Positions 1 to 64,000 of a stretch of DNA of 64,000 nt are shown here, in pieces. A model generated the notes under the pieces. That model made no database searches. It was not told the origin of the DNA and was given only the letters and a program-made list of their open reading frames with translations. Made by a program: the position numbers and the translations under genes. This DNA comes from Candidatus Aenigmatarchaeota archaeon (lineage in GTDB: Archaea > Aenigmatarchaeota > Aenigmatarchaeia > PWEA01 > JACQIF01). Position 1 is the first letter of the stretch, and the number at the start of each line of letters is the position of its first letter. Where the stretch lies: assembly GCA_016432325.1 (NCBI GenBank), contig CP066684.1, forward strand, positions 714,112 through 778,111, read 5' to 3'.

Positions 1-431
1 ATCTCGGTGCCAATGCCTTTGCATTTTTCGCAGCAGCCCAACGGGCTGTTGAAAGAGAAATGGCCAGCACTTAAATTTCTGGAACCTGCCCGTGAGAACA
101 GTAGCCTTAGATATGTGTAGATTTCTGTAACTGTGCCTACAGTAGAGCGGGGACTTTCTCTCAACTGTCTCTGTTCTATCATAATTGTTGGCGAGAGTCC
201 TTTAATGTCGTCTACGTCTGGTCGTTCGGTTCTTTGAAGGAGGCGAGCCGCGTATGTATCTAACGATTCCAAGAACTGCCGTTGCCCCTCGGAAAATATG
301 ATATCAAAAACAACAGTCGACTTGCCCGACCCAGAAACCCCAACGAGAGACGTTATCTTGTTACGGGGTATCTCAACGTCTATGTTCTTCAGGTTGTGTT
401 CCCGCGCTCCGAGAATTTCAATATGGTCCAT
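1..431 (-). CDS. UvrA-like ABC ATPase (excinuclease ABC subunit A family), N-terminal part; the CDS runs off the left edge
   Basis: Absent from the ORF track because it is open-ended. Reverse translation from the ATG at 431..429 gives [57 protein letters not shown]...[12 protein letters not shown]...[15 protein letters not shown]...[17 protein letters not shown]. It has a Walker A motif (GVSGSGKS) and the UvrA N-terminal signature. Confidence 0.8.
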
Positions 432-487
432 CGTCTCGCTTTCCTATTCTGCGATATGTTTTTAAAGGTTCCTGCCTAACTCACGGC

Positions 488-880
488 ATGTCCAAGCAAG
501 AAAAAAAGGCCGCAACTGTCGGCGAGGCGTTGACGAATTGGCACGAAGATTTCACGCATAATTTCAACCCCGAAGACGTTCCGGCTGGCGCAGAGGACCT
601 GGAAAACGCCGTTCTGTACATCGTGACTCACGCGGAGTCAGAGGCGCTGAAAGACAATGCGAGTATCCTGGGCGCTCTTGAGTCCGAGGTACGGTTCTTC
701 ATCATGAATATGGATAACGTGGACCACAAATACGCTCCTGTGGCGAACAGGAACGTCGAACTGCTCGGCCGGTTTTACGGCAGGCTCGTGGAAGAGCTGG
801 AGAAAGAGCCGGCGATACGCGACGGCAGACTCGAAGACGTCAACCATTCCATTCGGATCGGACGAAGATGGCGCGGTTAA
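488..880 (+). CDS. hypothetical protein (130 aa)
   Basis: Track ORF, divergent from the UvrA-like gene across an AT-rich 56-nt spacer. I recognise no motif. Confidence 0.45.
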   Translation: MSKQEKKAATVGEALTNWHEDFTHNFNPEDVPAGAEDLENAVLYIVTHAESEALKDNASILGALESEVRFFIMNMDNVDHKYAPVANRNVELLGRFYGRLVEELEKEPAIRDGRLEDVNHSIRIGRRWRG

Positions 881-904
881 ATAACTTATCGTGCAAATCG
901 CACC

Positions 905-1159
905 ATGGCCGCGAGAATAGACAAGCGCGTGATAGGAGGAACGCTCAGCGGAGTAGCAGGCGCGTTCGTCGGAGATTCAGCGGCGCACGCGTTCGATAGG
1001 CTCCTGATGCCTGACGCGCCGACGCACTCGCTGCTCGATACGATGCTCCGCAACATTCCGTACGAGCCCACGATTGGACAGTACGTTACGACTCTTGGCA
1101 CGATGCTCATCTGCGTCAAGGTTGGAATGGACTATTTCGGCAGACCTATCAGACAGTGA
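905..1159 (+). CDS. hypothetical small protein (84 aa), Gly/Ala-rich N-terminus and hydrophobic C-terminal part
   Basis: Track ORF directly following 488..880. Its 3' end overlaps the convergent DHH gene by 11 nt. No recognisable motif. Confidence 0.3.
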   Translation: MAARIDKRVIGGTLSGVAGAFVGDSAAHAFDRLLMPDAPTHSLLDTMLRNIPYEPTIGQYVTTLGTMLICVKVGMDYFGRPIRQ

Positions 1160-2252
1160 GCCCCTCGAACTTCCTTCTGACGCGCTCAAGAAACTCCTCC
1201 TTGTGTTCTATCGGAACCGATCCTGCCGCGGCCTTGTCGTGACCGCCGCCTTCTCCGAGCCCGCGCGTCAGCTCCTTCACGAGCGCCGCCACGTCCACGC
1301 GGCCGGACTGGCAGCGGAAGGACATCTCGACGTTGTGCGCCGTCGCCCGCCAAACCATCACGACGCTGTCCGAATGCGCTTCTGCCACGCGTGTGGCAAG
1401 CACGCCGACTATCTTGTATTTGCTCGCGATGTGGTACATGAGCGCGCCGGCCTTTTCGAAGCGCACTGCATTGTGCTCGAAGTCGTCCATCGTCGCCTCA
1501 AGCTCGGTCTGATACGCGTTGTAGTGCTTCATGAGCGCGCTCGACGTGATGTCCTCCGGGCTTTCCGCGTTAGAAACCACGTCAAACGCCAGCGTGGCGC
1601 CCTTGTGGCCCTCGACGCCGTAAGCCGCCGAGATTATGTTTGAGATGAGGCCGAGCCCGCTGTTCCACATCTCGCGCTGGTCGTACAACTCCTTCAGTAC
1701 CAGTTCCGGATGCTTCTTCGCCACGAGGTCGATGAGGTCCTTGCAGTCCTTCAGGCCGTAGTCGCTCAGCACGCCGACGCCCGCCAGCCAGCAGTATTTG
1801 GTGGAGAACGGTTGCGTAAGCACGTAGGCGAGATAGGACGTGGGCCTGTACAGCTTCGCGTCTTCGAAGCGCGGATTGATGTGGACGACCGTGCGCGACG
1901 ACAGGTCCTTCCTCGGTATGTGGTGGTCGAGAACGAGCATCTTCACGCCCCTCAGGGACGGCTCCATCGGAGACTGGTCTATCGGAAGGTCGCAGGTTAT
2001 CACGCGCTCCTGTTCCTTCATCTGGTCGAGAAGCACGTCAGAAACGTTGATGCCCACCTCGTCCTTGCATTTCGCGAGAACCGGTTCGATGCCTTTGGTT
2101 CGAAGATACTTCACAACAAGCGCCGCAGAACAGATGCCGTCGGAATCCCTGTCGAAAACGATACCATAAGAACGAGTCTCTTCGAGGAACGCTCGCGCCT
2201 TGTCCAGATTGAAGGGCATCCCGGAAGGACCGGCGCTTCGTTTGACGACCAC
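1149..2252 (-). CDS. DHH/DHHA1 family phosphoesterase (RecJ/NrnA-like)
   Basis: Motifs FDRDSDGICSAAL (DxD), LVLDHHIP (DHH) and GEGGGHDKAAAG (DHHA1 GGGH). The start abuts the ileS stop (2253), which indicates an operon. Confidence 0.8.
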   Translation of the reverse strand: MVVKRSAGPSGMPFNLDKARAFLEETRSYGIVFDRDSDGICSAALVVKYLRTKGIEPVLAKCKDEVGINVSDVLLDQMKEQERVITCDLPIDQSPMEPSLRGVKMLVLDHHIPRKDLSSRTVVHINPRFEDAKLYRPTSYLAYVLTQPFSTKYCWLAGVGVLSDYGLKDCKDLIDLVAKKHPELVLKELYDQREMWNSGLGLISNIISAAYGVEGHKGATLAFDVVSNAESPEDITSSALMKHYNAYQTELEATMDDFEHNAVRFEKAGALMYHIASKYKIVGVLATRVAEAHSDSVVMVWRATAHNVEMSFRCQSGRVDVAALVKELTRGLGEGGGHDKAAAGSVPIEHKEEFLERVRRKFEGLTV

Positions 2253-5200
2253 TTATTTCACCACTTCAAATTCGGCGGTCAAATCTTTAAATGCGCATGC
2301 ACGCGCCTCTCTCAAGGACGCGTTGTACACGATGCGCGAAGAACCGGTGCGCTTCTTCAGTTCGCCTTCCCATCTTCGAAGGGCTCCCATAGCGTTCGAG
2401 TCTGCGTTTACGTTCAGCGCCACGCGTTCGCTGACTTTAAGGCCCAGTTCTTTGCGCCTCTGTTGCACGGCGCGCGAGAGCTCGCGCACGAACGCTTCTT
2501 CCTCGAGTTCGCGCGAGCTGGTCAAGTCCAGTTCCACCGTTCCCCATCCGAGAGCGCTCGAGAAGGCGCGCCCGCGTTCGGCAACGGCCCGCAGTACGAT
2601 CTCGTCTTTTGTCAACGTGTACGAACCGGCTTTCGCCTTTCCTTCTTTCTTCAAGGCGGCCGCGATCTTCGTTGCGTCCGCTTCTGCGAGCGCCTTCGCT
2701 ATCTTCGGCACGTCCTTGCCGTACTTTGGTCCTGCCGTAGCGTAGTTGAGCTTGACTTCGAAGCCGACATCCGCCAGTACGGTCTCGACGTCCTTGACGT
2801 TGACGAGAGCGCGTATCGTGTCATCCATATCCTTTGCGGCTTTGAGCAGTTCCTTCGAACCCGCAACGACGACCTTCTTCAGCGGGTATCGGAGGCCGAT
2901 TCCGGATTCGTCGCGCAGCGCGAGGCACGCCTCGACGAGCGAGCGCACTCCGTCCATGCTGCGTTCGAGAGCCGTGTTTGTGCGCGCGGTCGTTGGCCAA
3001 TCCTGGAAATGGACACTTTCATTGTCGCCGCTCAGGCCACCGTAAATCCCGTCCGACATGAATGGAGCAAGAGGCGCGAGAATCTTGCTAAGCGTAACGA
3101 GCGCTTCGCCAAGCGTCGCATATACGGCGTTCCTCGAGGCCATTGTGGCGTTCTGGCCCACGCGCTCGCGCACGAGCTTGATGTACCACCTGCTCAAATC
3201 GTTCATAACAAAGTCCTGAACAAGGGCCGGATTGTTCTGGAACTCGTACGCCTCGAAGTTCTTCTCGCACTCCTTGGCGAGCGTGTTGATGCGCGACAAG
3301 AGCCAGCGGTCTTCGACGCGCCGAACGGCCTTGCCCTTTCCCGTATAGCCGTCCGCGTTCGCGTACGTCGTGAAGAACTTGTAGGAGTTCCACAGCGTGT
3401 CCATAGTCTTCTTCATTGCCGCGAGACCGTCTTCCGAATACTTCACAGACTCGTCCGGACTCAGCGAGGCCATGTACAGCCGCGTCGCATCCCGGCCGTA
3501 CTTCTCCACGAGAGTGTTGGGATGTATGACATTTCCGACACTCTTCGACATCTTTATGCCCGACGCATCGAGCATCCATGAGTTAATCAGAACGTTCTTG
3601 AACGGCGCCTTATCGAATACGAGTACGCTCGCGTTCGTTTGTGCATTCCACCAGCCGCGTATCTGGTCCCTCCCCTCTATGTTCAAATCGGCGGGCCAGT
3701 ACTTCTTCAGCTTCTTGTCTGTCGTCGGATAGTCGAGCGCCGACCAGCTCGCGACAGAAGATTCCAGCCAGACGTCCATTATGTCGGGTATGCGCGTCGC
3801 TTCAGCACCGCATTCGCATTTCACGCGAACGGCGTCAATGTAGGGGATGTGCGGGTCGAAATCGTCTGGCACGCTCGCCGTCGCCAGTTTCTGAAGCTCC
3901 TCGAGCGATCCTATGATGGTGGCGCGCCCGCACGCCTTGCAGTCCCATATGGGGAGCGGGACCCCCCAGTATCTCTGGCGAGTGATCGGCCAGTCTGTCA
4001 GGCTCGTGCGGAACCACTCGTCGGTCTTGCGCTTCGCGTGGTCAGGAATCCAGTTGACTTTGCCGTTCTCCTTGACGAGCGCGTCCCTGTATTCCGTTGA
4101 GCGGATGAACCAGTTGTCCATCGCGAGCTGCAGCAGCGGCGTCGAGCATCTCCAGCAGTGCGGATATTCGTGCTCTATCTGTTCCGTGTGGAAGAGCTTT
4201 CCGTTGGCGCGCAGCCAAGCCGTTATCTCCTCGTTCGCTTCCGTGACGTTGCGGCCCGCGAGGTTCGGACCTGCCTCTTTCTTGTATCTGCCGTCCAGCC
4301 CGATTGGATTTATCAATGGCAGTCCTTGCCCCGTGCCTTCGAAGAAGTCTTCGCGGCCGTGTCCGGGAGCAGTGTGGACGAGGCCCGTGCCTGCGTCGAG
4401 CGTCACGTACTGCCTGGAAAGTATGACGCGATAGCCGCCTTCGCGTTCGCTTGCGAGCGGCGTGAAGCCCTTAAGCAGAGGCTCGTACTCTATTCCCTCG
4501 AGTTTCTTACCCGTTTTCTCTTCAAGAACCGTGTAGTGCTTGCCCAATCGTTTCATCAACGGCGCGAGCAGCTCTTTCGCAGCCCAAACCTTCTTCCCGT
4601 CGACTTCGACCTTCGCATAGACGTAATCCGGATGGACCATTATTCCGGTGTTGGATGGCAGAGTCCATGGCGTCGTGGTCCACGCCATCAGATGCTCGTC
4701 GTTACGCGTCTTGAACGTAACGAACACAGACGAGTCCTTTCTCGTCTTGTGAACGGCCTCTGCGTTTGAGAGAGTCGTCTGGCATCTAGGGCAGACGCTG
4801 ACCGGATATTTCCCTTTGGAAAGCAAGCCGCGTTCCTGCGCGCGCTTCACCACAAACCACGCGCCGAACATGTATTCAGGCGCCATCGTGCGGTACGGGT
4901 TGTCCCAGTCGAAGACGAGACAACCGAGGTTCTTGAACTCCTCTGTCATTATCTGCATGTTGCCCGTTGAGAAACGCTTGCACTCCTCGATGAAGCGCTC
5001 GATGCCGAACTCGGCGAGCCGCGTCTTGTCGATGCTGTGCGCCTTCTCGACCTTGTTTTCTATGGGCAGGCCGTGCATGTCCCATCCCGGCCGGTTCTCC
5101 ACGTCGAATCCGCGCATGAACTTGTATCTTGACGCGATGTCTTTCCAGATGCCGTTGAGTGCGGTTCCCAGGTGCAAGTGGCCCGTAGGATAAGGCGGCC

Positions 5201-5333
5201 CGAAGCACAGGTAAAATCCCTTGCCCTTTGAGCGCGAGGCGCGCAGCTTCTTGTACAGCGAACCGTCCCACCACCCCTTGGCGTAGCGCTCCTCGTCCTT
5301 GTTCGTGAACGTATCCGGCGCAGGCTTGAACAT
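2253..5333 (-). CDS. ileS: isoleucyl-tRNA synthetase
   Basis: 1026 aa. HIGH-type motif PPYPTGHLHLGTALN, KMSKS motif (GIKMSKSVGN), and the editing-domain signature TTTPWTLPSN. Confidence 0.97.
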   Translation of the reverse strand: MFKPAPDTFTNKDEERYAKGWWDGSLYKKLRASRSKGKGFYLCFGPPYPTGHLHLGTALNGIWKDIASRYKFMRGFDVENRPGWDMHGLPIENKVEKAHSIDKTRLAEFGIERFIEECKRFSTGNMQIMTEEFKNLGCLVFDWDNPYRTMAPEYMFGAWFVVKRAQERGLLSKGKYPVSVCPRCQTTLSNAEAVHKTRKDSSVFVTFKTRNDEHLMAWTTTPWTLPSNTGIMVHPDYVYAKVEVDGKKVWAAKELLAPLMKRLGKHYTVLEEKTGKKLEGIEYEPLLKGFTPLASEREGGYRVILSRQYVTLDAGTGLVHTAPGHGREDFFEGTGQGLPLINPIGLDGRYKKEAGPNLAGRNVTEANEEITAWLRANGKLFHTEQIEHEYPHCWRCSTPLLQLAMDNWFIRSTEYRDALVKENGKVNWIPDHAKRKTDEWFRTSLTDWPITRQRYWGVPLPIWDCKACGRATIIGSLEELQKLATASVPDDFDPHIPYIDAVRVKCECGAEATRIPDIMDVWLESSVASWSALDYPTTDKKLKKYWPADLNIEGRDQIRGWWNAQTNASVLVFDKAPFKNVLINSWMLDASGIKMSKSVGNVIHPNTLVEKYGRDATRLYMASLSPDESVKYSEDGLAAMKKTMDTLWNSYKFFTTYANADGYTGKGKAVRRVEDRWLLSRINTLAKECEKNFEAYEFQNNPALVQDFVMNDLSRWYIKLVRERVGQNATMASRNAVYATLGEALVTLSKILAPLAPFMSDGIYGGLSGDNESVHFQDWPTTARTNTALERSMDGVRSLVEACLALRDESGIGLRYPLKKVVVAGSKELLKAAKDMDDTIRALVNVKDVETVLADVGFEVKLNYATAGPKYGKDVPKIAKALAEADATKIAAALKKEGKAKAGSYTLTKDEIVLRAVAERGRAFSSALGWGTVELDLTSSRELEEEAFVRELSRAVQQRRKELGLKVSERVALNVNADSNAMGALRRWEGELKKRTGSSRIVYNASLREARACAFKDLTAEFEVVK

Positions 5334-5373
5334 AACGCCAATGTTGTCGCGAAGCGCATTTAAATTAGAACGT

Positions 5374-6399
5374 TCAGGCCGCCTTCATGGCATAGAGCAC
5401 GTCTGGCGTCAGCGCGCGGTTGTAGATGCGCACGTTGTCTGCGAAGCCATCATAAGTGCCGCCTCCCTGATTCTTGCCGATGCGAAGCACGTTGGTAGAG
5501 GTGTCTATATTGCCGCTGCACGATTTGGAACCGACGGGATTGCCGTCAAGATACATTCTCGCCGTCGTCCCATCGTACGAATAGAGGACATGATGCCATC
5601 CTGTCGAAGCGAGCGCCGCTGTTGCGGTGAGCTCACAGGCCGTGGGAGCACCTCCTATGGAGACGTAACCGTAGGCCGACGCCGCGCGCAGCCGGATTCC
5701 GTAGACGTTCCACTTCTCGACAAAGCCGTCGCCGCCTGCCAGAACCTTGGCGCGCCCTTCGATCGTGATTGCGCTTGTCGGACTCAGGCTTGACGAGTGC
5801 GGGAGCTCCGCATAGTCCCCTGCGACTTCGCCGATCTTCAGGGAATATTCGGACGCGGGCAACGGCGTGTCGCTGTTCCACAACGACGAGCCTGTCAGCG
5901 TGCCTGTGGCGCCGCTGACGGAATCCTTCGTACTCGCCCCGCTGCCTTCCTCGAACAACCACTCCCCGACGAGACTCTCGCGCACGTGTTCTATTTCCAC
6001 AACAACGCTGTCAGAGAACGCGCCACCTGCTATTTCCAGCAGACGGTCCCCCTTCTCGAATTTCCACAAGCCTTGGACGTTCAGGTTGCCGCTGGAACCC
6101 GGGGCTATCGGAGACGCCAGCGTGTAGTTGAGTATTGTGCCGTCGACAAGAACTGTGAGAGAGCCCTGCGCTATGTCGTTTTGGCCCGTGTTGCGGAGGA
6201 CGACGTTCTGGTCCTGGACGCCGTCTATCCTGAAAAGAGTAGTCGCCGTCTCCACGAGTTCCTGCGAACTCTTCTGCCCGGCCTCGGTTTGACTCGACGA
6301 AAGACGACCTGTGAAGACAGTGTACGCGCCGGCGAGGGAGAGGACTATGAGCACGAGGATTATCGATGCGATTACAGGACTGATGCCCTTGTCTTTCAT
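5374..6399 (-). CDS. archaeal type IV pilin-like (class III signal peptide) protein with a LamG/concanavalin-like domain
   Basis: The N-terminus MKDKGISPVIASIILVLIVLSLAG matches the prepilin-peptidase site (KG|ISPVIA) followed by a hydrophobic helix. The C-terminal FADNVRIYNRALTPDVL is typical of LamG-type jelly-roll domains. Confidence 0.7.
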   Translation of the reverse strand: MKDKGISPVIASIILVLIVLSLAGAYTVFTGRLSSSQTEAGQKSSQELVETATTLFRIDGVQDQNVVLRNTGQNDIAQGSLTVLVDGTILNYTLASPIAPGSSGNLNVQGLWKFEKGDRLLEIAGGAFSDSVVVEIEHVRESLVGEWLFEEGSGASTKDSVSGATGTLTGSSLWNSDTPLPASEYSLKIGEVAGDYAELPHSSSLSPTSAITIEGRAKVLAGGDGFVEKWNVYGIRLRAASAYGYVSIGGAPTACELTATAALASTGWHHVLYSYDGTTARMYLDGNPVGSKSCSGNIDTSTNVLRIGKNQGGGTYDGFADNVRIYNRALTPDVLYAMKAA

Positions 6400-6400
6400 C

Positions 6401-7348
6401 TTACTTCCCGCCTAACTCTCTGGCCAGCTCCTTTATGAACCTTTCAAAGTTCTTCGCAGGCACCTGCGCGCCGCACGCGGCCGCGTGTCCTCCGGCAGAG
6501 CCGCCAAGAGGCTTCGCCACCTTGCGCGCCACGCGGGCCAAATCGTGAGCGAACCCCTTGTTCGCACGCAGGGACATGTCGACGTGTCCACCTTCGAGTA
6601 TTCCTATTACGCCTACCTTGGCGTCTGCTATTCCCATAATCAGGTGCGCGCCTTTGGCCAGCGAACCCATCTCGATTATCGCGTATGCGACCTTTCCGAC
6701 AACAGTGTGGTTCTGGACCAGACGCTCGTAGAGCAGCTTGTCGTGCCTGGCCTCTTTCAGAGCGAGTTCCACAACGTCTTTCATTTCAGACGGCTCGACG
6801 CCTTTAACGAGTTCACGAACGATTCTCCGTTTCAGGTCGTACAGATGCCTCGCCTCTCCCATCGCCTCGAGAAGGATGCCCGCCTGGAAATAGATTATCC
6901 TCTTATCCCACTTCTCGAGCTCTTTCGTTATCCAGTTCGTGTCGTCCGCGTAGTCGCCTATCGCCCCGTAGAGCGCTATTCTTGAGAACTCCCTTGGAAG
7001 CTTTTCGTGCAGATACATGTACGCGAGCTCTGCCGTAGAGCGGTTGGTGTCGTGAACGTACTCGTCCGGAACGTCGCGATCGCGCGTTCCGTTGGGCAGC
7101 GGGTGGTGGTCTATGTAGAGAAGTTCGTATTTCGATGAGATGCGTTTCAGCTCCGCGAGAATCAGAGGCGCGTCCTCGTCGTGCAGCGCGATGTCCAGAA
7201 TCACGGTGTGCTCCTTGGTCGCCTTCAGGTCCGACAGGAGTTGCGTAGGCCGGCTGAAGTGTACGCTCTCCGCATCGACGCCGAAGGCTTTGGCTACGAG
7301 AACGGCAGACGTAAGACCGTCTGTGTCGCCGTGCGCGAAGATCTTCAG
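6401..7348 (-). CDS. DHH/DHHA1 family phosphoesterase, apparent non-canonical CTG start
   Basis: The track ORF starts at a GTG (7204). The same frame stays open upstream and encodes (L/M)KIFAHGDTDGLTSAVLVAKAFG, the DHH motif I. YIDHHPLP (DHH) and GGSAGGHAAACG (DHHA1) lie downstream. There is no in-frame ATG, GTG or TTG upstream of 7204, and CTG at 7348..7346 fits the family N-terminus. Confidence 0.65.
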   Translation of the reverse strand: MKIFAHGDTDGLTSAVLVAKAFGVDAESVHFSRPTQLLSDLKATKEHTVILDIALHDEDAPLILAELKRISSKYELLYIDHHPLPNGTRDRDVPDEYVHDTNRSTAELAYMYLHEKLPREFSRIALYGAIGDYADDTNWITKELEKWDKRIIYFQAGILLEAMGEARHLYDLKRRIVRELVKGVEPSEMKDVVELALKEARHDKLLYERLVQNHTVVGKVAYAIIEMGSLAKGAHLIMGIADAKVGVIGILEGGHVDMSLRANKGFAHDLARVARKVAKPLGGSAGGHAAACGAQVPAKNFERFIKELARELGGK

Positions 7349-7516
7349 AACACATCGCCCCCAATCCGTTCTGAAGTATTCGAACGAGGTTCGAAGATTT
7401 TCACGCGCCCGCCTCCGCGCGGCGTGAAAACTTGAGACCGCGTTTCAAGATTTTCAGGACCTATCCCCTCCATCCGGTCCCGAAGTATTTGAATGAGGTT
7501 CGAAGATTTTCATACT
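7329..7516. repeat. tandem ~78-nt direct repeat (7329..7406 and 7438..7516, about 75% identical) covering the 5' end and upstream region of the DHH gene
   Basis: Alignment by eye: ccgtgcgcgaagatcttcagaacacatcgcccccaatccgttctgaagtattcgaacgaggttcgaagattttcacgc versus ccgcgtttcaagattttcaggacctatcccctccatccggtcccgaagtatttgaatgaggttcgaagattttcatac. The two copies are separated by a GC-rich hairpin (ttttcacgc...gcgtgaaaa). Confidence 0.7.
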
Positions 7517-7546
7517 CCAGATAGTGCGGACCGATAAATAAAGAAG

Positions 7547-7752
7547 TGGTAGCCCCGGTAGGATATTCATGAAACGCGCGGCGTTTCATACTTTCGGCTT
7601 CTTCGAATCCGAAAGTCTTCGAACCTACGTCAACGGTTAGCTTCGTCTGCTCACAGTTCTTTCGAACTCGCATCTTTAGAGACAAACTCCAAAGACCGCT
7701 ATCCTTTTGTGGAACCGCTGGAATTCCGGTTTGGCCACTAGACGACGGGGCT
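7547..7752 (-). tRNA. tRNA-Gln(TTG), three introns (D-loop, 37/38, T-loop about 59/60), CCA encoded
   Basis: Hand fold. Approximate exons: 7752..7731, 7705..7689, 7638..7618, 7563..7550. Acceptor AGCCCCG/CGGGGCT plus A plus CCA. D stem GTCT/GGAT. Anticodon arm GCGGT-CTTTGGA-ACCGT. T arm GTAGG-TTCGAAT-CCTAC. Mature length is 74 nt. Introns are about 25, 50 and 54 nt. Confidence 0.8.
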
Positions 7753-7775
7753 CCGCGCAGACGTACGCGAGAACG

Positions 7776-7783
7776 CTTATTAA
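7776..7783 (-). promoter_or_regulatory. TATA-like box (TTAATAAG) for tRNA-Gln
   Basis: Centred 27.5 nt upstream of tRNA position 1. Confidence 0.5.
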
Positions 7784-7786
7784 CCT

Positions 7787-8086
7787 TTACTTCGCCTCTC
7801 CCCACTTGATAATGTAGTGGACGAAGGCGAAGACTATAATCAGCGTTATCGCAAACTGAACGAAGACATTGGCGAATGCACCTATCTTTATCGTCGCGTC
7901 GCCCACGTTCCAGGAGAACAGCCAAAGGCTCGACTTGTTCACGGTCGCGCCCAGAAGCGGCGAGAGCACCGCGTCGACAAAAGAGCGGACAAGGTCGTTG
8001 ACGGCCAGCGCTATCACAAAAGCGACAGCCGCGCCAACCACCTTGAATTCCTGCAGGAACTGCTTGAACTCGGAAAAGACGCCCAT
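7787..8086 (-). CDS. mscL: large-conductance mechanosensitive channel MscL-like
   Basis: 99 aa. The N-terminus FKQFLQEFKVVGAAVAFVIALAVNDLVRSFVDAVLSPLLG matches the MscL TM1 pattern, and a second TM helix is present. Confidence 0.75.
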   Translation of the reverse strand: MGVFSEFKQFLQEFKVVGAAVAFVIALAVNDLVRSFVDAVLSPLLGATVNKSSLWLFSWNVGDATIKIGAFANVFVQFAITLIIVFAFVHYIIKWGEAK

Positions 8087-8181
8087 AACACTGTAACGGG
8101 AAAGGCCTTTATTAACGTTGCGTTGAAATGTGAGTCCATGAAAACATCGAAACTCGGTTTCGAATCTTCCAGAGGAAACAG

Positions 8182-10008
8182 GTGAATTTCGTGAAAATAC
8201 TGACGCTGCACTCGAACTCGCTGACCGTGACGCCTACAAAGAAGGCGATCAAGGACGCCGACGAGGAGCACGAGGCGCTCACGGCGAAAGAAGCTCTGGT
8301 CGTCTTCACGAGCGTCGAGAAGGAGGACGAGAAGAACAATGACGTCGTGGAGCGAACCGTAGAAGAGATACTCAAGGTCAACGAGCAGGTGCATGCGAAA
8401 GAAATCGTAATCTATCCGTACGTGCACCTGACGAACGCGCCGTCGTCGCCCGGTTTCGCCAAGGAGACTTTGAACAGACTAACCGCGGCTCTGGGAAAGC
8501 ACGCAATCGTGAAGAAAGCGTCTTTCGGCTGGTACAAGGCGTTCACCATAGACGTGAAAGGCCACCCGCTGGCCGAACTGTCGCGCGAGATAAAAGGCGA
8601 AGCGGAAAAGAAGCGCGCGCCGATAAAGAAGGAATATTTCATCATGACAGAGGACGGCAAGACGCACGACCCCGGAACGTACAAGTACAAGCAAGGCGAG
8701 GAGAACTTCAAGATTCTGGTGGATAAGGAAGCTCTGGGAAAAGAAGCGCCAGGAGGGAAAGAACCTGAATACATCAAGCATGTCAAACGTTTTGGAATAG
8801 ACTGGGAGAGCATGTCAGACAGCGGCCACATGAGATACGGACCGCTGGGCGCGATGATACTTGAGCTCGCTTCGGACTACGCGAACGCCGTTGTGCGCTC
8901 CGTGGGGATTCCCGTGTACAACGTGCGCGGAACGAACATGTTCTCCCTGAACGAGCGCGCGATAGCAGAGCACGCGAAGCTCTTCGGAGATCGTCTGTAC
9001 GAGCTGGAGATGGAGAAAAAGAGGTTCGTCCTCAGATACGCCGCGTGCTTCCAGCAGTTCGCGATAATGAAGGACTGGATTATATCGTACAAGAACATCC
9101 CTCTCGGTGCGTTCGAGGTCGCCGATTCATATCGTTTCGAACAGTCAGGCGAGACGCTGCTGTGCTTCCGCCTTCGAAAATTCCAGATGCCGGACATGCA
9201 CGTGCTTACGTCAGACATGGAAGAGGCCAAGAAATGGACGCTCAGGATTCACGACAAGATATACGGGGAGATCGGCAAGCTTGGTCGCGACTACTACTCG
9301 CTCTACAACCTCACATCGAAGGAATACTTCGAAAAGAACAAGGAGTTTTTCAAGGAGATGGTTCGCCGCGAGAAGAAGCCCGTGCTTCTGTGCTTCTATC
9401 CGCAGGGCGTCAACTATTACTGGATGTTGAATGTGGAGTATCACATCGTCGATTCGATGCAGAGGCCGCGCGAAATCGGGACGGTGCAGATAGACGTCGG
9501 CAACGCCGAGCGCTTCGGCATCACATACACAGACGCGTCGGGCGCCGCGAAACATCCGATAATCCTGCACACGGCGATAATAGGCGGCCTTGAGAGATAC
9601 ATCTACACGATATTCGACACGGCGCTCCGCGAGAAGCATCCGACGTTGCCTCTGTGGCTGAGCCCGACGCAGGTTCGCCTGTGTCCGGTGAACGACACGT
9701 ACGCGAAGAAGTGCGAGGCTCTGGCGGAGGAACTGGAGAAGAAAGGCGTGCGCGCGGACGTGGACGACCGCACGGAGTCCGTGCAGAAGAAGGTCCGCGA
9801 CGCGGAGACGGATTGGATACCGCTCATCGTTGTCTACGGAGAGAAGGAAGACGCGGCGAAGAAGCTTGCCGTGCGCTTCAGGAAGTCTGGAGACGTCGAG
9901 AATATGTCTCTCGTCGAGCTGGCTTCGAGAATCAGGAAGGAGACATCCGAATATCCGTTCAGGCCGTTGACGATGCCGAAATTGGTTTCAAAGAGGCCGA
10001 AGTTCTAG
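8182..10008 (+). CDS. thrS: threonyl-tRNA synthetase, archaeal type with N-terminal editing domain
   Basis: 608 aa with a class II core (FRFEQSGE, HTAIIGGLERY) and a C-terminal anticodon-binding domain. The N-terminal ~140 aa resemble the archaea-specific editing domain. The start is GTG at 8182, or alternatively GTG at 8191. Confidence 0.93.
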   Translation: MNFVKILTLHSNSLTVTPTKKAIKDADEEHEALTAKEALVVFTSVEKEDEKNNDVVERTVEEILKVNEQVHAKEIVIYPYVHLTNAPSSPGFAKETLNRLTAALGKHAIVKKASFGWYKAFTIDVKGHPLAELSREIKGEAEKKRAPIKKEYFIMTEDGKTHDPGTYKYKQGEENFKILVDKEALGKEAPGGKEPEYIKHVKRFGIDWESMSDSGHMRYGPLGAMILELASDYANAVVRSVGIPVYNVRGTNMFSLNERAIAEHAKLFGDRLYELEMEKKRFVLRYAACFQQFAIMKDWIISYKNIPLGAFEVADSYRFEQSGETLLCFRLRKFQMPDMHVLTSDMEEAKKWTLRIHDKIYGEIGKLGRDYYSLYNLTSKEYFEKNKEFFKEMVRREKKPVLLCFYPQGVNYYWMLNVEYHIVDSMQRPREIGTVQIDVGNAERFGITYTDASGAAKHPIILHTAIIGGLERYIYTIFDTALREKHPTLPLWLSPTQVRLCPVNDTYAKKCEALAEELEKKGVRADVDDRTESVQKKVRDAETDWIPLIVVYGEKEDAAKKLAVRFRKSGDVENMSLVELASRIRKETSEYPFRPLTMPKLVSKRPKF

Positions 10009-10619
10009 TTCTTGCGAAGCTCGCGCAGTTTTAAAACCACATAACAGATTGCCGCGAGAACGAGCGCTATCAGAACAACATTCTCATACGGCGCCAGCAT
10101 CGTTCCTACGTCGTGCCAGCGTTCGCCGAGCTTGACTCCGACCCACAACAGGAGACCGTTCCAGATCGCCGCGCCTGCAGCTGTCGCAACAACGAACGGC
10201 ACGAAAGGCATGCGCGCAGTTCCTGCCGGTATAGAAATCACGTGGCGCACCGCGGGTATGAAGCGCGCGGCGAATATCGCAACAAAGCCGCGCCTTTTCG
10301 CGAAACGTTCTGTCCATTCCAGCTCGCGCCGCGAAATCAAAAACCACCTGCCGTACTTTAAAAGGAATGGCCTGCCTGCGCGGACTCCAACATAATAGCT
10401 CAACGCGCTGCCGACTATACTGCCCAGAGTCGCGACTGCCAAGGCTGTCATAAAGTCGAACGTTCCCGAGAATACCACGAAGCCCGCGAAAGGCATAACG
10501 GCTTCGCTGGGGACAGGGACGGCCGTGCTCTCCAGAACCATCATTAAGAAGAGCCCCTGATAGCCCATCGTCGAGAGTATCGAAACAACTGTCGCGGACA
10601 GAACGCTTAGGATGCCCAT
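10005..10619 (-). CDS. DedA/SNARE-associated family membrane protein
   Basis: Trimmed to MGILSVLSATVV... (ATG at 10619). GYQGLFLMMVLESTAVPVPSEAVMPFAGF is the DedA signature. The longer track ORF (to 10799) would overlap asnS. Confidence 0.8.
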   Translation of the reverse strand: MGILSVLSATVVSILSTMGYQGLFLMMVLESTAVPVPSEAVMPFAGFVVFSGTFDFMTALAVATLGSIVGSALSYYVGVRAGRPFLLKYGRWFLISRRELEWTERFAKRRGFVAIFAARFIPAVRHVISIPAGTARMPFVPFVVATAAGAAIWNGLLLWVGVKLGERWHDVGTMLAPYENVVLIALVLAAICYVVLKLRELRKN

Positions 10620-10670
10620 GGCCTCCGTGCGGCAAAAGCGTATATATCCTATTCGGTTCCTACCCGTCTC

Positions 10671-11963
10671 ATGGACTTCATGTCTGTGAGAGAGGCCATG
10701 GAACAGGAAGGCGGAACGGCCGCGCTGCGCGGCTGGTGCTCTACCGTGCGCACGCAGAAGACCACGGTTTTCATAATCCTGCGCGACGGAACCGGCCACA
10801 TACAGGTCACGTTCAAAGAAAGCGACACGGACGCCAAGACGTTCAAGGCCGCGTCAGAACTTACGACCGAATCATCCGTAACGCTTACAGGCACGGTCGC
10901 AAAGGACGCACGCGCGCCCGGCGGCTTCGAGGTCAAGGGGCGCACGCTTGACGTTGTGCAACTGGCCGAACCATATCCCATCGCCCGCGACAAGTCCCCG
11001 GAGTTCCTCATGGATCAGCGGCATTTGTGGATTCGTTCGCCGCAGATGACTGCGATACTGCGCGTGCGCTCGACGGTCTTCGGAGCCATACACGAATACT
11101 TCCGCTCGCAGAATTATTTTGAATTCCAGTCTCCTACGTTAACGAAGGCCGCTTGCGAGGGAGGTCCGACACTCTTCAAGGTCGACTACTTCGGAGACGA
11201 AGTTTTCTTAACGCAGTCGTGGCAGCTCTATGCGGAAGCAGGGATTCACGCTCTTGAGAAGATTTACTGCATTGCTCCTTCGTTCCGCGCGGAGAAGTCG
11301 CGCACGACGCGCCATCTCACAGAGTACTGGCACGCGGAGTGCGAGGCAGCGTGGATGGACTTGGACGGACTGGCGCGCGTGGCGGAAGGATTGATTTCGC
11401 ACATCTGCGCACGCGTCGCGGAGAAGAACCCTGAAGACTTGCGCACTCTCGGACGCGACCCCAACGATTTGCTCAAGATAACGCCTCCGTTCCCACGCAT
11501 CACGTACACCGAAGCGCTTGACATGCTGGCGAAGAAAGACGGCATCAAAATCAAGTGGGGCAAAGACCTCCGTACGGAAGAAGAGCGCGCGATTGCGCAG
11601 CATTTCGAACGTCCTGTCATAGTGACGCGCTATCCCAAGGAGATAATGGCCTTCTACAAGCCCGCGGATCCAAAGGATCCCAAGGTCGCTCTATGTTTCG
11701 ACGTGCTCTGCCCTGAGCTCGGAACAGAAATAATCGGCGGCTCGCAGAGGGACGCGGACGTGAAGGCCATGATAAAGGCGTTGAAGAAAGAAGGCGCTGA
11801 CCCGAAGTTCTATGACTGGTATTTTGCGACGCGACGTTACGGCGGCGTGCCTCACTCGGGCTTCGGCATGGGAGTGGAGCGCGTCATCCAGTGGATATGC
11901 AAGCTGGAGCACATCCGCGACACGATACCGTTCCCGAGAATGATGAATCGGTATTATCCTTGA
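10671..11963 (+). CDS. asnS: asparaginyl-tRNA synthetase (archaeal type, with OB-fold anticodon-binding domain)
   Basis: PSFRAEKSRTTRHLTEYWHAECEAAWMDL, EIIGGSQRD and RRYGGVPHSGFGMGVERV...IPFPR match archaeal AsnRS rather than AspRS (which has GAQR / PPHGGFGLG). The N-terminal LRGWCSTVRTQKTTVFIILRDGTGHIQV is the OB fold. Confidence 0.88.
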   Translation: MDFMSVREAMEQEGGTAALRGWCSTVRTQKTTVFIILRDGTGHIQVTFKESDTDAKTFKAASELTTESSVTLTGTVAKDARAPGGFEVKGRTLDVVQLAEPYPIARDKSPEFLMDQRHLWIRSPQMTAILRVRSTVFGAIHEYFRSQNYFEFQSPTLTKAACEGGPTLFKVDYFGDEVFLTQSWQLYAEAGIHALEKIYCIAPSFRAEKSRTTRHLTEYWHAECEAAWMDLDGLARVAEGLISHICARVAEKNPEDLRTLGRDPNDLLKITPPFPRITYTEALDMLAKKDGIKIKWGKDLRTEEERAIAQHFERPVIVTRYPKEIMAFYKPADPKDPKVALCFDVLCPELGTEIIGGSQRDADVKAMIKALKKEGADPKFYDWYFATRRYGGVPHSGFGMGVERVIQWICKLEHIRDTIPFPRMMNRYYP

Positions 11964-12579
11964 GGCTCATGACAATCCCTTCGACTTCTTTCATTACGTC
12001 TTCCGTCTTCGCGCGCTGTTGTAGCTCGTAAATCCCATTCAACACGCCTTCCACGACGAGTTGTTCTAGTGTAGCGCCTCCTCGACGCATCCTCTTTGCG
12101 TGTTCCGCATAGCCCATTGCGAAACTGACGTCCAACAGTATGTCATAAAGGCTGTTTTTACCATCATTGAAACCGTTTACGTGCCGCGTCCATTTTATCC
12201 GTGCACAACACCGCAACCAACAAGACATTCTTTCGTTGTATGTTATGCATGCGCCTGTCGCCGCCTTTGCCACACGCGATATCTTATCCGGAACTGTTTT
12301 ATCGCCCAATACAATATGATTTTCTGATAGGATATTTTCAATCGCATAGTCCCTCAACATCACGGCCTTCTGAAAGTTGTGCGGTGTCAGGAACATCACG
12401 TCCACCCATTTCCCCGTCTGAGCCTCGATTTTCCTTAGCACGTGGTGTGCTCCCTCCAGGGAGCCTACGTACACCACGTCAACATCTCCGGCATCCGCGC
12501 CCTTCCGCAGGTACGAGCCGTATATTATCACAAACTCGCCTTGCGGCACTTCCAAATCCAGTTCCCGAATCGCTAACAT
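11884..12579 (-). CDS. Pol-beta-superfamily nucleotidyltransferase with a helical C-terminal domain carrying an Rx4-6H (HEPN-like) motif
   Basis: IIYGSYLRKGADAGDVDVVYV is the minimal NTase GS-x(n)-DxD motif. CCARIKWTRHVNG contains R-x5-H. SD AGAGG lies 8 nt upstream of the ATG. It is the last gene of the micro-ORF operon. Its 3' end overlaps the convergent asnS by 80 nt. Confidence 0.55.
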   Translation of the reverse strand: MLAIRELDLEVPQGEFVIIYGSYLRKGADAGDVDVVYVGSLEGAHHVLRKIEAQTGKWVDVMFLTPHNFQKAVMLRDYAIENILSENHIVLGDKTVPDKISRVAKAATGACITYNERMSCWLRCCARIKWTRHVNGFNDGKNSLYDILLDVSFAMGYAEHAKRMRRGGATLEQLVVEGVLNGIYELQQRAKTEDVMKEVEGIVMSLKDNTDSSFSGTVSCRGCAPACISTG

Positions 12580-12629
12580 TCTCTCGCCTCTTATTGGTGC
12601 GCAGGGTCTGCAGCCCCGGCGCGTTCGTT

Positions 12630-12809
12630 TTATCCTAGCCTGAATCCGTCCCTGTACGGGACGAGTTTCCCCGAGGGACTTACGTGCGAAATGTCCACGT
12701 GCGGATACGGGTGGCCTCTCGACGAATGGATGTCGCTTATGACGGCCACGCTGCCGAACTCATTTAGGTATCCAAGTCGCATTTCCCTCATCGATGTCGG
12801 TACACTCAT
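12630..12809 (-). CDS. micro-ORF 4 (59 aa): MSVPTSMREMRLGYLNEFGSVAVISDIHSSRGHPYPHVDISHVSPSGKLVPYRDGFRLG
   Basis: Below the 60-aa cut-off of the ORF track. SD AGAGGTGA lies 4 nt upstream of the ATG at 12809. It is packed 31 nt after micro-ORF 3. Confidence 0.5.
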   Translation of the reverse strand: MSVPTSMREMRLGYLNEFGSVAVISDIHSSRGHPYPHVDISHVSPSGKLVPYRDGFRLG

Positions 12810-12840
12810 GTCTTCACCTCTTTGTTTTTTGTTCGTCGTT

Positions 12841-12984
12841 TCATCTCAGTCCACGCAACGCGTAGCTCTGTTCCAACGCGCTCATGTACAGCCCGGGTGG
12901 CTGCATCAGGTCGCTGGGCAGCGTGCCGCCGTACGGTATCGCGCTGTAGTGGCCCGGTCCGATCACTGGTCCTTGTCCGCTCAT
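12841..12984 (-). CDS. micro-ORF 3 (47 aa, Gly/Pro-rich): MSGQGPVIGPGHYSAIPYGGTLPSDLMQPPGLYMSALEQSYALRGLR
   Basis: Perfect SD GGAGGTG lies 7 nt upstream of the ATG at 12984. Not in the ORF track because it is under 60 aa. Confidence 0.5.
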   Translation of the reverse strand: MSGQGPVIGPGHYSAIPYGGTLPSDLMQPPGLYMSALEQSYALRGLR

Positions 12985-13021
12985 CGTTTTCACCTCCGTT
13001 GAACTTTTGTCGCGATGACAC

Positions 13022-13132
13022 TCATCGTCCCTTGTACTGTTTCATGCCGGCCTGACAGTTGGGACAGCACGGGTCAAACCCCGGCGGTCCGGGACAGTAC
13101 TCGGCCGACAATCTACTTGCGTACGTTTCCAT
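13022..13132 (-). CDS. micro-ORF 2 (36 aa, Cys-rich): METYASRLSAEYCPGPPGFDPCCPNCQAGMKQYKGR
   Basis: This is the tail of track ORF 13022..13252. The ATG at 13132 lies 5 nt after the stop of micro-ORF 1, with GGAGGG 12 nt upstream. Cysteine pattern C-x9-CC-x2-C. Confidence 0.4.
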   Translation of the reverse strand: METYASRLSAEYCPGPPGFDPCCPNCQAGMKQYKGR

Positions 13133-13137
13133 CACTC

Positions 13138-13326
13138 CTACCGCCCTCCGACGAGTTTCGCGTGCCCTTCGTACGCCGGGTTTCCGGCCAGCACGTCTCC
13201 CATTCTCTGTATGTACGCCCTGTCCGTCGACCAGTCCCAGCTCTGCGCCCACTTCTTTCTCTTCGCCGGCGCGCCTGGAATGAAGTACGACGGGCTTTCT
13301 TCATCCGTTCCCAATTCGTTCACCAT
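13138..13326 (-). CDS. micro-ORF 1 (62 aa): MVNELGTDEESPSYFIPGAPAKRKKWAQSWDWSTDRAYIQRMGDVLAGNPAYEGHAKLVGGR
   Basis: This is the tail of track ORF 13138..13395. SD AGGAGGTG lies 7 nt upstream of the ATG at 13326. It is the first gene of the operon. Confidence 0.5.
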   Translation of the reverse strand: MVNELGTDEESPSYFIPGAPAKRKKWAQSWDWSTDRAYIQRMGDVLAGNPAYEGHAKLVGGR

Positions 13327-13502
13327 TTCCAAACACCTCCTTTGTTTTTTTGTCGCGTTCTTTGGTCCTGCGTTGTCCGCAGGGTTGGAACCCAATTGAT
13401 TAGCGCCACCATAAAAAACAGTCGTGTTACAGCTAACTGAAAGGATAAATAGTTGTACGGTTAACTAATTATAACGAAAAACGTTAACCCAAACGGGAGC
13501 GC

Positions 13503-13510
13503 TATATAAG
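13503..13510 (+). promoter_or_regulatory. TATA box (TATATAAG) for the leaderless 13533 gene
   Basis: Centred 26.5 nt upstream of the ATG at 13533, in an AT-rich divergent intergenic region (13396..13532). That region also carries a TATA-like ctatttatcc (minus orientation, around 13445) for the micro-ORF operon. Confidence 0.55.
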
Positions 13511-13532
13511 GTTAATCTGTGGTGTATGAAGA

Positions 13533-14315
13533 ATGGACAAGGAGATAACACAGATTGTGTTTTTGGGTAATCCATACCATATGGAGAGGATAAGATACCT
13601 TCTAAGAAAACGCATTCCGCAAAAGGTCTACTTCATAGAGGCCGAGGAGAACAATCACAGGGAGGAAGCCAAGGAGATGGCAGAAAAGATGCGCTCCGAG
13701 CTTGAGGGGAATCTGCCGCGATGGGTGGTGGAAAAATCGGAGTTCACCGCTGTACCATTTTTTGACTTCACATCCGCTTTCATGAAACTAATCTCTATCA
13801 TGCACAACGAGATTAGGCAAGACAGAGACGTTCTTGTCAACGCCCACGGCGGCAGCGTGATAGTCACTACAGCAGCCCTCTTGGCAGCTAACGCTACCGG
13901 AGCAAAGGTATGCTGGGTTGAGCCCGAGAGCTGGGGGTTTGTAGAAATGGGAGGCCACGTTTCACATATGGCCAAAGGAGCCAAGGGCATCAAGGAGGTG
14001 GCGATTCCAATAAGCCTTGGAGTACCTGAGGGAGTGGACGCCAGCGTCCTCGGACATATCTACAGCAGAGGAGGAACCGTTAAGGGCAGACTGTCCGCCA
14101 TAACGGAGGACGTGGGCCTAGACAAGCTCGGCGCGAACGTGAAGAAGTCCAGCTCGGGCGTCGTGAAGCTCTCGAAGACCCTCGGCCGCCTCCGTGCGAA
14201 AGGCCTCATAGAGACGCGCAAGCTTGGCAGGAAATCCTTCGAAATCAAGCTCACCAAAGACAAGGGAGAGGTCGTGGGGAAGGTAGTGAGTCTGGTGTTA
14301 GAGAAAAGCATTTGA
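13533..14315 (+). CDS. Csa3/HFX_2341-like regulator: Rossmann-like (CARF-like) N-domain plus C-terminal winged helix
   Basis: The architecture parallels Csa3. The N-terminal strand is QIVFLGNPYH, followed by FDFTSAFMKLISIM, then VLVNAHGGSVIVTTAALLAA, then a wHTH (VLGHIYSRGGTVKGRLSAI...VVKLSKTLGRLRAKGLIETRKLGRKSFEIKLT). This is pattern resemblance only. Confidence 0.5.
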   Translation: MDKEITQIVFLGNPYHMERIRYLLRKRIPQKVYFIEAEENNHREEAKEMAEKMRSELEGNLPRWVVEKSEFTAVPFFDFTSAFMKLISIMHNEIRQDRDVLVNAHGGSVIVTTAALLAANATGAKVCWVEPESWGFVEMGGHVSHMAKGAKGIKEVAIPISLGVPEGVDASVLGHIYSRGGTVKGRLSAITEDVGLDKLGANVKKSSSGVVKLSKTLGRLRAKGLIETRKLGRKSFEIKLTKDKGEVVGKVVSLVLEKSI

Positions 14316-14319
14316 AGCT

Positions 14320-15732
14320 ATGCGCCTCAACGTTACCGTGTCTTATCAGGAACATTTAAAGAAGCTAAGGGAGCATCTGAGCAAAGAGAATATCCCCTTC
14401 GCCGACCAATTAGACGCCGTCTATGCCGAGATGGCAGAAATCGATAAAAAACTGCAGATGTCTTACCCGCGGCCCGACGCCCTCATCCTTTGCGGAGGCA
14501 ACGGAACCAGATTTGCGGAAGGCAAGAAACCAAAGGTCCTCGCCGAGGTCAATGGAAGAATCCCATTGGAGTATACAATCGACACGCTCGCAAAACTCAA
14601 CTTCGACAAAGCCTTCATATCCGTTGGAGGCCCTCACGGAGACTCCATTAATGCCCACCTGAAAGAGATGGAGGCAAAACCAATCGGGCTGCTTGGACTA
14701 ACGTCGAGGCCAACAATCATCGAATCCGTAGATTACGGCAGACTCATGTCACACCTACACCACATATCGAAGGCCAACGGGAAGCTGATTGAAAACGGGT
14801 GCGAGCCGCTCAATCCAAACCTATTTGACAACGAACTAGACACGATTGTCGGGGTTGCGGCAGTTGCGTACACCGCCGCGACTCAACCGCCCCTTACAGT
14901 CGTGCTCGGCGATTCTATCTACCAAGAAGATGCCATATCATGGGCGTCAGGGTACTATACAATCGAGGCAAACATGGGCTTGACGGAGATGATGCCTGGC
15001 ACACGGGGAATATCGCCACGATTTCCATACATAAAGCCGCTCGTCCATGTTATGGAGAATTCAACAGAGGCGTATAAGGCGCCAGTCCCCAAGATTCATA
15101 AATTATTCTCCGTTCGCAAAGGCCCCCTTTCCTTTGATATCGGGCGTGCCGTTGGGTTCACCGAACACAGGACAAAACGAGTTGCCATATCGGTTGTAAG
15201 CCCATTGCCCTTCGACTACAGGATTATCTTCAGAGATAACGACGATCCAGCTGGACGCTCTCTCCCCCTCACCGAGGACGGGTCCCGAATAGACATGGAG
15301 AAGATCGCGTTACCGGGGATTTCTTACGGAGGATTCCTTTCGCACCTGAAAGAGGTCCAGTCCATATTCCCGCCGCTGGAAACAGGAAGTCGCCAGAAGC
15401 CTGCGCGCCTGCCACCATCGGACGCTACGCTCGAGCTTGCCGAGGCTACCTCGTCGCTGCTTGTGATGAGAACAAACTTCAAGTACTTCGACATCGACGA
15501 CGAGGAGACGCTTGCCGCGGCCAACGACGTTGACATAAAGGAATTTATCGCCAACGATCCACTAAGCATCCTGGAGAAGTCGACGCCCGGATACAGAAAA
15601 CAGTTTCTGGAAAAGCTTAACGAGGCCAGACACCGCCACCAACATACGTTCCGTGCTACAACTGGGGGACTCGGGAACTTTAAAGACCTCTATCAGTATG
15701 CGCTACGTGCATTTCGTAGACACACCGGATAG
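14320..15732 (+). CDS. protein with an N-terminal sugar-phosphate nucleotidyltransferase (NTP_transferase) motif and a large uncharacterised C-terminal region
   Basis: ALILCGGNGTRFAEGKKPKVLAEVNG is the GxGxR...K signature of GlmU/RmlA-type NTP transferases. It begins 4 nt after the preceding gene. Confidence 0.5.
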   Translation: MRLNVTVSYQEHLKKLREHLSKENIPFADQLDAVYAEMAEIDKKLQMSYPRPDALILCGGNGTRFAEGKKPKVLAEVNGRIPLEYTIDTLAKLNFDKAFISVGGPHGDSINAHLKEMEAKPIGLLGLTSRPTIIESVDYGRLMSHLHHISKANGKLIENGCEPLNPNLFDNELDTIVGVAAVAYTAATQPPLTVVLGDSIYQEDAISWASGYYTIEANMGLTEMMPGTRGISPRFPYIKPLVHVMENSTEAYKAPVPKIHKLFSVRKGPLSFDIGRAVGFTEHRTKRVAISVVSPLPFDYRIIFRDNDDPAGRSLPLTEDGSRIDMEKIALPGISYGGFLSHLKEVQSIFPPLETGSRQKPARLPPSDATLELAEATSSLLVMRTNFKYFDIDDEETLAAANDVDIKEFIANDPLSILEKSTPGYRKQFLEKLNEARHRHQHTFRATTGGLGNFKDLYQYALRAFRRHTG

Positions 15733-15915
15733 AATAAGTCGCAAGCAAAACGGCCCGTCTAACCCTTAAATACCTTCTCCTTCCAATACTCGTCATGCGC
15801 GCAACACACGTACGAGAAAGTTCTGCATCCAGCCGCGCGAATAATACAGCCGTCTAGGGCCCATTTCTTCCCCAGACCACAGGCTTTACGTCAGTGTCAA
15901 CTCTATTAACCCAAT

Positions 15916-16024
15916 GCTCCGGTAGTTCAATTGGCAGAATGCTACGCTGTTAAACACTCCGCTCAAAGGGGCGGGTGCAAGCGGAGACGTAGAGACGGAG
16001 GTTCGAGTCCTCCCTGGAGCGCCA
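15916..16024 (+). tRNA. tRNA-Asn(GTT), canonical 37/38 intron (34 nt), CCA encoded
   Basis: Acceptor GCTCCGG/CTGGAGC plus G plus CCA. D arm GTTC-AATTGGCA-GAAT. Anticodon arm CTACG-CTGTTA[15953..15986]A-CGTAG. T arm GGAGG-TTCGAGT-CCTCC. The intron has a CTCCGC/GCGGAG helix. Mature length is 72 nt. A weak TATA (ctttacgt, 15884..15891) is centred 28.5 nt upstream. Confidence 0.9.
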
Positions 16025-16035
16025 TTGTGATAACC

Positions 16036-16293
16036 ATGGACATCGAAGAAGCGAAGAAGACCGCGAGGATAGCGAGGCTCGCGCTGAGCGAAGCCGAGCT
16101 CAGGAAGCTCGCCAAAGACGCGGATGAGATACTTGAGTGGGCCGAGCAGCTTGAGAGCGTGAAGAGCGAAACGGAAAAACGCGAGAGCGGCGCATTACGA
16201 GACGATCTGCCACAACACTTCGAGCCGCAAACGATAACTAAAAACTTCCCGCAGAAGAGCGGGTCGCATCTGAAGGTGCCGCGCTCGTTATGA
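16036..16293 (+). CDS. gatC: Asp/Glu-tRNA amidotransferase subunit C
   Basis: 85 aa, MDIEEAKKTARIARLALSEAELRKLAKDADEILEWAEQL. The ATG lies 11 nt after the tRNA-Asn CCA, and the stop overlaps the gatA start (ATGATG). Confidence 0.85.
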   Translation: MDIEEAKKTARIARLALSEAELRKLAKDADEILEWAEQLESVKSETEKRESGALRDDLPQHFEPQTITKNFPQKSGSHLKVPRSL

Positions 16294-17588
16294 TGGGCTC
16301 CAAGGAGATTCTCGGCCTGAGCACATCCGACGCGACAGAACGTTTTCACAAGCAGCTCACGCTCATAGAGAAGCAGAACAAGACATACAACGCGTTCGTT
16401 ACGGTCACAGACAAATATGCGAACGCCGGATATCCGTCGCTCGCAGTCAAGGACAACATACTCGTGGAAGGCATACGCTGCACATCCTCGTCGCGCGTTC
16501 TCGAAAACTACGTCGCGCCCTATTCGGCGGACGCGCTTCATAACGTCACGACGCACCTGCGCGTCATCGGCAAAACGGTGCACGATCCGTTCGGGGCTGG
16601 AGGTTCCGGCACGACATCCGATTTCGGCGCCACGAAAAACCCGTTTGACACGACGCGCGTTCCTGGTGGCTCTTCTGGAGGAAACGGAGTCGCGCTCGCT
16701 CTAGAGCAGTGCGACTTCGCGATAGGCAGCGACACTTTCGGCTCGGTACGTGCGCCTGCGGCGTTTTGCGGCGTCGTCGGCCTGCGTCCGACGTACGGAC
16801 TCGTTTCGCGCCACGGCTTGATGGACCTCGCGATGTCTCTTGATACTATAGCGCCGATGGCCCGCGACGTTTACGGAGTCGCGTATCTTCTGGAAAGAAT
16901 GGCGAACAAGCGATACGAACTGGATAAATTCTCGGCGAGGGGACTGAAGATTGTCGTACCGACAGAACTGCTGGATGGTTCGGCGAAGGAAGTCAGAGAC
17001 GCGGTTGAAAAGGCCATAGCGACGCTCACGGACGCGGGAGCGAAACGCGTTGACGTTCGCGCGCCTAACCTGCGCTACGCTGTTCCGTCTTACTACATCA
17101 CGATGTTTGCTGAGTTCTCGTCGGCGATGCAGCGGTTTGACGGCCTGAAATACGGGCCGCGCGCGGACGGCGAGACGCCGGAAGAAGCGGTTTCAAAGAC
17201 ACGCGGTTCGTACTTGAGCGAGGAGCTTAAACGGCGCATCTTCCTTGGCACGTATGCGACGCGCAAGGAGCACGCGAACAAGTGGTACGCCGCGGCTCTG
17301 CGAGGGCGCACGCTTGTCGCGAAAGAGATGCAGGGCCTGCTGAAGAAAGGCGACTTCATCGTGACGCCGACGATGCCTGTCCTGCCGTGGAAAATAGGAG
17401 AGCTCACGACGCCGCTTCAAAATTATCTGATGGACGTAATGACAGGCCCGCCTTCTCTGGCAGGTATGCCTGCGCTTAGCGTTCCGTGCGGCCGTACTGT
17501 CGGCCTGCAGATAATCGGGAACCGGTTCAAGGACGCGGAGGTATTGCAGCTCGGTCACGCATACGAGCGACTGAGGGATTCAAAATGA
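16290..17588 (+). CDS. gatA: Asp/Glu-tRNA amidotransferase subunit A (amidase signature family)
   Basis: 432 aa. Amidase signature GGSSGGNGVALA...GSDTFGSVRAPAAFCGVVGLRPTYG. Confidence 0.93.
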   Translation: MMGSKEILGLSTSDATERFHKQLTLIEKQNKTYNAFVTVTDKYANAGYPSLAVKDNILVEGIRCTSSSRVLENYVAPYSADALHNVTTHLRVIGKTVHDPFGAGGSGTTSDFGATKNPFDTTRVPGGSSGGNGVALALEQCDFAIGSDTFGSVRAPAAFCGVVGLRPTYGLVSRHGLMDLAMSLDTIAPMARDVYGVAYLLERMANKRYELDKFSARGLKIVVPTELLDGSAKEVRDAVEKAIATLTDAGAKRVDVRAPNLRYAVPSYYITMFAEFSSAMQRFDGLKYGPRADGETPEEAVSKTRGSYLSEELKRRIFLGTYATRKEHANKWYAAALRGRTLVAKEMQGLLKKGDFIVTPTMPVLPWKIGELTTPLQNYLMDVMTGPPSLAGMPALSVPCGRTVGLQIIGNRFKDAEVLQLGHAYERLRDSK

Positions 17589-18886
17589 AGGTCGGCCTGG
17601 AGATTCACGTCTATCCGCGCACGAGTGCCAAGATGTTCTGTATGTGTTTCGTGCGCGCTGAAGACGCCAATACGTCCGTATGCCCGCGGTGCACGGGCCA
17701 GCCGGGAGCGAAACCGATGGCCCCGAACAGAACGGCAGTGGAGAAAGCCGTTGTTCTTGCCAAGGCGCTTGGTTGCAAGTTGGAAGTGCGCGCGACTGTT
17801 CTGCGCAAGCACTACTTCTATCCGGATCTGCCGTCGAACTACCAGAGAACGTCGACGCCCATCGGCCGCGAAGGTTCGTTCCTGGGCGTGCGCATACGTG
17901 AAGTGCACGTTGAGGAGGACGCCGCGCGTTACGAACCGCGGGACGGGACCGTGGACTACAACCGAGCGGGCGTACCCTTGATAGAAGTAGTTACAGAACC
18001 GGACATCAACAGCACAGACGCGGCAAAGAACTTCGTCGACGAGTTCTCGCGCCTGCTGCACTATCTCAAGATTGCGGATCCCTCGTCCGCGATAAAGGCC
18101 GATACGAACGTGTCTGTCGGCGACACGCGCGTGGAGGTCAAGAACATCAACACAACGCATGGAATCCTGGCCGCGATTGAACACGAGGCCAAAAGACAGA
18201 CCGAGCTTCTCGAGCGCGGAGGCACGCTCGTGCAAGAGACGCGCCACTGGGATGAAACGAAAGGCCGCACACTCGCGTCGCGGGAAAAGGAAACGGAATC
18301 AGACTACAGATATATGGAAGACCCGGACCTGCAGCCGATTGACATTTCGTCCGTACGCGTCGCAACGCCGGAGGACACGTTCGCCGCGCGCAAACGTTTG
18401 GAACGTGCGGGCGTGGCGCGCGACGCGGCTGTCGCCGTAACAGAGGAACAGGAGTTCGTGGCGCTGTTCGACTCGTTGTCCAAGAGGTTCGAGCCACAGC
18501 GCGTCGCCGAGTGGATAAGACGCGACCTGCGCGGCGAGCTCAACCACCGCACGCTGACGCTGGAACAGAGCGGCGTGAAAACGAAAGACGTCGAAAGGCT
18601 CATGGACGACGCGTTGTCCGAGAAGATTACGCGGCACAAGGCGAAACAGCTGTTGCGTGAGCTTCTGGACAAGAAGGAGAGCAAGCACACAACGAAAGCA
18701 TCGAAGGAGGACGTCGAGAAGGCCGTCGAGGCGACACTGCTGGCACACCAAGATGTCGTACAGAGGTACCGCGAAGGCAAGAAAGAGGCCTTCAACTTCC
18801 TGCTCGGCGAAACCAATCGCGCGCTCGGCTTCGCCGCGGACCCGAAGGAGATCGCGAAGGTTCTGAAAGAGAAGCTTAATATGTGA
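17585..18886 (+). CDS. gatB: Asp/Glu-tRNA amidotransferase subunit B
   Basis: MKVGLEIHVY..., YFYPDLPSNYQRTS, EVHVEEDAA, and the C-terminal GatB/YqeY-like helices. The start overlaps the gatA stop (ATGA at 17585). Confidence 0.9.
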   Translation: MKVGLEIHVYPRTSAKMFCMCFVRAEDANTSVCPRCTGQPGAKPMAPNRTAVEKAVVLAKALGCKLEVRATVLRKHYFYPDLPSNYQRTSTPIGREGSFLGVRIREVHVEEDAARYEPRDGTVDYNRAGVPLIEVVTEPDINSTDAAKNFVDEFSRLLHYLKIADPSSAIKADTNVSVGDTRVEVKNINTTHGILAAIEHEAKRQTELLERGGTLVQETRHWDETKGRTLASREKETESDYRYMEDPDLQPIDISSVRVATPEDTFAARKRLERAGVARDAAVAVTEEQEFVALFDSLSKRFEPQRVAEWIRRDLRGELNHRTLTLEQSGVKTKDVERLMDDALSEKITRHKAKQLLRELLDKKESKHTTKASKEDVEKAVEATLLAHQDVVQRYREGKKEAFNFLLGETNRALGFAADPKEIAKVLKEKLNM

Positions 18887-18911
18887 GCGCGCTCCAGTAA
18901 GGCAGGGAACT

Positions 18912-19280
18912 ATTAAGATCTTCATCGTCGACATAGACGGCACCATCTGCGAGCACGTTTCGAACGAGGCCGGCGCACAAAAGATGCTCGACGCCGCGCC
19001 GTTTCCTGAATCTATCGCTTCGGTGAACAGGTGGTACGACGAAGGTCACATCATATGCTTCTTCACGGCACGTACGGACGAGCACGCATCCGCGACAGAG
19101 GCGTGGCTCAAGAAACACGGAGTGAAGTACCACAAGGTAATCTATAACAAGCCGCGCAAGATTGCTCCGTACACCGAGTACCACTTCATAGACGACACGC
19201 CTGTGCGCGCGACGCGCTTCACGGGTAAGATGGGAGCGTTCGTCAGAAAAGCGAAGGAGATAGAAGTCTTCGAGGAGTAG
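18912..19280 (+). CDS. HAD-superfamily hydrolase-like protein, apparent ATT start
   Basis: The track ORF begins at 18984, but the frame is open from 18867 and encodes (I/M)KIFIVDIDGTICEH, the HAD motif I DxDGT. There is no in-frame ATG, GTG or TTG between the stop at 18864..18866 and 18984. Confidence 0.55.
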   Translation: MKIFIVDIDGTICEHVSNEAGAQKMLDAAPFPESIASVNRWYDEGHIICFFTARTDEHASATEAWLKKHGVKYHKVIYNKPRKIAPYTEYHFIDDTPVRATRFTGKMGAFVRKAKEIEVFEE

Positions 19281-19281
19281 G

Positions 19282-20226
19282 CTAGCTTCTCACTACCTTC
19301 TGCGCGGATACGAGCGCTTCGTAGTTCTCCAGAGCCAGCGCGTCGCGGAATATCTTGTCTGTCGCGGCCGCTGCCTTGTCCAGATCGCGTCCGAAATGCG
19401 CGAATACGCCGTCGCCAACGACGAAACGGCCCTTCTTCAGGGTTTTTGCGTTCGAGAAGCCCAGCTCTTCCAGAACCCGTTGCGTGTTTTGCACATCGCC
19501 TGCCTTGCACATGAGCACGAATCCGTCCTTCTCAAGAACGTGATGGACCGCGTGTCCCGTGAACTTGTCAGTGAAGACGAGCGCGTCCTCTCCATGTCTG
19601 CCGTGTTTCATCATCTCCCCAAGATCGTGCCTTATGGCGTTAATGGTGTCGGTTTTCGGAGGTTGCGGTTGCCGGACAGGCTCTGCCTCTTTCATTGTCA
19701 AACCGGTCTCAACAGGCGGTGTTTTGGTCTCAGGGGCTGGTATCGCAGCCTTCCTTATGGTACTCGACCTCTCAATCTTCGGCTCGGGCTTGCGCTTTAT
19801 CTCCACTTGCATCGTAGGAGCGTTTCGGACGCGTATGCCCGTATCGTTCAGTATGATGTTCTTGGCGTCGGCCTTCTTCTCCGCGGCCACCTCAAGAAGG
19901 TTCGTCAGCTTCTCCTCGTCCCATATCTCCATGCTAAACCTCTTGGCCAGGCCGGTTTCCTTCTCTGTAAGATCGCAGTCCACGAGGACGAGGACTATGC
20001 TGTCTATGCCAAGAACGCGCTGGATACTGTCCATGATATGGATAAAATTGCGGATGTTCTGCGAATTCTTCTCCCTGTAGACGCACTGTATCACTATCTT
20101 CTTCTTCTGGTGCTCGAGATAGAAATCGGTTTCGTAGCCGTGCAAGTCCCTGTTCCTTTCGTACGGAATCCCGCAGAGGCTGAGAAGATGCTCGACGTTC
20201 CTTTCAAGCAAAGTGGACTGCGGCAT
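19282..20226 (-). CDS. hypothetical protein; the N-terminal ~100 aa are possibly a PD-(D/E)xK nuclease-like fold
   Basis: 314 aa. GYETDFYLEHQKKKIVIQCVY loosely resembles a restriction-endonuclease-like core. It has a Pro/Lys-rich linker and an unknown C-terminal domain. Confidence 0.5.
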   Translation of the reverse strand: MPQSTLLERNVEHLLSLCGIPYERNRDLHGYETDFYLEHQKKKIVIQCVYREKNSQNIRNFIHIMDSIQRVLGIDSIVLVLVDCDLTEKETGLAKRFSMEIWDEEKLTNLLEVAAEKKADAKNIILNDTGIRVRNAPTMQVEIKRKPEPKIERSSTIRKAAIPAPETKTPPVETGLTMKEAEPVRQPQPPKTDTINAIRHDLGEMMKHGRHGEDALVFTDKFTGHAVHHVLEKDGFVLMCKAGDVQNTQRVLEELGFSNAKTLKKGRFVVGDGVFAHFGRDLDKAAAATDKIFRDALALENYEALVSAQKVVRS

Positions 20227-20339
20227 ACAACCCCCGCGTCAAGCTGCGCGGCCGTGTATAAATATGCCTGCCGGGCGCGCGGACGGACCGCAAAAAGATT
20301 TATATAGCGGTCCGCGCATTCTGTAGACGTGACGCCGAC

Positions 20340-23300
20340 GTGAAAAACCATAGGACGTTCTTGCTGACACTGTTCGCAGCGGCAATATTAATGGGCCCAT
20401 CGGCTCTCGCGCAGACTCCCGATTATCTGAACATAGACGCCGGAACGACTCCGGACGACCCGTTCTACTTCTTTGACACGACGTGGGATGGCGTCCAGAT
20501 GTTCATCGCAATCAGCCCAGAAGACAAGGCGGCGCTCGCCGCGGAAATCAGCGCGGAGCGCTTCGCCGAGATGCACCAGATGATGGAAGAGAACAACTGG
20601 GTGGCGGCCCAATCAGCGGCGCAAGGCGCCGAGTCGTGGACGGGCCAGTTCGCCACTGCGCTTGAGAGCCTGCCGCCTATTGTTGATCCTGTTGCTCTTG
20701 CAGAGATAGGAGAACTTTCTCATTATGTTAACGACTATTCAGATGCCGTACATGAGCAGTATGAAGAGCTTCTGGCGTCCGGCGAGCTTGATGAGGCGAC
20801 GGCAGACACGCTGCCTGTAGACGCCCTTGTCGAAAGCACTGTTGACGCCCAGGCCGGTTATGTCGAAGCCAAGGACGAGGTCATAGCGGCCGCGGCCGAG
20901 GAACAGGGAATCACGCAAATAGAGGCCGGGATACAGTACTCCAATGCCGAGGAGGATGTGGGCCTGACAGACGTGCAGAAGGATGCGGTCGCTACGGAAC
21001 TCGTGGACGCGCGAGATGCGGCGACTGAACTTGAGGAGGCGTACTTGGCTCTGCCTGACGGCGAGGAGAAGCTCGTCCTAGGCAACATGGTGGAGGACGC
21101 GAAGCTCAACCTGCAACAGAGCGAGTACCTGTTCAAGGCGGGCGATTATGACGCAGCTTCCGGCAATCTCATCGAGGGACAGCACTGGATATTCAACGCG
21201 CAGGACTACGCTGGCGGCGAGCTGACCGAGGACCAAAAGGCCGCCTTTGAAGAGCAGTTCACGAACGTGGAAGCCATAAGGGACGAGGTAACGGACGGGA
21301 GCGCGACTTTCGTGGAAGAGTGGGAAGCCAACAAGGACGCCCTGACAGCCGCATATCCTGAAGAGGCGGCGATTCTTGAGCAGCGCTTCGAGCAGGAGCA
21401 GAACGTTGTTGCTATAGCGACCGCCCTTGAAGAATCATATTCAACAGAGCTCAACGACCTGATTACGGCAGGCGAGGACCCGTCAGAGGCCGCTCGGATA
21501 TTGGCGGCGCAGCAGGCCGACGAATACAGGAAGGCATACGGCGAGGAGTTCGTTCCTCCGGGATTCATCGTAACGGGTGAGATTGAACTGCCTGAAGGAG
21601 CCGATGCAACTGCGGTAGAGAATTTCGCCGATCCTGAAATCGCGGCTGGCGCAGGCGGCGGCTTCGTGATAGGAACGCAGTACGTTGATCCAGTCACGGA
21701 TTACAAGTATGAGTTCGTCGAAACGGGCTGGAGATTCACGACTCCGTCCGGCCAGGCATACGAGCATCCATATCCTGAAGGATACGAACCGGCGTCCGCC
21801 TTCGAGAACGGCAACGAAGAGTACAGTTATACTGTCGACACTCCAGAAGGGCTCGCTCAATATACGTATACTCCTACCGGATACGAAGTCGTCACGCCTG
21901 AAGGAACGACCGAAACTTATGCTTACACGCCCGGGCAGTATAAGCTTCCTGACGGCAAGACAGTGAACTACAAGCCGACCGGCTACGAGATAAGGGACGG
22001 CGCGGTCGTCGAGGCAAAATACGATTACAATCCCGAGTTCAACGCCTACGCGTCCGCCGACGGCACGGTCTACAGGCCGCCTGACGGGGCGTACTACCAC
22101 TACAAGACCGACTACAGCGCAGTCGAGGGAAAATACACTTATGCCGCGGGCAGCGACACGTGGACATACGATCCCAAGACCGCTTCGTGGGCTTCCGGAG
22201 GCGGAGAGACCTACAAGCCGCCCACGGCCGTCGTAGCGCCTGTCGGTTACGAGTCTGACGGCGTTTACCGCTCGCCATCAGGCGTCAGATGGGATTACAA
22301 TTCTGGCACAGGAACGTGGGGATCCACAAGCGGGGAATCCTACAACTCTGCAAACGGCGCGTACCGCTCTGCAACAGGCGCCACAACCACGCACGCTTAC
22401 GATTACAGCAGGCCAACCTACGGCTACGATGCGAGAACGCAGGAGTACAGGTTTGACACCGTGACGCGCGAAGGCACAGGCACGTGGACATACAACCCGC
22501 AGGCGAACATCTGGACGTCAGGCTCTGGAGAAACTACAGAAGCAAGTCGCGGTTACGTGCCGCCTACCACGTTGAACTACCCAACGCCCGTGGCGTATCA
22601 GTCTCCATCGTTCTATCCATACCCATCGCCAGGACAGGCGTACGTGACGCCGGCTCCTTACCAGACACCGTCTTACCAGACTCCCAACTTCGCTTACCAG
22701 ACTCCTTACTACTCCTACCCCTCGCCCTCGTACGTTTACCCGTCGCCCGGCACGTATCCAACGCCTTCGTACGTCTACCCCACTCCGTACCAGTACCCGA
22801 CACCGGGAAATACATACCCGTCGCCATACTACGCCTACCCAACTCCGGGACAGTACTACCAGACGCCAAACTACTACATCTACCCGACGCCAAGCTCCAC
22901 GTACCCAACGCCTGCGTACACATACCCGTCTCCCTACTACTCTTACCCTTCGCCGTCTGACTCCTACCAGACTCCGTACTACGCTTACCCGTCTCCATCC
23001 TCTTACCCAACGCCCTCATACACATATCCAACTCCGGGAACAGAGTACGCTTACCCAACGCCTTCGACCACAGGATATTCGTACCCATCGCCTTCGTACG
23101 CGACACCATACACCTATCCCACTCCGGGCTCGTACCCAACACCATACTACCAGAGCCCCACGTACTACGCTTACCCCACGCCTTCCGCAGACTACGTGAC
23201 GCCAACATACTACTCGTACCCGTCGCCGTCTGAAGGCAGCTACCCGTACCCAACGCCTTCATACCCGTCTCCGTATTCGTACCCGACACCGGGAACCGGC

Positions 23301-23693
23301 TACTCGTATCCGTCGCCTTCGTACAGCTACCCGACACCTTCGTCATACACATATCCGACCCCGGGCAGCGCATACGGATATCCGTCGCCTTCGTACACGT
23401 ACCCATCCCCGACGGGTACTTACGTAACGCCTTCCTACTCGACGCCCTCATACGCCTACCCGACTCCAACAGAGGGAGGTTACTCGTATCCATCGCCTTA
23501 CCCGTATCCAACGCCGTCCGAGGGAGGTTACCCGTACCCAACGCCTTACGCGTCTCCGTCCGAAGGATATTCGTACCCATCGCCTGGTTCGTACCCAACT
23601 CCGTCCGAAGGTTATGCCTATCCAACTCCGTACGGAACTCCTGAGTCGTACGGCACACCATACGACTACCCATCTCCGTACGGCACGCCCTAG
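20340..23693 (+). CDS. large secreted/surface protein: signal peptide, acidic helical N-region (DUF5667-like), beta-rich middle, and a ~375-aa Y/P/T/S low-complexity tail
   Basis: 1117 aa. N-terminus MKNHRTFLLTLFAAAILMGPSALAQ. DDPFYFFDTTWDGVQMFIA...AERFAEM resembles DUF5667. The tail is made of YPTPS / YPSPS / YQTP units and has no C-terminal TM helix. GTG start, with a TATA (gatttatata) about 35 nt upstream. Confidence 0.8.
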   Translation: MKNHRTFLLTLFAAAILMGPSALAQTPDYLNIDAGTTPDDPFYFFDTTWDGVQMFIAISPEDKAALAAEISAERFAEMHQMMEENNWVAAQSAAQGAESWTGQFATALESLPPIVDPVALAEIGELSHYVNDYSDAVHEQYEELLASGELDEATADTLPVDALVESTVDAQAGYVEAKDEVIAAAAEEQGITQIEAGIQYSNAEEDVGLTDVQKDAVATELVDARDAATELEEAYLALPDGEEKLVLGNMVEDAKLNLQQSEYLFKAGDYDAASGNLIEGQHWIFNAQDYAGGELTEDQKAAFEEQFTNVEAIRDEVTDGSATFVEEWEANKDALTAAYPEEAAILEQRFEQEQNVVAIATALEESYSTELNDLITAGEDPSEAARILAAQQADEYRKAYGEEFVPPGFIVTGEIELPEGADATAVENFADPEIAAGAGGGFVIGTQYVDPVTDYKYEFVETGWRFTTPSGQAYEHPYPEGYEPASAFENGNEEYSYTVDTPEGLAQYTYTPTGYEVVTPEGTTETYAYTPGQYKLPDGKTVNYKPTGYEIRDGAVVEAKYDYNPEFNAYASADGTVYRPPDGAYYHYKTDYSAVEGKYTYAAGSDTWTYDPKTASWASGGGETYKPPTAVVAPVGYESDGVYRSPSGVRWDYNSGTGTWGSTSGESYNSANGAYRSATGATTTHAYDYSRPTYGYDARTQEYRFDTVTREGTGTWTYNPQANIWTSGSGETTEASRGYVPPTTLNYPTPVAYQSPSFYPYPSPGQAYVTPAPYQTPSYQTPNFAYQTPYYSYPSPSYVYPSPGTYPTPSYVYPTPYQYPTPGNTYPSPYYAYPTPGQYYQTPNYYIYPTPSSTYPTPAYTYPSPYYSYPSPSDSYQTPYYAYPSPSSYPTPSYTYPTPGTEYAYPTPSTTGYSYPSPSYATPYTYPTPGSYPTPYYQSPTYYAYPTPSADYVTPTYYSYPSPSEGSYPYPTPSYPSPYSYPTPGTGYSYPSPSYSYPTPSSYTYPTPGSAYGYPSPSYTYPSPTGTYVTPSYSTPSYAYPTPTEGGYSYPSPYPYPTPSEGGYPYPTPYASPSEGYSYPSPGSYPTPSEGYAYPTPYGTPESYGTPYDYPSPYGTP
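22560..23693 (+). repeat. degenerate in-frame tandem repeats encoding (Y-P-[TS]-P-[SG]-x-Y)n
   Basis: Repeated tacccaacgccttcg / tacccgtcgcc units are visible throughout. The long antisense ORFs here (for example 22564..23673) are by-products. Confidence 0.8.
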
Positions 23694-23731
23694 CGTTAAC
23701 AATTTAAACTGGGAAACACCAGCGGTTCCTT

Positions 23732-26143
23732 ATGCGTGGAACAACGATTTGGATTCTGTTCGCGGCTCTCGTCTTGCTTGCGACGGCCGTTCCTGCGTCG
23801 GCTCACAGCCCGACGACCGTTGCAATAACAGAAGACGGCTTTTCTCCTGACCACGTGACCGTCCACGTAGGCGACAGCGTCACGTGGATAACCCGCGGCG
23901 TCGCAGGCCACTGGCCCGCGTCAGACATGCACCCAACGCACACCGCGTATCCGGGCTCTTCAATAAACAAGTGCATCACCGATGAAAAGAAGGACATACT
24001 GGACTCCTGCGTCGGTCTAAAGGGCGGGGAAAGCTACACTTTTACGTTCAGCCAAGCCGGCAAATGGGGACTCCACGACCACCTGTATCCCGGAAATACG
24101 ATGACCGTAGAGGTCGTCGGTGAAGAGAAGGTAGACGTTTTCAAGAATTTGATAGACGCTGTAACGGCTTACCTGTCCAGCATCGGAAAGAGCGGCCCCA
24201 CTTCAGACGAGTTCCGCGCACTCGATTACACGGTGCAGAAATCGACGTTCAAGACGATGGCCGCCAGAGACCCGGCCGGCGCGTGGAAGTTTCTCACCGG
24301 CACTTTCATAATAGACGGGCAGGTGAAGGAGAATCCTCACGAGCTCGCGCACGTGGCAGGCAAGGCTCTCTACAAGGCCAAAGGGATAGACGGCATAGGC
24401 GTCTGCGACCCCGCGTTTGCGTTCGGCTGCTATCACGGCGTCACAGAACAGATGCTTCTTGAGCGCGGCTCCGAAGGCGTGCCGGAGATAGAGAGCACGT
24501 GCATGCGCCTCTTCCCCAACGAGGAAGCGCTCATCGCGAGCTGCATTCACGGCACGGGCCACGGCCTTCTCACGTGGGAGAGCCTTGACGTCGGCTCTGC
24601 GTTGAAGGATTGCGACGCTCTCGGCGAACGCCACAGGAGCTACTGCTATGACGGAGTCTTCATGGAGAACAGTTTCAGCGCTCCGGCACGCGACGACTGG
24701 ACGCTTTGCGAGAGCGTTGACGAGCGCTACGACGCGGAGTGCGCGAAGTATCACGTTTACGGCATGGGCGCAAGAGTCGGCTGGGACCCCTCCGCAATGG
24801 CCGCGTCCTGCGAGGAAGCGCCCCGTCAGGCGCTCAGGGACGGCTGTTTCACAGGTCTGGGCTTCTACTCGGCCAACGCGGCCCGCGGCGACTTCAACGG
24901 AATAACCAACGCGTGCGGCACGGCGCAGAGCGAGGACGGCAAGAGTACGTGCATAACGAGCGCGGCCGTCGAGGTCATATTCCAGGAGTACGCGGGCTGG
25001 CCCGCGACATCCGTGAACCTTTGCGGTTCGCTTGCGGAAGGTTTGAAGAACGAATGCTTGGCGCGCACGACTGCAATCGTGGCCGACTATAAGAGAGGCG
25101 TTACGAACACCCCTGAAATAGACAGGATAAAATCGATGACAAACCTCGAGGAACAGGGGAAGATTTACCTCCAGCTTATCGAACGCGTAGGTCCTGTTGA
25201 AGCGCAGGAGCAGCTATTCCATTCGGGCCTTCCGTTCACCGGTCAAACGCACCTGCTCAATCACGTGGTCGGTGAGTACCTCTATGAAAAGCACGGCGCC
25301 CAGGGACTGGTCTACTGCAAAGAATACTTCCTGGCATCGTGCTACCACGGTTTCGTCATCGACGCAATCGGTTTCAAAGGCATCGATGGAATGGATGAGA
25401 TAATGGCCGAGTGCAACAAGTACGGCCTGTCCGTGTCCGCACAATGTTCGCACGCGATGGGCCATGGCTTCCTAGCGTGGAACGGCTATGCGAACATTCC
25501 TGACGCGCTCAAGATGTGCAACGAGATGACCTCGCGCGTCGAGGGCTTCCCTTCGTTCAACTGCCGTGACGGAGTCTTCATGGAGAACATCTGGGGAATC
25601 CACGCCGGCGCGCCTTCCGATGAAAGGTGGGTCAAGGAAGGGGACAACTTTTACCCGTGCGACGATCCACGCCTGAGCTACGCCGATCTCGACGGCTGCT
25701 GGGCCAACCAGCCTTCGCTGATTTACCAGAGCAATGGCGGCGACATCGCTGCCGTCGGCCAGGAGTGCCTGAAGGTCGAGAACCCCGCTTACCAGAAGAT
25801 ATGCTTCAACGCGCTCGCGCGCCAGATACATCCACTGACCAAGGGTGACCCTGCCGCGGCGTTCAGCATGTGCGGCCTGTTGCCGAGCGAATGGACGGAC
25901 CACTGTTTGTCTACGATAGCTACGTCCGACTTCTCGGTCGGCGGCCGCGCGATGAGCTTCGACATCTGTTCGAACGTGAAAGACAAACCGCAGTGCTACA
26001 CAGGCTTGTTCGGAGCGATGTCCGTCTACGCGCGCACTCCTCAGGAGTACGAGTCGTTCTGCGCTTACGTGACCGAGGACTCGTGGAAACAGGCGTGCCT
26101 GAACCGCACGGCAACAGTCACCACGGTGGCGCTGGCGAAATGA
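23732..26143 (+). CDS. secreted protein: N-terminal cupredoxin-like domain plus two copies of a Cys/His-rich module
   Basis: Signal peptide MRGTTIWILFAALVLLATAVPASA. VTVHVGDSVTWITRGVAGHWPASDMHPTHTAYPG is cupredoxin-like. The motif set CYHG...C-x-H-x-x-GHG-x-L-x-W...C-x-DGVFMEN occurs twice. Confidence 0.75.
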   Translation: MRGTTIWILFAALVLLATAVPASAHSPTTVAITEDGFSPDHVTVHVGDSVTWITRGVAGHWPASDMHPTHTAYPGSSINKCITDEKKDILDSCVGLKGGESYTFTFSQAGKWGLHDHLYPGNTMTVEVVGEEKVDVFKNLIDAVTAYLSSIGKSGPTSDEFRALDYTVQKSTFKTMAARDPAGAWKFLTGTFIIDGQVKENPHELAHVAGKALYKAKGIDGIGVCDPAFAFGCYHGVTEQMLLERGSEGVPEIESTCMRLFPNEEALIASCIHGTGHGLLTWESLDVGSALKDCDALGERHRSYCYDGVFMENSFSAPARDDWTLCESVDERYDAECAKYHVYGMGARVGWDPSAMAASCEEAPRQALRDGCFTGLGFYSANAARGDFNGITNACGTAQSEDGKSTCITSAAVEVIFQEYAGWPATSVNLCGSLAEGLKNECLARTTAIVADYKRGVTNTPEIDRIKSMTNLEEQGKIYLQLIERVGPVEAQEQLFHSGLPFTGQTHLLNHVVGEYLYEKHGAQGLVYCKEYFLASCYHGFVIDAIGFKGIDGMDEIMAECNKYGLSVSAQCSHAMGHGFLAWNGYANIPDALKMCNEMTSRVEGFPSFNCRDGVFMENIWGIHAGAPSDERWVKEGDNFYPCDDPRLSYADLDGCWANQPSLIYQSNGGDIAAVGQECLKVENPAYQKICFNALARQIHPLTKGDPAAAFSMCGLLPSEWTDHCLSTIATSDFSVGGRAMSFDICSNVKDKPQCYTGLFGAMSVYARTPQEYESFCAYVTEDSWKQACLNRTATVTTVALAK

Positions 26144-26152
26144 ATAATCTGG

Positions 26153-26833
26153 TTATATCCTGTCGGCCTCCTTGAGCTTTGTTCTCGTGGGATCTAGATC
26201 CAAAGTTCTGCCATATAGGTTGAAGTACCAGCCATAATGATGGCTCATTCCACCGACGGCCACGACCCTCCCATCGGCATTTCTAATCAGAGCTTCCGTT
26301 AAGTGGTCCGACCCTACAACGACATCTGCCATGGGATAAAACCCAAGCGCGTCATCCACACCCATTATCACATCATCGTACCTAGCATCAACTAACCCTT
26401 GCCGCTCATCCGGCCCCATGTTTTTGAATTTCGCGTACAGCCCCTCGTTCTGAGTCAACGCGCCACGCTCCAGACGCTCCTCCAGTTCCCTTTCACCCAT
26501 CCCGTAGAATATTGCCACCGTGGACACATCTTCCTCGCTGAAGAGCGCGTCGTCGTCAAGAGACTCTCCTTGAATCGGATACGATTTGTCTGCAACATAA
26601 AGCGGAATGCCGTGCCGCCGCGCATACATCCGAGAGACCGCGGCTTCAAACCATTCTTCCCCGTCATCCTCACGATTCTCGTTTTCGTCTGCCTTCGAAA
26701 ACGAATCCACTAGTGCCGCATTGGACTCGACAACTATCGCGTCAGGCTTCATGTAATCAAGAAGCTTGGCCAGCCTTTCTGTTCCTCTGGGATCTCTGTG
26801 GATAGTACCTATAAAGTGGAGTTCGGATGGCAT
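26153..26833 (-). CDS. TraB/GumN-like family protein
   Basis: The N-terminus LHFIGTIHRDPRGTERLAKLLDYMKPDAIVVES resembles the TraB/PrgY signature (IGTxH...PDxVxVE). Confidence 0.45.
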   Translation of the reverse strand: MPSELHFIGTIHRDPRGTERLAKLLDYMKPDAIVVESNAALVDSFSKADENENREDDGEEWFEAAVSRMYARRHGIPLYVADKSYPIQGESLDDDALFSEEDVSTVAIFYGMGERELEERLERGALTQNEGLYAKFKNMGPDERQGLVDARYDDVIMGVDDALGFYPMADVVVGSDHLTEALIRNADGRVVAVGGMSHHYGWYFNLYGRTLDLDPTRTKLKEADRI

Positions 26834-26865
26834 GAATCTTCATCCGACTGAAGCTTTAAATAGGA

Positions 26866-27085
26866 TGGTGCTCCTGTCGGGATTTTCATGGTGCCGGAAG
26901 GCGTAGTTTCTTTGCACCCGTGCTTTCTTTTTAAAGAAAGCCCGGTTTGAACCCGAGTCACAGCCTTTCTCTGCGTCGTTTTCTGCTGAAGCTCTTTCTT
27001 AAAGAGCTTCCTTGAGAGGGCCGGATCCTTACGATTTCTTCCTGCCCGCAGGACGGGAAGTTTGACCGGTCTAGACTACAGGAGC
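26866..27085 (-). tRNA. tRNA-Glu(CTC), three introns (D-loop, 37/38, T-loop 59/60), CCA encoded
   Basis: Approximate exons: 27085..27062, 27029..27013, 26966..26946, 26882..26869. Acceptor GCTCCTG/CAGGAGC plus A plus CCA. D stem GTCT/GGAT. Anticodon arm CGGCC-CTCTCAA-GGCTG. T arm TCGGG-TTCAAAT-CCCGA. Mature length is 76 nt. Introns are about 32, 46 and 63 nt. Confidence 0.8.
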
Positions 27086-27109
27086 CCGCGAACGAGTTCC
27101 ACAGAAGAT

Positions 27110-27117
27110 TATTTAAA
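27110..27117 (-). promoter_or_regulatory. TATA box (TTTAAATA) for tRNA-Glu
   Basis: Centred 28.5 nt upstream of tRNA position 1. Confidence 0.55.
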
Positions 27118-27161
27118 GCGCGTTTCCCAACTCTTTCCATGGCAATCAAACCCGAAACCGC

Positions 27162-27710
27162 CTATTCCAAAAGCTTTTGAATGTTTCCCTTTATTTTTTG
27201 ATATAGTTCTAAAAATGCCTCATTCTCGTTTTTAACGTAACTCTCTATCTGCCCAAACTCTTTGTTATCATACCATTGTCTTATCGAGGCGCCTGTATGA
27301 ACCTTTCTACTAAACCTTTGCAGCGTGGCACCCTTGAAATTGCCATCGTTAAGCAAGATAGCAATGTCTCTTAAATCTATTTTAGGTGTGCCCCAGTGAA
27401 AGTCCTTGCTTGTAAATTTGCGTCTTGTGTATTTTCCGAATTTGGCAATAAGAAACTCCCATTCAAAGTTAAGGTTGAATCCAACGGGTATGAAGTCCCA
27501 AACATCTAGGTTGGCAAAGAACTGTTTGTAAAAACGCATCACTATGTCCCTTTCTGAAGATTCCCATTCCTTTAAGACCACTAGATCGCCAATAGGCCTA
27601 CCGGTCCTTGTATCCATCTTCTGAAACTGGATAGTTATTATTCTGTCTATGTCGGGGTTTGGAAGCTTCCCCACTGTATATGTTTCTATGTCAAAATAAT
27701 ATGCTGGCAT
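27162..27710 (-). CDS. DnaQ/RNase H-like 3'-5' exonuclease domain protein (AT-rich gene)
   Basis: MPAYYFDIETY is an Exo I DxE motif at the N-terminus. The gene is visibly AT-rich compared with its neighbours. The longer track ORF (start 27773) would overlap msrA. Confidence 0.55.
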   Translation of the reverse strand: MPAYYFDIETYTVGKLPNPDIDRIITIQFQKMDTRTGRPIGDLVVLKEWESSERDIVMRFYKQFFANLDVWDFIPVGFNLNFEWEFLIAKFGKYTRRKFTSKDFHWGTPKIDLRDIAILLNDGNFKGATLQRFSRKVHTGASIRQWYDNKEFGQIESYVKNENEAFLELYQKIKGNIQKLLE

Positions 27711-27750
27711 GGCTATATTATCATCAGGGGTAATAAATGCTTGTGAAATT

Positions 27751-28233
27751 ATGGGAAGTCGTGTTATCTCCAAACCCGAAACCGCCTTCTTCGGCGCGGG
27801 ATGCTTCTGGCACGTTCAGGCCGATTTTGACATGCTGGAAGGCGTCGTTGAGACCACGGTGGGCTACATGGGCGGCTCGAGCAAGAATCCCACCTATGAT
27901 GATTATGCGCACGCCGGGCACATAGAAGTATGCAAGGTCGTTTTTAATCCGAAACTCGTTGCCTACAAACGTCTTCTGCAAGCCTTCTGGAATATGCACG
28001 ACCCGACGCAGGGCAACCGGCAGGGGCTCGACCTCGGAGCGCAGTACAGATCCGTGATATTTTACGCGACGGCCGAGCAGAAGAAGCAGGCCGAGGCATC
28101 GCTGACCGAAGAGCAGGCGAAGCTAAAGAGAAAGATAACGACCGCGATAGAGCGCGCGGTCGCGTTCTGGCCCGCGGAAGATTACCACCAGAAGTACAAC
28201 GCGAAGCACGGGATTAGGGGGAAGGTTTGCTAG
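27751..28233 (+). CDS. msrA: peptide methionine (S)-sulfoxide reductase
   Basis: ETAFFGAGCFWHVQADF (the GCFW active site), YMGGSSKNPTYDDY, HIEVCKVVFNP, and DYHQKY at the C-terminus. The start is trimmed to MGSRV. Confidence 0.9.
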   Translation: MGSRVISKPETAFFGAGCFWHVQADFDMLEGVVETTVGYMGGSSKNPTYDDYAHAGHIEVCKVVFNPKLVAYKRLLQAFWNMHDPTQGNRQGLDLGAQYRSVIFYATAEQKKQAEASLTEEQAKLKRKITTAIERAVAFWPAEDYHQKYNAKHGIRGKVC

Positions 28234-28236
28234 GGT

Positions 28237-28914
28237 TTAACGGTATTTCGCATTGGATAATCCTATAGAAGTATTTCCGTCGGTGCAGTATATTTGAGGC
28301 ATCGTTTCCATAAATCCAAGGAAGCCGAGCAGCGTAGCCCTGTAGAGTTCCAATCCGCCCGTTCCGGCAACGTCGAACTTCTTGGTTCCGAGGGCCGAAA
28401 AGCTTTCGAAGTCTCCCTGGAACGCGGATTCATTGAAAGGGTTCACCGCATGGCCGTCTCGTTTCACGGTAAGAGGAAGCGCCGTGGCTGCTGTCCGCAC
28501 AAACGGCGCTGCCAGATGGAGATAGTGAGCTCTCCTTTCTCGCTGGCCGTCGAGATATGAATGGAACTCGTCCTTCGGCAATCTAAGATCACAAGAGGCC
28601 GAGATTCCTATTTCAGCAGTCTGGGAAGGCTTGGTCCTGTCGGCAGGAAGAACGCGTGACGTGAAGAGATCTACGAAGTCCGTGCGCTCATCTTCCCAAT
28701 CATTATCCGTATCCAGCAATTTGCAGTTCACAACTGGCCGTCTGATTAACAAGTCGTTGAACAAGAGAATTCTGCGAGGAGATGCCGTCGTTTGAGCGGC
28801 AGTAGCCGTGGTATTAAGCGTCACATCCTCATCCAAGGGGACCGTCAGAAGTTTCACGAGGTCCAGCTTCGAAATTTGCCCGCTCAATGCCGCAATTTCA
28901 TACTGCATAGACAT
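28237..28914 (-). CDS. hypothetical protein (225 aa)
   Basis: Track ORF with no recognisable motif. Confidence 0.5.
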   Translation of the reverse strand: MSMQYEIAALSGQISKLDLVKLLTVPLDEDVTLNTTATAAQTTASPRRILLFNDLLIRRPVVNCKLLDTDNDWEDERTDFVDLFTSRVLPADRTKPSQTAEIGISASCDLRLPKDEFHSYLDGQRERRAHYLHLAAPFVRTAATALPLTVKRDGHAVNPFNESAFQGDFESFSALGTKKFDVAGTGGLELYRATLLGFLGFMETMPQIYCTDGNTSIGLSNAKYR

Positions 28915-28958
28915 TGTTTGCGACCGAAGCTATTTATTCTAGAAAATGGCGGCCGGAG

Positions 28959-29237
28959 TCAGGAATCTCCTTCTATCTCTTCTCCGACTATGAACGTGCA
29001 TCCAGCCGGACCAACCTCGGCCGTGTGCGTGACGCCCATCGGGACTTTCATATGATCGCCCTTCTTCAGATTTGCTGCGCGGCCGTCTTCAAAGTTCATC
29101 GTTATACTTCCTTTCAGAATGTAGAAACTTACCTTGCCTCTGTGTTTGTGCGCGGGATATTTCGTGTGCGGTTTGTCTGTCCATTCGTAGACGTGAACGA
29201 AACCTTCGTCCTTCAGTTCTTTCTCGAAACCCTTCAT
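28959..29237 (-). CDS. cupin domain protein
   Basis: MKGFEKELKDEGFVHVYEWTDKPHTKYPAHKHRGKVSFYILKGSITMNF...VPMGVTHTAEVG is a cupin barrel with His ligands. The start is trimmed because the upstream part of the track ORF (to 29345) is the 3' part of tRNA-Arg. Confidence 0.75.
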   Translation of the reverse strand: MKGFEKELKDEGFVHVYEWTDKPHTKYPAHKHRGKVSFYILKGSITMNFEDGRAANLKKGDHMKVPMGVTHTAEVGPAGCTFIVGEEIEGDS

Positions 29238-29258
29238 CGTATCACACGAATGTGTAAA

Positions 29259-29522
29259 TGGCGGGCCCGGAGGGACGTTCATGAAACGCCCGGCGTTTCT
29301 AACTTTCAGCTCCTTCGGAGCCAAAAGCTTTCGAACCCTCGACATCTTGGTGTCTTTTGCCGAGCGTAGGCATTCGAAGCCAAGCGCTCTATTTACCCCG
29401 CCTTGCGGGAGCGGATTTCATTCGGGAGTGCTCTCCCAATGTGCCGGAACTTTGTTCCGTGCATTCCCGCGGGTTTTTGCACGGACGTGTGCAAAAAGGC
29501 GCCCAAGCTGAGCCACGGACCC
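29259..29522 (-). tRNA. tRNA-Arg(TCG), three introns (D-loop ~111 nt, anticodon loop ~22 nt, T-loop ~54 nt), CCA encoded
   Basis: Approximate exons: 29522..29502, 29390..29373, 29350..29330, 29275..29262. Acceptor GGGTCCG/CGGGCCC (one G-U pair) plus G plus CCA. D arm GCTC-AGCTTGGGA-GAGC. Anticodon arm CTTGG-CTTCGAA-CCAAG. Variable loop ATGTC. T arm GAGGG-TTCGAAT-CCCTC. Mature length is 74 nt. Confidence 0.8.
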
Positions 29523-29547
29523 TTGCGATAGAGGCGTGAGAACAAGG

Positions 29548-29555
29548 ACTTAAAG
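29548..29555. promoter_or_regulatory. TATA-like box (CTTTAAGT/ACTTAAAG) shared by divergent tRNA-Arg and the 29576 gene
   Basis: Centred 29.5 nt from tRNA-Arg position 1 and 24.5 nt from the ATG at 29576. Confidence 0.45.
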
Positions 29556-29575
29556 GTTGTCTGTCAACTGCACTC

Positions 29576-30184
29576 ATGGAAGAACGGGTTAAGCGGGCTA
29601 ATCTGGACGTTCCTTTCGTGAAGCAGAGCCGGGATGCCACGTGCGTCTATGCGTCAACGGCGATGGTCCTGCAGTACTATGGCCTCGATGTCAGCGAGGC
29701 GGCGTTGCTGGACATAGCGCCTGTGGATTTCGATAGAGGCGGAATGACCACGGGAGATTTTCTAAGAATGTTCAACAGGTTCGAGGGCAAAGAGAAGGCA
29801 GGACTGCGGGCCACAGTCTATTCGCGAATGACGCCGGCGGACGCCAAGAGAATGCAGGGCGATTTTCACACCGCGGTCCCAATGCTCCCAAACGTGATGG
29901 AAACCAACGGCCGCGTGGGCCTGTCGCTTGAACGGTTCATAGACTCCGGCATTCCGCCTCTCGTCACAGTCGAGAACCCCGAGTACAGGGGGAGGCACAC
30001 GGCCGTGCTGACAGGATATCTGAGGCACGAGTCGGCATTCGTGCCTGTGGTCAATGACCCCGGAAAACGCAGACCGCACATGGCAGATTCCACGCTTCTT
30101 CACAACCTCGGCTGGCAGAACATGAAACGCGTCATCGTCATAGAGAAAACCAAAAGCAATATAAGAGGGCGCGGAACGCAATAG
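29576..30184 (+). CDS. C39-like (papain-fold) cysteine peptidase domain protein
   Basis: DVPFVKQSRDATCVYASTAMVLQYYG carries the catalytic Cys context of peptidase_C39-like families. GRHTAVLTGY...VVNDPG supplies His and Asn/Asp. Confidence 0.6.
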   Translation: MEERVKRANLDVPFVKQSRDATCVYASTAMVLQYYGLDVSEAALLDIAPVDFDRGGMTTGDFLRMFNRFEGKEKAGLRATVYSRMTPADAKRMQGDFHTAVPMLPNVMETNGRVGLSLERFIDSGIPPLVTVENPEYRGRHTAVLTGYLRHESAFVPVVNDPGKRRPHMADSTLLHNLGWQNMKRVIVIEKTKSNIRGRGTQ

Positions 30185-30188
30185 CGGC

Positions 30189-30680
30189 ATGCGCGCATAC
30201 AAAGGCCCTCCTTCGCGTCTTGAGCATCTTGTGGACAAAACGATTCCTTTTGCATTGGTTATCCTTCTCGTCCTTCTCGTTTTCGAATTCTTCTTCGTGG
30301 AAGAAGCGCACGCGTACGAGGCTTGGGTGAACGTCGTGGACCTTGGTGTCATCGCGATATTCGCAACAGACCTGTGGTTCAAGTACAAGCGCCTGCCCGA
30401 CGGCCGCGCGTTCGTGCGCACGTATTGGCTCGAAATAGTGGCGACCATACCGTTCTTCCTTGCATTCAGGCTGTTCGAGCTTTTGACGGTCTCGCGTGCT
30501 GTCGAAACCGGACAGGAAGCCGTGCACGCCGCCGTGGCGGCGGAAGAGGAAGCCGCGTCTATCCTGCGAACGTCTCGTACGAGCCGCTATGCGCGGTTCA
30601 CGAAGTTCCTGCGAGTCGCGCTGCGCGCTCCGAGGTTCGCCAAGGCGGCCGCCTACTTCAAGGCTCCGCACGAGAAATAA
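30189..30680 (+). CDS. stand-alone voltage-sensor-like domain (Ion_trans S1-S4 only, no pore module)
   Basis: 163 aa. S1 is IPFALVILLVLLVFEFFF. S2 is VDLGVIAIFATDLWFKY. S3 is YWLEIVATIPFFLAF. The S4-like segment LRTSRTSRYARFTKFLRVALRAPRFAK has R/K at every third position. The ORF then stops. Confidence 0.55.
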   Translation: MRAYKGPPSRLEHLVDKTIPFALVILLVLLVFEFFFVEEAHAYEAWVNVVDLGVIAIFATDLWFKYKRLPDGRAFVRTYWLEIVATIPFFLAFRLFELLTVSRAVETGQEAVHAAVAAEEEAASILRTSRTSRYARFTKFLRVALRAPRFAKAAAYFKAPHEK

Positions 30681-30682
30681 GG

Positions 30683-30690
30683 TTTATATA
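30683..30690 (+). promoter_or_regulatory. TATA box (TTTATATA) for the leaderless 30712 micro-gene
   Basis: Centred 25.5 nt upstream of the ATG at 30712. Confidence 0.55.
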
Positions 30691-30711
30691 TCGGCCCTCC
30701 AAAGCACGGTT

Positions 30712-30885
30712 ATGGGACAGGACAACAAAGGAATTATCTCATACTTGTGGCTCGAGATGAAAGGAGCCATAGCCGGCGCCATTCTCGGCGTCGTCGTGAT
30801 GCTGATACTGTACTATCTGTCGTCGACGGGCACGCTGCCGTTCACGATGCCGTTCGGAGCGGCTCCTGCGCCTGCGGGACGCTGA
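30712..30885 (+). CDS. small membrane protein (57 aa)
   Basis: MGQDNKGIISYLWLEMKGAIAGAILGVVVMLILYYLSSTG... has one TM helix. This is the tail of track ORF 30496..30885. The TATA-to-ATG spacing fits a leaderless mRNA. Confidence 0.5.
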   Translation: MGQDNKGIISYLWLEMKGAIAGAILGVVVMLILYYLSSTGTLPFTMPFGAAPAPAGR

Positions 30886-30893
30886 AGGAACGG

Positions 30894-30901
30894 TTTAAAT
30901 A
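30894..30901 (+). promoter_or_regulatory. TATA box (cggTTTAAATAg) for the leaderless 30923 gene
   Basis: Centred 25.5 nt upstream of the ATG at 30923. Confidence 0.6.
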
Positions 30902-30922
30902 GATTGGATTTCTAAACGGTTT

Positions 30923-31705
30923 ATGGGACTCAATCCGTTCACCCCCAGCGCCGAAGACCAAGAGGCGACGCTTCTCTACATTCTGGACCAAGCCATACAG
31001 ACCACGGCAAAGACGAAGATGGACACGGCGACCAAACAGAAGATTAACTCTTATTTCATTGCAACAAAGAAACTCTCTCGCGACATCGCGCGCCTGAAGA
31101 TACCGAAGGGCGAAGGCACAGAAGGCCTTGTCCTGATGGCGCCCCAGTTCGAGCAGATAATAACGGCCTTCGACGCGATTCCGGGCAGGAACGAACTCGG
31201 CGAGTTGAAGACGTACATCGACAACTTCCTCCTCTCCATCAACGCGCTGGGCAAGTATGGAAAGGACGTGCCGCCTTCTGCCGTCGCCAGAGTCAAGGAG
31301 ACGTACGTGGACTTCCTGGAGGCCGTGGGCGTCTCCGTCGTTGGCGGTCAGGGAGTCGATATGGACGCGATTCTTCCGAATATCAAGCCCGCGGAGAGGA
31401 AGGCTCTTGAGCGTGCCCTCACCGAGCTGAAGAAGGCTGTGGACGATTCGGTAGCGGCCGCGAAGAAGATGGGGATGCCGACCGCAAGAGCCGCACATTT
31501 GATGATTCTCACCGTGGTGGTGCTGGCTCCCCTAATAGTTTTGTTCTGGGCCGATCTGAAGGTAATCGGAGGAGAGGGCACCACAATGGAAAAAACGATC
31601 GCGGGCTCTATATTGATGCTCGGGTTTATCGCTTCAAGCGTTGCGGCTGCAGACACACTTTGGGAACTACAAATTCAACAGAATAGGCGACCGTATCAAA
31701 AATAA
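30923..31705 (+). CDS. hypothetical protein with two C-terminal TM helices (260 aa)
   Basis: Track ORF with a helical N-domain. The TM helices are AAHLMILTVVVLAPLIVLFWA and IAGSILMLGFIASSVAAA. Confidence 0.6.
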   Translation: MGLNPFTPSAEDQEATLLYILDQAIQTTAKTKMDTATKQKINSYFIATKKLSRDIARLKIPKGEGTEGLVLMAPQFEQIITAFDAIPGRNELGELKTYIDNFLLSINALGKYGKDVPPSAVARVKETYVDFLEAVGVSVVGGQGVDMDAILPNIKPAERKALERALTELKKAVDDSVAAAKKMGMPTARAAHLMILTVVVLAPLIVLFWADLKVIGGEGTTMEKTIAGSILMLGFIASSVAAADTLWELQIQQNRRPYQK

Positions 31706-31767
31706 TTCTTGACGGTAATCTTTGATTCCCCGTCATCTTTATACGCCGCCTTCTGCGAGAATGAAAC

Positions 31768-33468
31768 ATGCATCGCACAGACGTCCTCGTCATCGGTTCT
31801 GGCGCCGCAGGACTCCGCACGGCCATAGAGCTCAACGAACGCGGCGTTGACGTTCTCGTTCTGGGGAAATGCAAAAGGGGCGACGCGCACACTGTTATGG
31901 CTACTGGCGGGATAAATGCCGCCCTCGCAACGATGGATACCAAGGATTCGTGGCTCGTGCACGTGGCCGACACTTTGAAAGAGGGTCGCTTCATCGCAGA
32001 CGCGCGGGAGGTTGAGCTGCTGTGCAGGAACGCTCCGCGCGCGATAAAAGAACTGGCCGATTGGGGCGTCAAATTTCACCGTGAAGCGGACGGCCGCCTG
32101 ACGCAACGCTTCTTCGGAGCGCACACTTACAGACGAACGTGCTTTGTCGGAGATGAGACAGGGAAAGATATAGAGCGCGCACTTGTTAAAGAGGCCGAGA
32201 GAAGGAAGATTCAGATTCTTGGCGAGATGTACATAACAAAACTTCTCAAAAGCGGAGGAACGGTTAACGGCGCGGCCGGCTTTGACATGCGTACGAACGA
32301 GCAGTTCGTCTGCGCGGCGAAGGCAGTGGTGCTCGCCACGGGCGGCCACTCGCGCCTGTATCGCCGCTCCTCATCGCGCATCATGGAGAACACGGGCGAC
32401 GGCGTCACGTTAGCGTACGAAGCAGGCGCGCTTCTCGAAGACATGGAGATGGTCCAGTTCCATCCCACAGGAATGGTCTGGCCGCCTGTGATGGAAGGGA
32501 CGCTCGTCACCGAGGCGGTTAGGGGCGAAGGCGGAGTGCTGACGAATGCGAAAGGACAACACTTCATGACAAAGTATGACAGACGCGGAGAGCTGGGTCC
32601 GCGTGACGTCGTGGCGCGCGCGATTTATAACGAGATTATTTCTGGACGCGCGACAAAGCATCATGGAGTATGGCTCGACGTTACGAAGCTCCCGAAGGAA
32701 AAGATTCTTGAGAGGATTCCGAAGGTCTATCGCCAGTTCGCGGAGGCCGGCGTGGACGTCACGCGTGAGCGCATGGAGGTCGCGCCAACGGCGCATTATT
32801 CGATGGGTGGCGTTCACGTAAAGAACGGTGCGACGCGCGTTCGCGGTCTCTACGCGGTCGGCGAAGTCACGAGCGGCGTCCACGGCGCGAACCGTCTCGG
32901 AGGCAATTCGCTCGCAGAGACCGTTGTTTTCGGAAGGCTTGTCGGCGAAGCCGTGGCGAAGTTCTGCAAGAGAACGAAACGAACAGAAGCGGATGCGCGG
33001 GCCGTTGAGAGGGCGCAGATTGAACTCGAGGATTTGAGGAAACAGAAAGGGAAATACGCTCCGCGGGATTTGCGCGCAGAACTTCAAAACGTTATGTGGG
33101 ACAATGCAGGAATAGTGAGGAACGCGCGCGACCTGAAAGAAGGGATGGAGAGGCTGGGCGAACTGAGAAAGAAGATGGACGAAATGGACATATCGGGGAC
33201 GGCCGAGCGCCTGGTGACGGCCCTCGACTTGAAGAATCTCCTCGTGCCTGCGGAAGCCGTTCTCAGAAGCGCGCTTGTCCGTTGCGAGAGCAGGGGCGCG
33301 CACTACCGTTCGGACTATCCGGAAGAGAGCAGGCGATGGACCGCGAATATAGGATGTTCAAAAGGCAGCGGCGGAATGACCGTTTCGAAGAGACCCGTTC
33401 CGAAACCTTCTGAAGCGATCCTGAAGGCCGTCAAAAGTGTAGGAGCCGCGCACAAGCTCCTTGAGTAG
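31768..33468 (+). CDS. succinate dehydrogenase/fumarate reductase flavoprotein subunit family (SdhA/FrdA/TfrA-like)
   Basis: DVLVIGSGAAGLRTA (FAD GxGxxG). DAHTVMATGGINAAL includes the His at the covalent-FAD position, which L-aspartate oxidase lacks. Also HPTG, RGEGG, HYSMGG and CESRGAHYRSDYPE. No Fe-S subunit gene is adjacent. Confidence 0.8.
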   Translation: MHRTDVLVIGSGAAGLRTAIELNERGVDVLVLGKCKRGDAHTVMATGGINAALATMDTKDSWLVHVADTLKEGRFIADAREVELLCRNAPRAIKELADWGVKFHREADGRLTQRFFGAHTYRRTCFVGDETGKDIERALVKEAERRKIQILGEMYITKLLKSGGTVNGAAGFDMRTNEQFVCAAKAVVLATGGHSRLYRRSSSRIMENTGDGVTLAYEAGALLEDMEMVQFHPTGMVWPPVMEGTLVTEAVRGEGGVLTNAKGQHFMTKYDRRGELGPRDVVARAIYNEIISGRATKHHGVWLDVTKLPKEKILERIPKVYRQFAEAGVDVTRERMEVAPTAHYSMGGVHVKNGATRVRGLYAVGEVTSGVHGANRLGGNSLAETVVFGRLVGEAVAKFCKRTKRTEADARAVERAQIELEDLRKQKGKYAPRDLRAELQNVMWDNAGIVRNARDLKEGMERLGELRKKMDEMDISGTAERLVTALDLKNLLVPAEAVLRSALVRCESRGAHYRSDYPEESRRWTANIGCSKGSGGMTVSKRPVPKPSEAILKAVKSVGAAHKLLE

Positions 33469-33523
33469 TTAAACGCGCGTTCACCGGAGCCATTTATATT
33501 GCCCCGCGCCGACCGCCTCTTCT

Positions 33524-34765
33524 ATGCCAACCAAGGACACCAACGGCGACCTGAAGAAGGCGGCCTTGAAATACCATGCGGACGCGCCGGCAGGAAAGAT
33601 AGGAATCGTTCCCACAAAACATCTGAGGGGCAAGAAGGACCTTGCTCTGGCGTACACGCCTGGCGTGGTTTACCCGTGCCTCGAAATCAAGGAGAACGTT
33701 GAACGCGCCTATGACTACACATCCAAAGGAAACACTATCGCAATTCTTACAGACGGCTCGCGCATTCTTGGCTTGGGCAACATCGGGCCTGAAGCCGGAC
33801 TGCCGGTGATGGAAGGAAAGTCATTGCTGTTCAAGATGCTCGGAGACGTGGACGCCATACCGATATGCGTGCGTTCGCAGGACACGCAACGGATCGTGGA
33901 TACGATGGTCGATATATCTCCGGGGTTCGGAGGCGTCAACGTGGAAGACATCAAGCATCCGAGATGCTTCGAGGTGGAGGAAACGCTCGAAAGAAGACTG
34001 GACATTCCCATATTCCACGACGATCAACACGGAACGGCCGTTGTCACGCTCGCCGGTCTGATGAATGCGTTTAAAGTAACCGGCAGGAAGCTTCGCGATG
34101 CGCGCATTGTGGTCAACGGCGCAGGCGCCGCCGGCCGCGGCATAACGAAATTGCTTTTGCACGCAGGAGCTCGGGACGTCATAGTTATCGACACCAAGGG
34201 ACCCCTATACGAAGGGCGCGCGGGGATGGACCGGTTCAAGGCAGAGCTCGCGATGCATACGAACCCCGACAGAAGAAATGGAGGTCTTGAGAACGTGATG
34301 ATTGACGCGGACGTGTTTATCGGAGCGTCTTCCGCCGGACTCCTGGACCCGAAGCTTGTGCGCGTGATGAACGACAAACCGATAGTCTTCGCGCTTGCGA
34401 ACCCGGTTCCTGAAATAGACCCGCTCGAAGCCAAGAGAGCGGGCGCGGCCGTTGTCGGAACTGGCTCTTCCCGCTACGCTAACCAGATTAACAACGTGCT
34501 CGCTTTCCCCGGGATGATGCGCGGCATGCTCGACGTGCGCGCGAAACGAATAAACGACGAGATGAAACTCGCGGCCGCGCAAGCCATCGCAGACAGCGTC
34601 AAGCCAACAGCCGAGCGCGTCGTGCCTGACGCACGCACGGTCGTGGCGCACAAGGTAGCCGCTGCGGTCGCCAAGGCCGCAGAGAGCACCGGCGCCGCAA
34701 GGAAAGGAATAGGAGGCCTGAAGAAGTACGAGAAAAGCGTCTACGACAGGATAGCGGCGCGCTAA
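33524..34765 (+). CDS. NAD(P)-dependent malic enzyme (short form)
   Basis: 413 aa. DLALAYTPGV, ILTDGSRILGLGNIGPEAGLPVMEGKSLLFK, FGGVNVEDIKHPRCF, FHDDQHGTAVV and VVNGAGAAG. Confidence 0.9.
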   Translation: MPTKDTNGDLKKAALKYHADAPAGKIGIVPTKHLRGKKDLALAYTPGVVYPCLEIKENVERAYDYTSKGNTIAILTDGSRILGLGNIGPEAGLPVMEGKSLLFKMLGDVDAIPICVRSQDTQRIVDTMVDISPGFGGVNVEDIKHPRCFEVEETLERRLDIPIFHDDQHGTAVVTLAGLMNAFKVTGRKLRDARIVVNGAGAAGRGITKLLLHAGARDVIVIDTKGPLYEGRAGMDRFKAELAMHTNPDRRNGGLENVMIDADVFIGASSAGLLDPKLVRVMNDKPIVFALANPVPEIDPLEAKRAGAAVVGTGSSRYANQINNVLAFPGMMRGMLDVRAKRINDEMKLAAAQAIADSVKPTAERVVPDARTVVAHKVAAAVAKAAESTGAARKGIGGLKKYEKSVYDRIAAR

Positions 34766-34799
34766 TCAAAGTTATAAACCCACAATATAAATTCGCTCC

Positions 34800-35495
34800 A
34801 TGGTCAATGAAGGCGGTCTGCTCAACGGACTAATGCTCGTTGCGGCATCTTTCATCTTCTTGTTGAGCGTCTATCTGGAACACCGCCGGTGGAAAGATCT
34901 CCTATCCTCGAGCGCGATGGGCATCTCTACGGTCTTCTGGACGCTGGCCGGAGCGCTCACGTTCTTCATGGGCGCGAGACAGATAGCCGCATATTTCGGG
35001 GCTTATGGAATCGACAAGACGTTTTTCCTGGCGGCAGGGATACCCGGCTCTATAATCGCCGCGCCTGTGATAGGACTATTGGTCTTTACGCTCACTGGAG
35101 ACAGAAAGAGGACCCTGCTTGCCGAGCTGGCAGTGGCCCTTCTGGCGCTCTGGAGCGTGATACTCGCGGCTCAGGAAGGTTTCGTCGGACCGCACGTCAC
35201 CTACTGGGGAACTCAATATGACCTTGTGAGCGGTCTCGCCAAGATTGTGATAATGGCCGGACTGCTCCTTCCCGGAGTCATAGGCTCCGCGGCCCTTCTG
35301 TGGATGTCCAGATATTCGCAGTCTCCCAGAATCGGGCGCTCCCTGTTCCTGTCGTCGCTCTCGATGCTCGTGTTCATGGCTTCGGTTTCGCTGGATACTA
35401 TTATCGGAGGCAGCAGCGGAGAGTTAATATTGCTGTTCAGGTTGCTGGTCGTGGCGAGCGCGGTTCTTGCGTTCAGGGCGTACGCCGTCGAATAG
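34800..35495 (+). CDS. hypothetical polytopic membrane protein (231 aa)
   Basis: Six to seven hydrophobic segments. No recognisable motif. Confidence 0.55.
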   Translation: MVNEGGLLNGLMLVAASFIFLLSVYLEHRRWKDLLSSSAMGISTVFWTLAGALTFFMGARQIAAYFGAYGIDKTFFLAAGIPGSIIAAPVIGLLVFTLTGDRKRTLLAELAVALLALWSVILAAQEGFVGPHVTYWGTQYDLVSGLAKIVIMAGLLLPGVIGSAALLWMSRYSQSPRIGRSLFLSSLSMLVFMASVSLDTIIGGSSGELILLFRLLVVASAVLAFRAYAVE

Positions 35496-35792
35496 CTAGC
35501 CTTCGAGTATTTCTCCGAAGCACCTGCGGAAGTAGTCCCTGGCGTATCGCATGGTCTTCGTTCCTTCCGGCGTCAGCGCGTAGACGATGGTCTTGCCGCG
35601 CTTCTCCCCCTTTATCAGTTTCTTCGTCGTGAGGTCCTTGAGCGCCGGGTATATCGTGCCGGCCTTGGGCTTGCCGCCGCGGCGCTTGCCTATCTCCTGC
35701 GCGAGCTCCTCCCCGTGCATCGGCTTCTTCGCGAGCAGGTAGAGTATCTGGAAGGAAAGCATCCCCCGCATGTCGCAGCCTATTTTTTTCAT
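35496..35792 (-). CDS. PadR family transcriptional regulator
   Basis: LSFQILYLLAKKPMHGEELAQEI...GTIYPALKDLTTKKLIKGEKRGKTIVYALTPEG is the PadR wHTH signature. The start is trimmed to MKKIG, about 28 nt downstream of the TATA (ctatataaata). Confidence 0.85.
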   Translation of the reverse strand: MKKIGCDMRGMLSFQILYLLAKKPMHGEELAQEIGKRRGGKPKAGTIYPALKDLTTKKLIKGEKRGKTIVYALTPEGTKTMRYARDYFRRCFGEILEG

Positions 35793-35807
35793 ATCACCAC
35801 GCCAAGT

Positions 35808-35861
35808 ATAGGGCATCCTATGTATTTATATAGTAATCGTGTCCAATATAGGACATCCGAT
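35808..35861. promoter_or_regulatory. bidirectional promoter with two related operator-like sites ATAGG-N4-CC(T/G)AT flanking a TTTATATA box
   Basis: ATAGGGCATCCTAT lies at 35808..35821 and ATAGGACATCCGAT at about 35848..35861. The TATA is at about 35824..35834. The region sits between padR (-) and the 35984 operon (+). Confidence 0.45.
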
Positions 35862-35983
35862 ACGACGTTACGGAGGTGTATGAAAGGGAGCGCCTTTCAA
35901 ACCTGCACGGGAACGGCGGTTCCCGGCATGCCGGCGGCGAGGCTGCCGTGCATCCTCGCAAGCGCATACGGAGGTGAGTTCAA

Positions 35984-36232
35984 ATGATGTGCAACATTTC
36001 GGCATGCGATGAGAGCGAATACGACTACCTCGAATCGAGGCTGACAGCATTCGCCGAGGCCGCGCACAAGCAGCTGCTTTTCGAGAAGATAAAGCAGAAG
36101 ATAGAGGAGAAGGAAGGCGCGAAACTCGACAAGATAGCCGACCTGCTCGTGGACGCGTTTTCGAGCGAGCAGAACGCGGAGAGAAGCCGCGAAGAGTTCA
36201 GGGACAAGCTGAGAGAAACGTTTGAGGAGTAG
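35984..36232 (+). CDS. hypothetical acidic helical protein (82 aa)
   Basis: SD GGAGGTGA lies 6 nt upstream of the ATG. The flavin reductase-like gene follows 2 nt later. Confidence 0.55.
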   Translation: MMCNISACDESEYDYLESRLTAFAEAAHKQLLFEKIKQKIEEKEGAKLDKIADLLVDAFSSEQNAERSREEFRDKLRETFEE

Positions 36233-36234
36233 AA

Positions 36235-36801
36235 ATGAACGTAGAATACGGAAGCGAAGAGGCGCACAAGTTCGTTACGAACGTGGGACTGGTCACCAGC
36301 GACGGGCCGCACGGGCCGAACGTGATGGCCTGCGAGTGGACGCACCACGTCTCGTACGAACCCGGTCTTATTGTTATAAACGTGGACGCCGCGGATGCGA
36401 CGGCCGACAACATCCGCGCGACCGGCGAGTTCGGCGTCTCTCTCGCCGCCGAAGACCAGAGTGTCGTTTCGAGCGTCGCAGGCGGCTCCCACGGCCAGAG
36501 CGTCGACAAGATTGCTGTTCTGAAAGAAATGGGCGTCGAGTTCTACGCGGGAAAGAAAATAAAGGCGCCGATGATAAAAGGAGTCGCTCTGAGCGTGGAG
36601 TGCCGCGTCGTCGAAACGCGCGAACTGGGAGACCATGTGATGTTCGTGGGCGAAGCCGTTGACGTGCGGATGTCCGACAAACCGCCTCTCGTGTATCACG
36701 GCGGCAAGTACTGGAAGGTAGGGGAGCGCGTAGAGAAGCCGTCGCAGGACGTTCTGGAGAGCATAAAGAGGCTCGTTGAGAAGCACAGGAAAGGCGCGTA
36801 G
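36235..36801 (+). CDS. flavin reductase-like (FMN-binding split-barrel) domain protein
   Basis: VGLVTSDGPHGPNVMACEWTHHVSYEPGLIVINV and GDHVMFVGEAVDV are typical of the Flavin_Reduct family. Confidence 0.7.
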   Translation: MNVEYGSEEAHKFVTNVGLVTSDGPHGPNVMACEWTHHVSYEPGLIVINVDAADATADNIRATGEFGVSLAAEDQSVVSSVAGGSHGQSVDKIAVLKEMGVEFYAGKKIKAPMIKGVALSVECRVVETRELGDHVMFVGEAVDVRMSDKPPLVYHGGKYWKVGERVEKPSQDVLESIKRLVEKHRKGA

Positions 36802-36831
36802 GTTAATATTATAAGCAATCAAATCCTGTGC

Positions 36832-38283
36832 ATGCACTATCGCACCGAGCGCGACGTACTGGGCGAGAAACGCGTTCCGGCGGACGCGTACTACGGCATA
36901 TTCACCGAACGCGCGCTTGAGACGTTTCGCATATCCGGGACGCGGACGCATTCTAAGATGATATGGGCTCTCGGCGTGATAAAGGAGGCCGCGGCAGAAG
37001 CGAATCGCGAGCTGGATATGCTCGACCAGAAGGCTGCGAGCGCCATTGTGAAGGCGTGCAAGGAGGTCCAGAACGGCAAGTTCAACCATTTCTTCGTTGT
37101 CGACGACTATCAGGCCGGCGCAGGCACTCCGATGAACATGAACGCTAATGAGGTCATCGCGAACCGCGCGACAGAACTGCTGGGCGGCGCTCTCGGCGAG
37201 TACAAGGTCAACCCGCATGACCACGTCAATATGGGCCAATCTTCCAACAATGTGATACCCACAGCGATGCGCATATCCACGTTCTTCATGATGAACTCGC
37301 TAATAACAGAGCTGCGAATGCTCGAGGCGTCGCTGCGCAAGAAGTCGCAGAAGTTCCGTGACGTAATCAAGGTCGGACGCACGCATCTGCAGGATGCGGT
37401 CCCGCTGCTTCTTGGACAGGAGTTCGAGGCGTACGCCGAGTACGTCAAGCGCGGCTACATGAGACTAAAGAACGCACAGGACGAACTGCGCGAACTTGGA
37501 ATAGGAGGCACGGCGATTGGCACGCAGATAACCGCACATCCGAACTTCAGGAAGACCTGCGTGAAACACATCAACAAGATTACAGGCGAGAGATTCCACC
37601 ACACAGAGAGCGCCGTATACCTGACACAGAGTGTGGACGTGTTCGTTCACGTTTCGGCGGAACTGCGCGCTCTCGCGACCGATATGCTCAAGGTGTGCAA
37701 CGACTTGGTTCTGCTCACTTCAGGACCGAAAGCCGGTTTCCATGAGATTGAACTGCCTCCGGTGGAGCCCGGTTCGTCGTTGATGCCCGGGAAGGTAAAT
37801 CCTTCCGTGGTCGAGGCATACAAGATGGTCTGTCTGCAAGTATTGGGCAACGACCACACAATAGAACACGCCTCGCGCGAAGGACAGCTCGAGCTGAACG
37901 CGATGACGCCTGTTATTTCCCACAATCTTTTGCAGAGCATCGATCTGCTTACGAACGGCACGAAGATGTTCAGGGAGAGATGCGTCGACGGGATAAAGGC
38001 AAACAGAGAAGTCTGCGAGCGCACCTTCACCAACAGCCTTTCTGTTGCAACGGCACTCACGCCTTATCTCGGATACGAGGTGACGGCCCATCTGGTTAAA
38101 GAATCGCTGAGCAAAGGCGTGACGATAAGAGACGCTGTTCTTGACAGCGCGCTGATGAGCGAGGCAGAGCTGACGCGCGTCCTGAATCCGCAGAGGCTCA
38201 CGCGTCCGTCCATAGTGGACCGCGCTTTGAAGGAGAAGATTTTGCGCAGCGATGCGTTCCGCAAGCTGGCGAGGAAGGTTTGA
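36832..38283 (+). CDS. class II fumarase/aspartase family lyase, most like aspartate ammonia-lyase
   Basis: The signature GSSLMPGKVNP is present. VPADAYYGIFTERAL and QAGAGTPMNMNANEVIANRA resemble AspA more than FumC (which has WGAQTQRS / QTGSGTQ). Confidence 0.8.
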   Translation: MHYRTERDVLGEKRVPADAYYGIFTERALETFRISGTRTHSKMIWALGVIKEAAAEANRELDMLDQKAASAIVKACKEVQNGKFNHFFVVDDYQAGAGTPMNMNANEVIANRATELLGGALGEYKVNPHDHVNMGQSSNNVIPTAMRISTFFMMNSLITELRMLEASLRKKSQKFRDVIKVGRTHLQDAVPLLLGQEFEAYAEYVKRGYMRLKNAQDELRELGIGGTAIGTQITAHPNFRKTCVKHINKITGERFHHTESAVYLTQSVDVFVHVSAELRALATDMLKVCNDLVLLTSGPKAGFHEIELPPVEPGSSLMPGKVNPSVVEAYKMVCLQVLGNDHTIEHASREGQLELNAMTPVISHNLLQSIDLLTNGTKMFRERCVDGIKANREVCERTFTNSLSVATALTPYLGYEVTAHLVKESLSKGVTIRDAVLDSALMSEAELTRVLNPQRLTRPSIVDRALKEKILRSDAFRKLARKV

Positions 38284-38313
38284 GTTTATATCCTTTTCCG
38301 TCCATCTGAGGCC

Positions 38314-39432
38314 ATGGTCGATGTGGCGAGGATTCTCGAAGACTATAATAAAGAAGCCCTCACTGTCGCAACTCTCGGTTCTCACAGCGCGCTTGACATC
38401 GCGAAGGGAGCGCACGACGAAGGCTTTCAGACGCTTGTCGTCGGCCAAGACGGGCGGGAAGGGCCGTATCAGAAATATCGACATGACTGCGATGAGAACG
38501 ATTTTTGCAGGGGCTGCATAAACCACGTCGAAGTTCTGGACAAGTTTACAGATATGGCAACACCAGAGTTTGTGGAAGGACTTCAGACGCGCAATGCCAT
38601 CTTCGTTCCACATCGTTCTTTCTCCGTTTACGTTGCGCATAAGATAGGCTACGATGCCGTCATGGACATGGAGGTTCCGTTCTTCGGCAACCGCGCGCTC
38701 TTGCAGGCGGAGGAGCGCGGACCCCTGGCGCCCAAGCTTAATCAGGATGCGCTTCTTGAACTTGCCGACATTCCGCGGCCGAGGACGTTCGCATCGCCGG
38801 ACGAAATCGATATGACCGCCATCGTCAAGGTAAGCAAGGGCCACGGCGACCGCGCCTTCGAGCGTTCGTTCTTCTACGCGCGCAACAAAGAGGAGTTCTG
38901 GCAGAAGGGTAGCAAACTGGTCGGCGAAGGGAAGACGACGCGCGAGCAGCTAAAGGATGCGCACATGGAAGAGTACGTCCATTCGGTCCGCGAAGACGCG
39001 CTTGGAAACGTTCTGGAAGTTCCGGCGCCCAAGTACAACTTCAATTTCTTCAATTCGCCGTTCCACGGACTCGAGTTGCTCGGAATCGACACGCGTGTCC
39101 AGGCTTCCAACGGCGAAGAGCTTGCGCATCACCCCGGCAGCCTGAAGGAGTCTTTGCTTTCGCAGGTCTTCGACCTAGGCGAGAGGTTCGTTAATGTTGC
39201 GAAAAAGCACGCCGCGCCCGGAGTCATCGGACCGTTCGCCCTGCAGGCCATTTTCAAGGGAGAGAAGGCGCTCGTGTACGACGCGAGCCTGCGAATGCCG
39301 GGCTCTCCTGACACGGAGTTCACTCCGTATTCAGGATATCTGTTTGGCAAACCTGTCAGCTTCGGCAGGCGCATAGCGATGGAGATAAGGGAGGCAGCCG
39401 GCAGGGACGAGCTTCTGGAAGTAGTTACTTGA
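38314..39432 (+). CDS. purP: 5-formaminoimidazole-4-carboxamide ribonucleotide (FAICAR) synthetase, archaeal PurP
   Basis: VATLGSHSALDIAKGAHDEGFQTLVV and an ATP-grasp C-terminal half. At 372 aa the length fits PurP. Confidence 0.75.
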   Translation: MVDVARILEDYNKEALTVATLGSHSALDIAKGAHDEGFQTLVVGQDGREGPYQKYRHDCDENDFCRGCINHVEVLDKFTDMATPEFVEGLQTRNAIFVPHRSFSVYVAHKIGYDAVMDMEVPFFGNRALLQAEERGPLAPKLNQDALLELADIPRPRTFASPDEIDMTAIVKVSKGHGDRAFERSFFYARNKEEFWQKGSKLVGEGKTTREQLKDAHMEEYVHSVREDALGNVLEVPAPKYNFNFFNSPFHGLELLGIDTRVQASNGEELAHHPGSLKESLLSQVFDLGERFVNVAKKHAAPGVIGPFALQAIFKGEKALVYDASLRMPGSPDTEFTPYSGYLFGKPVSFGRRIAMEIREAAGRDELLEVVT

Positions 39433-39452
39433 GTCTTGCCGACCAGAAAGTC

Positions 39453-39460
39453 TATTTAAA
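39453..39460 (+). promoter_or_regulatory. TATA box (TATTTAAA) upstream of the tRNA-Leu(GAG) locus
   Basis: Centred 29.5 nt upstream of the pseudo-5' copy at 39486, and 78 nt upstream of tRNA position 1 at 39535. Confidence 0.55.
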
Positions 39461-39485
39461 AGGGCCGGCTCATCAGGAAACATAT

Positions 39486-39534
39486 GCGGGAGTAGCCAGA
39501 ACTGCGGTTCTGAAACTCCCCCATTGAAGAACAT
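39486..39534 (+). other. promoter-proximal duplicate of the tRNA-Leu(GAG) 5' end, folded as a hairpin (leader or extra intron)
   Basis: GCGGGAGTAGCC (39486..39497) is identical to tRNA positions 1-12. GGGAGT pairs with ACTCCC (39515..39520), enclosing the hairpin AGAAC-TGCG-GTTCT. Confidence 0.6.
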
Positions 39535-39756
39535 GCGGGAGTAGCCTAGACTGGTCAATGGCGCCGGCTTGAGGGGCCGGTTCCTTAGTGGATTCGCCGG
39601 TTCAAAGCTTTTTGCGCCAATGCGCATAAAGCTCAACGCGCAAAAGGCTTTAGCAGAAATACGCCTTCGTGCATCTTCGAACGATTGCGTTCGAAGTATT
39701 TCGGACGCAGTCCGAAAACGAAGGCGCGCGTTTCGAAATTCCGGCCTCCCGCACCA
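39535..39756 (+). tRNA. tRNA-Leu(GAG), one 133-nt T-loop intron (59/60), CCA encoded
   Basis: Exons are 39535..39606 and 39740..39753. Acceptor GCGGGAG/CTCCCGC plus A plus CCA. Anticodon arm CCGGC-TTGAGGG-GCCGG. Long variable arm TTCCTTAGTGGATTC. T arm GCCGG-TTCAAA[39607..39739]T-CCGGC. Mature length is 86 nt. Confidence 0.85.
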
Positions 39757-39786
39757 CTATTTATTCGTTTACACGAAGCGTTGTCC

Positions 39787-40002
39787 ATGGCATGCGATAC
39801 GTGTGGCTCGAAGGAAGATCATGACATCTGCATTCTAGGAGTAGAACGGTTGGACATGTACTACGATCCGGCAGGCATCGATGACATGGCGGAACCGCCG
39901 ATCGACGAATACGCCGAGAGGAGATTGCGATTGTCTTCTGCCGGCAATCGATCCAACCAAAGAAAACTCGACGACTACGTTATTTCTTCCCTGCCTTCTT
40001 GA
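39787..40002 (+). CDS. possible small acidic protein (71 aa, MACDTCGSKEDHDICILG...)
   Basis: TATA-like ctatttattcg is centred about 25 nt upstream of the ATG (leaderless spacing). This is the tail of track ORF 39685..40002. It overlaps the convergent lysS by 23 nt. Confidence 0.35.
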   Translation: MACDTCGSKEDHDICILGVERLDMYYDPAGIDDMAEPPIDEYAERRLRLSSAGNRSNQRKLDDYVISSLPS

Positions 40003-41518
40003 CTTTCTTCACCACGTGCCCCTTGACTTCGTCGCCGAAGGAACGGTCTTCCTCGACCCGCTTTTCCGCGCGCTCTGGAACCATCTGCGGGAATAAAATG
40101 ACTTCCTTTATGGAGCTCTGGTTGGTTAGCAGCATCACCAAGCGGTCTATACCGATGCCTACGCCGCCTGTGGGAGGCATGCCGCACTCCAGCGCGCGTA
40201 TGAAATCTTCATCCATCTGGTGCGCTTCCGCGTGTCCGCGCTTGCGCATCGCGGCCTGCTGCTCGAAGCGCGAGCGCTGGTCTATCGGGTCGTTGAGCTC
40301 CGAAAACGCGTTGGCGAACTCGCGGCCCGTGATGAACAGCTCGAAACGCTCGGTGACGCCCGGTTCCCCGCGCTTCATCTTTGCGAGAGGCGACACCTCA
40401 ACAGGATAGTCCGTTATGAACGTCGGGTTAACGATTTTTGGTTCGACGAACTCCTCGAAGAACGCTTCGATGAGCTCTCCGCGAGTGGCGCCCTTGTCAG
40501 TTTCGAGACCGTGTTTCTTCGCCAGCGCGCGCAGCTCTTCCAGCGTACGGCCGAAGGTTTCGATGCCGGCTCCGCGCACGGCGTCTTCCATCGTGACGCG
40601 CCTCCACGGGGATTTGAGGTTTATCTTCTGGCCTTGATATTCGAATTCGAGCGTTCCGAGCGCCTTTATAGCAACGTGCTGGAATAGCCGCTCAACAAAG
40701 CCCATCATGTACTCGTAGTCCACGTACGCCTCGTAGAACTCCAGCATCGTGAACTCCGGGTTGTGCGTCGTATCGATGCTTTCGTTACGGAAGTCCTTGC
40801 TTATCTCGTAGACCTTTTCCATGCCGGCCACGACGAGACGTTTCAGGTACAGTTCGTCCGCGATGCGGAGATACATATCGACATCCAAATCGTTGTGATG
40901 CGTTTTGAACGGGCGTGCCATCGCGCCGCCGTATATCGGCTGCAGTATCGGCGTCTCGACCTCGACGTAGCCGTGCTTGTCGAGAAACTCGCGCGCCGCC
41001 TGTATAATCTTGGTGCGCGCGGCGAATATCCTGCGCACGTCGGGGTTCATCACCATATCGAGATATCGCTGCCTGTAGCGCACCTCGACGTCCTTCAAAC
41101 CGAACCACGTCGACGGAATCGGATAGAGGCATTTGGAAAGCAGCACGAGTTCTTCGGCCGCGATGGAGACTTCTCCCTTGAGAGTCTTCATGACCTTGCC
41201 TTTCGCGCCTATGTGGTCGCCGCGGTCAAGCAGACGGGAAATCCATGCGTACGCGTCGCCTATAGAGTCCGCGGACACGTAGACCTGAATCTTGCCTGTT
41301 GCGTCTTGCAAATCGATAAACGTCAGCTTGCCGTGAGTGCGTATGCCGTAGATGCGGCCCGCCACGCTGGCGCGCGCGCCTTCGTGCTTCGCGTAGGCGT
41401 TCACTATGTCTCCCGCGGTGTGCGTGCGGTCGTATGCGTACGCAAAGGGCTCGATGCCCAGCTTCTTCAACTCTTCCAGCTTGCGCAGGCGTTCTGCACG
41501 TGTGTCCATCGACTTCAC
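39980..41518 (-). CDS. lysS: lysyl-tRNA synthetase, class II
   Basis: 512 aa. OB-fold N-domain (VAGRIYGIRTHGKLTFIDLQDATGKIQVYV). Class II motifs FRNESIDTTHNPEFTMLEFY and GMPPTGGVGIGIDRLVMLL. Lys-rich C-terminal tail KGHVVKKVKKAGKK. Confidence 0.92.
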   Translation of the reverse strand: MKSMDTRAERLRKLEELKKLGIEPFAYAYDRTHTAGDIVNAYAKHEGARASVAGRIYGIRTHGKLTFIDLQDATGKIQVYVSADSIGDAYAWISRLLDRGDHIGAKGKVMKTLKGEVSIAAEELVLLSKCLYPIPSTWFGLKDVEVRYRQRYLDMVMNPDVRRIFAARTKIIQAAREFLDKHGYVEVETPILQPIYGGAMARPFKTHHNDLDVDMYLRIADELYLKRLVVAGMEKVYEISKDFRNESIDTTHNPEFTMLEFYEAYVDYEYMMGFVERLFQHVAIKALGTLEFEYQGQKINLKSPWRRVTMEDAVRGAGIETFGRTLEELRALAKKHGLETDKGATRGELIEAFFEEFVEPKIVNPTFITDYPVEVSPLAKMKRGEPGVTERFELFITGREFANAFSELNDPIDQRSRFEQQAAMRKRGHAEAHQMDEDFIRALECGMPPTGGVGIGIDRLVMLLTNQSSIKEVILFPQMVPERAEKRVEEDRSFGDEVKGHVVKKVKKAGKK

Positions 41519-41666
41519 CCATGTACGATGGATAATTGAAACCGCAGTTTCATATTGTCCATGAGAACCATTTGCACGCGAAGGTTATAAGAACGTTACT
41601 GAGAAGCCCGTTGGAACCATTCTTCTGAGACAATCAATACTCTAATCCATTCAAGACTCGCTTCCG

Positions 41667-42059
41667 CTACGCGCCCGATCGCCTTTTCTCCCAAGCGCGT
41701 ATCGTCTCCGTTGCAGTATCCCGTGCTCTGATGCCATCTCCCAGCATCTTGTATGCGTCAAAAAGTATGGGCCCGCCGTACACCATGTCAACCTCATCGA
41801 GGCAATTCTGCACGCTTTCCACTATCATGGTAAGGTCCTCCCTTGGCACACGTATCCCGTATTCTGTGATTAGGCCGAGAACGTTCCATGCCTCGTCGCG
41901 GTCGGCATCTTCTGCTTCGTGCGAGCCGCTTGCCAGATAATCCAGAACCTTTTCCCTGGCCGCGATCAGCTCTTCCTTTCCAAGGGCCTTATTCCGTTCT
42001 CGTATATCCAAGGCGCTGATTCGTTCTCGTTTATCCGGGTCACTGAATGAAGGCCTCAT
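41667..42059 (-). CDS. hypothetical protein (130 aa)
   Basis: cggTTTAAATAgc lies about 32 nt upstream of the ATG. No recognisable motif. Confidence 0.5.
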   Translation of the reverse strand: MRPSFSDPDKRERISALDIRERNKALGKEELIAAREKVLDYLASGSHEAEDADRDEAWNVLGLITEYGIRVPREDLTMIVESVQNCLDEVDMVYGGPILFDAYKMLGDGIRARDTATETIRAWEKRRSGA

Positions 42060-42105
42060 TGTACAACCGAGCCAATAACGCGCGAAAGCTATTTAAACCG
42101 ATGTC

Positions 42106-43164
42106 TCACTTCTCGGCCATTATCTCCTTGACCTTCTTTTCCAGATCGGTTTTGTAGGTCTCGGAACGGTCCTCTTTCGAATAGAAGTCGGTCTTCGCTG
42201 CCATCGATATCTTCGCCGCCAGAGCACGCGCGACCTTGCCCCTTTTCTCCTGCGGCGCGTGCTGGATGTACGGATGCGTGAACAGCAGTCCATACTTGGG
42301 CGGTCGCGCGTCCCGTGCGCCCTGCTTGCGCGACTTCATGAAACGGAAGAGCGCCTTCTCCGCGCCGAGGAGCTGTATCGTGGACGCAGGCATCTTGGCC
42401 AAACGCTCGAGAGAGCCGGCGTGCTTGATCATCTTCGCCGCCAGTATCGGTCCCGCGACGGCCGTTGTGTTGGGCGCGACTCCGGGCATCGCCCGTTCGA
42501 GATACATTTCGTAATCCCTTTTGAGGCCGAACAGGTCCACGGTTTCCGCGGCGTGCAGTCTTATCTGTTCGAGGTCGTCCTCCTCTATGTACGTGCCTAT
42601 AGTGTCTTCCTCGCGTTTCGCCCCGTCGACTATCGCCTGCGCGTACTTCTCGTTGTCGCGAGTCTTGCGTTCCAGTTCCGGATGGTAGATTCCGTACCAC
42701 TCGTGCAGGCGTTCTGACATCACGTTCGCTATCTCTGTCAGGTCTTCGATGGAAGCGACGGCCTGCGCGACTATCTTATCCTTGTTCGGTTTCGCCTTCA
42801 GTTTTTCCTTTGTTTCCAGCCGCGCGAGCTCGGAGAGCAGCGCGTTCAGCTCCTGCTGGTCCTTGACAAACCCCGTTTCGACTGCAAGTTTGCGGACGTT
42901 GCTCGCCGCGTACTGCGCGCCCGGGTTGCCGGGCTCGCGCGTTATCTCAAAGCCTTCGTACTCGAAACCCAGGTCTGTGACGAGCGCCTTGTCCTTGGCT
43001 GTCGCGAGAACCTCGTCCAGTTCGGGCGTAGTGACTCCCTTGCGCAGGACGTGCAGCCGCTCCTTGATGGTCGCTGCGTCCCTTGGAAACAGGGAGAAGG
43101 CTGCAACGTTGAAGTCCTTGTCCAGCGCGAAAACGCCCGCGTAGCAGGCTGTCACGTACAACAT
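42106..43164 (-). CDS. nop5: box C/D sRNP core protein Nop5 (Nop56/58)
   Basis: LAKMPASTIQLLGAEKALFRFMKSRKQGARDARPPKYGLLFTHPYIQ is the NOP domain signature. The start is trimmed to MLYVTACYAG (the track ORF begins at an upstream TTG). Confidence 0.88.
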   Translation of the reverse strand: MLYVTACYAGVFALDKDFNVAAFSLFPRDAATIKERLHVLRKGVTTPELDEVLATAKDKALVTDLGFEYEGFEITREPGNPGAQYAASNVRKLAVETGFVKDQQELNALLSELARLETKEKLKAKPNKDKIVAQAVASIEDLTEIANVMSERLHEWYGIYHPELERKTRDNEKYAQAIVDGAKREEDTIGTYIEEDDLEQIRLHAAETVDLFGLKRDYEMYLERAMPGVAPNTTAVAGPILAAKMIKHAGSLERLAKMPASTIQLLGAEKALFRFMKSRKQGARDARPPKYGLLFTHPYIQHAPQEKRGKVARALAAKISMAAKTDFYSKEDRSETYKTDLEKKVKEIMAEK

Positions 43165-43256
43165 ATCCGACCGCTCCTCTGAAAGGGTCGCTCGCGAAGG
43201 TTTAAATAGCTCATGCCGCAAGGGCGGGAGCTTTAAACCGCCCAGCGCCCGGAAGG

Positions 43257-43264
43257 TTTAAATA
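43257..43264 (+). promoter_or_regulatory. TATA box (ggTTTAAATAgg) for rps17e
   Basis: Centred 26.5 nt upstream of the ATG at 43287. Confidence 0.6.
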
Positions 43265-43286
43265 GGCAACGTCTAAACCTCCAGCT

Positions 43287-43580
43287 ATGGGAAGAAACGA
43301 AACCTTCGGTTTCAATCTTCCCCGTGAGTTGAGCTATATGGGAAGAATAAAGACCGCGCAGGTGAAGTCTCTCGGCAAGGATTTCGTCAAGGCCTATCCG
43401 GACAGGTTCACGACAGACTTCGACAAGAACAAGGAGATTCTGGCGACGGCCCAGATGAAGTCCAAGTGGCTCAAGAATCGTCTGGCCGGATACACGGCGA
43501 AGCTCATGAAGCAGAAGGCCCGCGGCGTCATCATAACCGCTCCTCAGAAACAGGAAGAAGAGAAGAAGGAAGAGACATAG
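43287..43580 (+). CDS. rps17e: 30S ribosomal protein S17e
   Basis: MGRIKTAQVKSLGKDFVKAYPDRFTTDFDKNKE...KNRLAGYTAKLMK matches S17e. Homology begins at the second MGR (43338), but the TATA spacing favours the leaderless ATG at 43287, so the start is ambiguous. Confidence 0.85.
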   Translation: MGRNETFGFNLPRELSYMGRIKTAQVKSLGKDFVKAYPDRFTTDFDKNKEILATAQMKSKWLKNRLAGYTAKLMKQKARGVIITAPQKQEEEKKEET

Positions 43581-43587
43581 TGGGATT

Positions 43588-43956
43588 TGGTGCGGAGGGC
43601 CGGACATTCTCCATGAATGCGCCAAGGCACATCGTGCCCGCAGGCGGATTTTTCATGAAAGTTTTTGCACGGAAGTGTGCAAAAAGTTTCGAACCGACGA
43701 ACGCACTAAGCGACCAGATATCTCGAAGCGCATTTTTGATTTTCGCGTTTCGGATAAGCCTTCTTGAGTGTTGCCTCTCACAGAGTTTCCTCTCGAAACT
43801 CAAGGAACTGGCACCGTTGGTCTACGACTTCGTGTCGGAAGACGTACTTTCCGTGCATCTCGGAACGCGTGCGTTCCGAGTTTCCGAATACCGTTCGGAA
43901 ATGCTTTTGCGCTCTGTGGCGCAAAAGCTTGCTTGGCCAGGCTTGGTTACCTCCGC
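43588..43956 (-). tRNA. tRNA-Leu(CAA), four introns (D-loop, anticodon stem 30/31, 37/38, T-loop 59/60), CCA encoded
   Basis: Exons are 43956..43933, 43816..43808, 43769..43763, 43719..43688 and 43604..43591. Acceptor GCGGAGG/CCTCCGC plus A plus CCA. The spliced anticodon arm is CCAGA-CTCAAGA-TCTGG (a perfect 5 bp). The variable arm TCGCTTAGTGCGTTC parallels that of Leu-GAG. T arm GTCGG-TTCGAAT-CCGGC. Mature length is 86 nt. Introns are 116, 38, 43 and 83 nt. Confidence 0.7.
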
Positions 43957-44015
43957 AAACTAAACCGACTTTCTTGCGGCAGGTACAAGAAGCTTTGCTT
44001 CTTGGTTACCTCCGC
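43957..44015 (-). other. promoter-proximal duplicate of the tRNA-Leu(CAA) 5' end, folded as a hairpin
   Basis: GCGGAGGTAACCAAG (44015..44001) is identical to tRNA positions 1-15. GCGG/GGTA pairs with TACCTGCCGC (43985..43976), enclosing the hairpin AAGAAGC-AAA-GCTTCTT. Confidence 0.6.
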
Positions 44016-44041
44016 ATTGCTAATCGCTTCAGAAACAAAGG

Positions 44042-44049
44042 ATATAAAT
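44042..44049 (-). promoter_or_regulatory. TATA box (ATTTATAT) upstream of the tRNA-Leu(CAA) locus
   Basis: Centred 30.5 nt upstream of the pseudo-5' copy at 44015. Confidence 0.55.
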
Positions 44050-44621
44050 CACTTAATCCTCGCAAGCTCCTTTTTCAGGTTGGAAAGCTCGCTCTGCAGC
44101 TCGGAGACGTATTGCGTTACGCGCGCCCGCTCCTTGGAGCGCGGTATCTCTATCTCCGCCTCTTCGGGGCGCACGAACTCGCCGTCCAGAGAGATGAGGA
44201 CGTCTGTGAGGTCCGTGACCGCCTGGCGCATCGCCTTCATGGTGCTGTCGCGGACGTGCTCCACTTCGTTCAAAAGGACCATTGTATCTGTCACGCTATG
44301 CAGGGACACCTTGATTTCCTCGAGCTTCTGGAGAATCTCCTTGTATCTGTCGATTTTGACGAACAGAGGCGCCATTTCTGACGCACGGAGAGTGCGTTCC
44401 ACGGTCTCACCGACAGGCGGCCCGTACACCGGCATCTGAGGAGCTTGCGGAACAGGACCGGAGATGGGCTGGGGCGTCCATGAAGGTGCAGGAGGCAGGG
44501 CCATGGAAGGCGGAGCCATCGGAGGCAAGGGCGGCAGAGGAGGTCGCGCGGCGCCCACCCTGTCTTTTACGGCCTGTATGTCCGTGCGCTCCTCGCTCTT
44601 CTTCCAGAAAGCCATTCGCAT
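44049..44621 (-). CDS. hypothetical protein: Pro-rich N-region plus coiled-coil C-domain
   Basis: The start is trimmed to MRMAFWKK because the ATG at 44663 abuts the TATA. It has PPLPPLPPMAPPSMALPPAP followed by a heptad-like helical part (LFVKIDRYKEILQKLEEIK...). Confidence 0.55.
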   Translation of the reverse strand: MRMAFWKKSEERTDIQAVKDRVGAARPPLPPLPPMAPPSMALPPAPSWTPQPISGPVPQAPQMPVYGPPVGETVERTLRASEMAPLFVKIDRYKEILQKLEEIKVSLHSVTDTMVLLNEVEHVRDSTMKAMRQAVTDLTDVLISLDGEFVRPEEAEIEIPRSKERARVTQYVSELQSELSNLKKELARIK

Positions 44622-44662
44622 CCCTATAAGTGTAACAACTGCATAGTGTTCAGGGGAACCCA

Positions 44663-44670
44663 TTTATAAA
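44663..44670. promoter_or_regulatory. palindromic TATA box TTTATAAA shared by tRNA-Gly (+) and the 44049..44621 gene (-)
   Basis: Centred 31.5 nt from tRNA-Gly position 1 and about 45 nt from the ATG at 44621. Confidence 0.5.
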
Positions 44671-44697
44671 CGTTTCAGCAGTTCTTATCGTTAACGC

Positions 44698-44824
44698 GCG
44701 CCGATGATCTAGTGGCATGATTCGAGCTTCCCAAGCTCGTTGTGCGGGTTCGATGACATCCTGTCCCATGGGGCGGGAGGTTTGAAACGCGAAGCGTTTC
44801 AGGAATATCCCGCTCGGCGCACCA
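44698..44824 (+). tRNA. tRNA-Gly(CCC), one ~53-nt T-loop intron (58/59 or 59/60), CCA encoded
   Basis: Exons are 44698..44753 and 44807..44821. Acceptor GCGCCGA/TCGGCGC plus A plus CCA. Anticodon arm CGAGC-TTCCCAA-GCTCG. T arm GCGGG-TTCGA[intron]AT-CCCGC. Mature length is 71 nt. Confidence 0.85.
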
Positions 44825-44840
44825 TTCTAAACCTTCTTGT

Positions 44841-44964
44841 CTCCGCCTCCTGCCGTGCACGGAAAACGGAAGTTTTCCGGCATTTTCGAACAGTGGTTCG
44901 AAAGGTTCGGATTGCATCCGAACATGCCGAAACGTCTATGCCGTTTCGTGCACAAGGGCGGGAG
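44841..44964 (+). ncRNA. candidate structured RNA element: four consecutive perfect hairpins closed by a long-range helix, immediately 3' of tRNA-Gly
   Basis: Hairpins: GGAAAAC-GGAA-GTTTTCC (44861..44878), TTCGAAC-AGTG-GTTCGAA (44885..44902), GTTCGGAT-TGC-ATCCGAAC (44905..44923) and CGAAACG-TCTATGC-CGTTTCG (44928..44948). Flanking GTGCAC/GTGCAC and CTCCGCC/GGCGGGAG pairings close the structure. The strand is uncertain. The 3' part overlaps the last ~9 codons of the GIY-YIG ORF. Confidence 0.3.
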
Positions 44965-45667
44965 GCCCGAACTGTATTCGTGTCGACGCCAGCGCATCCG
45001 TGAAGAGCCTCTCGTCCGCATCGTTCATCGGCGGCGCGCCGGCATGCTGGACGAGCCACATACCGCTCTCCCGGATCTTCTGGACTGGAGACGAGAGGCC
45101 CAGCCATGTCGGCGACACGCGGCATTCGTTGCAACCGGCCACCGTGCCGATAAGAGAGGCTTCCAAACCGTCCGTGCCCATGCGCTGCGTTTGATTATCG
45201 ACAACGATGAACCTGAATGAAAAGTTTTCGCGGAGGATGCGCGTGACCTCGGCTTCGACAGAGCGCTCTTTCTCAATGTCCCGCAACTTGAAGCCGGCTT
45301 CGCGCGAAGCGCGCGTTGTGAAGTCCTTCTCCCAGACAGCGAGGTAGGGATCGTTGGCGCGGTTGAGCAAAGCGCGCCCGATGTTTTTTCTGAAGATGCT
45401 CCTGTCGTGCGGCGGAGATTTCGTTGCGTCAAAATCCATCTTCTTTTCATCGACGAGGAAGTGCTCTGAAACGCGGCTGCGGAAATTTCCGTCCTTGTGC
45501 GTGCCTATGCGCACGATGCGCGGGCGCGAGCCTCCGTGGCCCCATGTCTCTCCTATCTCGTACAAAAAGTAGATGCCGTTGCGCGGAAGCGCGCTCACGT
45601 CAAAGGGCCACCTGACGAGCGGCAGCGTCTCAAGCTTTTCGTGGAGCGCCTTGCACGTCTGGGACAT
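44936..45667 (-). CDS. GIY-YIG nuclease superfamily protein
   Basis: LPRNGIYFLYEIGE...RIVRIGTH matches the GIY...YIG-type N-terminal motif pair. It is the last gene of a four-gene operon. Confidence 0.55.
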   Translation of the reverse strand: MSQTCKALHEKLETLPLVRWPFDVSALPRNGIYFLYEIGETWGHGGSRPRIVRIGTHKDGNFRSRVSEHFLVDEKKMDFDATKSPPHDRSIFRKNIGRALLNRANDPYLAVWEKDFTTRASREAGFKLRDIEKERSVEAEVTRILRENFSFRFIVVDNQTQRMGTDGLEASLIGTVAGCNECRVSPTWLGLSSPVQKIRESGMWLVQHAGAPPMNDADERLFTDALASTRIQFGPPALVHETA

Positions 45668-45675
45668 CGAAACAC

Positions 45676-46074
45676 CTACACTATTTCGGCGAGATGCGTT
45701 ATGAACCTTACGCGGTCCCGCAAACCCGATTCCGCAACCAATCGTTTGTATAGCGGATGGAAACGCCCGGGGTTGTTGTAGAATATTACTTCGTCGAAAG
45801 GAGCGAGCTTCGCGTTGAAATCCTCGACAAGCGCGACGAACTCAGCCACGCTTACGCTGTTCGGGTCTTTCTCGTACCATGCGTGCGAGACGTCGGGAAA
45901 CCAGACGCCGTGCAGGTCTGAGAGTATGGCCCATCGAACGCCTTGCGATCTGCACCGTTCCATGAAGCGTTGCGTCGGCGTGGCGGTGTAGAGTGCGTCA
46001 GGCCCGACAGCTTTGACCGTGTCGCGCAGGGAGTCATCCTTCTTTGCCGAGCAGTGCGTGAGATAGAGTTTCAT
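45676..46074 (-). CDS. hypothetical protein (132 aa; possibly DUF6884-like)
   Basis: MKLYLTHCSAKKDDS...PDALYTATPTQRF...WAILSDLHGVWFPD. I recall this pattern from DUF6884-type proteins, but the recollection is uncertain. Confidence 0.5.
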   Translation of the reverse strand: MKLYLTHCSAKKDDSLRDTVKAVGPDALYTATPTQRFMERCRSQGVRWAILSDLHGVWFPDVSHAWYEKDPNSVSVAEFVALVEDFNAKLAPFDEVIFYNNPGRFHPLYKRLVAESGLRDRVRFITHLAEIV

Positions 46075-46089
46075 CGGACAGCCCCTAAA

Positions 46090-46707
46090 CTACTGGAAAG
46101 CTGGATCGAACTTTTTTTCGTCGGAGCGTCGCTTGACGCGTTTTATCGCCCTCAATTTTTCGAGACTGGCAACTACATCTTTCTCTGACATGCCGACGTG
46201 TTGCGCTATCTCGGCAGGATCTCTGGTCGTCATCCATTCCAGTACCCTTGCCGCTTGCGCCTCTGGGATATCGAGGTTCTTCGCAAGAGCCCTAGCAGAT
46301 GCGGGATCCTCGTCGACGAATAAACATTTCCTTCCAGGGACGTCGCCTGTGAAAAAGTACTCCTTCGCGCCTATACGCAGCGAATTGATTGCGTTCTCCT
46401 CCACCATAATCTCGGGTCCCAAGAGTGTCAGCAGGCCTCCCATTTCATCGAAGCTAACGTATGGTCTGCCGTCGCGGCTTCTGAAATTGTAGTCTCTCGT
46501 CTTTTCGTCATATCGTATCTCGGCGCCAAGGCGCATGGATTTGGTTTTCATGCTCCCGCCCATAAGCGCATACCAAGCTCCGGCCACCCTTACGATTGGT
46601 AAAGCCCCTTCGACAGAGGACTCCTTCGTCACAAACTTGCCGTGCTCTTTGACTATTTCCTTGATTTCCTTGATAGAAAGCCGTCTGTTTGCATAACTCT
46701 TGGTCAT
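46090..46707 (-). CDS. hypothetical protein with C-terminal HTH-like segment
   Basis: The start is trimmed to MTKSYANRR, where the ATG lies 4 nt after the upstream stop and GGTGA overlaps that stop. EAQAARVLEWMTTRDPAEIAQHVGMSEKDVVASLEKL looks like a helix-turn-helix. Confidence 0.5.
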   Translation of the reverse strand: MTKSYANRRLSIKEIKEIVKEHGKFVTKESSVEGALPIVRVAGAWYALMGGSMKTKSMRLGAEIRYDEKTRDYNFRSRDGRPYVSFDEMGGLLTLLGPEIMVEENAINSLRIGAKEYFFTGDVPGRKCLFVDEDPASARALAKNLDIPEAQAARVLEWMTTRDPAEIAQHVGMSEKDVVASLEKLRAIKRVKRRSDEKKFDPAFQ

Positions 46708-46711
46708 CGAC

Positions 46712-47296
46712 TCACCCGAATATCCCACCGAATCCTTCGAAAGCCTTCTGCTCCTCGTCATAAATCTTCTTGATGATTTCATCCTTCTTGGCGCCCGTAA
46801 CCTCTTCGACCAGTCCGGTCAGAAGCTCGCGCGCAAGCGCGCACGCGCCGTCCGCCCCGTCTATGAGCAGCACCTGTCCTTTCTCATAACCGAATTGCGT
46901 CGCGTCCTTGAATATTATGGTCTGGCGTTCGATGGACTCGGTTCCTATGCCAAGCACGTTACGAGCCTTGTCCACGTTAGTCAACTCCCAGACAGCCACG
47001 TCGCCTTTCAGAGGATCATCGTCCTCTCCAAGACTCTTGTTGTACGCGTCCCGTATTCTCGTGCGCTCTTCAACGCTCTCCTCATTGGCAACTTTGGACA
47101 ATAGGCTTTTGAGTAGTTCGTACGCCTTGTCGTTGGGTCTCAACAGAAGCATGAAGTAAAACTTGTCTCCAGAGAGGCCGATGTCCTTGGCGGTCCGCGT
47201 GACGAACGTCCTTTTTGAAACGGAATTGTTGCCGACGCCTACTATGTCTTTCACGGCATCCGCGTTCTTCCCCGGCACCAAAAACAGCGCTTGCAT
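46712..47296 (-). CDS. hypothetical protein ending in a ribosomal-stalk-like C-terminal tail
   Basis: 194 aa with C-terminus ...KKIYDEEQKAFEGFGGIFG. The TATA (TTAAATAG, 47318..47325) is centred 25.5 nt upstream of the ATG, which indicates a leaderless operon start. Confidence 0.6.
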   Translation of the reverse strand: MQALFLVPGKNADAVKDIVGVGNNSVSKRTFVTRTAKDIGLSGDKFYFMLLLRPNDKAYELLKSLLSKVANEESVEERTRIRDAYNKSLGEDDDPLKGDVAVWELTNVDKARNVLGIGTESIERQTIIFKDATQFGYEKGQVLLIDGADGACALARELLTGLVEEVTGAKKDEIIKKIYDEEQKAFEGFGGIFG

Positions 47297-47317
47297 TGAA
47301 TCACGCTGAGAACGAAG

Positions 47318-47755
47318 CTATTTAACCTTCTTTACGGGCGCTGCTGTCGCTTTCTCATCGCCGTCTTTCTTCTCCTCTTGCTTCCCGCCCTTCCTCGCCT
47401 TCTCCGTTTCTTTCCGCTCTCGCGCCTTCTTGCCGTGCTGCGTCCACGCTTCCACCAACCACTCCTTCTCTTCGTCCTTGGCGGTGGCGCGCAGGTCTAT
47501 CTTAACCTCGGGCTGTTCGATTTGCTGCTCGACAACCTTGGCAGCCGTCTCGGCATGCTCCATCGAATACTCCTTCTCCTTCGTCTCCTCCTCTTCGGGT
47601 TTCTTCTCCTCTTCCTTTTTTTGTATCGCGTAGCCTTCTATGCTCTTGACTACATATGCCGTGTCTCCGCGCACGTCAAACTCCTTGTGTGCGCTCTCTT
47701 CCTCTTCCTTCTCCTTCTCCCTTTGCGTCACGTAACGCCCGCCGCGGAATACCAT
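47318..47755 (-). CDS. hypothetical highly charged (K/E-rich) protein
   Basis: The start is trimmed to MVFRGGRY. About 45% of residues are charged. No recognisable motif. Confidence 0.45.
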   Translation of the reverse strand: MVFRGGRYVTQREKEKEEEESAHKEFDVRGDTAYVVKSIEGYAIQKKEEEKKPEEEETKEKEYSMEHAETAAKVVEQQIEQPEVKIDLRATAKDEEKEWLVEAWTQHGKKARERKETEKARKGGKQEEKKDGDEKATAAPVKKVK

Positions 47756-47795
47756 GCAATCGGAATATTTAGCCGGGAAAGAGATAAATAAAGAG

Positions 47796-48305
47796 ATGAG
47801 AGAAGCGATAGTCATAGCGGTTCTGATCACGGCAGGATGCGTGGCAGGGGAGGCGGCGGATATGCTAACGTTGAAAAGCGGCGCATTCGCGGACGGTGGA
47901 GAGATTCCCGAGAAATACGGCTACAAACGAGATAACGTGAGTCCGCCTCTGGAGATATCCAGCGTGCCTGCCGACGCACGGTCACTCGTTCTGATAATGG
48001 ACGACCCGGACGCGCAGCGCGTTGCCGGGCGCGTGTGGGTTCACTGGGTCGTCTGGAACATGCCTGCTGAAACGCGTGCGATAGAAGAAGGCGAGTCGCC
48101 GGGAATAGAAGGCAAAACGGACTTCGGGACAGTCGGTTACGGAGGACCCGCGCCGCCGGACCGCCCGCACGTGTACGTCTTTAAATTGTATGCGTTAGAC
48201 GCGATGTTGGACTTGCCCGAAGGTTCGACAAAGGAGCAGGTCGAAGCCGCGATGCGCGGGCACGTCATAGCGCAAACGCAGCTGAAAGGAAGATACGCGC
48301 CTTAG
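47796..48305 (+). CDS. PEBP/YbhB-family protein with lipobox-type signal peptide
   Basis: MREAIVIAVLITAGCVAGE is the signal peptide. VSPPLEISSVPADARSLVLIMDDPDA...WVHWVVWNMP...GYGGPAPPDRPHVYVFKLYAL is the PEBP signature. Confidence 0.85.
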   Translation: MREAIVIAVLITAGCVAGEAADMLTLKSGAFADGGEIPEKYGYKRDNVSPPLEISSVPADARSLVLIMDDPDAQRVAGRVWVHWVVWNMPAETRAIEEGESPGIEGKTDFGTVGYGGPAPPDRPHVYVFKLYALDAMLDLPEGSTKEQVEAAMRGHVIAQTQLKGRYAP

Positions 48306-50314
48306 TCTCGCAACTGGTCCATCAGCCTTTTGCTCGGCTTCCAGCCAAGCGTGCGCGTGGCAGCGGTGGTATCTACTTTCACGCGGCGGTATGTAGGCGT
48401 GAGTTGCCTCGTGCGAGGGCCGTTCTTCTTCATCGCACGCAAAAGCGTTCCGCCTCCAAGAATCAGCGTGGATGCAAACCAGTGAGGAACGTACACCGCA
48501 CGCATCTTCGGATTGAGTTCGCTCAGGCGCAAGCGCAGCGCGTCTTCGAGTATGACGCTGTCCGGATGCACGATGTTGAAGACCTTGCCCGCGGAAGAGG
48601 CGTTCTGAAGGGCCCGTATGACAGCGTCTGCGACATCGTCCGCGTGAACCATCGCCAAAGGTTTCTTTCCGTCGATAAGGCACAAGAGAAGGCCGTTCAT
48701 CCTGCGGCCCGATAGTTTCTCGAGAGTGCGTCCGCGGCCGAAGACGAGACCGGGGCGAAGTATGGTCCACGGAGGCTTGCCGGATAGATGCGACAGCGCA
48801 ACCTCTTCGGCCTGTTTCTTTGCGACGGTCGCCGCGCCGCGCTGATGCGGCTGTGATTCGAGAGGAGTCTCTTCGGTCATGACATCGCCGTTTTTGAGAG
48901 AAGCGTAGTCATAGATTCCCATGGAGCCGATATGTATCACGCGCTTCGCGCCTGTGCACGCCGCCACGTTCTGCGTGCCACGAACACTCGTGGAGATTAT
49001 GAAGTCGCGACTGCCGCGCAGTGCTGCCGCGCCGTGTACGATTGCGTCCGCGCCTTTCGCAGCGTCCTTGACGTCCGCAAGATTCCTGATGTCACCGAAA
49101 CGTATTTCGACTCCGAGGCGTTCGAGCGCGTCGATGCGCGAGAGAGGCCGTACGAACGCCCGCACGCGATAGCCGTCTTTAACCAGACGTTCCACAATGG
49201 CAGAGCCGAGATAGCCGGCCGCACCCGTGACGAGCACCGTGCCGCGCTTCGCATCTTTCTGTTTTGAAGGCCGCGCTGTCGTGTCGAGGCGCAACCGTCC
49301 GCCTTGCTTCACGATTTGCTCCTCGACTTCGCTCACTGCGAGAGCCAGCTCTTGCGAGACGGGCGCAGGCCCGTTGCTTGCAAGAGCCGCATAAAACTCT
49401 TCAATGAGAACGTGCAAGCCGTGGTAAGGAACCAGACGCTTCGTAAGATGTTCGTAGATGTTCCTGAAGGTGCTGCCTGTCAGCTGGCGAGCCTTGTTCA
49501 GGTTCGCGCGCAGCCTGTAGAGGCGGCCTTCCTTTTCGACAAGCACGGTCATAGTCATGTAGTCCACTGTAACGGAGCCGCGCTCGCACTGCACGCGGAC
49601 GAAACGCGTTGGCGGTCGCGTGGCCATCGAGAGCACCGCATGCGCCGTTGCGGACGAGCCTTCCATGGTTATCTCTATATGGTCTGTGAGCCCTTGGGGA
49701 AGGGAGCCCGTCGCTTTGTGCGTCACGTGTACGTCGAGAGGTTTGCCGATAAGGTAGAGTGAGAGATAGAGCGGATGCGCAAAGACGTCGTGCATCGGTC
49801 CTCCTGGAAGACCGAAGCTCCAATGTACGTTTTCCTTCCTCGCAAGCTCCTGCTCCAGCGAGTATTGGCACTCGACGCGCACCACACGGCCCAGCGCGCC
49901 GCTCTGCACGATTTGGAAAGCTTCGCGAGTGCGCGGGTGGAAGAGCAGTATGAAATCCGGACATATCAGGACGCCTTTCTTGGCCGCGCGCCTGTATAGG
50001 TCCGCGGCCTCGGCGTGCGTCAGTGTCATCGGCTTTTCTATCAGAACGTTAACTCCGGCTTCTATAGCGCGCTTCGCCTGCTCGTAGTGGTAGAACGGAG
50101 GAGTCGTTATGTGCAGCACGTCGAGCTTCGTTTTGAGCAGTTCGTCCAGCGAGCCGTACGCGCGTGCGCCGCACTTCTCGGCGAAGCGCTTGGCGGCGTC
50201 GACGTTGACGTCGGCTACTCCAACGACCTGCGCGCCCGTTCTGGACAGGAACTTCACATGGTGTTCTGCGACAAAGCCGCAGCCGACGATACCTACGCGC
50301 AAACGTCGAGACAT
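48302..50314 (-). CDS. fusion protein: Gfo/Idh/MocA oxidoreductase (N-terminal) plus NAD-dependent epimerase/dehydratase (SDR, C-terminal)
   Basis: LRVGIVGCGFVAEHH and VLIEKPM mark the N-terminal half. VLVTGAAGYLGSAIVERL (TGxxGxxG) and a YxxxK-type SDR region mark the C-terminal half. It is a single 670-aa ORF. Confidence 0.75.
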   Translation of the reverse strand: MSRRLRVGIVGCGFVAEHHVKFLSRTGAQVVGVADVNVDAAKRFAEKCGARAYGSLDELLKTKLDVLHITTPPFYHYEQAKRAIEAGVNVLIEKPMTLTHAEAADLYRRAAKKGVLICPDFILLFHPRTREAFQIVQSGALGRVVRVECQYSLEQELARKENVHWSFGLPGGPMHDVFAHPLYLSLYLIGKPLDVHVTHKATGSLPQGLTDHIEITMEGSSATAHAVLSMATRPPTRFVRVQCERGSVTVDYMTMTVLVEKEGRLYRLRANLNKARQLTGSTFRNIYEHLTKRLVPYHGLHVLIEEFYAALASNGPAPVSQELALAVSEVEEQIVKQGGRLRLDTTARPSKQKDAKRGTVLVTGAAGYLGSAIVERLVKDGYRVRAFVRPLSRIDALERLGVEIRFGDIRNLADVKDAAKGADAIVHGAAALRGSRDFIISTSVRGTQNVAACTGAKRVIHIGSMGIYDYASLKNGDVMTEETPLESQPHQRGAATVAKKQAEEVALSHLSGKPPWTILRPGLVFGRGRTLEKLSGRRMNGLLLCLIDGKKPLAMVHADDVADAVIRALQNASSAGKVFNIVHPDSVILEDALRLRLSELNPKMRAVYVPHWFASTLILGGGTLLRAMKKNGPRTRQLTPTYRRVKVDTTAATRTLGWKPSKRLMDQLRD

Positions 50315-50335
50315 GAGAAGAAAAGCGCGAATGAC

Positions 50336-51253
50336 CTATTTAATGGCTACTTTGTACGCCTTCGTCAGCGCCGCGACATCGAACTTCTTCATCTTGAGGA
50401 ACGCCTCGGTGACGCGCGCCACGGCCGCCGCGTCCTTGCTCGCCATCATCCCGTCGATGACTGTCGGAACGATTTGCCAAGATACGCCGTAACGGTCCTT
50501 CAACCAACCGCACTGCTCAGACTCGGGCACGGCCGAGAGCTTCCAGTAATAATCGATCTCTTTTTGGTCCTCGCAACGCACGATGAACGAAATGGCCTCG
50601 TTGAAAGCGAACTTGTGCTCGTGCGCGCTGTCCATGGCGCCAAACTCCTGGCCTTCGAGGATGAACGATGCGTATTTTACAGTTCCTTCTTTATCGGGCT
50701 CTTCGCCCTTACCGTGGCGGGCACGAACGTCTACTCCCGTATCGTGGAATACAGACGCGTAGAAACGGATCGCGTCCTCGGCCTTTCCGCAGACTTTTCC
50801 AACAAACATAAGAAAGGGCGTAATCCTTTGCTTAAACTCGCCTTCCACGAAGATGATTTGCCACGATAAACCGTAACGATCCTGGAGCCATCCGTAACGC
50901 TTGCTGAACGGGTACGAACCAAGTTCCATCAGAACCGTGCCACCCTCAGAAAGTTTGGCCCAGATCGTGTCGACCTCCTCCATGCTCGCGCACTTGACGT
51001 GGAACGAAACGGACGGGTTGAACTTGAAGAGCGGGCCCGCGCTGATGGCCATGAAGTCGTATCCCAGTATTTTGAAAGAAACGATGTCGACGGAGCCCGA
51101 CGGGGTGTTGTGTATAGTCGTGACATTCCTTATTTCCGAATCCCCCGTGAAGGCCGAAACGTAGAACGCCGCGGCTTCCTTCGCTTCCTTGTCGAACCAC
51201 AGGTGTGGGACGATTTTTTGTGACGCTGCTTGTGCTTCGCCTTTTGCCACCAT
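50336..51253 (-). CDS. tandem VOC/PhnB-like (3-demethylubiquinone-9 3-methyltransferase domain) protein
   Basis: Two copies of the pattern: KIVPHLWFDKEAKEAAAFY...RYGWLQDRYGLSWQI and RITPFLMFVGKVCGKAEDAIRFY...CGWLKDRYGVSWQI. The start is trimmed to MVAKGEAQ because the track start at 51331 abuts the TATA. The start is uncertain. Confidence 0.65.
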   Translation of the reverse strand: MVAKGEAQAASQKIVPHLWFDKEAKEAAAFYVSAFTGDSEIRNVTTIHNTPSGSVDIVSFKILGYDFMAISAGPLFKFNPSVSFHVKCASMEEVDTIWAKLSEGGTVLMELGSYPFSKRYGWLQDRYGLSWQIIFVEGEFKQRITPFLMFVGKVCGKAEDAIRFYASVFHDTGVDVRARHGKGEEPDKEGTVKYASFILEGQEFGAMDSAHEHKFAFNEAISFIVRCEDQKEIDYYWKLSAVPESEQCGWLKDRYGVSWQIVPTVIDGMMASKDAAAVARVTEAFLKMKKFDVAALTKAYKVAIK

Positions 51254-51357
51254 CGCCACCCCATTCAAATGCCCTTCGGCGCCATATATAATGTTGCCCT
51301 TAACCGGGCCTCCGTTGGATTCCATTTGCATTTATTAAGCGTCTGCGCATCTAGTCC

Positions 51358-52548
51358 ATGAAACCGTTCATTCTTCTGGCCATCGTCTTCATAGCCGGGT
51401 GCGTGGCGTCCTCTGAGCTGCCTCCGCTCGCCGCGTCTGAAGAAGGTGGCACGGGACCGTCAGGCGAGAGTACACCCGACACAACGCAGGATGTCGATTC
51501 CATCAACGAAACAGAAGCCGAGGAGCCGCTCTCTTATGAAGAAACGGTTTGGAAGGAGAGGGTTGACGCCGCTCTGGAGCCCGCGTCCTGCCCGGCGTTG
51601 CGCAAGAAAACGTATCCGGAAGGATATTATAAGGGACCTCTCATAGACACGCACCTGCACATTCCCTCGATTCCGACCTCGCCGCCCGGCGAGGAGGACG
51701 AGGAAGAGGACCAATTCCCGCGTCTCGGCGTCAACGTGAAGGTGGCTGATGTGGTGTGCACACTAAAGCACGAAAACACGAAGAGCGCGTTCGTGTTCTT
51801 CCCGGTCTCAAGGGACGAATACGAAATTTCTGTGGAGGTCGTGAACAGGACGATGCGAACATACGATGTCTTCGTCCCTTTCATAATGCCGCCGGACGAT
51901 GACGGTTCACCGACAGGCTACCCCACCGTGGACGCTGATAAGCTGGAAAAGATGATTGGCGTGTATCCAGAGCTGTTCGAGGGATACGGCGAGATAGGCC
52001 TATATGAACGCCGGGGAGGAGCGGCCGAGCTGCCGCCGGATTCCGAGAGGCTGACGAACATCTATCCCATCGTTAGGGAGCACGAACTCGCGGTCTATTT
52101 CCATCCCGGCGAGGATCAGGAAGAGAGTCTGGAGCGCGTTCTCGATGCTTACCCAGACGTCAACTTCATCGTTCACGGCGAGCAGATAGAGGACGAGATT
52201 GCCGGCCTGATGTCCAGACACGACAATGTCTATTTCACCGTCAACGACCTCTATGGTGACCAGTACCTCCTGCATCCCGGCGAAGACGTGGACAGTTTCC
52301 TTGCCGCCACAGACGAATATGAGCCCCTCCTTGAGAAGGACCTCGGCACGTGGAAGAGCCGCATCGAAGCGCATCCCGATCAGTTCGTCTGGGGCACGGA
52401 TCGCGGAGGAATCGCCGTGTGGACGTTCGACAAAGCCGTTGGAGAGCGCCTGAACGACTACGGGCGCGCTTTCATCGGCCGCCTGAACCCGGATGTGCAG
52501 GAGAAATTCGCCTACAGGAATGCCGAGAGGATAGTCGAGGGAAGATAG
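51358..52548 (+). CDS. lipobox-bearing amidohydrolase-family (TIM-barrel metal hydrolase) protein
   Basis: LAIVFIAGCVASS is the lipobox. LIDTHLHIPS is the HxH metal motif. It is a paralog of the C-terminal part of 56182..57963. Confidence 0.65.
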   Translation: MKPFILLAIVFIAGCVASSELPPLAASEEGGTGPSGESTPDTTQDVDSINETEAEEPLSYEETVWKERVDAALEPASCPALRKKTYPEGYYKGPLIDTHLHIPSIPTSPPGEEDEEEDQFPRLGVNVKVADVVCTLKHENTKSAFVFFPVSRDEYEISVEVVNRTMRTYDVFVPFIMPPDDDGSPTGYPTVDADKLEKMIGVYPELFEGYGEIGLYERRGGAAELPPDSERLTNIYPIVREHELAVYFHPGEDQEESLERVLDAYPDVNFIVHGEQIEDEIAGLMSRHDNVYFTVNDLYGDQYLLHPGEDVDSFLAATDEYEPLLEKDLGTWKSRIEAHPDQFVWGTDRGGIAVWTFDKAVGERLNDYGRAFIGRLNPDVQEKFAYRNAERIVEGR

Positions 52549-52549
52549 G

Positions 52550-53713
52550 ATGCACTACAAGACGTTCCTTATAGTCGGGATTCTTCTCTCCGCGGGTTGC
52601 GTAGGAGAGAAACAAGAGTACGAACCCACCGGAAACGCGACGATCGGGTACATAGGATGCTCGAATACACGGGAGACGGTTGAAGGATATTATCACAATG
52701 GCGGCTCGCAGATGTGGCACTACGACAAGAGGTATGATTCCGGTACTGTTGTTGACTGGGCGCGTGACGCGGAAAGCGACTATTGGGAAGTATTTGATGA
52801 CCTAACCGATAGAAATCCAAGGACCAAGATAATATGGTGGGAGCTTTGCATAATGGACGGCGAGAGGGAAACGAGTTACGAACACGCCGCCATCGTATTA
52901 GACCGCATAAGAGAACGGATCCCGGACGCGGTAATCTACGTATCGCCGCTCGCGGAATACACGGACGGAGTGTGTGAAATAACAGGCACGTGGGGATTGG
53001 AAAAAGCGCAGGAGTTGGCGTCGGAACTGGACGATAAGAACGAGGATGTATCCCTTGGTCCTGTCCTTGGGCCGATGACTCCGGAGTTTACGCGCGAAGA
53101 CGGATGCCATCTTAGCCAGGACGGAAAATGGAACTTGGGCCGCCAGCTAAGGAAGTTCTTCGACGCGCCCGGCAGCGCGACCGTTGGATACATCGGATGC
53201 TCTAACACAAGGCAGACAATCGACGGCTACCGCATGGTAGGAGGCACCGAGATATGGGAACCGAACCAAGCCTCGCACAGAGACTATGACAGCGGTTCCG
53301 TGGAAGGTTGGGCGAGGATGGAAGACAATTTTTGGAGAAACTTTGATATTTACCTGGAATGGAATCCCAACACGACAACGATGTGGTGGGAGTTGTGCGT
53401 TCCAGAAGATCACGCGACGCCGTACGAAGGGGCCGTTGTCGTACTGAACGAGGTTCGCGCACGAATACCCGGAGTCACTTTTTACGTAACCCCCCTTCCG
53501 GACTACACAGAAGGCGTGTGCAGGATAACGGGCACGGCAGGAATTGAACGGGCGCGCGCCCTGGCGCTCGAGCTGGACGAGCGCAACGAGGACGTGCTTA
53601 TGGGCCCGGAGCTGGGTCCCATGACACCCGAATATACAGATGCGGACGGATGCCATCTCACCGTCGAGGGAGCGCGCGCGTTGGGCGAGCAGCTGAAAGA
53701 GTTCTTCGGCTAG
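52550..53713 (+). CDS. lipoprotein made of two tandem ~175-aa domains (SGNH-hydrolase-like?)
   Basis: ILLSAGCVGEK is the lipobox. The halves ATIGYIGCSNTRETVEGY...DGCHLSQDG and ATVGYIGCSNTRQTIDGY...DGCHLTVEG align along their full length. It starts 1 nt after the preceding gene. Confidence 0.6.
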   Translation: MHYKTFLIVGILLSAGCVGEKQEYEPTGNATIGYIGCSNTRETVEGYYHNGGSQMWHYDKRYDSGTVVDWARDAESDYWEVFDDLTDRNPRTKIIWWELCIMDGERETSYEHAAIVLDRIRERIPDAVIYVSPLAEYTDGVCEITGTWGLEKAQELASELDDKNEDVSLGPVLGPMTPEFTREDGCHLSQDGKWNLGRQLRKFFDAPGSATVGYIGCSNTRQTIDGYRMVGGTEIWEPNQASHRDYDSGSVEGWARMEDNFWRNFDIYLEWNPNTTTMWWELCVPEDHATPYEGAVVVLNEVRARIPGVTFYVTPLPDYTEGVCRITGTAGIERARALALELDERNEDVLMGPELGPMTPEYTDADGCHLTVEGARALGEQLKEFFG

Positions 53714-53729
53714 ACGGTCGCCTCGACTC

Positions 53730-55280
53730 TCACCCTGAATGATTTTCAGACAGCATCCGGTTCCACTTGGCCCACAAGTCTTCCGCGGGCTTGCCCCTTA
53801 CAGAGAGGTCCGGGCAAAGCGGGTTCTCCCAATGGGTATATCCAAACTGGACGTAACCGATTACAAACGGCCTCTGGCTCATCGCCCTGAAATAAGCGTT
53901 TACGGTTCTTGCCTGATCCTCAGGACCAAATTCATACGGACCGCCTTCCAGTACATCTTCCTCGCTTCCCATCCACGCGACAGAGCTGATGTTGTAGAAG
54001 GTGGCTCCTCTCCACGTCTCTTTCACGTTGAAGTATGTCGTTCTTACCAAGACGGGCTTGTCGAATTCGTCATAGAGCACCTTTGTTCCGTCGAGCATCT
54101 TCCCCGCACCTTCCTCCAACTCGGCGTCCGTGGGACTGTCTTCCAACGAAATGGAATGGTCAATTGCTATGTAAAAGTAGTCTAGTTCGTCGGCCCATGT
54201 TATGTATTCCGCGGAAGGAACGACGCCGTAACCTTGGAAGCTCCAGACCATCTGCCCCACATCTCCGGAGAAGTTCTTCTTTATCGCCTGGAATATTCTT
54301 CTCCAGCGCTCATCCTTGTCGGCACCCTGATAGTCGTTTCCAACGGCATAGTGAATCGAGTCGACGCCCGTTTCCTCTGCAACGATTGCCATGCGAACCA
54401 AATAGCCCTCGACCTCGGAGAAATACGCGTCCCACCACTCGTCGCTCCTGTTCCTGAAATCCAGCGTTTCGCAGCACGTCTGGGGACCGAGCATTACCTT
54501 GAGTCCTTGGCTTTTGTAGGCCAGAATCTCTTCCTTCAGCTTTTCTTCATTCGGATAGTTTGGATTCTCGCCAACGTTGTTCACCACCTTCGGCAGGCCG
54601 TCTACCATAGTCAGCTGTTCCGCGGGATCAATCTCGACCCATCCGTAGCCGTTGTTTTTCAGGTGCGCCGCTGTCGAGCCGAAGAAATCGTCGAACGCGG
54701 GAACGTAGAAGTCCTCGATAACCTGCCCGGACCTGAACTCAATTCCGTTAATCCGCGGCGAGAAGGTCCCTTCAGGCTCTATCGGAGACGTCTTTACTAT
54801 CTCCGTTCCCGCGGCAGGGAACCATCTCCATCTTCCCACAGCGTCCTTCTGAACCTTGCCGTTCTCGAATTTGGTCTCTCTGCCCTGCCTCGTCCAGAAG
54901 TAGTCGTTTGTGTCGGGTTCGAGATACTCTGCCGTATGATAGTCGTACCCGTTCCTGCCGTACCTGTACCTGACGTTGCCGTTTTCTGCAAGGGTTTCCA
55001 GTTCGTTGATAGAAACGTTATGGCCGTATGTGGAGACTCCGATTTTGTCCATCTTGTAGCCCTTCTGGTTGTGAAGGTAAATCCAGACAGTGTCTCCGTC
55101 CAACGTGTTCGAAGGTACATCGACCTCGAACGTCATGACCGCATTTTCACGCAACGCGCTTTCTTGGGCATTCGCTCTTTCTATTTCAGCCGTATATTCG
55201 GGGTCGATGCTGAGATTCTTCAAAAAGAAAAGTCCCAGAATTACTATTACAACCGCTCCTGCAACAACTCGACTCTTCAT
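53730..55280 (-). CDS. membrane-anchored putative glycoside hydrolase (TIM-barrel, GH5/GH113-like)
   Basis: The start is trimmed to MKSRVVAGAVVIVILGLFFL (a signal anchor). The C-terminal half resembles (beta/alpha)8 glycosidases (GLKVMLGPQ...WWDAYF...IVAEETGVDSIHYAVGNDY). This is a weak call. Confidence 0.4.
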   Translation of the reverse strand: MKSRVVAGAVVIVILGLFFLKNLSIDPEYTAEIERANAQESALRENAVMTFEVDVPSNTLDGDTVWIYLHNQKGYKMDKIGVSTYGHNVSINELETLAENGNVRYRYGRNGYDYHTAEYLEPDTNDYFWTRQGRETKFENGKVQKDAVGRWRWFPAAGTEIVKTSPIEPEGTFSPRINGIEFRSGQVIEDFYVPAFDDFFGSTAAHLKNNGYGWVEIDPAEQLTMVDGLPKVVNNVGENPNYPNEEKLKEEILAYKSQGLKVMLGPQTCCETLDFRNRSDEWWDAYFSEVEGYLVRMAIVAEETGVDSIHYAVGNDYQGADKDERWRRIFQAIKKNFSGDVGQMVWSFQGYGVVPSAEYITWADELDYFYIAIDHSISLEDSPTDAELEEGAGKMLDGTKVLYDEFDKPVLVRTTYFNVKETWRGATFYNISSVAWMGSEEDVLEGGPYEFGPEDQARTVNAYFRAMSQRPFVIGYVQFGYTHWENPLCPDLSVRGKPAEDLWAKWNRMLSENHSG

Positions 55281-55338
55281 GCGATTAGTAGGAATATCAC
55301 TATAAAATACCTTTATTAAGAGTCCGTCCATCTAACCT

Positions 55339-56148
55339 ATGAAACAGTTCGTTCTGCTGTTGGTCATTGTTTTCGTGGCCGGTTGCATCGGCGGAGAACC
55401 GTACACCGAATCCATCGCCGTTCCGGATCATGGCGGGATGGCGGCGGCCAACGAATCCGTTTCCATTGAAACTCACTCAGGGGAAGCCATCGTTCGCTGG
55501 GAATATGACAGAGAAGCGTCCGAGTGGAAACCCCGCGGAGACCCTCCGGAATGCCCGGCAGTCGTGATGCAGACGCCCGTCGATATCGATATTGCGACGT
55601 CGATCCTTTATCCTGGCCAAGAGCGGACCGGCGACTACAAGCCCCACGGCGGCTTCCGTTTTGACAACTCCGACAACGCCATAGAGGTTCGCGCGCCGTT
55701 TGACGGGTACATGTTCAGGGGCAGCCGCTCTCTCTCAAACGGCGAGATACAGTACAGTTTGGACGTGGTCCATCCGTGCGGGATCGTGTACAGGTTAGGT
55801 CACATTCTTGAGCTGCCGCCCAAATGGGCCGCTGTGGCTGAGAAGTTCCGCGAGCCGACGGAAGGCGACACGCGGACCACGGAAGTCGAACCGGTTCGCG
55901 TCGAAACCGGAGAGGTTCTGGCCACGAAGGTCGGTTTGGAGAACAACGTCTTCGTCGATTGGGGAGTTTACGATCTGCGTCAGAGGAACGAGGCTTCGCA
56001 AGACCCCGCGTGGGCAGCCGAGCGCGGAGGCGAGCACGCGTCTTACGCGCTTTGCTGGTTCGAACTCCTGCCGCCAGATGACGAGCAGGCCGTCAGGGCG
56101 CTTCCGCCTGCCGACGGCACGATGGGCACGACGAGCGACTACTGTTAA
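55339..56148 (+). CDS. lipoprotein of unknown function, paralog of 61428..62543
   Basis: VIVFVAGCIGGE is the lipobox. It shares motifs with 61428..62543: IEVRAP-x-D and (A/T)GEV(L/V)A. Confidence 0.55.
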   Translation: MKQFVLLLVIVFVAGCIGGEPYTESIAVPDHGGMAAANESVSIETHSGEAIVRWEYDREASEWKPRGDPPECPAVVMQTPVDIDIATSILYPGQERTGDYKPHGGFRFDNSDNAIEVRAPFDGYMFRGSRSLSNGEIQYSLDVVHPCGIVYRLGHILELPPKWAAVAEKFREPTEGDTRTTEVEPVRVETGEVLATKVGLENNVFVDWGVYDLRQRNEASQDPAWAAERGGEHASYALCWFELLPPDDEQAVRALPPADGTMGTTSDYC

Positions 56149-56181
56149 GCGCCCTCAACTTTTTGGTAGTAAGAGTCTTGC

Positions 56182-57963
56182 CTATCCTTTGAAAATACGT
56201 TGTGCATTCTCGTAGGCGTACTTCTCCTGCACGGCCGGATTGAGACGCCCGATGAATGCGCGCGTGTAGTTGTTCAGCGTCAGCGCAACTTCGGGATCCA
56301 GAGACCATGGAGAGCTCCAGCCGCGGTCCGTGTCCCACAGAACCTGGTTCGGATGGCGCTCGGTGAAGCCTTTCCACGTGCCGAGGTCCTTCTCAAGAAG
56401 CGGTTCGTAGTCCGCAAAGTGCGCCAGGAACTCCTCCTTGCTGACCTCCGGACGCATCAGGAACTCGTCCCCGTAAAGCTCGTCCACTCCGTAGTAGACG
56501 TTGGGATGATTGTCCAGTATCTCCTCGATGTGCTCAAGGTTCTGGACGCCGTTCTCGTAGGGAATCAGCTGGTCTCCGTGAAAAATGAACGTTATGTCCG
56601 GGTTCGCGCTTAGAACGTTCTCGTACGCCTCCTGCTGGCCTTCGCCCAGATGGAAGTAGACGACAAGCCCGTGCTCGCGCACGACGGGGTATATTTCCAT
56701 AAGTCTTTGAGAGTCCGGCGGAAGCGCAGCAGCGCCGCCTTGGCGCGCGTAAAGCCCTATCTCGCCGTAGCCTTCGAAAAGTCCCGGCTCGACGTCTAAC
56801 ATCTCTTCCAGCGTTTCGGCATCGACTGTCGGGTAGCCGTCAGGACTTCCGTCATCGTCCGGCGGCATTATGAAAAGGATGAAACGATCGGGATATTCTT
56901 CGGTTGTTTTCCTAACGACCTCAACCTGCTGCTCTATTATAGGTTCCCATACAGGGAAGAATCCTATCGCCTTCTCTGTGCCCTCGACGTCGAGCGCGCA
57001 TACGATGGTGTCCATTCCCATGTTGACTCCAAGCGTCGGAACGTCGCCCGCGTCCAGCTCGTCGCCAGGCCCGCCGTCGGGCAACGAGGCGATGTGCATG
57101 TGCGTGTCAAACATAGGACCTTTGTAGTAGCCGTCGGGCAGTCCGTTAGGGTCTCTTGGTGCTGGACAATCGACAGGCTCGAACGCCGCGTCTATTCGTT
57201 CGTTCCAATAGAGCTGCTCTGACGACAGCTCCTCTGTTGCTGAGGCGCCCTCCGTTATGTCAACGAGTTCGGTTCGTTGCCCATCCTCCAACGCGACTTC
57301 CAGAACGACCCAGCCTGCGTCAGGGCAGTAGTACTTGTGCGTGTCCGAGCCCGTTTCCAGAGGGGTCCAGTCCCTGGTTTTCAGGCAACCAGCGAACGTG
57401 CCCGAGCGCATCGTGACCGTTTCGTCCAGCGCGAGCACCTCGCCCATATCCTCCGCAACGCCCGCGTAATACTCCTGCCTGTACGAGTCACCGACGCGCG
57501 GGTCGGCCTTCATGATTATTCCGGGTTGCGCGTCGTCGACACCCGCCTCCCATGAACCTTCCGTGTTCACGACGGAACCGTCTTCCAGCTCTTTCGAATC
57601 CTCGCCGAAGTACCAGACGTTGCCTTCCGCGTCTTGCGCGTACCAGTCTTTCGTGTCTTCGATTAGTTCGCCGTCGAGCCAGACGCGGTCCCAAACCACG
57701 CGCGCTGTCACGCCCATCACGACGCGCGTCTCGTTGGTTACGTAAACTTCGATGCGTTCAAGGCCGTCTTCCGTATCGCTCTCGTATACGAAATTGTTTC
57801 CGGGCACAGCAGTGAAATAGCGGTTCGTGATGTCCGATACGAAATCGGAGGGCTCGATGAGAGGGGCGTAGCCTGCGGTTTTCGAATCTCCCGTTTCAGC
57901 CGCCCCGAGGCAGCCGCCGATGAGGATAACAACGACGAGTAACAATGGCGATCTCATGACCAA
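56182..57963 (-). CDS. lipoprotein: unknown N-terminal domain plus amidohydrolase-family domain
   Basis: VILIGGCLGAAE is the lipobox. YYKGPMFDTHMHIASLPDG... aligns along the whole length of 51358..52548. Confidence 0.65.
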   Translation of the reverse strand: MVMRSPLLLVVVILIGGCLGAAETGDSKTAGYAPLIEPSDFVSDITNRYFTAVPGNNFVYESDTEDGLERIEVYVTNETRVVMGVTARVVWDRVWLDGELIEDTKDWYAQDAEGNVWYFGEDSKELEDGSVVNTEGSWEAGVDDAQPGIIMKADPRVGDSYRQEYYAGVAEDMGEVLALDETVTMRSGTFAGCLKTRDWTPLETGSDTHKYYCPDAGWVVLEVALEDGQRTELVDITEGASATEELSSEQLYWNERIDAAFEPVDCPAPRDPNGLPDGYYKGPMFDTHMHIASLPDGGPGDELDAGDVPTLGVNMGMDTIVCALDVEGTEKAIGFFPVWEPIIEQQVEVVRKTTEEYPDRFILFIMPPDDDGSPDGYPTVDAETLEEMLDVEPGLFEGYGEIGLYARQGGAAALPPDSQRLMEIYPVVREHGLVVYFHLGEGQQEAYENVLSANPDITFIFHGDQLIPYENGVQNLEHIEEILDNHPNVYYGVDELYGDEFLMRPEVSKEEFLAHFADYEPLLEKDLGTWKGFTERHPNQVLWDTDRGWSSPWSLDPEVALTLNNYTRAFIGRLNPAVQEKYAYENAQRIFKG

Positions 57964-57987
57964 ACATTCGCGACCCCGTATAAATGC

Positions 57988-59376
57988 CTATCCCAGAACC
58001 CGTTCGTGCGTCACGCATCCCGGCGACGCCTCGTTGTCATAGATGCTTTTGTCGCCGCGATACTCTTCCCACGATTCGTAGAGTGCTAGTATTTTCGCTT
58101 CAACATCTGCCTTGATGGAATCGTCCATGTACGCGAACGGGCACAGATGTTCGGGTTGGGCGCCGCCGTGCAGGATGCCTATCTCCACGAGGCCCAGACC
58201 GTCGTAATTATCCTTGTCATGCGGGCTTACATCGGCGATTATCTGGCCCGCGGTGACGCGGTCGCCTGGGCTGACGCGCACGTTGGTGACGTGCTCGGTT
58301 TCGTAGATCCATTGGCTTCCTTCGTTCGCGGCCACGTGCACGGAGTAGTCGCCGCTGTACAGCTCGGGAACGCCCACCACGACGCCGTCGACGAGCGAAC
58401 GCACGCGCGTGCCCATGGGGACGCGGAACGTCGGCTGCGGGCTCACCTTGTCATCGCCTGTCGAAGTCACGCTGCCGGAAATAATGTAGCCGTACGGCGA
58501 GAAGAGCTGGTTGATGGTCATCTCGGCCTTGGTGAATTGGAAGTCGCCCGCGCGATTCGTTTTTGAATCGTAATAGTCGAGGTCGACGCCGATTGATTTC
58601 AGTTTCAATGGAGGTTCGTTGGCGTTTATTGGGGACTCCTGTTGCTTGCGTACTCTCGCATCCGTGCCTAACTCGTAACAAAGCCTCGGTCCGTTAGGGT
58701 ATTCGGCTTCGTCGAGCAGTCCTTTGTACTCGTAATAGCCTTCCGACTCCGATGTCTCCCACAGCTTGACGAACGCCGGGTCAGCGCGCAACTCTTCGAA
58801 CTTGTCTTCGAGGGCTCGTTGAGCACCCGGTTCCACCAGCGATACCCAACAAGCGGCATCCTTGTAAAACGCGTAATCGTTGAACGCGTACTCCAGACCA
58901 AGGTGGTTGTTGCCGAACATTATCGCGCTTTCGCCTATCTTCTCGCCCTTTTTCACGCTGCTGCCAACGTCCAGTTCTCCGAGCAGTTCTATATGCTCGT
59001 ACTTGAAGATCCACCCTTCTCCGTCTGCGACCGGAGCTATCAGGATGTCAACCACGGTCCCGCCTTGCCCGTCTTCTTTCTCGTTGTAGATTATCTCTCC
59101 GTCTGCTACGGCGTAAATGGGATCTCCTTTATGGATTGTGAAGTCGATTCCTCCGTGTCCGATGCCGCCGTCTTTTGAGCCCCGGATAACGCCGAAAGGG
59201 CTAATCATCTCTCCCGCATGCAAATCTTCTACATCGAAGGGCAAAGCCAGGCCGGTCGGTACTTTTTGAGCGTTCCCACCAGCCGCAATATAATCAGACG
59301 TCTCTCCCTGGCGCTCGCCGGCAACGCAGCCAGACACGAAGAGCAGAACGACGAACAAGACGTATTGTCTGTCCAT
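57988..59376 (-). CDS. lipoprotein with two M23/LytM-like peptidase domains
   Basis: The start is trimmed to MDRQYVLFVVLLFVSGCVAGE, with the ATG sharing one nt with the upstream stop (TGATG). GIGHGGIDFTIHKGDPIYAVADGEIIY is the M23 HxxxD / ...G..V motif. A second degenerate copy occurs near VRSLVDGVVVG...VSPGDRVTAGQIIA. Confidence 0.7.
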   Translation of the reverse strand: MDRQYVLFVVLLFVSGCVAGERQGETSDYIAAGGNAQKVPTGLALPFDVEDLHAGEMISPFGVIRGSKDGGIGHGGIDFTIHKGDPIYAVADGEIIYNEKEDGQGGTVVDILIAPVADGEGWIFKYEHIELLGELDVGSSVKKGEKIGESAIMFGNNHLGLEYAFNDYAFYKDAACWVSLVEPGAQRALEDKFEELRADPAFVKLWETSESEGYYEYKGLLDEAEYPNGPRLCYELGTDARVRKQQESPINANEPPLKLKSIGVDLDYYDSKTNRAGDFQFTKAEMTINQLFSPYGYIISGSVTSTGDDKVSPQPTFRVPMGTRVRSLVDGVVVGVPELYSGDYSVHVAANEGSQWIYETEHVTNVRVSPGDRVTAGQIIADVSPHDKDNYDGLGLVEIGILHGGAQPEHLCPFAYMDDSIKADVEAKILALYESWEEYRGDKSIYDNEASPGCVTHERVLG

Positions 59377-60758
59377 CAACTCTGCCTCAGGGCACCGTTT
59401 ATTTTTTCCAGATCCAATACTTTCTGCCAAGTCTTTCCGGAATCCGGCGATTTCCAGACATGGGCATCCGTACCGCTCATGTATATTGTGCCCGCGTCGT
59501 TGGGGTCCCATACGATATTTGAAATGCGCACGTTGGTGTTGTCTATCTCGTCCGGCTGAGCGACAGGCTGCCAGGTTCTTCCCGCGTCGTAGCTTTCCAC
59601 AAGATCGCCGTCGGCGTACCAAGGCGAGTAGCCTATTATGTGGTCGCCCTCAGAATCGTGCGGGTCGTAACGTCCAACCCAGACGAATACCGGAGTTTGT
59701 TCGAATGTGTCTCCTCTGTCCATGGATACAAAGCTTTTCTGTTCCGCATCGCTTGGGAATTTGTCACCAAAGAGGAAAGGCCTTACAAAGACATGGTCGA
59801 AATTTTGCTCTGCAACATCGGCGTCAAAAACGTTTTGGTAAGGGCTCGGCAGCTTTGCGGCCAGTGCCGTCCACGTGCGACCGCCGTCCACGGAGCGCAT
59901 GGGCCCGAACTGCTCGTACGTGAATATCTCTTCGATGTAATCCGGGTGATAGACGTGGGAGTGCGACTGGGTCATCAGCATAATCTCCTGAGAGCTTTCG
60001 CCCACGAAGATCGCCGTTGCCTGCAGGCCGGGCAGCATGCCGCTGTCGACTTCTGCCCACGTCTGTCCCCCGTCAGCCGTCCTGTACATAGGCCCTTTCT
60101 CGTTGATGACTTCTTTGTGAGGCGCCTCATTGAACGTGGCGGGATCCGAGTTCACGCCGTAGTATATTACCATTGGGTCGTTGGGGTCAAGTGCAATCGC
60201 TCCGGTGCCTCCGGCATTCATGTCGCCATGCACGATCTGGTGCCACGACTTGCCTCCGTCAAGTGTCTCCCAGATGCCCGCCGTTTCGGAATAAGACCAG
60301 TCTATCGGGCCGGTGGAAACATCCGCCGGGGCCAGCAAAAGCCGTTGGCTGTTGGCGGGATCCATGACCATTCCGGCCATGTCCGGATAGCACTTTTGCG
60401 TCAGGTCCTTGTTGTCCGGATATGCAAGAATGCCGTTCGAACTCGGTTTCCACGTCGCGCCTGCGTCGGTTGACTTGAAGATGCCTTTCCCCTCGACGCC
60501 CACGTATAGCACGCGCCCGGAAGGATCGATAACCAGGCTGTTTCTGGTATCGTAAGTATTTTCGAAGCTGCAGTCGATGCCGCCGGCTCGTAACGTTTGC
60601 TTGTGGGAAGCCAGAGGATCGTCGGAATGGACCGTTTCCCCGACGGTTTCGTTTTCCGGTGCCTCTGCGCCGGCTTCGCCTTCGATTTCCTGCGTTTCGT
60701 TCGGCGCAGAAACACAGCCGCTGATAAGAACTATGAGAATGACAAGAGCCAACTTCAT
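59376..60758 (-). CDS. lipoprotein with seven BNR/Asp-box repeats (beta-propeller, sialidase/Ycf48-like)
   Basis: ILIVLISGCVSAPN is the lipobox. Asp-boxes: STDAGATW, TLDGGKSW, TADGGQTW, SVDGGRTW, SMDRGDTF, SYDAGRTW and SPDSGKTW. Confidence 0.8.
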   Translation of the reverse strand: MKLALVILIVLISGCVSAPNETQEIEGEAGAEAPENETVGETVHSDDPLASHKQTLRAGGIDCSFENTYDTRNSLVIDPSGRVLYVGVEGKGIFKSTDAGATWKPSSNGILAYPDNKDLTQKCYPDMAGMVMDPANSQRLLLAPADVSTGPIDWSYSETAGIWETLDGGKSWHQIVHGDMNAGGTGAIALDPNDPMVIYYGVNSDPATFNEAPHKEVINEKGPMYRTADGGQTWAEVDSGMLPGLQATAIFVGESSQEIMLMTQSHSHVYHPDYIEEIFTYEQFGPMRSVDGGRTWTALAAKLPSPYQNVFDADVAEQNFDHVFVRPFLFGDKFPSDAEQKSFVSMDRGDTFEQTPVFVWVGRYDPHDSEGDHIIGYSPWYADGDLVESYDAGRTWQPVAQPDEIDNTNVRISNIVWDPNDAGTIYMSGTDAHVWKSPDSGKTWQKVLDLEKINGALRQS

Positions 60759-60800
60759 ACGGAAAAATATCCCCCGGAGTATAAATCCGCGGTTCGCAGG

Positions 60801-61421
60801 TCAATGGCCTTCCGGATCATCACCGGACGAATCCGGCGCGGTGCGCGTCAGTTTCTTTTTCACAACAGCGGTTCCTCCCGCCTTGTACGTCAGGTCGATA
60901 CTAACGGACTGCTCCCCGCTTACGTCGCCGAACCTGTAATGGTAGTGCACCTTGCCTTTCTGGCCCGGCTCAAGCACGAGCGGCTCGCCTTTGTAATAAT
61001 CGGGGTGCATGTTGACGTAGTCGATCCTCTCCCAGCTCTGTCGAGAAGGAAACGCCTCCCACGTGCCGCTGTACTGTTCGTATGTGCGCCCGCCGGCAGT
61101 AAACGTCATCTCCACAGACACGATGGATACGCGCTCCCCTCCTTCGTTATAAATGAGCATCTCCGACTCGTCGCCTTTCAGCGAATACGTCGAGGGCCAG
61201 TAGTGCTCCATGGAAACGCCGTCTTTTGAAAAGAAAATCTGTTCGGTTTGGACTGGCGAGCTCTCTTCCCTAACTTCTGTGCCTGACCCGTTTGTCGAGA
61301 CATCCACCGACGCGGGGTCGTCTACTGCAGGAGCATTCTCATCCGCGTACCCGTTAGGCGTTCCACCAGAGACACATCCCGCAACGAGGACAACCAGCAC
61401 GAATGTTGCAACCATTTTCAT
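60801..61421 (-). CDS. lipoprotein of unknown function (206 aa)
   Basis: VLVVLVAGCVSGG is the lipobox. It starts 6 nt after the upstream stop. Confidence 0.55.
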   Translation of the reverse strand: MKMVATFVLVVLVAGCVSGGTPNGYADENAPAVDDPASVDVSTNGSGTEVREESSPVQTEQIFFSKDGVSMEHYWPSTYSLKGDESEMLIYNEGGERVSIVSVEMTFTAGGRTYEQYSGTWEAFPSRQSWERIDYVNMHPDYYKGEPLVLEPGQKGKVHYHYRFGDVSGEQSVSIDLTYKAGGTAVVKKKLTRTAPDSSGDDPEGH

Positions 61422-61427
61422 ATGTCA

Positions 61428-62543
61428 CTACCTGTAGTAGGTTTTTGAAGATGCGGGCAGAGCCGATGGGCAGGATCCAGAATCGCTATATGCGAACTTC
61501 ATCTCTGTGGCAGAGACAACCTTGAAGAACGCGTATCCCCCGTCCGTCCTGTAGCAATGTTCGCTTGTTATCTTGGCCGGGTCCTTGTTCGTGGGTTCGT
61601 CGGCTTGAATATCCAAGCGCCGGTTATCGACCTGATGGACAACGGTTTCTCCGGCAGAGTTCCTGAAAACCGACAGCGGGCTCGCGTAGATCCCGTCCAG
61701 TTCTTCGCGCAACCCCGTTTCCGCATCGGGCGAGAAGTGCCACATACCGGAGAGCGTTCCTGAGACGTCTCTGGAAGCGGTCCCGCATGTCTGCGACTGC
61801 CCGGCGCGGCTGTAACCCATGAGGTCCATGTACTCGCGTTTTAAGTCTTCTGGGTAGAAATCAAACGGACAGCGCGCCGTTAGCAGACGCCTGCCCGCCT
61901 CATCCTTCGTTAATCTTTCCCTATTGGCGAAATTGTTTTCTTGCGTCGCGTCGGTAAGGTAGATGTTCCAGTTGTGCGCCAGCGAAGTGCCGCTGGTGTA
62001 GGCGACAACTTCGCCCGCTTTGACCGCGAGAGGTTTCGTTAGGAACTGGTCACGCGAGTCGCTGCTGGGAGTTCTTGTCGTAGCGTCCATTACCCCATCG
62101 CTGGCGCGCGTTATGTGGTCGTATTTGAGCACCACGTCGGGAGAAACCCTGAAGTGAAGAACCCAACCTTTCTCTCCTCCAGAGCTCCAGTAAGCGTATC
62201 GTTCGAGAATCATATCTGTCGGCGCACGCACCTCGATTTCGTTGTTGTTCGCGTACGCCTCTGGCTTGAGATTGACCATAACGCCGCCAATGGTCTGCGC
62301 CTCCGAATAGCCTCCGTTGAGTTCACCCAACGGCGTGATGTGGCTGGCGAAATCGGGGTCGAATATCTCGTGCGTGAAGACGAGCGGTGCTTCGAGAGCG
62401 TTTTGCGAAACCTCTTCCACAACATTGGAAACGTCCGAACTGTTTTCCGGTCGCTCCGGTTCCGATTCTCCCCATTGTCTGGTTTCACCGGAAAGGCAAC
62501 CAGAGACAAGAACAGCGGCGAGCAGAATGGCTACCATTTTCAT
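61428..62543 (-). CDS. lipoprotein of unknown function (371 aa), paralog of 55339..56148
   Basis: LLAAVLVSGCLSGE is the lipobox. It is the first gene of the minus-strand lipoprotein operon. Confidence 0.55.
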   Translation of the reverse strand: MKMVAILLAAVLVSGCLSGETRQWGESEPERPENSSDVSNVVEEVSQNALEAPLVFTHEIFDPDFASHITPLGELNGGYSEAQTIGGVMVNLKPEAYANNNEIEVRAPTDMILERYAYWSSGGEKGWVLHFRVSPDVVLKYDHITRASDGVMDATTRTPSSDSRDQFLTKPLAVKAGEVVAYTSGTSLAHNWNIYLTDATQENNFANRERLTKDEAGRRLLTARCPFDFYPEDLKREYMDLMGYSRAGQSQTCGTASRDVSGTLSGMWHFSPDAETGLREELDGIYASPLSVFRNSAGETVVHQVDNRRLDIQADEPTNKDPAKITSEHCYRTDGGYAFFKVVSATEMKFAYSDSGSCPSALPASSKTYYR

Positions 62544-62723
62544 AGACCGTTGACGTGAAGCCCTGAAGATAAGCTTGCGGCGCCCGCTTTAACAGAGGTA
62601 ATACCGAACAGTGTGTTATGGAGCCCCGGGTGAGGCGCCCACCCAGAATGTGGAACCTTTACTATGTCACTAAAATCCGACACTGATTATTGTATGTGTT
62701 TGTATTTATAGATTATCGGTGGA

Positions 62724-63101
62724 ATGAGATACATGGACGTCAAAATCACGACATCGGAGAAAGTTGTCATCGCAAGCGGGGCTTTCATCACATTCAACGA
62801 GAAACCTAGCGTGGTTTCTATGACTCACGAAGGCGAAACGTTGAATCTAGAATTATATTTCATACACGACGATGACACAAAAGAACGCCGTGTTGAGTAC
62901 AAACCAAATGAACAGAAGACCGCTCTAATCGTGAAATTGTTCAACTTCAGTAGTGGTCTTGGGACCAGTTTCGGAAAGCCCATTGAAATAGGAACAATAA
63001 ACGAGAAACCAATATACTTGCAGCTCCATGTAAAATCTCTTTCTAAAGCGACGAAGGAGGTTACATACACATTCTACAAAGGTGGTGCGAATGCCAGCTA
63101 G
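62724..63101 (+). CDS. hypothetical protein (125 aa) in an AT-rich segment
   Basis: Track ORF. The local GC content is visibly lower than in the rest of the window. Confidence 0.4.
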   Translation: MRYMDVKITTSEKVVIASGAFITFNEKPSVVSMTHEGETLNLELYFIHDDDTKERRVEYKPNEQKTALIVKLFNFSSGLGTSFGKPIEIGTINEKPIYLQLHVKSLSKATKEVTYTFYKGGANAS

Positions 63102-63357
63102 GGAGTCTCGCGAATATCTTAGTGGTAGCCCCGAAATAGTAGATGCACAATTCAAGTATGATCTAGAGAAACACAGGATTAGCGCCTCCACAGGAATAGA
63201 GAAACAAAGAATCGGAGTCAGTGCCATTATTGCAATTCTACTGACCATGGGGATATTTTTGATTTACTTCACGGACGTCCCTGATGGTGTTGCAGATAAG
63301 CTTCTTGTGGTTCTTACTACCATAATTGGTTTCTTGGTTGGTCAGAGCAAAGGTTAA
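63082..63357 (+). CDS. hypothetical small membrane protein (91 aa)
   Basis: It overlaps the previous ORF by 20 nt. It has two hydrophobic helices (AIIAILLTMGIFLIYF and LLVVLTTIIGFLVG). Confidence 0.35.
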   Translation: MVRMPARESREYLSGSPEIVDAQFKYDLEKHRISASTGIEKQRIGVSAIIAILLTMGIFLIYFTDVPDGVADKLLVVLTTIIGFLVGQSKG

Positions 63358-63472
63358 CTTGACATTCTTTGCTCACGTGCTGACATTATTCGACATTCAA
63401 CGAAGAGAGATGTAAATATATCTGGTTAGAAAGAATGCCCGTGCGGGGCACGGAACGCGGTACAGAAAAATT

Positions 63473-63754
63473 ATGTACCGACAACCAAAGGCCGTCGAAC
63501 AAATAGCTTTTGTATTGTTGGTATATAAAGTTTTTGACTCGCTTCACCTTCCAATAAAATCTATTGGCTGCGGAAGTGTCCTGCACGGAGCAGTGGTAGC
63601 TATGTCGCTACCGATAAAGATAGGTGTAGGCGCCGTCGGTCTGGCGGCTGTCCTAGGGGCCGGTTCAATTCTATTGGCCGGATTAAATGTACCACAGTGG
63701 TCAGTTTTCTTGCTGGCCGCCTTGGTGGTGTTTGTACTCGGAAGAGTCTTGTAG
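63473..63754 (+). CDS. hypothetical small membrane protein (93 aa)
   Basis: Hydrophobic segments GVGAVGLAAVLGAGSILLAGL and VFLLAALVVFVLG. Confidence 0.35.
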   Translation: MYRQPKAVEQIAFVLLVYKVFDSLHLPIKSIGCGSVLHGAVVAMSLPIKIGVGAVGLAAVLGAGSILLAGLNVPQWSVFLLAALVVFVLGRVL

Positions 63755-63799
63755 ACACGGGTACTGGGGCCTACGGGCCCCACCCCATCTATAAAATTC

Positions 63800-63964
63800 T
63801 CAGTTTGTCTTGATGTCTTTGTATCTATCGGGCAACTTCAACGTCTCCACTTCTCCGTCGTCGAGGCTCGGAAACATCGCATCGTAAAAACAATCCACAT
63901 ACCTCACGAACGGTCTCCCTTTCTTTACTTCTTCGAACAACATTTCATCTCGTGCTTCTTCCAT
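63800..63964 (-). CDS. possible micro-ORF (54 aa): MEEARDEMLFEEVKKGRPFVRYVDCFYDAMFPSLDDGEVETLKLPDRYKDIKTN
   Basis: SD-like GAGGTGG lies 6 nt upstream of the ATG at 63964. Below the track cut-off. Confidence 0.3.
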   Translation of the reverse strand: MEEARDEMLFEEVKKGRPFVRYVDCFYDAMFPSLDDGEVETLKLPDRYKDIKTN

Positions 63965-64000
63965 CTCCAACCACCTCGATATAACACTGTTATACCTTCT

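Follow-up and report, generated by a model that had tools for sequence, protein, structure and literature searches.

Seven ORFs lie back to back on the two strands between asnS and the tRNA-Asn(GUU)-gatCAB locus of a tiny-genome DPANN archaeon (Table 1). All coordinates are positions in the window, the whole 64-kb stretch of DNA that was analysed. Both flanks named in the initial annotation were confirmed. The upstream neighbour is asnS; downstream, a tRNA-Asn that was missed by ARAGORN and found by Rfam precedes gatCAB, its anticodon GUU being read directly off the sequence and the identity of gatC, gatA, and gatB being taken from Pfam labels. The ORFs, spacers, Shine-Dalgarno (SD) sites, and motifs described there are also present, apart from one detail of m36 given below. 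On the minus strand the small ORFs m62, m36, m47, and m59 are separated by 5, 37, and 31 nt and followed, after 50 nt, by NT231, which shares 80 nt with the 3' end of asnS; HFX260 and NTP470 are read divergently on the plus strand. The GC content of the block (0.52 to 0.54, versus 0.56) hardly points to a foreign source, and neither an integrase nor an att repeat was found. We agree with the earlier statement that the gene order of the whole block matches no described system.

Table 1. Genes and sequence elements of the block and its right-hand boundary
Feature	Position	Strand	Description	Evidence
NT231	12579-11884	-	231 aa; Pol-beta-superfamily nucleotidyltransferase with helical C-terminal domain	Motifs, PADLOC, AF2
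m59	12809-12630	-	59 aa; HPYxHVDxxHV motif	Homologue upstream of NT231 relative in L094; SD
m47	12984-12841	-	47 aa; Gly/Pro/Tyr-rich	SD, codon usage, gene finders
m36	13132-13022	-	36 aa; Cys-rich; possible gene	ORF only
m62	13326-13138	-	62 aa; first operon gene	SD, codon usage, gene finders
Divergent promoter region	13327..13532		206 nt; AT-rich, 41% GC	Sequence inference
Conserved motif CATAAAAAACAGTCGT	13410..13425	+	Predicted TATA/operator element	Unique in window
HFX260	13533..14315	+	260 aa; Csa3/HFX_2341-like CARF and winged-helix regulator	Pfam, PADLOC
NTP470	14320..15732	+	470 aa; divergent sugar/alcohol-phosphate nucleotidylyltransferase (MobA-like/GT-A fold) with long uncharacterised C-terminal part	Pfam
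tRNA-Asn(GUU)	15916..16021	+	~34-nt intron; right-hand block boundary, then gatCAB	Rfam RF00005, 55 bits

Small ORFs of the minus-strand operon

The three near-perfect SD sites reported for the micro-ORFs were confirmed: GGAGGTG stands 7 nt before the ATG of m62, and GAGGTGA 5 nt before that of m47 and 4 nt before that of m59. Such a motif with an ATG occurs five times in the 64 kb, both strands included, and three of the five fall within this 520-nt stretch, a clustering that by this count is far from chance. The codon log-odds score of m62 is 0.40, compared with 0.36 ± 0.18 for the genes of the window, and is equalled by only 0.3% of wrong-frame windows; m47 scores 0.37, and for either ORF fewer than 0.5% of wrong-frame windows reach such a score. 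Both are predicted by gene finders (m62 by Logan and NCBI). Because their SD sites are strong and their codon usage is typical, we judge m62 and m47 to be genuine, probably as lineage-specific orphan genes. The start region of m47, GAGGTGAAAACG-ATGAGCG, with its MSG N-terminus, resembles that of small ORFs beside NT231 relatives; m47 was not detected by a profile of these "A-type" ORFs. Hydropathy is negative for all the micro-ORF products.

m36 is an ORF of uncertain coding status, possibly a gene. It starts 5 nt past the m62 stop with no properly spaced SD site, and it is absent from public gene-finder calls; its codon log-odds score (-0.02) is the best of the six frames and falls between the coding and non-coding distributions. 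Its cysteines form the pattern C-x8-CC-x2-C, not C-x9-CC-x2-C as first given, and the assertion that no micro-ORF would pass a 60-aa screen fails for m62. The proposal of four micro-genes thus stands for at least three, m62, m47, and m59.

An alternative is that, m59 apart, these ORFs arose by chance in a long structured or A-rich leader. No homologue of m62 was found in the fetched loci, viral contigs, or plasmids, nor any of m36 or m47 in the sequences searched, and m36, with its uninformative codon score and lack of a spaced SD site, would suit such a leader. The gene-typical codon scores of m62 and m47 argue against it, however, as do their SD sites, which are of a kind rare in the genome; the leader has no Rfam match, moreover, and its RNA folding is ordinary (z = -1.1). 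We regard this alternative as very unlikely.

NT231 and its neighbour m59

NT231 carries the minimal nucleotidyltransferase motif that had been noted, as G21-S22...D32-V-D34 of Pol-beta type together with D60, and the R-x5-H motif, as R127-x5-H133; the catalytic residues are conserved. The Pol-beta active site, with its catalytic triad, is intact, and the C-domain is helical (AF2 model: pLDDT 77, pTM 0.76). Residues 209 to 231, with pLDDT below 50 and non-coding-like codon usage, form a predicted disordered tail over the asnS 3' end. The C-domain had been called HEPN-like. That assignment found no support: neither Pfam nor PADLOC gave a HEPN profile match, and in a Foldseek search with the isolated C-domain no match had an E-value under 0.7 and none of the best 50 carried a HEPN annotation.

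A search of 1.84 billion (1.84e9) representative proteins identified three distant relatives of NT231. The two that are full length, on the metagenomic contigs L094 and L095, are both flanked by small SD-led ORFs, one of which is a clear homologue of m59: an 80-aa ORF directly upstream of the L094 transferase (Smith-Waterman z = 15.9). An HMM of this ORF has the m59 frame as its sole match among the window's 1408 six-frame segments (E = 4e-9). Synonymous sites between the two are saturated (pS 0.85, against pN 0.35), and m59 is conserved over the whole of its C-terminal part, as a folded protein would be. The likeness of m59 to an L095 small ORF is weak and confined to the N-terminus (p about 0.003). 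The start-region motif GAGGTGAAAAC-ATGAGYG is common to the window and the small ORFs beside NT231 relatives, and those of L094 and L095 share the N-terminus MSxxPxGN, with variable C-termini. L095 has an acidic, GC-rich proteome and is probably haloarchaeal; its cassette lies between two CHAT-protease genes, a setting that fits a mobile conflict-type element. Judged by homology, m59 and NT231 are the only minus-strand genes conserved together, the pair being found otherwise only on these two contigs; with three family members, the linkage is anecdotal.

The shared N-terminus and variable C-termini, together with several tandem small ORFs with strong translation signals, could also suggest a natural product of ribosomal origin, with the micro-ORFs as its precursor peptides and NT231 as a tailoring or immunity enzyme, and the L095 contig does hold a weak MvdD-like ATP-grasp gene and a 50-aa ORF. 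That ATP-grasp match does not reach the threshold (E = 0.008), however, and lies at a distance of 4 kb; no protease, transporter, or RiPP enzyme was recognised beside the cassette in the window, and the conservation of m59 takes in its whole C-terminal part. Such a pathway seems highly improbable.

Foldseek gave Hailong HalB as the best match of NT231 (E = 1.7e-4; TM 0.47 to 0.51 over the full length; 15 to 17% identity), followed by MntA (NTase domain), AadA, and KNTase, with AAD(9) and LinB also listed. NT231 and HalB have the same size (about 220 aa) and the same domain order, with the Pol-beta NTase at the N-terminus and the helical domain after it; over the full length no structures match NT231 better than HalB chains, and both genes sit in a short operon with the partner gene directly upstream. 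NT231 has no sequence-level similarity to HalB, however, and the TM is only about 0.5. Its partner is a 59- to 87-aa protein predicted from negative hydropathy to be soluble, whereas HalA is a transmembrane channel, and a membrane protein of the HalA kind is absent; the extra micro-ORFs and the archaeal host are further differences.

The cassette was also compared with MNT/HEPN toxin-antitoxin pairs (MntA-HepT, PDC-M05). Residues 15 to 93 of NT231 match PDC-M05A (E = 1.5e-6), the NTase of a PADLOC candidate MNT/HEPN system (PMC12988326), its NTase domain also matches MntA structures, and the two-gene NTase cassette is of a kind enriched in archaea. Unlike those systems, the window cassette has no HEPN partner or domain, there being no M05B or HEPN profile match and no support from the C-domain fold search. 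NT231 has instead its own helical C-domain and a novel micro-protein as partner. Its NTase is N-terminal, whereas the matched region of the M05A profile is C-terminal (positions 108 to 190 of 201), as is the NTase of the L096 relative, a 237-aa protein.

The NTase-plus-helical-domain layout is shared by KNTase ANT(4'), AAD(9), AadA, and LinB. NT231, whose catalytic motif is intact, might like enzymes of the ANT/Lnu/AadA kind transfer nucleotides to a small molecule, either an antibiotic or a metabolite, with the micro-ORFs as unrelated operon mates. These matches rank below HalB, however (TM 0.25 to 0.39, E of 0.02 or worse), and show no sequence similarity, and the aminoglycoside and lincosamide resistance genes have no counterpart of the conserved micro-protein neighbour. 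Even in genomes that are very distant from each other, an m59 homologue stays directly beside the transferase, and m59 is better conserved than the enzyme (46% versus 30% identity). We consider a small-molecule role unlikely.

In MntA/HepT the partner becomes AMPylated. In Hailong, oligo-dA made by HalB keeps HalA shut, according to the account of Tan et al. 2025 in PMC13434031. By analogy, NT231 would most likely modify or restrain m59 as a toxin-antitoxin-like or guard-like pair: it would nucleotidylylate its micro-protein partner or partners, or make a nucleotide product that restrains them, and the operon would be a cassette acquired horizontally.

The HFX260/NTP470 pair and the divergent promoter region

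The Csa3-like architecture proposed for HFX260, a Rossmann/CARF domain plus a winged helix, was borne out. HFX260 exceeds the cut-off of Pfam HFX_2341_N (PF19810; 44 bits against 30, E = 3.6e-11), matches the PADLOC CARF3 model over nearly its full length (residues 7 to 246, E = 1.6e-13), and has weak matches to PF22665 (the C-terminal winged helix), Cas_APE2256, and TIGR01884 Csa3; against CARF proteins of solved structure its sequence scores only marginally (E = 0.5). HFX_2341 has been characterised as a global repressor, and HHpred matches it to Csa3a (PMC11434293). Eleven homologues of HFX260 were found (35 to 47% identity), and the two with organism names are from Aenigmatarchaeota MAGs. 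The sugar-nucleotidyltransferase motif reported for NTP470 was confirmed by an N-terminal NTP_transf_3 match (residues 54 to 106, E = 9.5e-8), the protein contains ILCGGNGTRF...KPK, and a family profile finds LicC (2.5e-10), UDP-glucose pyrophosphorylases, and GlmU in the PDB.

In five of seven distinct loci (the window, L083-86, L087, L090/91, and L092) the gene after the HFX-like one is NTP_transf_3-like, and by this synteny the pair is conserved in Aenigmatarchaeota-like loci. L083, whose 409-aa protein is 25.5% identical to NTP470 over 392 aa (E = 5e-14), is probably a second, paralogous copy of the pair in the same genome. The NTP-transferase is a conserved partner with no reported association with Csa3/HFX_2341 regulators, from which HFX260 differs also in that the 64-kb window holds no CRISPR-type tandem-repeat array.

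The genes divergent from the HFX-like genes encode secreted proteins, HTH regulators, a nucleotide-metabolism operon, or a PRTase-like protein, and none in the fetched loci matches NT231 or a micro-ORF. Because these neighbours are unrelated between loci, we read the block as two units and not as a seven-gene module. Conversely, no HFX260 or NTP470 homologue was detectable on the m59/NT231 contigs, a result that comes mainly from L095, since L094 is only 1.4 kb. Tentatively, we favour two independent units placed back to back by chance, the regulator/NTP-transferase pair and a horizontally acquired, TA-like or guard-like operon in which NT231 modifies or restrains one or more micro-proteins. 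The initial annotation's single NTase/CARF micro-ORF module thus keeps its sequence features but holds as a single module only in part.

The shared AT-rich region between the two operons, which the initial annotation had pointed out, speaks for that module, in which all seven genes would serve nucleotide-signalling defence or a TA function. A nucleotide product of NT231 or NTP470 would be sensed by the CARF regulator, which in turn would activate the micro-ORF/NTase operon. The CATAAAAAACAGTCGT motif lies 107 nt upstream of HFX260 and 109 nt upstream of the HFX-like genes in L090, L091, and L092; its opposite strand reads ACGACTGTTTT(TT)ATG, like a divergent TATA box, ~25 to 38 nt before the divergent genes in L090 and L092. 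It probably serves the divergent promoter as a TATA or operator element. The paralogous L083 has the same layout: opposite its CARF-wHTH and NTP-transferase genes, and divergent from them, lie ORFs of 53 aa (SD-led) and 90 aa and a gene for a nucleotide-metabolism-like protein of 209 aa. CARF domains bind nucleotide-derived ligands according to PMC8844856 and PMC8699464. Beyond the separate recurrence of the two units, however, no HEPN fold or CRISPR array was found, no cyclase gene was noticed among the window genes looked at, and HFX_2341 itself is a global repressor of a housekeeping type. We consider the single module distinctly unlikely.

In the two-unit reading, HFX260 and NTP470 are most likely a ligand-responsive regulator and an enzyme of a nucleotide-activated metabolite under its control. 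The two genes would form a two-gene operon whose mRNA is probably leaderless: a TATA-like CTATATAAGG box, with equivalents in the homologous loci, lies ~28 nt before the HFX260 ATG. The divergent promoter, which travels with the regulator gene, probably drives the micro-gene operon. Because both operons share this conserved promoter region, HFX260 may locally control the micro-ORF operon; if it does, this would be ordinary local regulation and not evidence of signalling defence.

Two probable gene units between asnS and the tRNA-Asn-gatCAB locus

The initial annotation had described the genes between asnS and the tRNA-Asn-gatCAB locus as one candidate seven-gene module, with a combination of NTase, HEPN-like and CARF-like proteins reminiscent of toxin-antitoxin and nucleotide-signalling defence logic. 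The features observed then were confirmed, and the interpretation is supported in part: the genes appear to form two units, and the divergent neighbours of HFX-like regulator genes differ at every locus. The best-supported reading of the sequence comparisons is that a conserved CARF-wHTH/NTP-transferase pair (HFX260 and NTP470) lies next to a very rare micro-protein cassette with a transferase (NT231) that resembles HalB in its predicted fold and has three relatives.

Features of the locus and of the loci compared with it
Feature	Sequence	Coordinates	Strand	Codon log-odds	Remark
asnS	window	10671-11963			left boundary
NT231, 231-aa nucleotidyltransferase	window	11884-12579	minus	0.14	ORF; atypical codon usage
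m59, micro-ORF	window	12630-12809	minus	0.10	ORF; atypical codon usage
m47, micro-ORF	window	12841-12984	minus	0.37	ORF; gene-like codon usage
m36, micro-ORF	window	13022-13132	minus	-0.02	ORF; score uninformative
m62, micro-ORF	window	13138-13326	minus	0.40	ORF; gene-like codon usage
16-nt motif	window	13410-13425	plus		unique in window
HFX260, 260-aa regulator	window	13533-14315	plus
NTP470, 470-aa NTP-transferase	window	14320-15732	plus
tRNA-Asn(GUU)	window	15916-16021	plus		right boundary, followed by gatCAB; Rfam, 55 bits
Tandem repeats, 21/42 nt and 18 nt	window	22674-22996 and 23480-23515
82-aa acidic helical protein	window	35984-36232	plus		strong SD + ATG
ORF of ~54 aa	window	63800-63964	minus		strong SD + ATG
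Regulator/NTP-transferase locus	L083	6754-10055
Regulator, NTP-transferase paralogues, NUDIX	L087	8001-15976			divergent neighbours: HTH regulators
Regulator and divergent operon	L088	1-8810			nucleotide metabolism
Divergent protein	L089	5610-7391			signal-peptide-like N-terminus
Divergent protein	L090	2-1246			signal-peptide-like N-terminus; sequon-rich
Divergent protein	L092	1-1323			signal-peptide-like N-terminus; sequon-rich
Conserved motif	L090	1271-1284
Conserved motif	L091	1255-1268
Conserved motif	L092	1348-1361
CHAT-domain protease genes	L095	1-1721 and 9456-11309			either side of cassette
MvdD-like ATP-grasp gene	L095	2020-3225			weak match; with 50-aa ORF

The minus-strand ORFs are separated, from m62 to NT231, by gaps of 5, 37, 31 and 50 nt. 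NT231 and asnS are convergent and their 3' ends overlap by 80 nt (11884-11963). The tRNA at the other boundary has, by eye, an intron of ~34 nt after the anticodon loop, an encoded CCA and a GUU anticodon; ARAGORN reported zero tRNAs across the whole window, this Rfam-detected one included. Its position between asnS and gatCAB means that the genes for direct Asn-tRNA formation adjoin those for the transamidation route.

An integrated element at tRNA-Asn was considered and rejected: neither a tRNA repeat nor an integrase was found, and GC content dips only slightly in the block. The proximity of asnS to gatA/gatB in a few other archaea is a weak hint that the block may be an insertion. In a synteny search with asnS, none of the seven products had a relative in the 80 closest genome loci (identity ≤60%). 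Among GTDB species representatives, the closest asnS shows only 60% identity, so no close relative was at hand for a synonymous/non-synonymous test of m62, m36 and m47. Two Logan contigs carrying the locus (runs SRR12113430 and SRR12113385, from a groundwater site) are 100% identical to the window, with zero polymorphism. Elsewhere in the window, the tandem repeats have units that would give Tyr/Pro-rich peptide repeats if translated in that frame; GC skew is strongly negative there.

Micro-proteins are systematically under-annotated. In m62, m47 and m59, GGAGGTG or GAGGTGA precedes the ATG by 4 to 7 nt. A strong Shine-Dalgarno (SD) sequence at this spacing from an ATG occurs five times on both strands of the 64-kb window, three times before these micro-ORFs and twice at the head of other small ORFs (≤82 aa). 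Strong SD sites in this genome seem to be reserved for micro-proteins and, as most genes in the window evidently lack them, the cluster is not a matter of chance. The three start regions are also alike in DNA, an A-rich tract followed by the SD (repeat families D1 and D4). Coding potential was scored with a codon log-odds model for which 36 long ORFs from the window served as training set; it gave 0.36 ± 0.18 for true 50-codon windows and -0.51 ± 0.38 for wrong frames. Public gene finders called m62, m47 and m59, and did not call m36; the latter has no properly spaced SD, and its translation would require coupling to m62. The four micro-ORFs first annotated, with strong SD sites on three, are all where they had been placed.

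No micro-ORF paralogue was found inside the window, and m59, m62, m47 and the NT231-family proteins had no match in viral contigs, phage records or plasmid records. The possibility that the leader contains a riboswitch or another non-coding RNA was rejected: Rfam has no hit here even with the threshold relaxed to E = 1, and the leader's folding z-score of -1.1 is not unusual. We conclude that m59 is confirmed as a gene by its sequence homology to an 80-aa ORF at another locus, L094 (see below), that m62 and m47, for which no homologue was detected in the compared loci, viral contigs or plasmids, are probably genes, and that m36 is a possible one.

NT231 and its rare cassette

A word-indexed search of 5.8 billion proteins with NT231 returned only the protein itself, and the same kind of search with the m59 alignment returned nothing beyond self and known members. 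When 1.84 billion cluster representatives were scanned exhaustively with HMMER, three relatives of NT231 emerged: P0014 (219 aa, 30% identity, E = 1.5e-19), P0015 (214 aa, 27% identity, E = 4e-11) and P0016, an NTase-only protein of 94 aa. A metagenome scan with the family alignment yielded only NTase-domain relatives of another layout, in which the NTase is C-terminal.

The Pol-beta catalytic set is preserved in the family alignment: G21-S22-x9-D32-V-D34 is invariant in all four members, and D60 is present in three of the four. The C-domain carries its own signature, Y114-N115, H133 and G156-Y157-x-E-x-A-x-R163. P0016 matches Pfam Polbeta (1.5e-8) as well as NTP_transf_2; NT231 itself falls under the Pfam thresholds, and its NTase domain matches the PADLOC model PDC-M05A with E = 1.5e-6. 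Searches of PDB sequences with NT231 or its profile gave noise only. Judged by motif, profile and predicted fold, NT231 is a minimal nucleotidyltransferase of the Pol-beta superfamily, as the initial annotation had proposed from the motif.

An AlphaFold2 model of NT231, built from the four-sequence alignment (pLDDT 77, pTM 0.76), comprises an alpha/beta NTase domain, five helices and a disordered tail (residues 209-231). A Foldseek search of the PDB placed HalB chains in the top twelve positions (E = 1.7e-4 to 4e-3, ~219 columns, TM 0.44-0.51); the best of these alignments, with TM 0.47-0.51, an rmsd of ~6.4 Å and 15-17% identity, represent a moderate match. An uncharacterised NTase (3c18), AAD(9), MntA, AadA and KNTase followed, and the Foldseek probability for HalB and MntA was 0.92-1.0. 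The disordered tail falls in the overlap with asnS, has non-coding-like codon usage and finds no equivalent in the two relatives, so that the true C-terminus may lie further upstream.

The protein had been called HEPN-like, with an R-x5-H motif noted in its helical C-terminal part. The motif is indeed present, as R127-x5-H133 where the first long C-domain helix ends, and is kept as Rx4-5H in all three full-length members (Rx5H in P0014, Rx4H in P0015). Neither profile nor fold supports a HEPN assignment. HEPN profiles from Pfam and PADLOC gave no match at E ≤1 to NT231, P0014 or P0015. For a model of the isolated C-domain (pLDDT 78), PDB matches all had E ≥0.7, and the 50 best listed included none annotated as HEPN; all-helical domains are hard for Foldseek, and the result is compatible with a distant relationship of the KNTase-C-domain type. 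A fusion of NTase and HEPN is accordingly not supported, and NT231 is regarded as an NTase with a putative HalB/ANT-like helical domain.

Small ORFs also accompany both full-length relatives. The order at L094 is a 66-aa ORF, the 80-aa ORF and the transferase; at L095 it is a 65-aa ORF, the transferase and an ORF of ~87 aa. The Smith-Waterman score of m59, which has an HPYPHVD motif, against the L094 80-aa ORF was 108 (z = 15.9). When an HMM of the latter was run on all 1408 six-frame segments of the window, the m59 frame was the sole match (E = 4e-9). Synonymous sites in this pair are saturated (pS 0.85, pN 0.35), and m59 is conserved at 46% identity versus 30% for the enzyme. The sequences of m59 and the L094 ORF are therefore clearly homologous. 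The 65-aa and 66-aa ORFs are homologous to one another (z = 30, dN/dS 0.36); a relationship of m47 to these "A-type" ORFs was rejected, because pairwise and profile tests found no homology. The small ORFs of L094 and L095 have the start-region motif GAGGTGAAAAC-ATGAGYG in common with m47 and m59, as well as N-termini of the form MS(G/V).

The L095 contig has a GC content of 0.63 and encodes very acidic proteins, and is therefore probably haloarchaeal. Its NT231-family cassette is found between two CHAT-domain protease genes. The occurrence of so rare a pair as m59 and NT231 in distantly related hosts suggests horizontal transfer. A gene with a weak match to MvdD-like ATP-grasp proteins is found near the L095 cassette, accompanied by a 50-aa ORF.

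The HFX260/NTP470 pair and the predicted divergent promoter

HFX260 matches PF19810 (HFX_2341_N) with 44 bits against a cut-off of 30, and matches the PADLOC CARF3 model nearly end to end (E = 1.6e-13, the alignment reaching residue 246); weak matches to Csa3, Csm6 and Cas_APE2256 were also seen. PF22665 is weak in HFX260 (E = 0.021) and recorded in six of its eleven homologues. These homologues are 35-47% identical, and the two with organism names are Aenigmatarchaeota MAGs. By its profile matches, HFX260 is a Csa3/HFX_2341-like CARF-wHTH regulator with an N-terminal CARF-like Rossmann domain, in agreement with the initial annotation. No CRISPR-kind tandem-repeat array was found within the 64-kb window. 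In Haloferax mediterranei, HFX_2341 acts as a global repressor; it matches Csa3a strongly in HHpred and has no link to CRISPR (PMC11434293).

The sugar-nucleotidyltransferase motif first noticed in NTP470 also held up. The N-terminal signature L-C-G-G-N-G-T-R-F...K-P-K (GxGxR...K) is accompanied by an NTP_transf_3 match of 32.8 bits against a cut-off of 27, and the family profile matches LicC (2.5e-10) as well as UDP-glucose pyrophosphorylases and GlmU. NTP470 is assigned from the sequence of its N-terminal part as a sugar/alcohol-phosphate nucleotidylyltransferase (GT-A, MobA-like), an assignment that leaves aside the C-terminal ~350 aa.

The pairing recurs: in five of seven distinct loci the HFX-like gene is followed by at least one NTP_transf_3-like gene. 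L083, from the same samples as the window (GC 0.56), carries a CARF-wHTH gene (QQG39393.1) with a 409-aa NTP-transferase and probably represents a paralogue of the locus within the window's own genome. Its layout is that of the window, but on the divergent side, where L083 has ORFs of 53 aa (SD-led) and 90 aa and a phosphoribosyltransferase-like protein of 209 aa, the two share no sequence similarity. None of the divergent neighbours of HFX-like genes resembles NT231 or the micro-ORFs. The divergent proteins of L090 and L092 contain many N-x-S/T sequons, and these secreted-like neighbours hint at a link between the regulator/NTP-transferase pair and surface glycosylation. The recurrent pairing also hints that non-CRISPR CARF regulators may sense nucleotide-activated metabolites, a testable idea about the ligand of these widespread proteins.

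At L087, five divergent NTP-transferase paralogues and a NUDIX protein are encoded in a single operon after the gene of an HFX_2341-like regulator. The L088 operon, divergent from its HFX_2341-like regulator, encodes Ham1-like, AAA_17 kinase, dCTP deaminase, thymidylate-synthase-like, two QueC and Asn-synthase-like proteins, possibly a nucleotide or DNA modification pathway.

The intergenic region between m62 and HFX260 is 206 nt long. Like its counterparts in homologous loci it has a TATA-like box, here ~28 nt upstream of the ATG of HFX260; at this spacing the HFX260 mRNA is predicted to be leaderless. The region also contains a 16-nt motif, CATAAAAAACAGTCGT, and its counterpart CATAAAA(A)ACAGTCGT is found at L090, L091 and L092. 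The distance of the motif upstream of the HFX-like gene is 109 nt in these three loci and 107 nt in the window, although the proteins encoded by the motif-bearing genes are only ~46% identical. On the opposite strand it forms a TATA-like element ~25-38 nt before the divergent genes of L090 and L092. The motif probably serves the divergent promoter as a TATA/operator element; if so, the leader of the micro-ORF operon would be ~60 nt long. The operon thus seems to be transcribed from a promoter region proper to the regulator gene, and local control by HFX260 is plausible. A bacterial promoter/terminator scan was uninformative in this archaeal host.

Comparison with known nucleotidyltransferase systems

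The nearest structural parallel is Hailong, whose HalB is the top, and only moderate, match of NT231; NT231 has no sequence-profile match to the PDB. Transmembrane HalA adjoins HalB, whereas the NT231 operon encodes no membrane protein, only hydrophilic micro-proteins of 36-62 aa (GRAVY -0.11 to -0.77). HalB is described as making tyrosine-primed oligo-dA, which keeps the HalA channel closed (PMC13434031). PDC-M05A is the transferase component of a candidate system of NTase plus HEPN protein that is enriched in archaea (PMC12988326). This system has both M05A and M05B, whereas among the seven products only the NT231 NTase domain matches M05A, and none matches M05B.

By analogy with MNT-type pairs, NT231 would modify or restrain a micro-protein partner, and the m59/NT231 cassette would be TA-like or guard-like. 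A far bolder proposal, which we regard as improbable, is that m59, NT231 and the micro-proteins represent a new class of archaeal conflict cassette, in which a HalB-like transferase would check one or more micro-protein effectors by protein nucleotidylylation or a self-primed oligonucleotide, and which in this DPANN genome would be wired to a CARF-wHTH sensor through a bidirectional promoter travelling with the regulator gene. Few defence or toxin-antitoxin systems are recognised in DPANN archaea (PMC12988326). If real, the pair would add a partner type to the NTase-based two-gene systems (MntA/HepT, Hailong) and, at 59 aa and 231 aa, would offer a tractable target in vitro.

Follow-up and report, generated by a model that had tools for sequence, protein, structure and literature searches.

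The stretch of DNA analysed here (the window, 64 kb in length) carries seven tRNA genes that are interrupted by 16 introns in total. They are set among housekeeping genes for IleRS, ThrRS, two class II synthetases, GatA/GatB, Nop5, PurP and TCA-cycle enzymes. Standard searches are nearly blind to these tRNA genes: ARAGORN recognizes none of the seven in the raw window, and Rfam at its gathering threshold recognizes tRNA-Asn alone (55 bits). Gene models were therefore assembled by hand, by scanning for a T arm with a matching acceptor stem, followed by manual reading. When the 16 introns are removed in silico, all seven products are called by ARAGORN as complete tRNAs, perfect cloverleaves that bear the expected anticodons. 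Three additional candidates (14625-14775, 36282-36497 and 42996-43415) lie inside ORFs or are without a cloverleaf, and were dropped. The seven genes are:

7547-7752, minus strand: tRNA-Gln(TTG), three introns (D-loop, 7707-7732; position 37/38, 7639-7688; position 59/60)
15916-16024, plus strand: tRNA-Asn(GTT), one intron at 37/38; alone among the seven genes in having no T-loop intron
26866-27085, minus strand: tRNA-Glu(CTC), three introns
29259-29522, minus strand: tRNA-Arg(TCG), three introns (D-loop, 37/38 and 59/60); CCA is encoded
39535-39756, plus strand: tRNA-Leu(GAG), one intron at 59/60
43588-43956, minus strand: tRNA-Leu(CAA), four introns
44698-44824, plus strand: tRNA-Gly(CCC), one intron at 59/60

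Automatic annotation would make genomes of this lineage look tRNA-poor. An incapacity to predict full tRNA sets has been reported for some DPANN and Asgard genomes (PMC5829648), and since standard finders miss intron-rich genes such as these, the missing tRNAs in those genomes may be an annotation artefact.

Two features of the surrounding coding sequence are recorded here. The tRNA-Asn(GTT) gene lies directly upstream of gatA and gatB (together 15916-18886), which encode the amidotransferase that makes Asn-tRNA or Gln-tRNA, and a functional linkage between these neighbors is possible. A 1117-aa DUF5667 protein is encoded at 20340-23693, with degenerate repeats of about 21-45 nt (repeat families D1-D8) at 22670-23630 on the plus strand; the C-terminal repeat region of this protein is probably surface-exposed.

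The tRNA-Arg(TCG) gene has a TATA-like CTTTAAG about 30 nt upstream. Its T arm is interrupted between positions 59 and 60, where the exon sequence runs GAGGG-TTCGAA before the intron and T-CCCTC after it; the segment singled out in the original prediction, 29276-29329, is exactly this intron. An intron at the same position is found in six of the seven tRNA genes, tRNA-Asn being the exception. In the list that follows a slash within a bulge marks the cut.

29276-29329, minus strand: tRNA-Arg 59/60 intron, 54 nt; 4/4 pairs TTCG:TGAA; bulges AA/A and CG/T; two hairpins
29283-29299, minus strand: hairpin 2 of the Arg intron, GAAACGC-CGG-GCGTTTC, an exact pattern match that abuts the central helix
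7564-7617, minus strand: tRNA-Gln 59/60 intron, 54 nt; paralogue of the Arg intron, with hairpin 2 at 7571-7587
44755-44807, plus strand: tRNA-Gly 59/60 intron, 53 nt; two-hairpin layout, with hairpin 2 at 44784-44800
26883-26945, minus strand: tRNA-Glu 59/60 intron, 63 nt; two-hairpin layout, without the shared hairpin 2
39607-39739, plus strand: tRNA-Leu(GAG) 59/60 intron, 133 nt; ends GCGTTTCGAAAT
43605-43687, minus strand: tRNA-Leu(CAA) 59/60 intron, 83 nt; its hairpin at 43661-43686 is common with the Arg D-loop intron

Splice-site geometry was scored as an outer helix, a 4-bp central helix formed by four nucleotides of the 5' exon and four near the 3' end of the intron, and, in each 3-nt bulge, cleavage between the second and third nucleotides. 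All six T-loop introns display the T stem as a 5-bp outer helix, three or four of the four central pairs (T54-R57 with NGAA), a 3' bulge of the form NN/T60 and a 5' cut after position 59. Folds of these introns give two hairpins, the first beginning 1 nt past the 5' cut and the second ending flush against the central helix. The strict hBHBh' motif is absent, as the 5' bulge is not continued by an inner helix (h'=0 in five of the six, h'=2 in Leu(CAA)), and by motif scan and folds the introns belong with the relaxed hBH, or bulge-helix-loop, form. Excision restores a complete cloverleaf in seven of seven genes, as is expected of archaeal BHB-type tRNA introns. Among the other introns, those at 37/38, the Gln D-loop intron and the 30/31 intron of tRNA-Leu(CAA) fit the geometry well, and the Arg D-loop intron does so after a 1-nt shift of its boundary (H 4/4, h' 6). 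No endonuclease or ligase gene (EndA, RtcB) was found within the 64-kb window, and no convincing motif was seen by which hairpin 1 of the Gln, Arg or Gly intron could be a nested intron with its own splicing signal. The T-loop introns are candidates for archaeal endonuclease splicing through a relaxed motif, with a 5' site predicted to lie in a three-way junction.

In the tRNA-Arg precursor, the T stem (49-53/61-65) would serve as the outer helix, and T54-G57 would pair with UGAA near the intron 3' end to make the 4-bp central helix. The 3' cut would fall within the 3-nt bulge NN/U60, and the 5' cut after A59 in a 3-nt junction (A58 A59/N1). Hairpin 2 (GAAACGC-NNN-GCGUUUC), stacked against the central helix, is probably the inner helix; hairpin 1 would branch at the 5' cut site, which would make the motif a relaxed hBH (bulge-helix-loop) one and not the strict one. 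It is proposed that EndA cuts at both sites and that RtcB ligates the exons.

This geometry bears on how the terminal sequences of the introns are to be read. It had been claimed that all six T-loop introns end with GAA and one or two nucleotides before T60, and that most begin with RCTTTT. The GAA is present in all six, with exactly two nucleotides following it, and R-CTTT opens four of the six (Gln, Arg, Leu-GAG and Leu-CAA); the Glu intron has GCTTTCTT four nucleotides further in. Both the GAA-NN ending and the 59/60 position are dictated by BHB geometry acting on a near-invariant T-loop, and an ending fixed by the splicing motif is therefore uninformative on descent. Transposition or gain, as argued from these features for all six introns, accordingly loses its footing; it holds up for the Gln, Arg and Gly introns, where the similarity lies in nucleotides that pair within the intron and the introns are more alike than the exons.

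The Gln and Arg T-loop introns are identical at 41 of 50 positions along their whole length (78% globally, 82% over 50 nt), a similarity that extends beyond the 3' end described in the original prediction. The Gly intron is 63-69% identical to them globally and has hairpin 2 (GAAACGC-NNN-GCGTTTC) and the 3' tail in common with both; over its last 28 nt, the 3' module, 24 positions match Gln. In an all-against-all comparison of the window's 16 introns, local alignments gave z-scores against shuffles of 25 for Gln-Arg, 10 for Gln-Gly and 9.5 for Arg-Gly, and a de novo repeat search pairs 7544-7632 with 29256-29344 at 76% (family D9). The three nearly identical strings to which attention had been drawn do sit at the 3' ends of these introns. 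The Gly string is exactly at 44783..44806 (plus strand); on the minus strand the Gln string starts at 7588 (given as 7590) and the Arg string at 29300 (given as 29303), offsets of 2-3 nt. The sequence GAAACGCNNNGCGTTTC occurs exactly three times in the 64 kb, each time equidistant from T60 of a tRNA; shuffled sequence yields 0.66 matches even when two mismatches are allowed. The genes that harbor these introns are indeed unrelated, as had been stated: Gln and Arg have 63% identity in their exons and differ in their T stems, and exon identity among Gln, Arg and Gly is 63-66%.

Divergence is distributed unevenly along the three introns. Over the 27 positions of hairpin 1, Gln and Arg differ at 6, and Gly differs from each of them at 12; RNAalifold reports three compensatory pairs there, for example U-A to C-G between Gln and Arg. 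The 14 stem positions of hairpin 2 show no difference in any of the three comparisons. Its three loop positions differ at 1 (Gln-Arg), 3 (Gln-Gly) and 3 (Arg-Gly), the loops across the three introns being CGC, CGG and GAA.

The family appears small. A covariance model built from the Gln, Arg and Gly introns has as its fourth match the Glu T-loop intron, which is weak (E=9e-4), and the model detects no further copy beyond this T arm; the Glu, Leu(GAG) and Leu(CAA) T-loop introns have weak or patchy similarity to the other three. Hairpin 2 matches no Rfam family. Exact scans for GAAACGCNNNGCGTTTCANGAA returned 56 loci in GTDB genomes, 57 in public metagenomes and one in a viral contig, none of them in a T-arm context, and the loci outside the window are chance matches or unrelated repeats. 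For the second shared hairpin, an exact scan of viral contigs gave two matches, attributable to chance.

A related genome provides a view of the tRNA-Gln gene in a different state. The lineage is poorly sampled: the ThrRS of the window has no relative above 61% full-length identity, and the best named matches come from Aenigmarchaeota/Aenigmatarchaeota, where the ThrRS catalytic core matches at 65% and Nop5 at 66%. In one MAG, GCA_038999215.1 (Aenigmatarchaeota), a tRNA-Gln gene immediately precedes ThrRS, the arrangement also seen in the window, and in both a VTT-domain gene comes after ThrRS. Its acceptor stem is identical to that of the window tRNA-Gln and its exons are 86% identical, and it has a 37/38 intron only, the D-loop and T-loop introns being absent. 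None of the three tRNAs at this locus has a T-loop intron, as compared with six of seven in the window (Fisher p=0.03). The orthologous 37/38 introns of the two tRNA-Gln genes are about 56% identical, less alike than the paralogous T-loop introns of Gln and Arg, so that, if rates are similar, the T-loop family would have spread after the lineages split. The comparison favours a recent gain and spread of the T-loop intron; with one window and one orthologue in hand, gain as opposed to loss would hang on a single outgroup, tRNA-Gln, together with parsimony. Orthologues of the Leu(CAA) and Gly genes were sought through Nop5 synteny in three relatives (66-70% identity), where no tRNA was found at the loci, and none was found at three loci of ThrRS relatives (L061, L062 and L121); the search yielded no orthologue of tRNA-Arg or tRNA-Gly. 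As a separate observation, a relative (L124) that carries a 68%-identical Nop5 has a directly repeated unit of about 60 nt, present twice (GTTTCAATAGTCCATTA.GCA.TGGGTGATGTTAATGGACAC), at ~1720-1960, between class II aaRS and S17e genes.

The T-loop introns of Gln, Arg and Gly are paralogous, and one orthologous gene lacks the intron. The Arg segment is probably an intron of the protein-spliced type, a member of a small paralogous family that was copied to the same site in the Gln, Arg and Gly genes; an intron copied between genes would be a further case of a phenomenon already described for other archaea. A reason for the choice of site is suggested by the shape of the T arm, whose 5-bp stem and 7-nt loop resemble the anticodon arm and would make 59/60 a structural twin of 37/38. 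As in canonical archaeal 37/38 BHB introns, a 5-bp stem and four loop nucleotides paired with the intron 3' end are present, and cleavage leaves two nucleotides of each 3-nt bulge on its 5' side. The two sites differ in the exon partner of the central helix: in the anticodon loop it varies from tRNA to tRNA, whereas at 59/60 it is the near-invariant UUCR, and one intron therefore fits many tRNAs. With a T-loop of near-invariant UUCRA, an intron tail of the form NGAA-NN would rebuild the splicing motif in any tRNA, which would turn the T-loop into a universal landing site and account for its occupation in six of seven genes. Candidate routes for the copying are DNA recombination via the conserved T-loop flanks, or reverse splicing with reverse transcription.

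Whole-intron copying followed by simple neutral drift does not predict an invariant hairpin 2 beside a diverged hairpin 1. The contrast between 0/14 differences in the hairpin 2 stems and 6-12/27 in hairpin 1 suggests either that selection maintains the hairpin or that this module is exchanged by itself. The second of these may be put more generally: the introns could be mosaics drawn from a small stock of hairpins that recombination or gene conversion passes between them, also across tRNA positions, with Gly having gained hairpin 2 secondarily. This is a tentative alternative, less probable than not on present evidence. It draws on a second hairpin that is common to two introns at different positions of different tRNAs:

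29393-29502, minus strand: Arg D-loop intron, 110 nt
29473-29498 and 43661-43686, minus strand: 26-nt hairpin CTTTTTGCACAC[G/T]TCCGTGCAAAAAC, in the Arg D-loop and Leu(CAA) T-loop introns respectively

The two copies are identical at 25 of 26 positions (z=17), with the sole difference in the loop, and their flanks are unrelated, a pattern unlike that expected from whole-intron copying and neutral drift. The identity of hairpin 2 stems at 14/14 positions in three introns, with Gly differing at 12/27 in hairpin 1, is readily accommodated by such exchange. Three weaker blocks point the same way: TGCA..GAAA.TACG.CTTCCG.CAC is common to the Glu T-loop and Leu(CAA) D-loop introns, AGCAGAAA to the Glu anticodon-loop and Leu(GAG) T-loop introns, and TTTTGCGCC..GCGCA.AAAGC to the Leu(GAG) T-loop and Leu(CAA) D-loop introns. 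Their z-scores are only 3-6, however, and 16 introns are too few for a statistical demonstration of mosaicism; moreover, Gln and Arg are alike over the entire intron, as whole-intron copying predicts. In its widest form, in which the T-loop is a near-saturated landing site (6/7), the introns are mosaics, what moves is a hairpin some 20-26 nt long and the same process made the four-intron tRNA, the proposal is speculative and is entertained here as a possibility of the same low order.

Related hairpins of the form CTTTTGCGCC...GCGCAAAAG stand at the start of two introns, those in the T-loop of Leu(GAG) and the D-loop of Leu(CAA), and several hairpins of the CTTTTTGCACAC/CTTTTGCGCC type carry runs of five T. 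Such runs can act as archaeal terminator signals.

Selection on hairpin 2 is the other way to account for its constancy. The hairpin would then be a functional element: it might, for instance, be a helix recognized by the endonuclease or by some other protein, or belong to a stable intron RNA, excised or circular. The stems of hairpin 2 are invariant, as this would require, and the loop, junction and bulge nucleotides and hairpin 1 vary (Fisher p=0.02 for Gln-Arg); it also sits on the central helix, where an inner helix is expected. Three of the six T-loop introns do without it, however, so that it is not required for splicing at 59/60, and the lack of an Rfam family match and of any T-arm context among the 113 exact-match loci in GTDB genomes and public metagenomes also weigh against a selected element, which we regard as unlikely. 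Inspection by eye for a C/D-box or K-turn in hairpin 2 found neither RUGAUGA/CUGA boxes nor tandem G·A pairs, and these were rejected.

That the three introns converged without common origin, driven by what the splicing motif demands of an intron in a conserved T-loop, is very improbable. Convergence would fully explain the NGAA-NN ending, the 59/60 position and T60. It leaves out the rest: about four of the shared nucleotides pair with the exon, but the 14 hairpin 2 stem positions, and the 21 of 27 hairpin 1 positions identical in Gln and Arg, pair within the intron, and an explanation through exon pairing fails for these. The similarity is thus not limited to what is needed to pair with the T-loop, as it would have been under the refuting outcome named in the original prediction. 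An exact copy of the module is expected by chance about 5e-4 times in 64 kb (128,000 positions / 4^14), and three are seen.

Independent assemblies touch on part of the window. In four runs, six Logan contigs agree with it at 0 mismatches, and they span the whole T-loop intron of Leu(GAG) and part of that of Glu. Three of the Logan contigs end at 26934, in the Glu T-loop intron, and two start at 29450, in the Arg D-loop intron; the Arg T-loop intron falls between these points, outside the Logan contigs from other samples. The common break points suggest either that repeats no shorter than a k-mer occur at other places in the genome or that introns vary within the population. An ancient intron inherited through tRNA gene divergence, or an assembly artefact, is scarcely credible: nothing specific speaks for either beyond the 2.5 kb with the Arg gene body that is absent from contigs of other samples, and against them stand exons far more diverged than the introns, an orthologous tRNA-Gln without the T-loop intron, the mismatch-free Logan contigs and spliced products that are perfect cloverleaves.

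The preferred reading, an intron family copied between tRNA genes, has its nearest precedent in the Thermoproteales, in which highly similar introns in distinct tRNAs were read as the outcome of transposition (Fujishima 2010, as summarised in PMC4090602, PMC4033280 and PMC10714607). Fujishima et al. 2010 (Mol Biol Evol 27:2233) are reported to describe large-scale intron transposition in this order and a late gain limited to sites able to form the splicing motif. The transposed introns are like the present ones in sharing a position, which there may be canonical or non-canonical, among tRNAs of different amino-acid specificities whose bodies are not closely related. A transposed intron group was reportedly defined there by sequence similarity above 70%. 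The Gln/Arg pair exceeds this value by either measure, and Gly is borderline; the three introns occupy the same position, 59/60, in the distinct genes for Gln(TTG), Arg(TCG) and Gly(CCC). The present case differs in its host, which is probably Aenigmatarchaeota-like (DPANN) and not a crenarchaeote, and in the introns, which are 53-133 nt long with a two-hairpin layout, one hairpin being common to D-loop and T-loop introns. Exact matching found the hairpin module in a tRNA context in no GTDB representative genome.

The closest counterpart to the splice site itself is the pre-tRNA-Cys(GCA) of ARMAN-2, which has a 13-nt 59/60 intron of hBH type that is cleaved in vitro by the organism's own endonuclease (PMC3239211). 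ARMAN-2 (Candidatus Micrarchaeum) is also a DPANN archaeon, and the site and the relaxed hBH motif are alike; splicing in the present introns is inferred from sequence. The ARMAN-2 intron is far from the present ones in length, no sharing between tRNAs has been reported for it, and the 5' cut site here lies in a three-way junction with an extra hairpin.

The spread of tRNA introns, so far documented for Thermoproteales, is extended by these observations to a distant and poorly sampled archaeal lineage, in which it seems to have gone very far, with 16 introns in seven genes. The Gln/Arg pair, with an outgroup that lacks the T-loop intron, makes a clean case for testing intron copying, and the invariant hairpin lends itself to a simple mutational test of endonuclease recognition in this lineage. 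Disrupted tRNA genes have been proposed to resist integration (Randau and Soll 2008, as cited in PMC4033280). [quoted passage not shown]

Just 3' of the tRNA-Gln gene are two 66-nt direct repeats, 80% identical (7338-7403 and 7447-7512, plus strand), each of which holds GGTTCGAAGATTTTC, an opposite-strand copy of the tRNA-Gln T-arm/intron junction (GGTTCGAAGACTTTC, 7611-7625). The sequence there is structured, and the overlapping ORF gave no Pfam domain match.

The four introns of tRNA-Leu(CAA), all on the minus strand, lie in the D-loop (43817-43932) and at 30/31 (43770-43807), 37/38 (43720-43762) and 59/60 (43605-43687). The anticodon is carried on a 7-nt micro-exon, and a 369-nt gene yields an 89-nt tRNA; the D-loop intron has a weak splicing motif, with 3/4 central pairs. 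Reviews give three introns as the maximum for an archaeal tRNA (PMC4033280, PMC3239211), and this gene appears to exceed the published maximum by one. Upstream of each tRNA-Leu gene lies a copy of the gene's initial 12-15 nt, at 44001-44015 (GCGGAGGTAACCAAG, at a distance of 59 nt) and at 39486-39497 (GCGGGAGTAGCC, at 49 nt). The copies pair with an acceptor-3'-like strand plus A to form a stable mini-helix (fold z -4.1 and -3.7), and the TATA-like box precedes the copy, rather than the mature 5' end, by about 30 nt. In Caldiarchaeum subterraneum, intron gain has been described together with a scattered 5' tRNA fragment (Sugahara et al. 2012, PMC3293823), and a copy of the tRNA gene 5' end upstream of an intron-rich gene is common to that case and to both Leu genes; the spacer there is a 1.8-kb recombinase-encoding element, whereas here it is 37-44 nt with no recombinase. 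The tRNA-Leu 5' copies could be collapsed old gene copies or a leader processing signal.

Follow-up and report, generated by a model that had tools for sequence, protein, structure and literature searches.

The window (the whole 64-kb stretch of DNA that was analysed, 7% of the ~875-kb genome) is archaeal, from an Aenigmarchaeota-like DPANN organism; homologues of its Nop56 protein go by the names Candidatus Aenigmarchaeota or Aenigmatarchaeota. Seven tRNA genes lie in it. They were located by a search for acceptor strands that can pair and that precede NCCA, run both with a T-arm check and without one. Two of them encode tRNA-Leu, with the anticodons GAG and CAA, and each of these two is preceded by a direct and an inverted copy of its own 5' end. 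The tRNA-Leu(GAG) locus contains the following features:

39455-39462, forward strand: TATA box TTTAAAAG, 23 bp 5' of position 1 of the copy
39484-39497, forward strand: direct copy of tRNA positions -2 to 12, ATGCGGGAGTAGCC; predicted transcript start
39497-39512, forward strand: apical hairpin CAGAAC-TGCG-GTTCTG (from folding and sequence)
39515-39524, forward strand: inverted copy ACTCCCCCAT, pairing with A-2 to U8 of the copy with a C2xC mismatch
39525-39534, forward strand: linker TGAAGAACAT, unpaired in folding, purine/U-rich, last base U-1
39535-39756, forward strand: tRNA-Leu(GAG) gene, whose spliced form is called tRNA-Leu gag by ARAGORN; exon 39535-39606, T-loop intron 39607-39739 (133 nt), exon 39740-39756 including CCA

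The tRNA-Leu(CAA) locus, on the other strand, contains these:

44041-44048, reverse strand: TATA box TTTATATC, 25 bp 5' of position 1 of the copy
44001-44016, reverse strand: direct copy of tRNA positions -1 to 15, TGCGGAGGTAACCAAG (from sequence)
43986-44004, reverse strand: apical hairpin CAAGAAGC-AAA-GCTTCTTG, whose 5' strand begins at C12 of the copy
43975-43985, reverse strand: inverted copy TACCT-G-CCGCA, pairing with U-1 to A9 of the copy with one bulged G
43957-43974, reverse strand: linker AGAAAGTCGGTTTAGTTT, 18 nt, unpaired in folding, last base U-1
43588-43956, reverse strand: tRNA-Leu(CAA) gene with four introns (116, 38, 43 and 83 nt), whose spliced 89-nt form is called tRNA-Leu caa by ARAGORN; exons 43956-43937, 43820-43808, 43769-43762, 43718-43688 and 43604-43588, the last including CCA

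The string GCGGGAGTAGCC at 39486-39497 is identical to positions 1-12 of tRNA-Leu(GAG), the gene for which starts at 39535, an offset of 49 nt. On the minus strand, GCGGAGGTAACCAAG at 44015-44001 is identical to positions 1-15 of tRNA-Leu(CAA), which starts at 43956, an offset of 59 nt. A previous sequence-only reading of this DNA had reported a copy of positions 1-12 lying 49 nt and a copy of positions 1-15 lying 59 nt 5' of the two tRNAs, and its coordinates are right to the base in both cases. Counting the preceding AT, the exact repeat at the GAG locus is 14 nt; counting the preceding T, that at the CAA locus is 16 nt. At the GAG locus, 21 bp separate the TATA box TTTAAAAG from the copy start at 39484, and the apical hairpin is followed by AA, then by ACTCCCCCAT (39515-39524) and then by the linker TGAAGAACAT. 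The complementary segment at the CAA locus is TACCTGCCGCA (43985-43975).

Both loci show one order of elements: TATA box, direct copy, inverted copy around a perfect apical hairpin of 6-8 bp, linker of 10-18 nt, and tRNA. The register of the hairpin is also common to both. The basal stem takes in the copy from -2 or -1 as far as 8 or 9; two unpaired bases (10-11) follow, and the apical stem begins at C12. Each basal stem has a single defect near its base (the C2xC mismatch in GAG and the bulged G in CAA). The fold energies of the leaders are -19.2 kcal/mol for GAG (z -3.5) and -24.2 kcal/mol for CAA (z -4.4), and both leaders fold as had been proposed, with the copied strand paired to a downstream complement around a perfect hairpin. 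The linkers of 10 and 18 nt are unpaired in the minimum-energy and centroid folds, and both have U at position -1. The downstream segment that pairs with the copy is simply positions -2 to 9 in reverse complement. As a consequence, the inverted segment resembles the tRNA's own 3' acceptor strand plus discriminator (ACTCCCCCA and CTCCCGCA, respectively, for GAG; CCTGCCGCA and CCTCCGCA for CAA).

Nine local direct repeats (at least 12 nt, within 120 nt) occur in the window where 0.37 would be expected, and the Leu copies are two of the nine. Both Leu regions match without a mismatch in two further independent assemblies from other sequencing runs (three identical in all), and the copies are thus not an assembly artefact. 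The organism is present in samples SRR12113430, SRR12113385 and SRR12113384. The self-copy leaders are far beyond chance, real and unusual. Rfam searches of the leaders gave no known RNA family or self-cleaving ribozyme at the gathering threshold or at E values up to 10, and inspection of the leader sequences gave no C/D-box or K-turn motif.

The promoters place the copies at the start of the transcripts. Spacers were measured by aligning the seven upstream regions on the TATA 8-mer. Those of the other tRNA genes, given as the distance from the TATA box to position 1, are listed below.

7752-7548: tRNA-Gln(TTG), 23 bp
15916-16024: tRNA-Asn(GTT), 23 bp
27085-26866: tRNA-Glu(CTC), 24 bp
29522-29259: tRNA-Arg(TCG), 24 bp
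44698-44824: tRNA-Gly(CCC), 27 bp
Just outside the window (within 6.4 kb to the right): tRNA-Thr(CGT), 26 bp, no copy

Further assemblies lengthened the sequence by 6.4 kb on the right and by nothing on the left, to ~70 of ~875 kb in all. Counted to position 1 of the copy, the Leu spacers measure 23 bp (GAG) and 25 bp (CAA), against 23-27 bp to position 1 elsewhere. The sequence-only reading had also found the spacing to the copies equal to that of the other tRNAs to position 1; its box centres (29.5 and 30.5) and ours (-27.5 and -29.5) differ only in the definition of the box. A purine-rich element lies a few bases 5' of the TATA box in all seven tRNA genes of the window. No TATA-like box was found 20-40 bp 5' of the true 5' ends of the Leu genes, and no copy of the 5' end was found at the six non-Leu tRNA genes of the genome (five in the window plus tRNA-Thr). 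The promoters of both Leu genes are normal archaeal BRE/TATA promoters, placed on the copy and not on the tRNA. Given the spacing to the copy and the lack of a box for the true +1, transcription very probably starts at or within two bases of the copy, as judged by the position of the promoter. Transcription from the copy had been suggested before on the same grounds. CCA is encoded in all eight tRNA genes, and the +1 base is a purine (G or A).

We then asked what the leader can pair with. Its only long-range complement in the precursor is the 3' acceptor strand with A73, which matches U-1 to G7 of the copy over 8 nt at both loci; no other complement of at least 8 nt was found for leader-trailer or leader-intron pairing. 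The copy is therefore a potential competitor of the genuine 5' strand. The competition was modelled by folding the leader together with the spliced tRNA, with either 5' strand forced into the acceptor stem. The energies of the two folds are as follows:

GAG, wild type: productive fold -61.1 kcal/mol; copy in the acceptor stem -63.2 kcal/mol
CAA, wild type: productive fold -57.5 kcal/mol; copy in the acceptor stem -58.5 kcal/mol
GAG, inverted segment scrambled in silico: productive fold -51.0 kcal/mol; copy in the acceptor stem -57.4 kcal/mol
CAA, inverted segment scrambled in silico: productive fold -43.4 kcal/mol; copy in the acceptor stem -52.6 kcal/mol

With the inverted segment scrambled, the misfold is ahead by 6-9 kcal/mol, and in the wild type the two folds lie within 1-2 kcal/mol of each other, thus suggesting that the inverted copy largely neutralises a competitor that would otherwise win. 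The hairpin would be finished ahead of the true 5' strand, and the 3' strand would appear only after another 220-430 nt, so the order of folding favours the productive fold. Since the wild-type misfold is slightly favoured thermodynamically, the sequestration model leans on this co-transcriptional order.

With moderate confidence we read the element as a structured 5' leader that is removed at the true +1, probably by RNase P, and in which the hairpin keeps the redundant 5' strand sequestered; we infer the start, the cleavage and the role. The nascent copy would pair with the inverted copy 14-20 nt downstream to give a stable, nearly blunt 5'-terminal stem-loop. This stem-loop would consist of a basal stem that mimics the acceptor stem, an asymmetry of 2-3 nt at positions 9-11, and a perfect apical stem. 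A single-stranded linker (10-18 nt) ending in U-1 would then lead into the genuine tRNA. The 5'-maturation enzyme, probably RNase P, would cut off the element of 49 or 59 nt at the true +1, and the downstream copy would become part of the mature tRNA. With the redundant 5' strand held in the hairpin, the genuine 5' strand would be the one to pair with the late-made 3' acceptor strand. The hairpin may also shield the triphosphate 5' end of these long, multi-intron precursors. The sequence-only reading had offered two interpretations, a structured leader or an exon 1 followed by one more intron; the stable stem-loop that locks the copy speaks for the first, and the second lacks a splicing motif (see below).

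No RNase P RNA was found in the 64-kb window by Rfam, and no RNase P protein among the 40 small ORFs scanned there. In three partial Aenigmarchaeota genomes, RPP29 and RPP21 were found, but not POP5 or RPP30 (PMC4919917, Table S1A). DPANN archaea lack HARP, and no archaeal genome surveyed is without an RNase P protein (PMC6380272). The proteins known from the phylum and the archaea-wide presence make RNase P the default expectation. The unpaired linker ending in U-1, as modelled by folding, is an ordinary substrate context for this enzyme. Like the leaders that RNase P trims from other pre-tRNAs, the element sits between the start of transcription (predicted here) and position 1 of the tRNA, with a single-stranded stretch ending in U-1 next to the predicted cleavage site. 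Unlike them, the leader is made of direct and inverted copies of the 5' end, with the mimic of the acceptor stem at its extreme 5' end, and among the eight tRNA genes located in this genome it occurs on tRNA-Leu only, whereas the other tRNA genes appear almost leaderless. Full-text literature searches gave no described archaeal example of such a leader, and we know of no archaeal tRNA leader built from copies of its own 5' end.

Sequestration accounts for the inverted copy, but not for the existence of the direct copy. The identity between copy and tRNA is 14/14 and 16/16, and the rest of each leader has no significant similarity to the gene or to the other leader. This combination points to a constraint, or to a recent common mechanism, beyond the leader model. 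A long leader on tRNA-Leu alone is also odd, since the other tRNA genes look leaderless or nearly so.

The origin of the copies bears directly on the next explanation, in which the leader is a non-functional by-product of a local mutation that pushed the promoter upstream, tolerated because it folds and is trimmed. We consider this possible, though on balance doubtful. The event could have duplicated the first ~50-60 bp in tandem, inserted a direct plus an inverted repeat by template switching or snap-back, or been the footprint left by a mobile element. The repeat unit takes in the non-tRNA bases -2 and -1, as expected for arbitrary duplication ends, and the inverted segment is a mere reverse complement of positions -2 to 9. 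The genome also holds an integrase-made duplication of a tRNA end of similar length (a 15-nt att repeat at the 3' end of tRNA-Thr) and a second short duplication in a promoter region (43196/43252). However, both tRNA-Leu genes have this architecture in the same register, and six other tRNA genes lack it. The two tRNAs differ at positions 5, 6 and 10 within 1-12, and each copy and inverted segment matches its own tRNA at these positions. The copies are perfect while the remaining 35-43 nt look random, and this short interval between the repeats comes without an integrase, an element or terminal inverted repeats.

Of the candidate events, a tandem duplication covering the gene's first 49 or 59 nt was rejected, as was homology between the two leaders: the alignments of each leader with the start of its gene, and of leader with leader, are not significant (p ~0.33, 0.14 and 0.49). 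The two loci are alike in architecture and register; that they share an architecture and not a sequence is what the sequence-only reading had stated. In the CAA leader there is a suggestive but unprovable match between AAGCAAAGCTTCTTG and AAGCAAGCTTTTG at the start of the D-loop intron. A casposon-like or transposon footprint (a target duplication of 14-16 bp) was rejected because the inserts have no terminal inverted repeats, and among the 40 ORFs scanned no integrase or casposase gene was found near the Leu loci. The 15-nt repeat at the tRNA-Thr 3' end flanks a low-GC 7.5-kb element (7,479 bp) with a Phage_integrase gene. The Leu repeats were rejected as att sites of any element now present, as they lie at the 5' end and enclose only 35-43 nt. 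They share with att duplications a direct repeat of ~15 nt of a tRNA terminus, the genuine case being close by, but differ in that the 5' end is repeated, 35-43 nt apart without an element, with an inverted copy present and the promoter on the upstream repeat. Short direct repeats that copy the 3' end of a tRNA occur in the E. coli tyrT/rtT locus.

One genome per GTDB species was scanned with GCGGRRGTARCCNAGNCTGGNCAA, which gave at least 120 tRNA-Leu loci, all from archaea other than the window's own genome and close relatives, 116 of them with enough upstream sequence. For each of these 116 loci in the matches listed, the 100 nt preceding the tRNA were compared with its positions 1-16: the longest common substring never exceeds 9 nt and most often has 4-5; by the same measure, the two Leu loci described here give 12 and 15 nt. 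None of the 116 loci from other archaea among the matches listed has a comparable copy, which also fits a local scar. No copy was found in the four Aenigmatarchaeota loci among them (L032, L053, L054 and L097); two of the four, L054 and L097, have a clearly legible upstream region, with a TATA box ~30 bp before the true +1. Relatives sought through LysRS, Nop56 and PurP gave proteins at most 76% identical, on short contigs with no tRNA-Leu beside the shared genes. The closest relatives are GCA_016198635.1 and the source organisms of SRR27109257 and ERR14373513. Metagenome scans gave no match; a control pattern present in the GTDB genomes of L067, L093 and L097 was also unmatched, the collection being without these lineages. 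The tRNA-Leu(GAG) is nearer to its L097 orthologue than to the Leu(CAA) of its own genome. Together with the other Aenigmatarchaeota loci that have no leader, this makes it unlikely that the leader is older than the split of the isoacceptors. Either one mechanism acted twice on tRNA-Leu genes, or selection or copying keeps the copy equal to the tRNA. The feature is restricted to this lineage and is statistically solid. If the leader is a scar, it shows a tRNA promoter displaced by a short duplication and a competitor strand neutralised by an inverted repeat.

The near-equal energies of the two folds raise a third explanation, which we regard as unlikely: the copy (strand 1), the inverted copy (strand 2), the true 5' strand (strand 3) and the 3' acceptor strand (strand 4) could form a bistable switch that gates the maturation of tRNA-Leu in the manner of an attenuator. 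In such a switch, pairing of 1 with 2 and of 3 with 4 would give the processable pre-tRNA, and pairing of 2 with 3 and of 1 with 4 a dead end or a different processing. The two folds lie within 1-2 kcal/mol at both loci, selection for dual pairing with strand 2 would make strands 1 and 3 identical, as they are, and the 1:2 helix is defective at both loci. In addition, the copy opens with AUG and a 3-codon frame (AUG CGG GAG UAG in GAG; AUG CGG AGG UAA in CAA), which a ribosome could occupy on a leaderless transcript. However, a direct-plus-inverted duplication makes any such element formally bistable, and equal stability, being automatic, adds no independent evidence. As for the short frame, its AUG and its stop follow from conserved tRNA bases (U8, A9) and a common YR start context. 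That the element is a purpose-built four-strand device made from the tRNA's acceptor strands, in which the choice of pairing leads to normal maturation or to diversion, is improbable. The diverted form could be a dead end, or a route without RNase P or bulge-helix-bulge that keeps the copy as the 5' end, in an organism that makes its other tRNAs without leaders. In bacterial RNAs, 5'-terminal stem-loops stabilise the transcript and attenuator-type leaders have four segments. The leaders here resemble these in the stable hairpin at the extreme 5' end and in the four mutually exclusive segments of near-equal stability; unlike them, the segments are tRNA acceptor strands and stand upstream of a tRNA rather than an mRNA. 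If a device of this kind were real, tRNA-Leu would have a cis-regulatory switch of its own, or a novel type of intervening sequence peculiar to it.

The extra intron of the sequence-only reading is very unlikely. Here the copy would be the true exon 1, and the next 49 or 59 nt, including the downstream copy, would be spliced out, giving a leaderless tRNA with no need for RNase P. An in-register join gives an identical mature sequence, with a cloverleaf trivially the same as that of the contiguous gene. The genome is rich in non-canonical introns, the promoter spacing resembles that of a leaderless system, and the fold with the copy in the acceptor stem is slightly the most stable. The window's real introns allow a direct comparison. 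Bulge-helix-bulge candidates were enumerated, all combinations were spliced, and ARAGORN was asked which of them give tRNAs. Eleven introns were accepted: Asn 37/38; Arg D, anticodon and T; Glu anticodon and T; Gln D, anticodon and T; Gly T; and Leu-CAA T. In all 11, three or four of the 4 central pairs form and a flanking helix (h or h') reaches 5 bp or more, which counts against the extra intron. At the in-register sites of the copies (k=1-14 for GAG, 1-17 for CAA), no bulge-helix-bulge or relaxed variant, with a central helix of 4 bp between 3-nt bulges and one flanking helix or more, was found; the best has H=4/4 with h=0 and h' at most 1. An in-register splice joins identical 4-mers, so the central helix needs a self-complementary (palindromic) 4-mer, and an exact repeat without a palindrome is unable to make the exon-intron central helix. 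The self-complementary candidates are TGCG (both loci) and TATG/CATG (GAG only), which would leave an exon 1 of only 3-5 nt. The copy as exon 1 of an intron of 49 or 59 nt was rejected for want of a motif with a flanking helix of the kind found in the 11 real introns.

Introns of 22-133 nt occupy non-canonical positions in all tRNA genes of the window except Asn, and the intron-bearing genes carry one to four each. If the copy is taken as exon 1, the leader lies inside tRNA coordinates like the non-canonical archaeal introns (BHB and relaxed hBH/HBh'), of which this genome has many at D-loop, anticodon-arm and T-loop (59/60) positions. Unlike these, it has no BHB at the in-register junctions, and the 'intron' ends in a repeat of exon 1, not in its complement. 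The split and permuted tRNA genes of Nanoarchaeum, Caldivirga and Cyanidioschyzon also have a promoter-bearing tRNA fragment followed by sequence complementary to tRNA-adjacent sequence. However, the downstream gene here is complete from position 1 to CCA, the complement pairs with the fragment itself, and there is no BHB.

Nanoarchaeum equitans has leaderless tRNA genes with strict promoter placement and no RNase P (PMC10100707). The tRNA genes here share with it a TATA-to-+1 distance fixed at 23-27 bp, a purine +1 and an encoded CCA, and in the Leu genes this spacing applies to the copy. Unlike in N. equitans, the predicted start of the Leu transcripts would be the mature end only if 49 or 59 nt were removed, and RPP29 and RPP21 are reported for this phylum, whereas N. 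equitans lacks RNase P.

The most improbable of these explanations makes the leader, once released, a product in its own right: a small RNA of ~40-60 nt that would imitate the acceptor stem of tRNA-Leu and serve as decoy or ligand for a factor reading this stem, such as LeuRS, a modification enzyme or a nuclease. The hairpin is very stable, and its basal stem repeats acceptor pairs 1-7 of the cognate tRNA together with positions 8-9 and has A in the place of the discriminator, but the minihelix is unfaithful (16-18 stacked layers vs 12, no T-loop, no CCA), with pair 2:71 broken in GAG and a bulge in CAA. A true acceptor/T-arm minihelix, the substrate mimic for tRNase Z, CCA-adding enzyme and aaRS, has ~12 coaxial bp, a 7-nt T-loop, an unpaired discriminator and CCA, and the leaders differ from it in each of these, as their hairpins are asymmetric inside and capped by a tetraloop or triloop, and U-1 is paired with the 'discriminator' A.

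If the structured leader is functional, it would be a natural case of a tRNA gene in which the folding or processing of a long, multi-intron precursor is controlled by copies of the tRNA's acceptor strands, in a lineage whose other tRNA genes look leaderless. It would also offer a handle on whether RNase P is still in use in this DPANN lineage and on how promoter position, 5'-end formation and intron removal are coordinated. The loci matter for annotation as well. On the unspliced window, ARAGORN called 0 tRNAs and Rfam only tRNA-Asn; standard tRNA finders thus miss six of the seven tRNA genes of the window, and the first match to a tRNA 5' end may be a decoy.

The seven tRNA genes of the window lie at 7548-7752, 15916-16024, 26866-27085, 29259-29522, 39535-39756, 43588-43956 and 44698-44824. 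All of them encode CCA, and six are interrupted by introns (one to four per gene, 22-133 nt each), which are found in the D-loop, in the anticodon arm and at T-loop 59/60. Most of the splice motifs are relaxed ones (hBH or HBh'). ARAGORN detected none of the seven genes in the window, and Rfam detected only tRNA-Asn.

A TATA box is present upstream of each of the seven genes, and another occurs at about 17650 in L127, the assembly sequence that reaches 6.4 kb beyond the right end of the window. The distance from the TATA 8-mer to the first tRNA base is fixed at 23-27 bp (for the two tRNA-Leu genes, counted to the copy of the tRNA 5' end), and this first base is a purine in every case. Both properties resemble those of the leaderless tRNA genes of Nanoarchaeum, which raises the question of whether RNase P is needed at all in this lineage.

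Both tRNA-Leu leaders open with an AUG and a three-codon frame, the stop of which falls at the conserved U8-A9:
39484-39495, tRNA-Leu(GAG) leader, AUG CGG GAG UAG
44017-44006, minus strand, tRNA-Leu(CAA) leader, AUG CGG AGG UAA
If the transcript is leaderless, the AUG would stand at its very 5' terminus. The frames are probably a mere outcome of the tRNA sequence and the YR start context.

Repeated sequences were also observed in the window:
29473-29498 and 43661-43686, both minus strand, 26-nt hairpin module CTTTTTGCACAC(G/T)TCCGTGCAAAAAC
43196-43209 and 43252-43265, promoter-like 14-mer GAAGGTTTAAATAG, Nop56-S17e intergenic region
7386-7403 and 7495-7512, 18-nt direct repeat GAGGTTCGAAGATTTTCA, just downstream of tRNA-Gln
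The hairpin module is common to the tRNA-Arg D-loop intron and the tRNA-Leu(CAA) T-loop intron, where none would be expected by chance. Related modules, GCTTTT(T)GCGC...GCGCAAAAGC, are found at the start of other introns. This sharing suggests duplication or mobility of the introns. Assemblies tend to break at the intron hairpin modules. The 14-mer, present twice 56 bp apart, is one more case in this genome of a short duplication in a promoter region. The copies of GAGGTTCGAAGATTTTCA, 109 nt apart, each belong to a larger repeated unit and look like a T-arm plus intron start; the region could be a degenerate or an unrecognised disrupted RNA gene.

Part of an integrated element, about 7.5 kb in length, lies in the window:
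62618-62632, continuing to 64000 (9895-17388 in L127), integrated element
Its GC content is lower (37-55%), imperfect inverted repeats lie at its ends, and copies of a direct repeat of 15 nt, ATGGAGCCCCGGGTG, flank it. This repeat constitutes the 3' end of a multi-intron tRNA-Thr(CGT) gene (minus strand). The Phage_integrase gene of the element adjoins this tRNA gene.

Two protein-coding features were also recorded:
39980-41518, minus strand, lysyl-tRNA synthetase, bacterial-type class II enzyme
22672-23600, direct-repeat cluster inside a 1117-aa ORF (20340-23693)
Since the top matches of the synthetase are Firmicutes-like proteins (55-58% identity), save one archaeal relative (76%), horizontal acquisition is suggested. 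The repeats in the ORF are 12-19 nt long, spaced 21-72 nt, and probably encode a repetitive protein domain.
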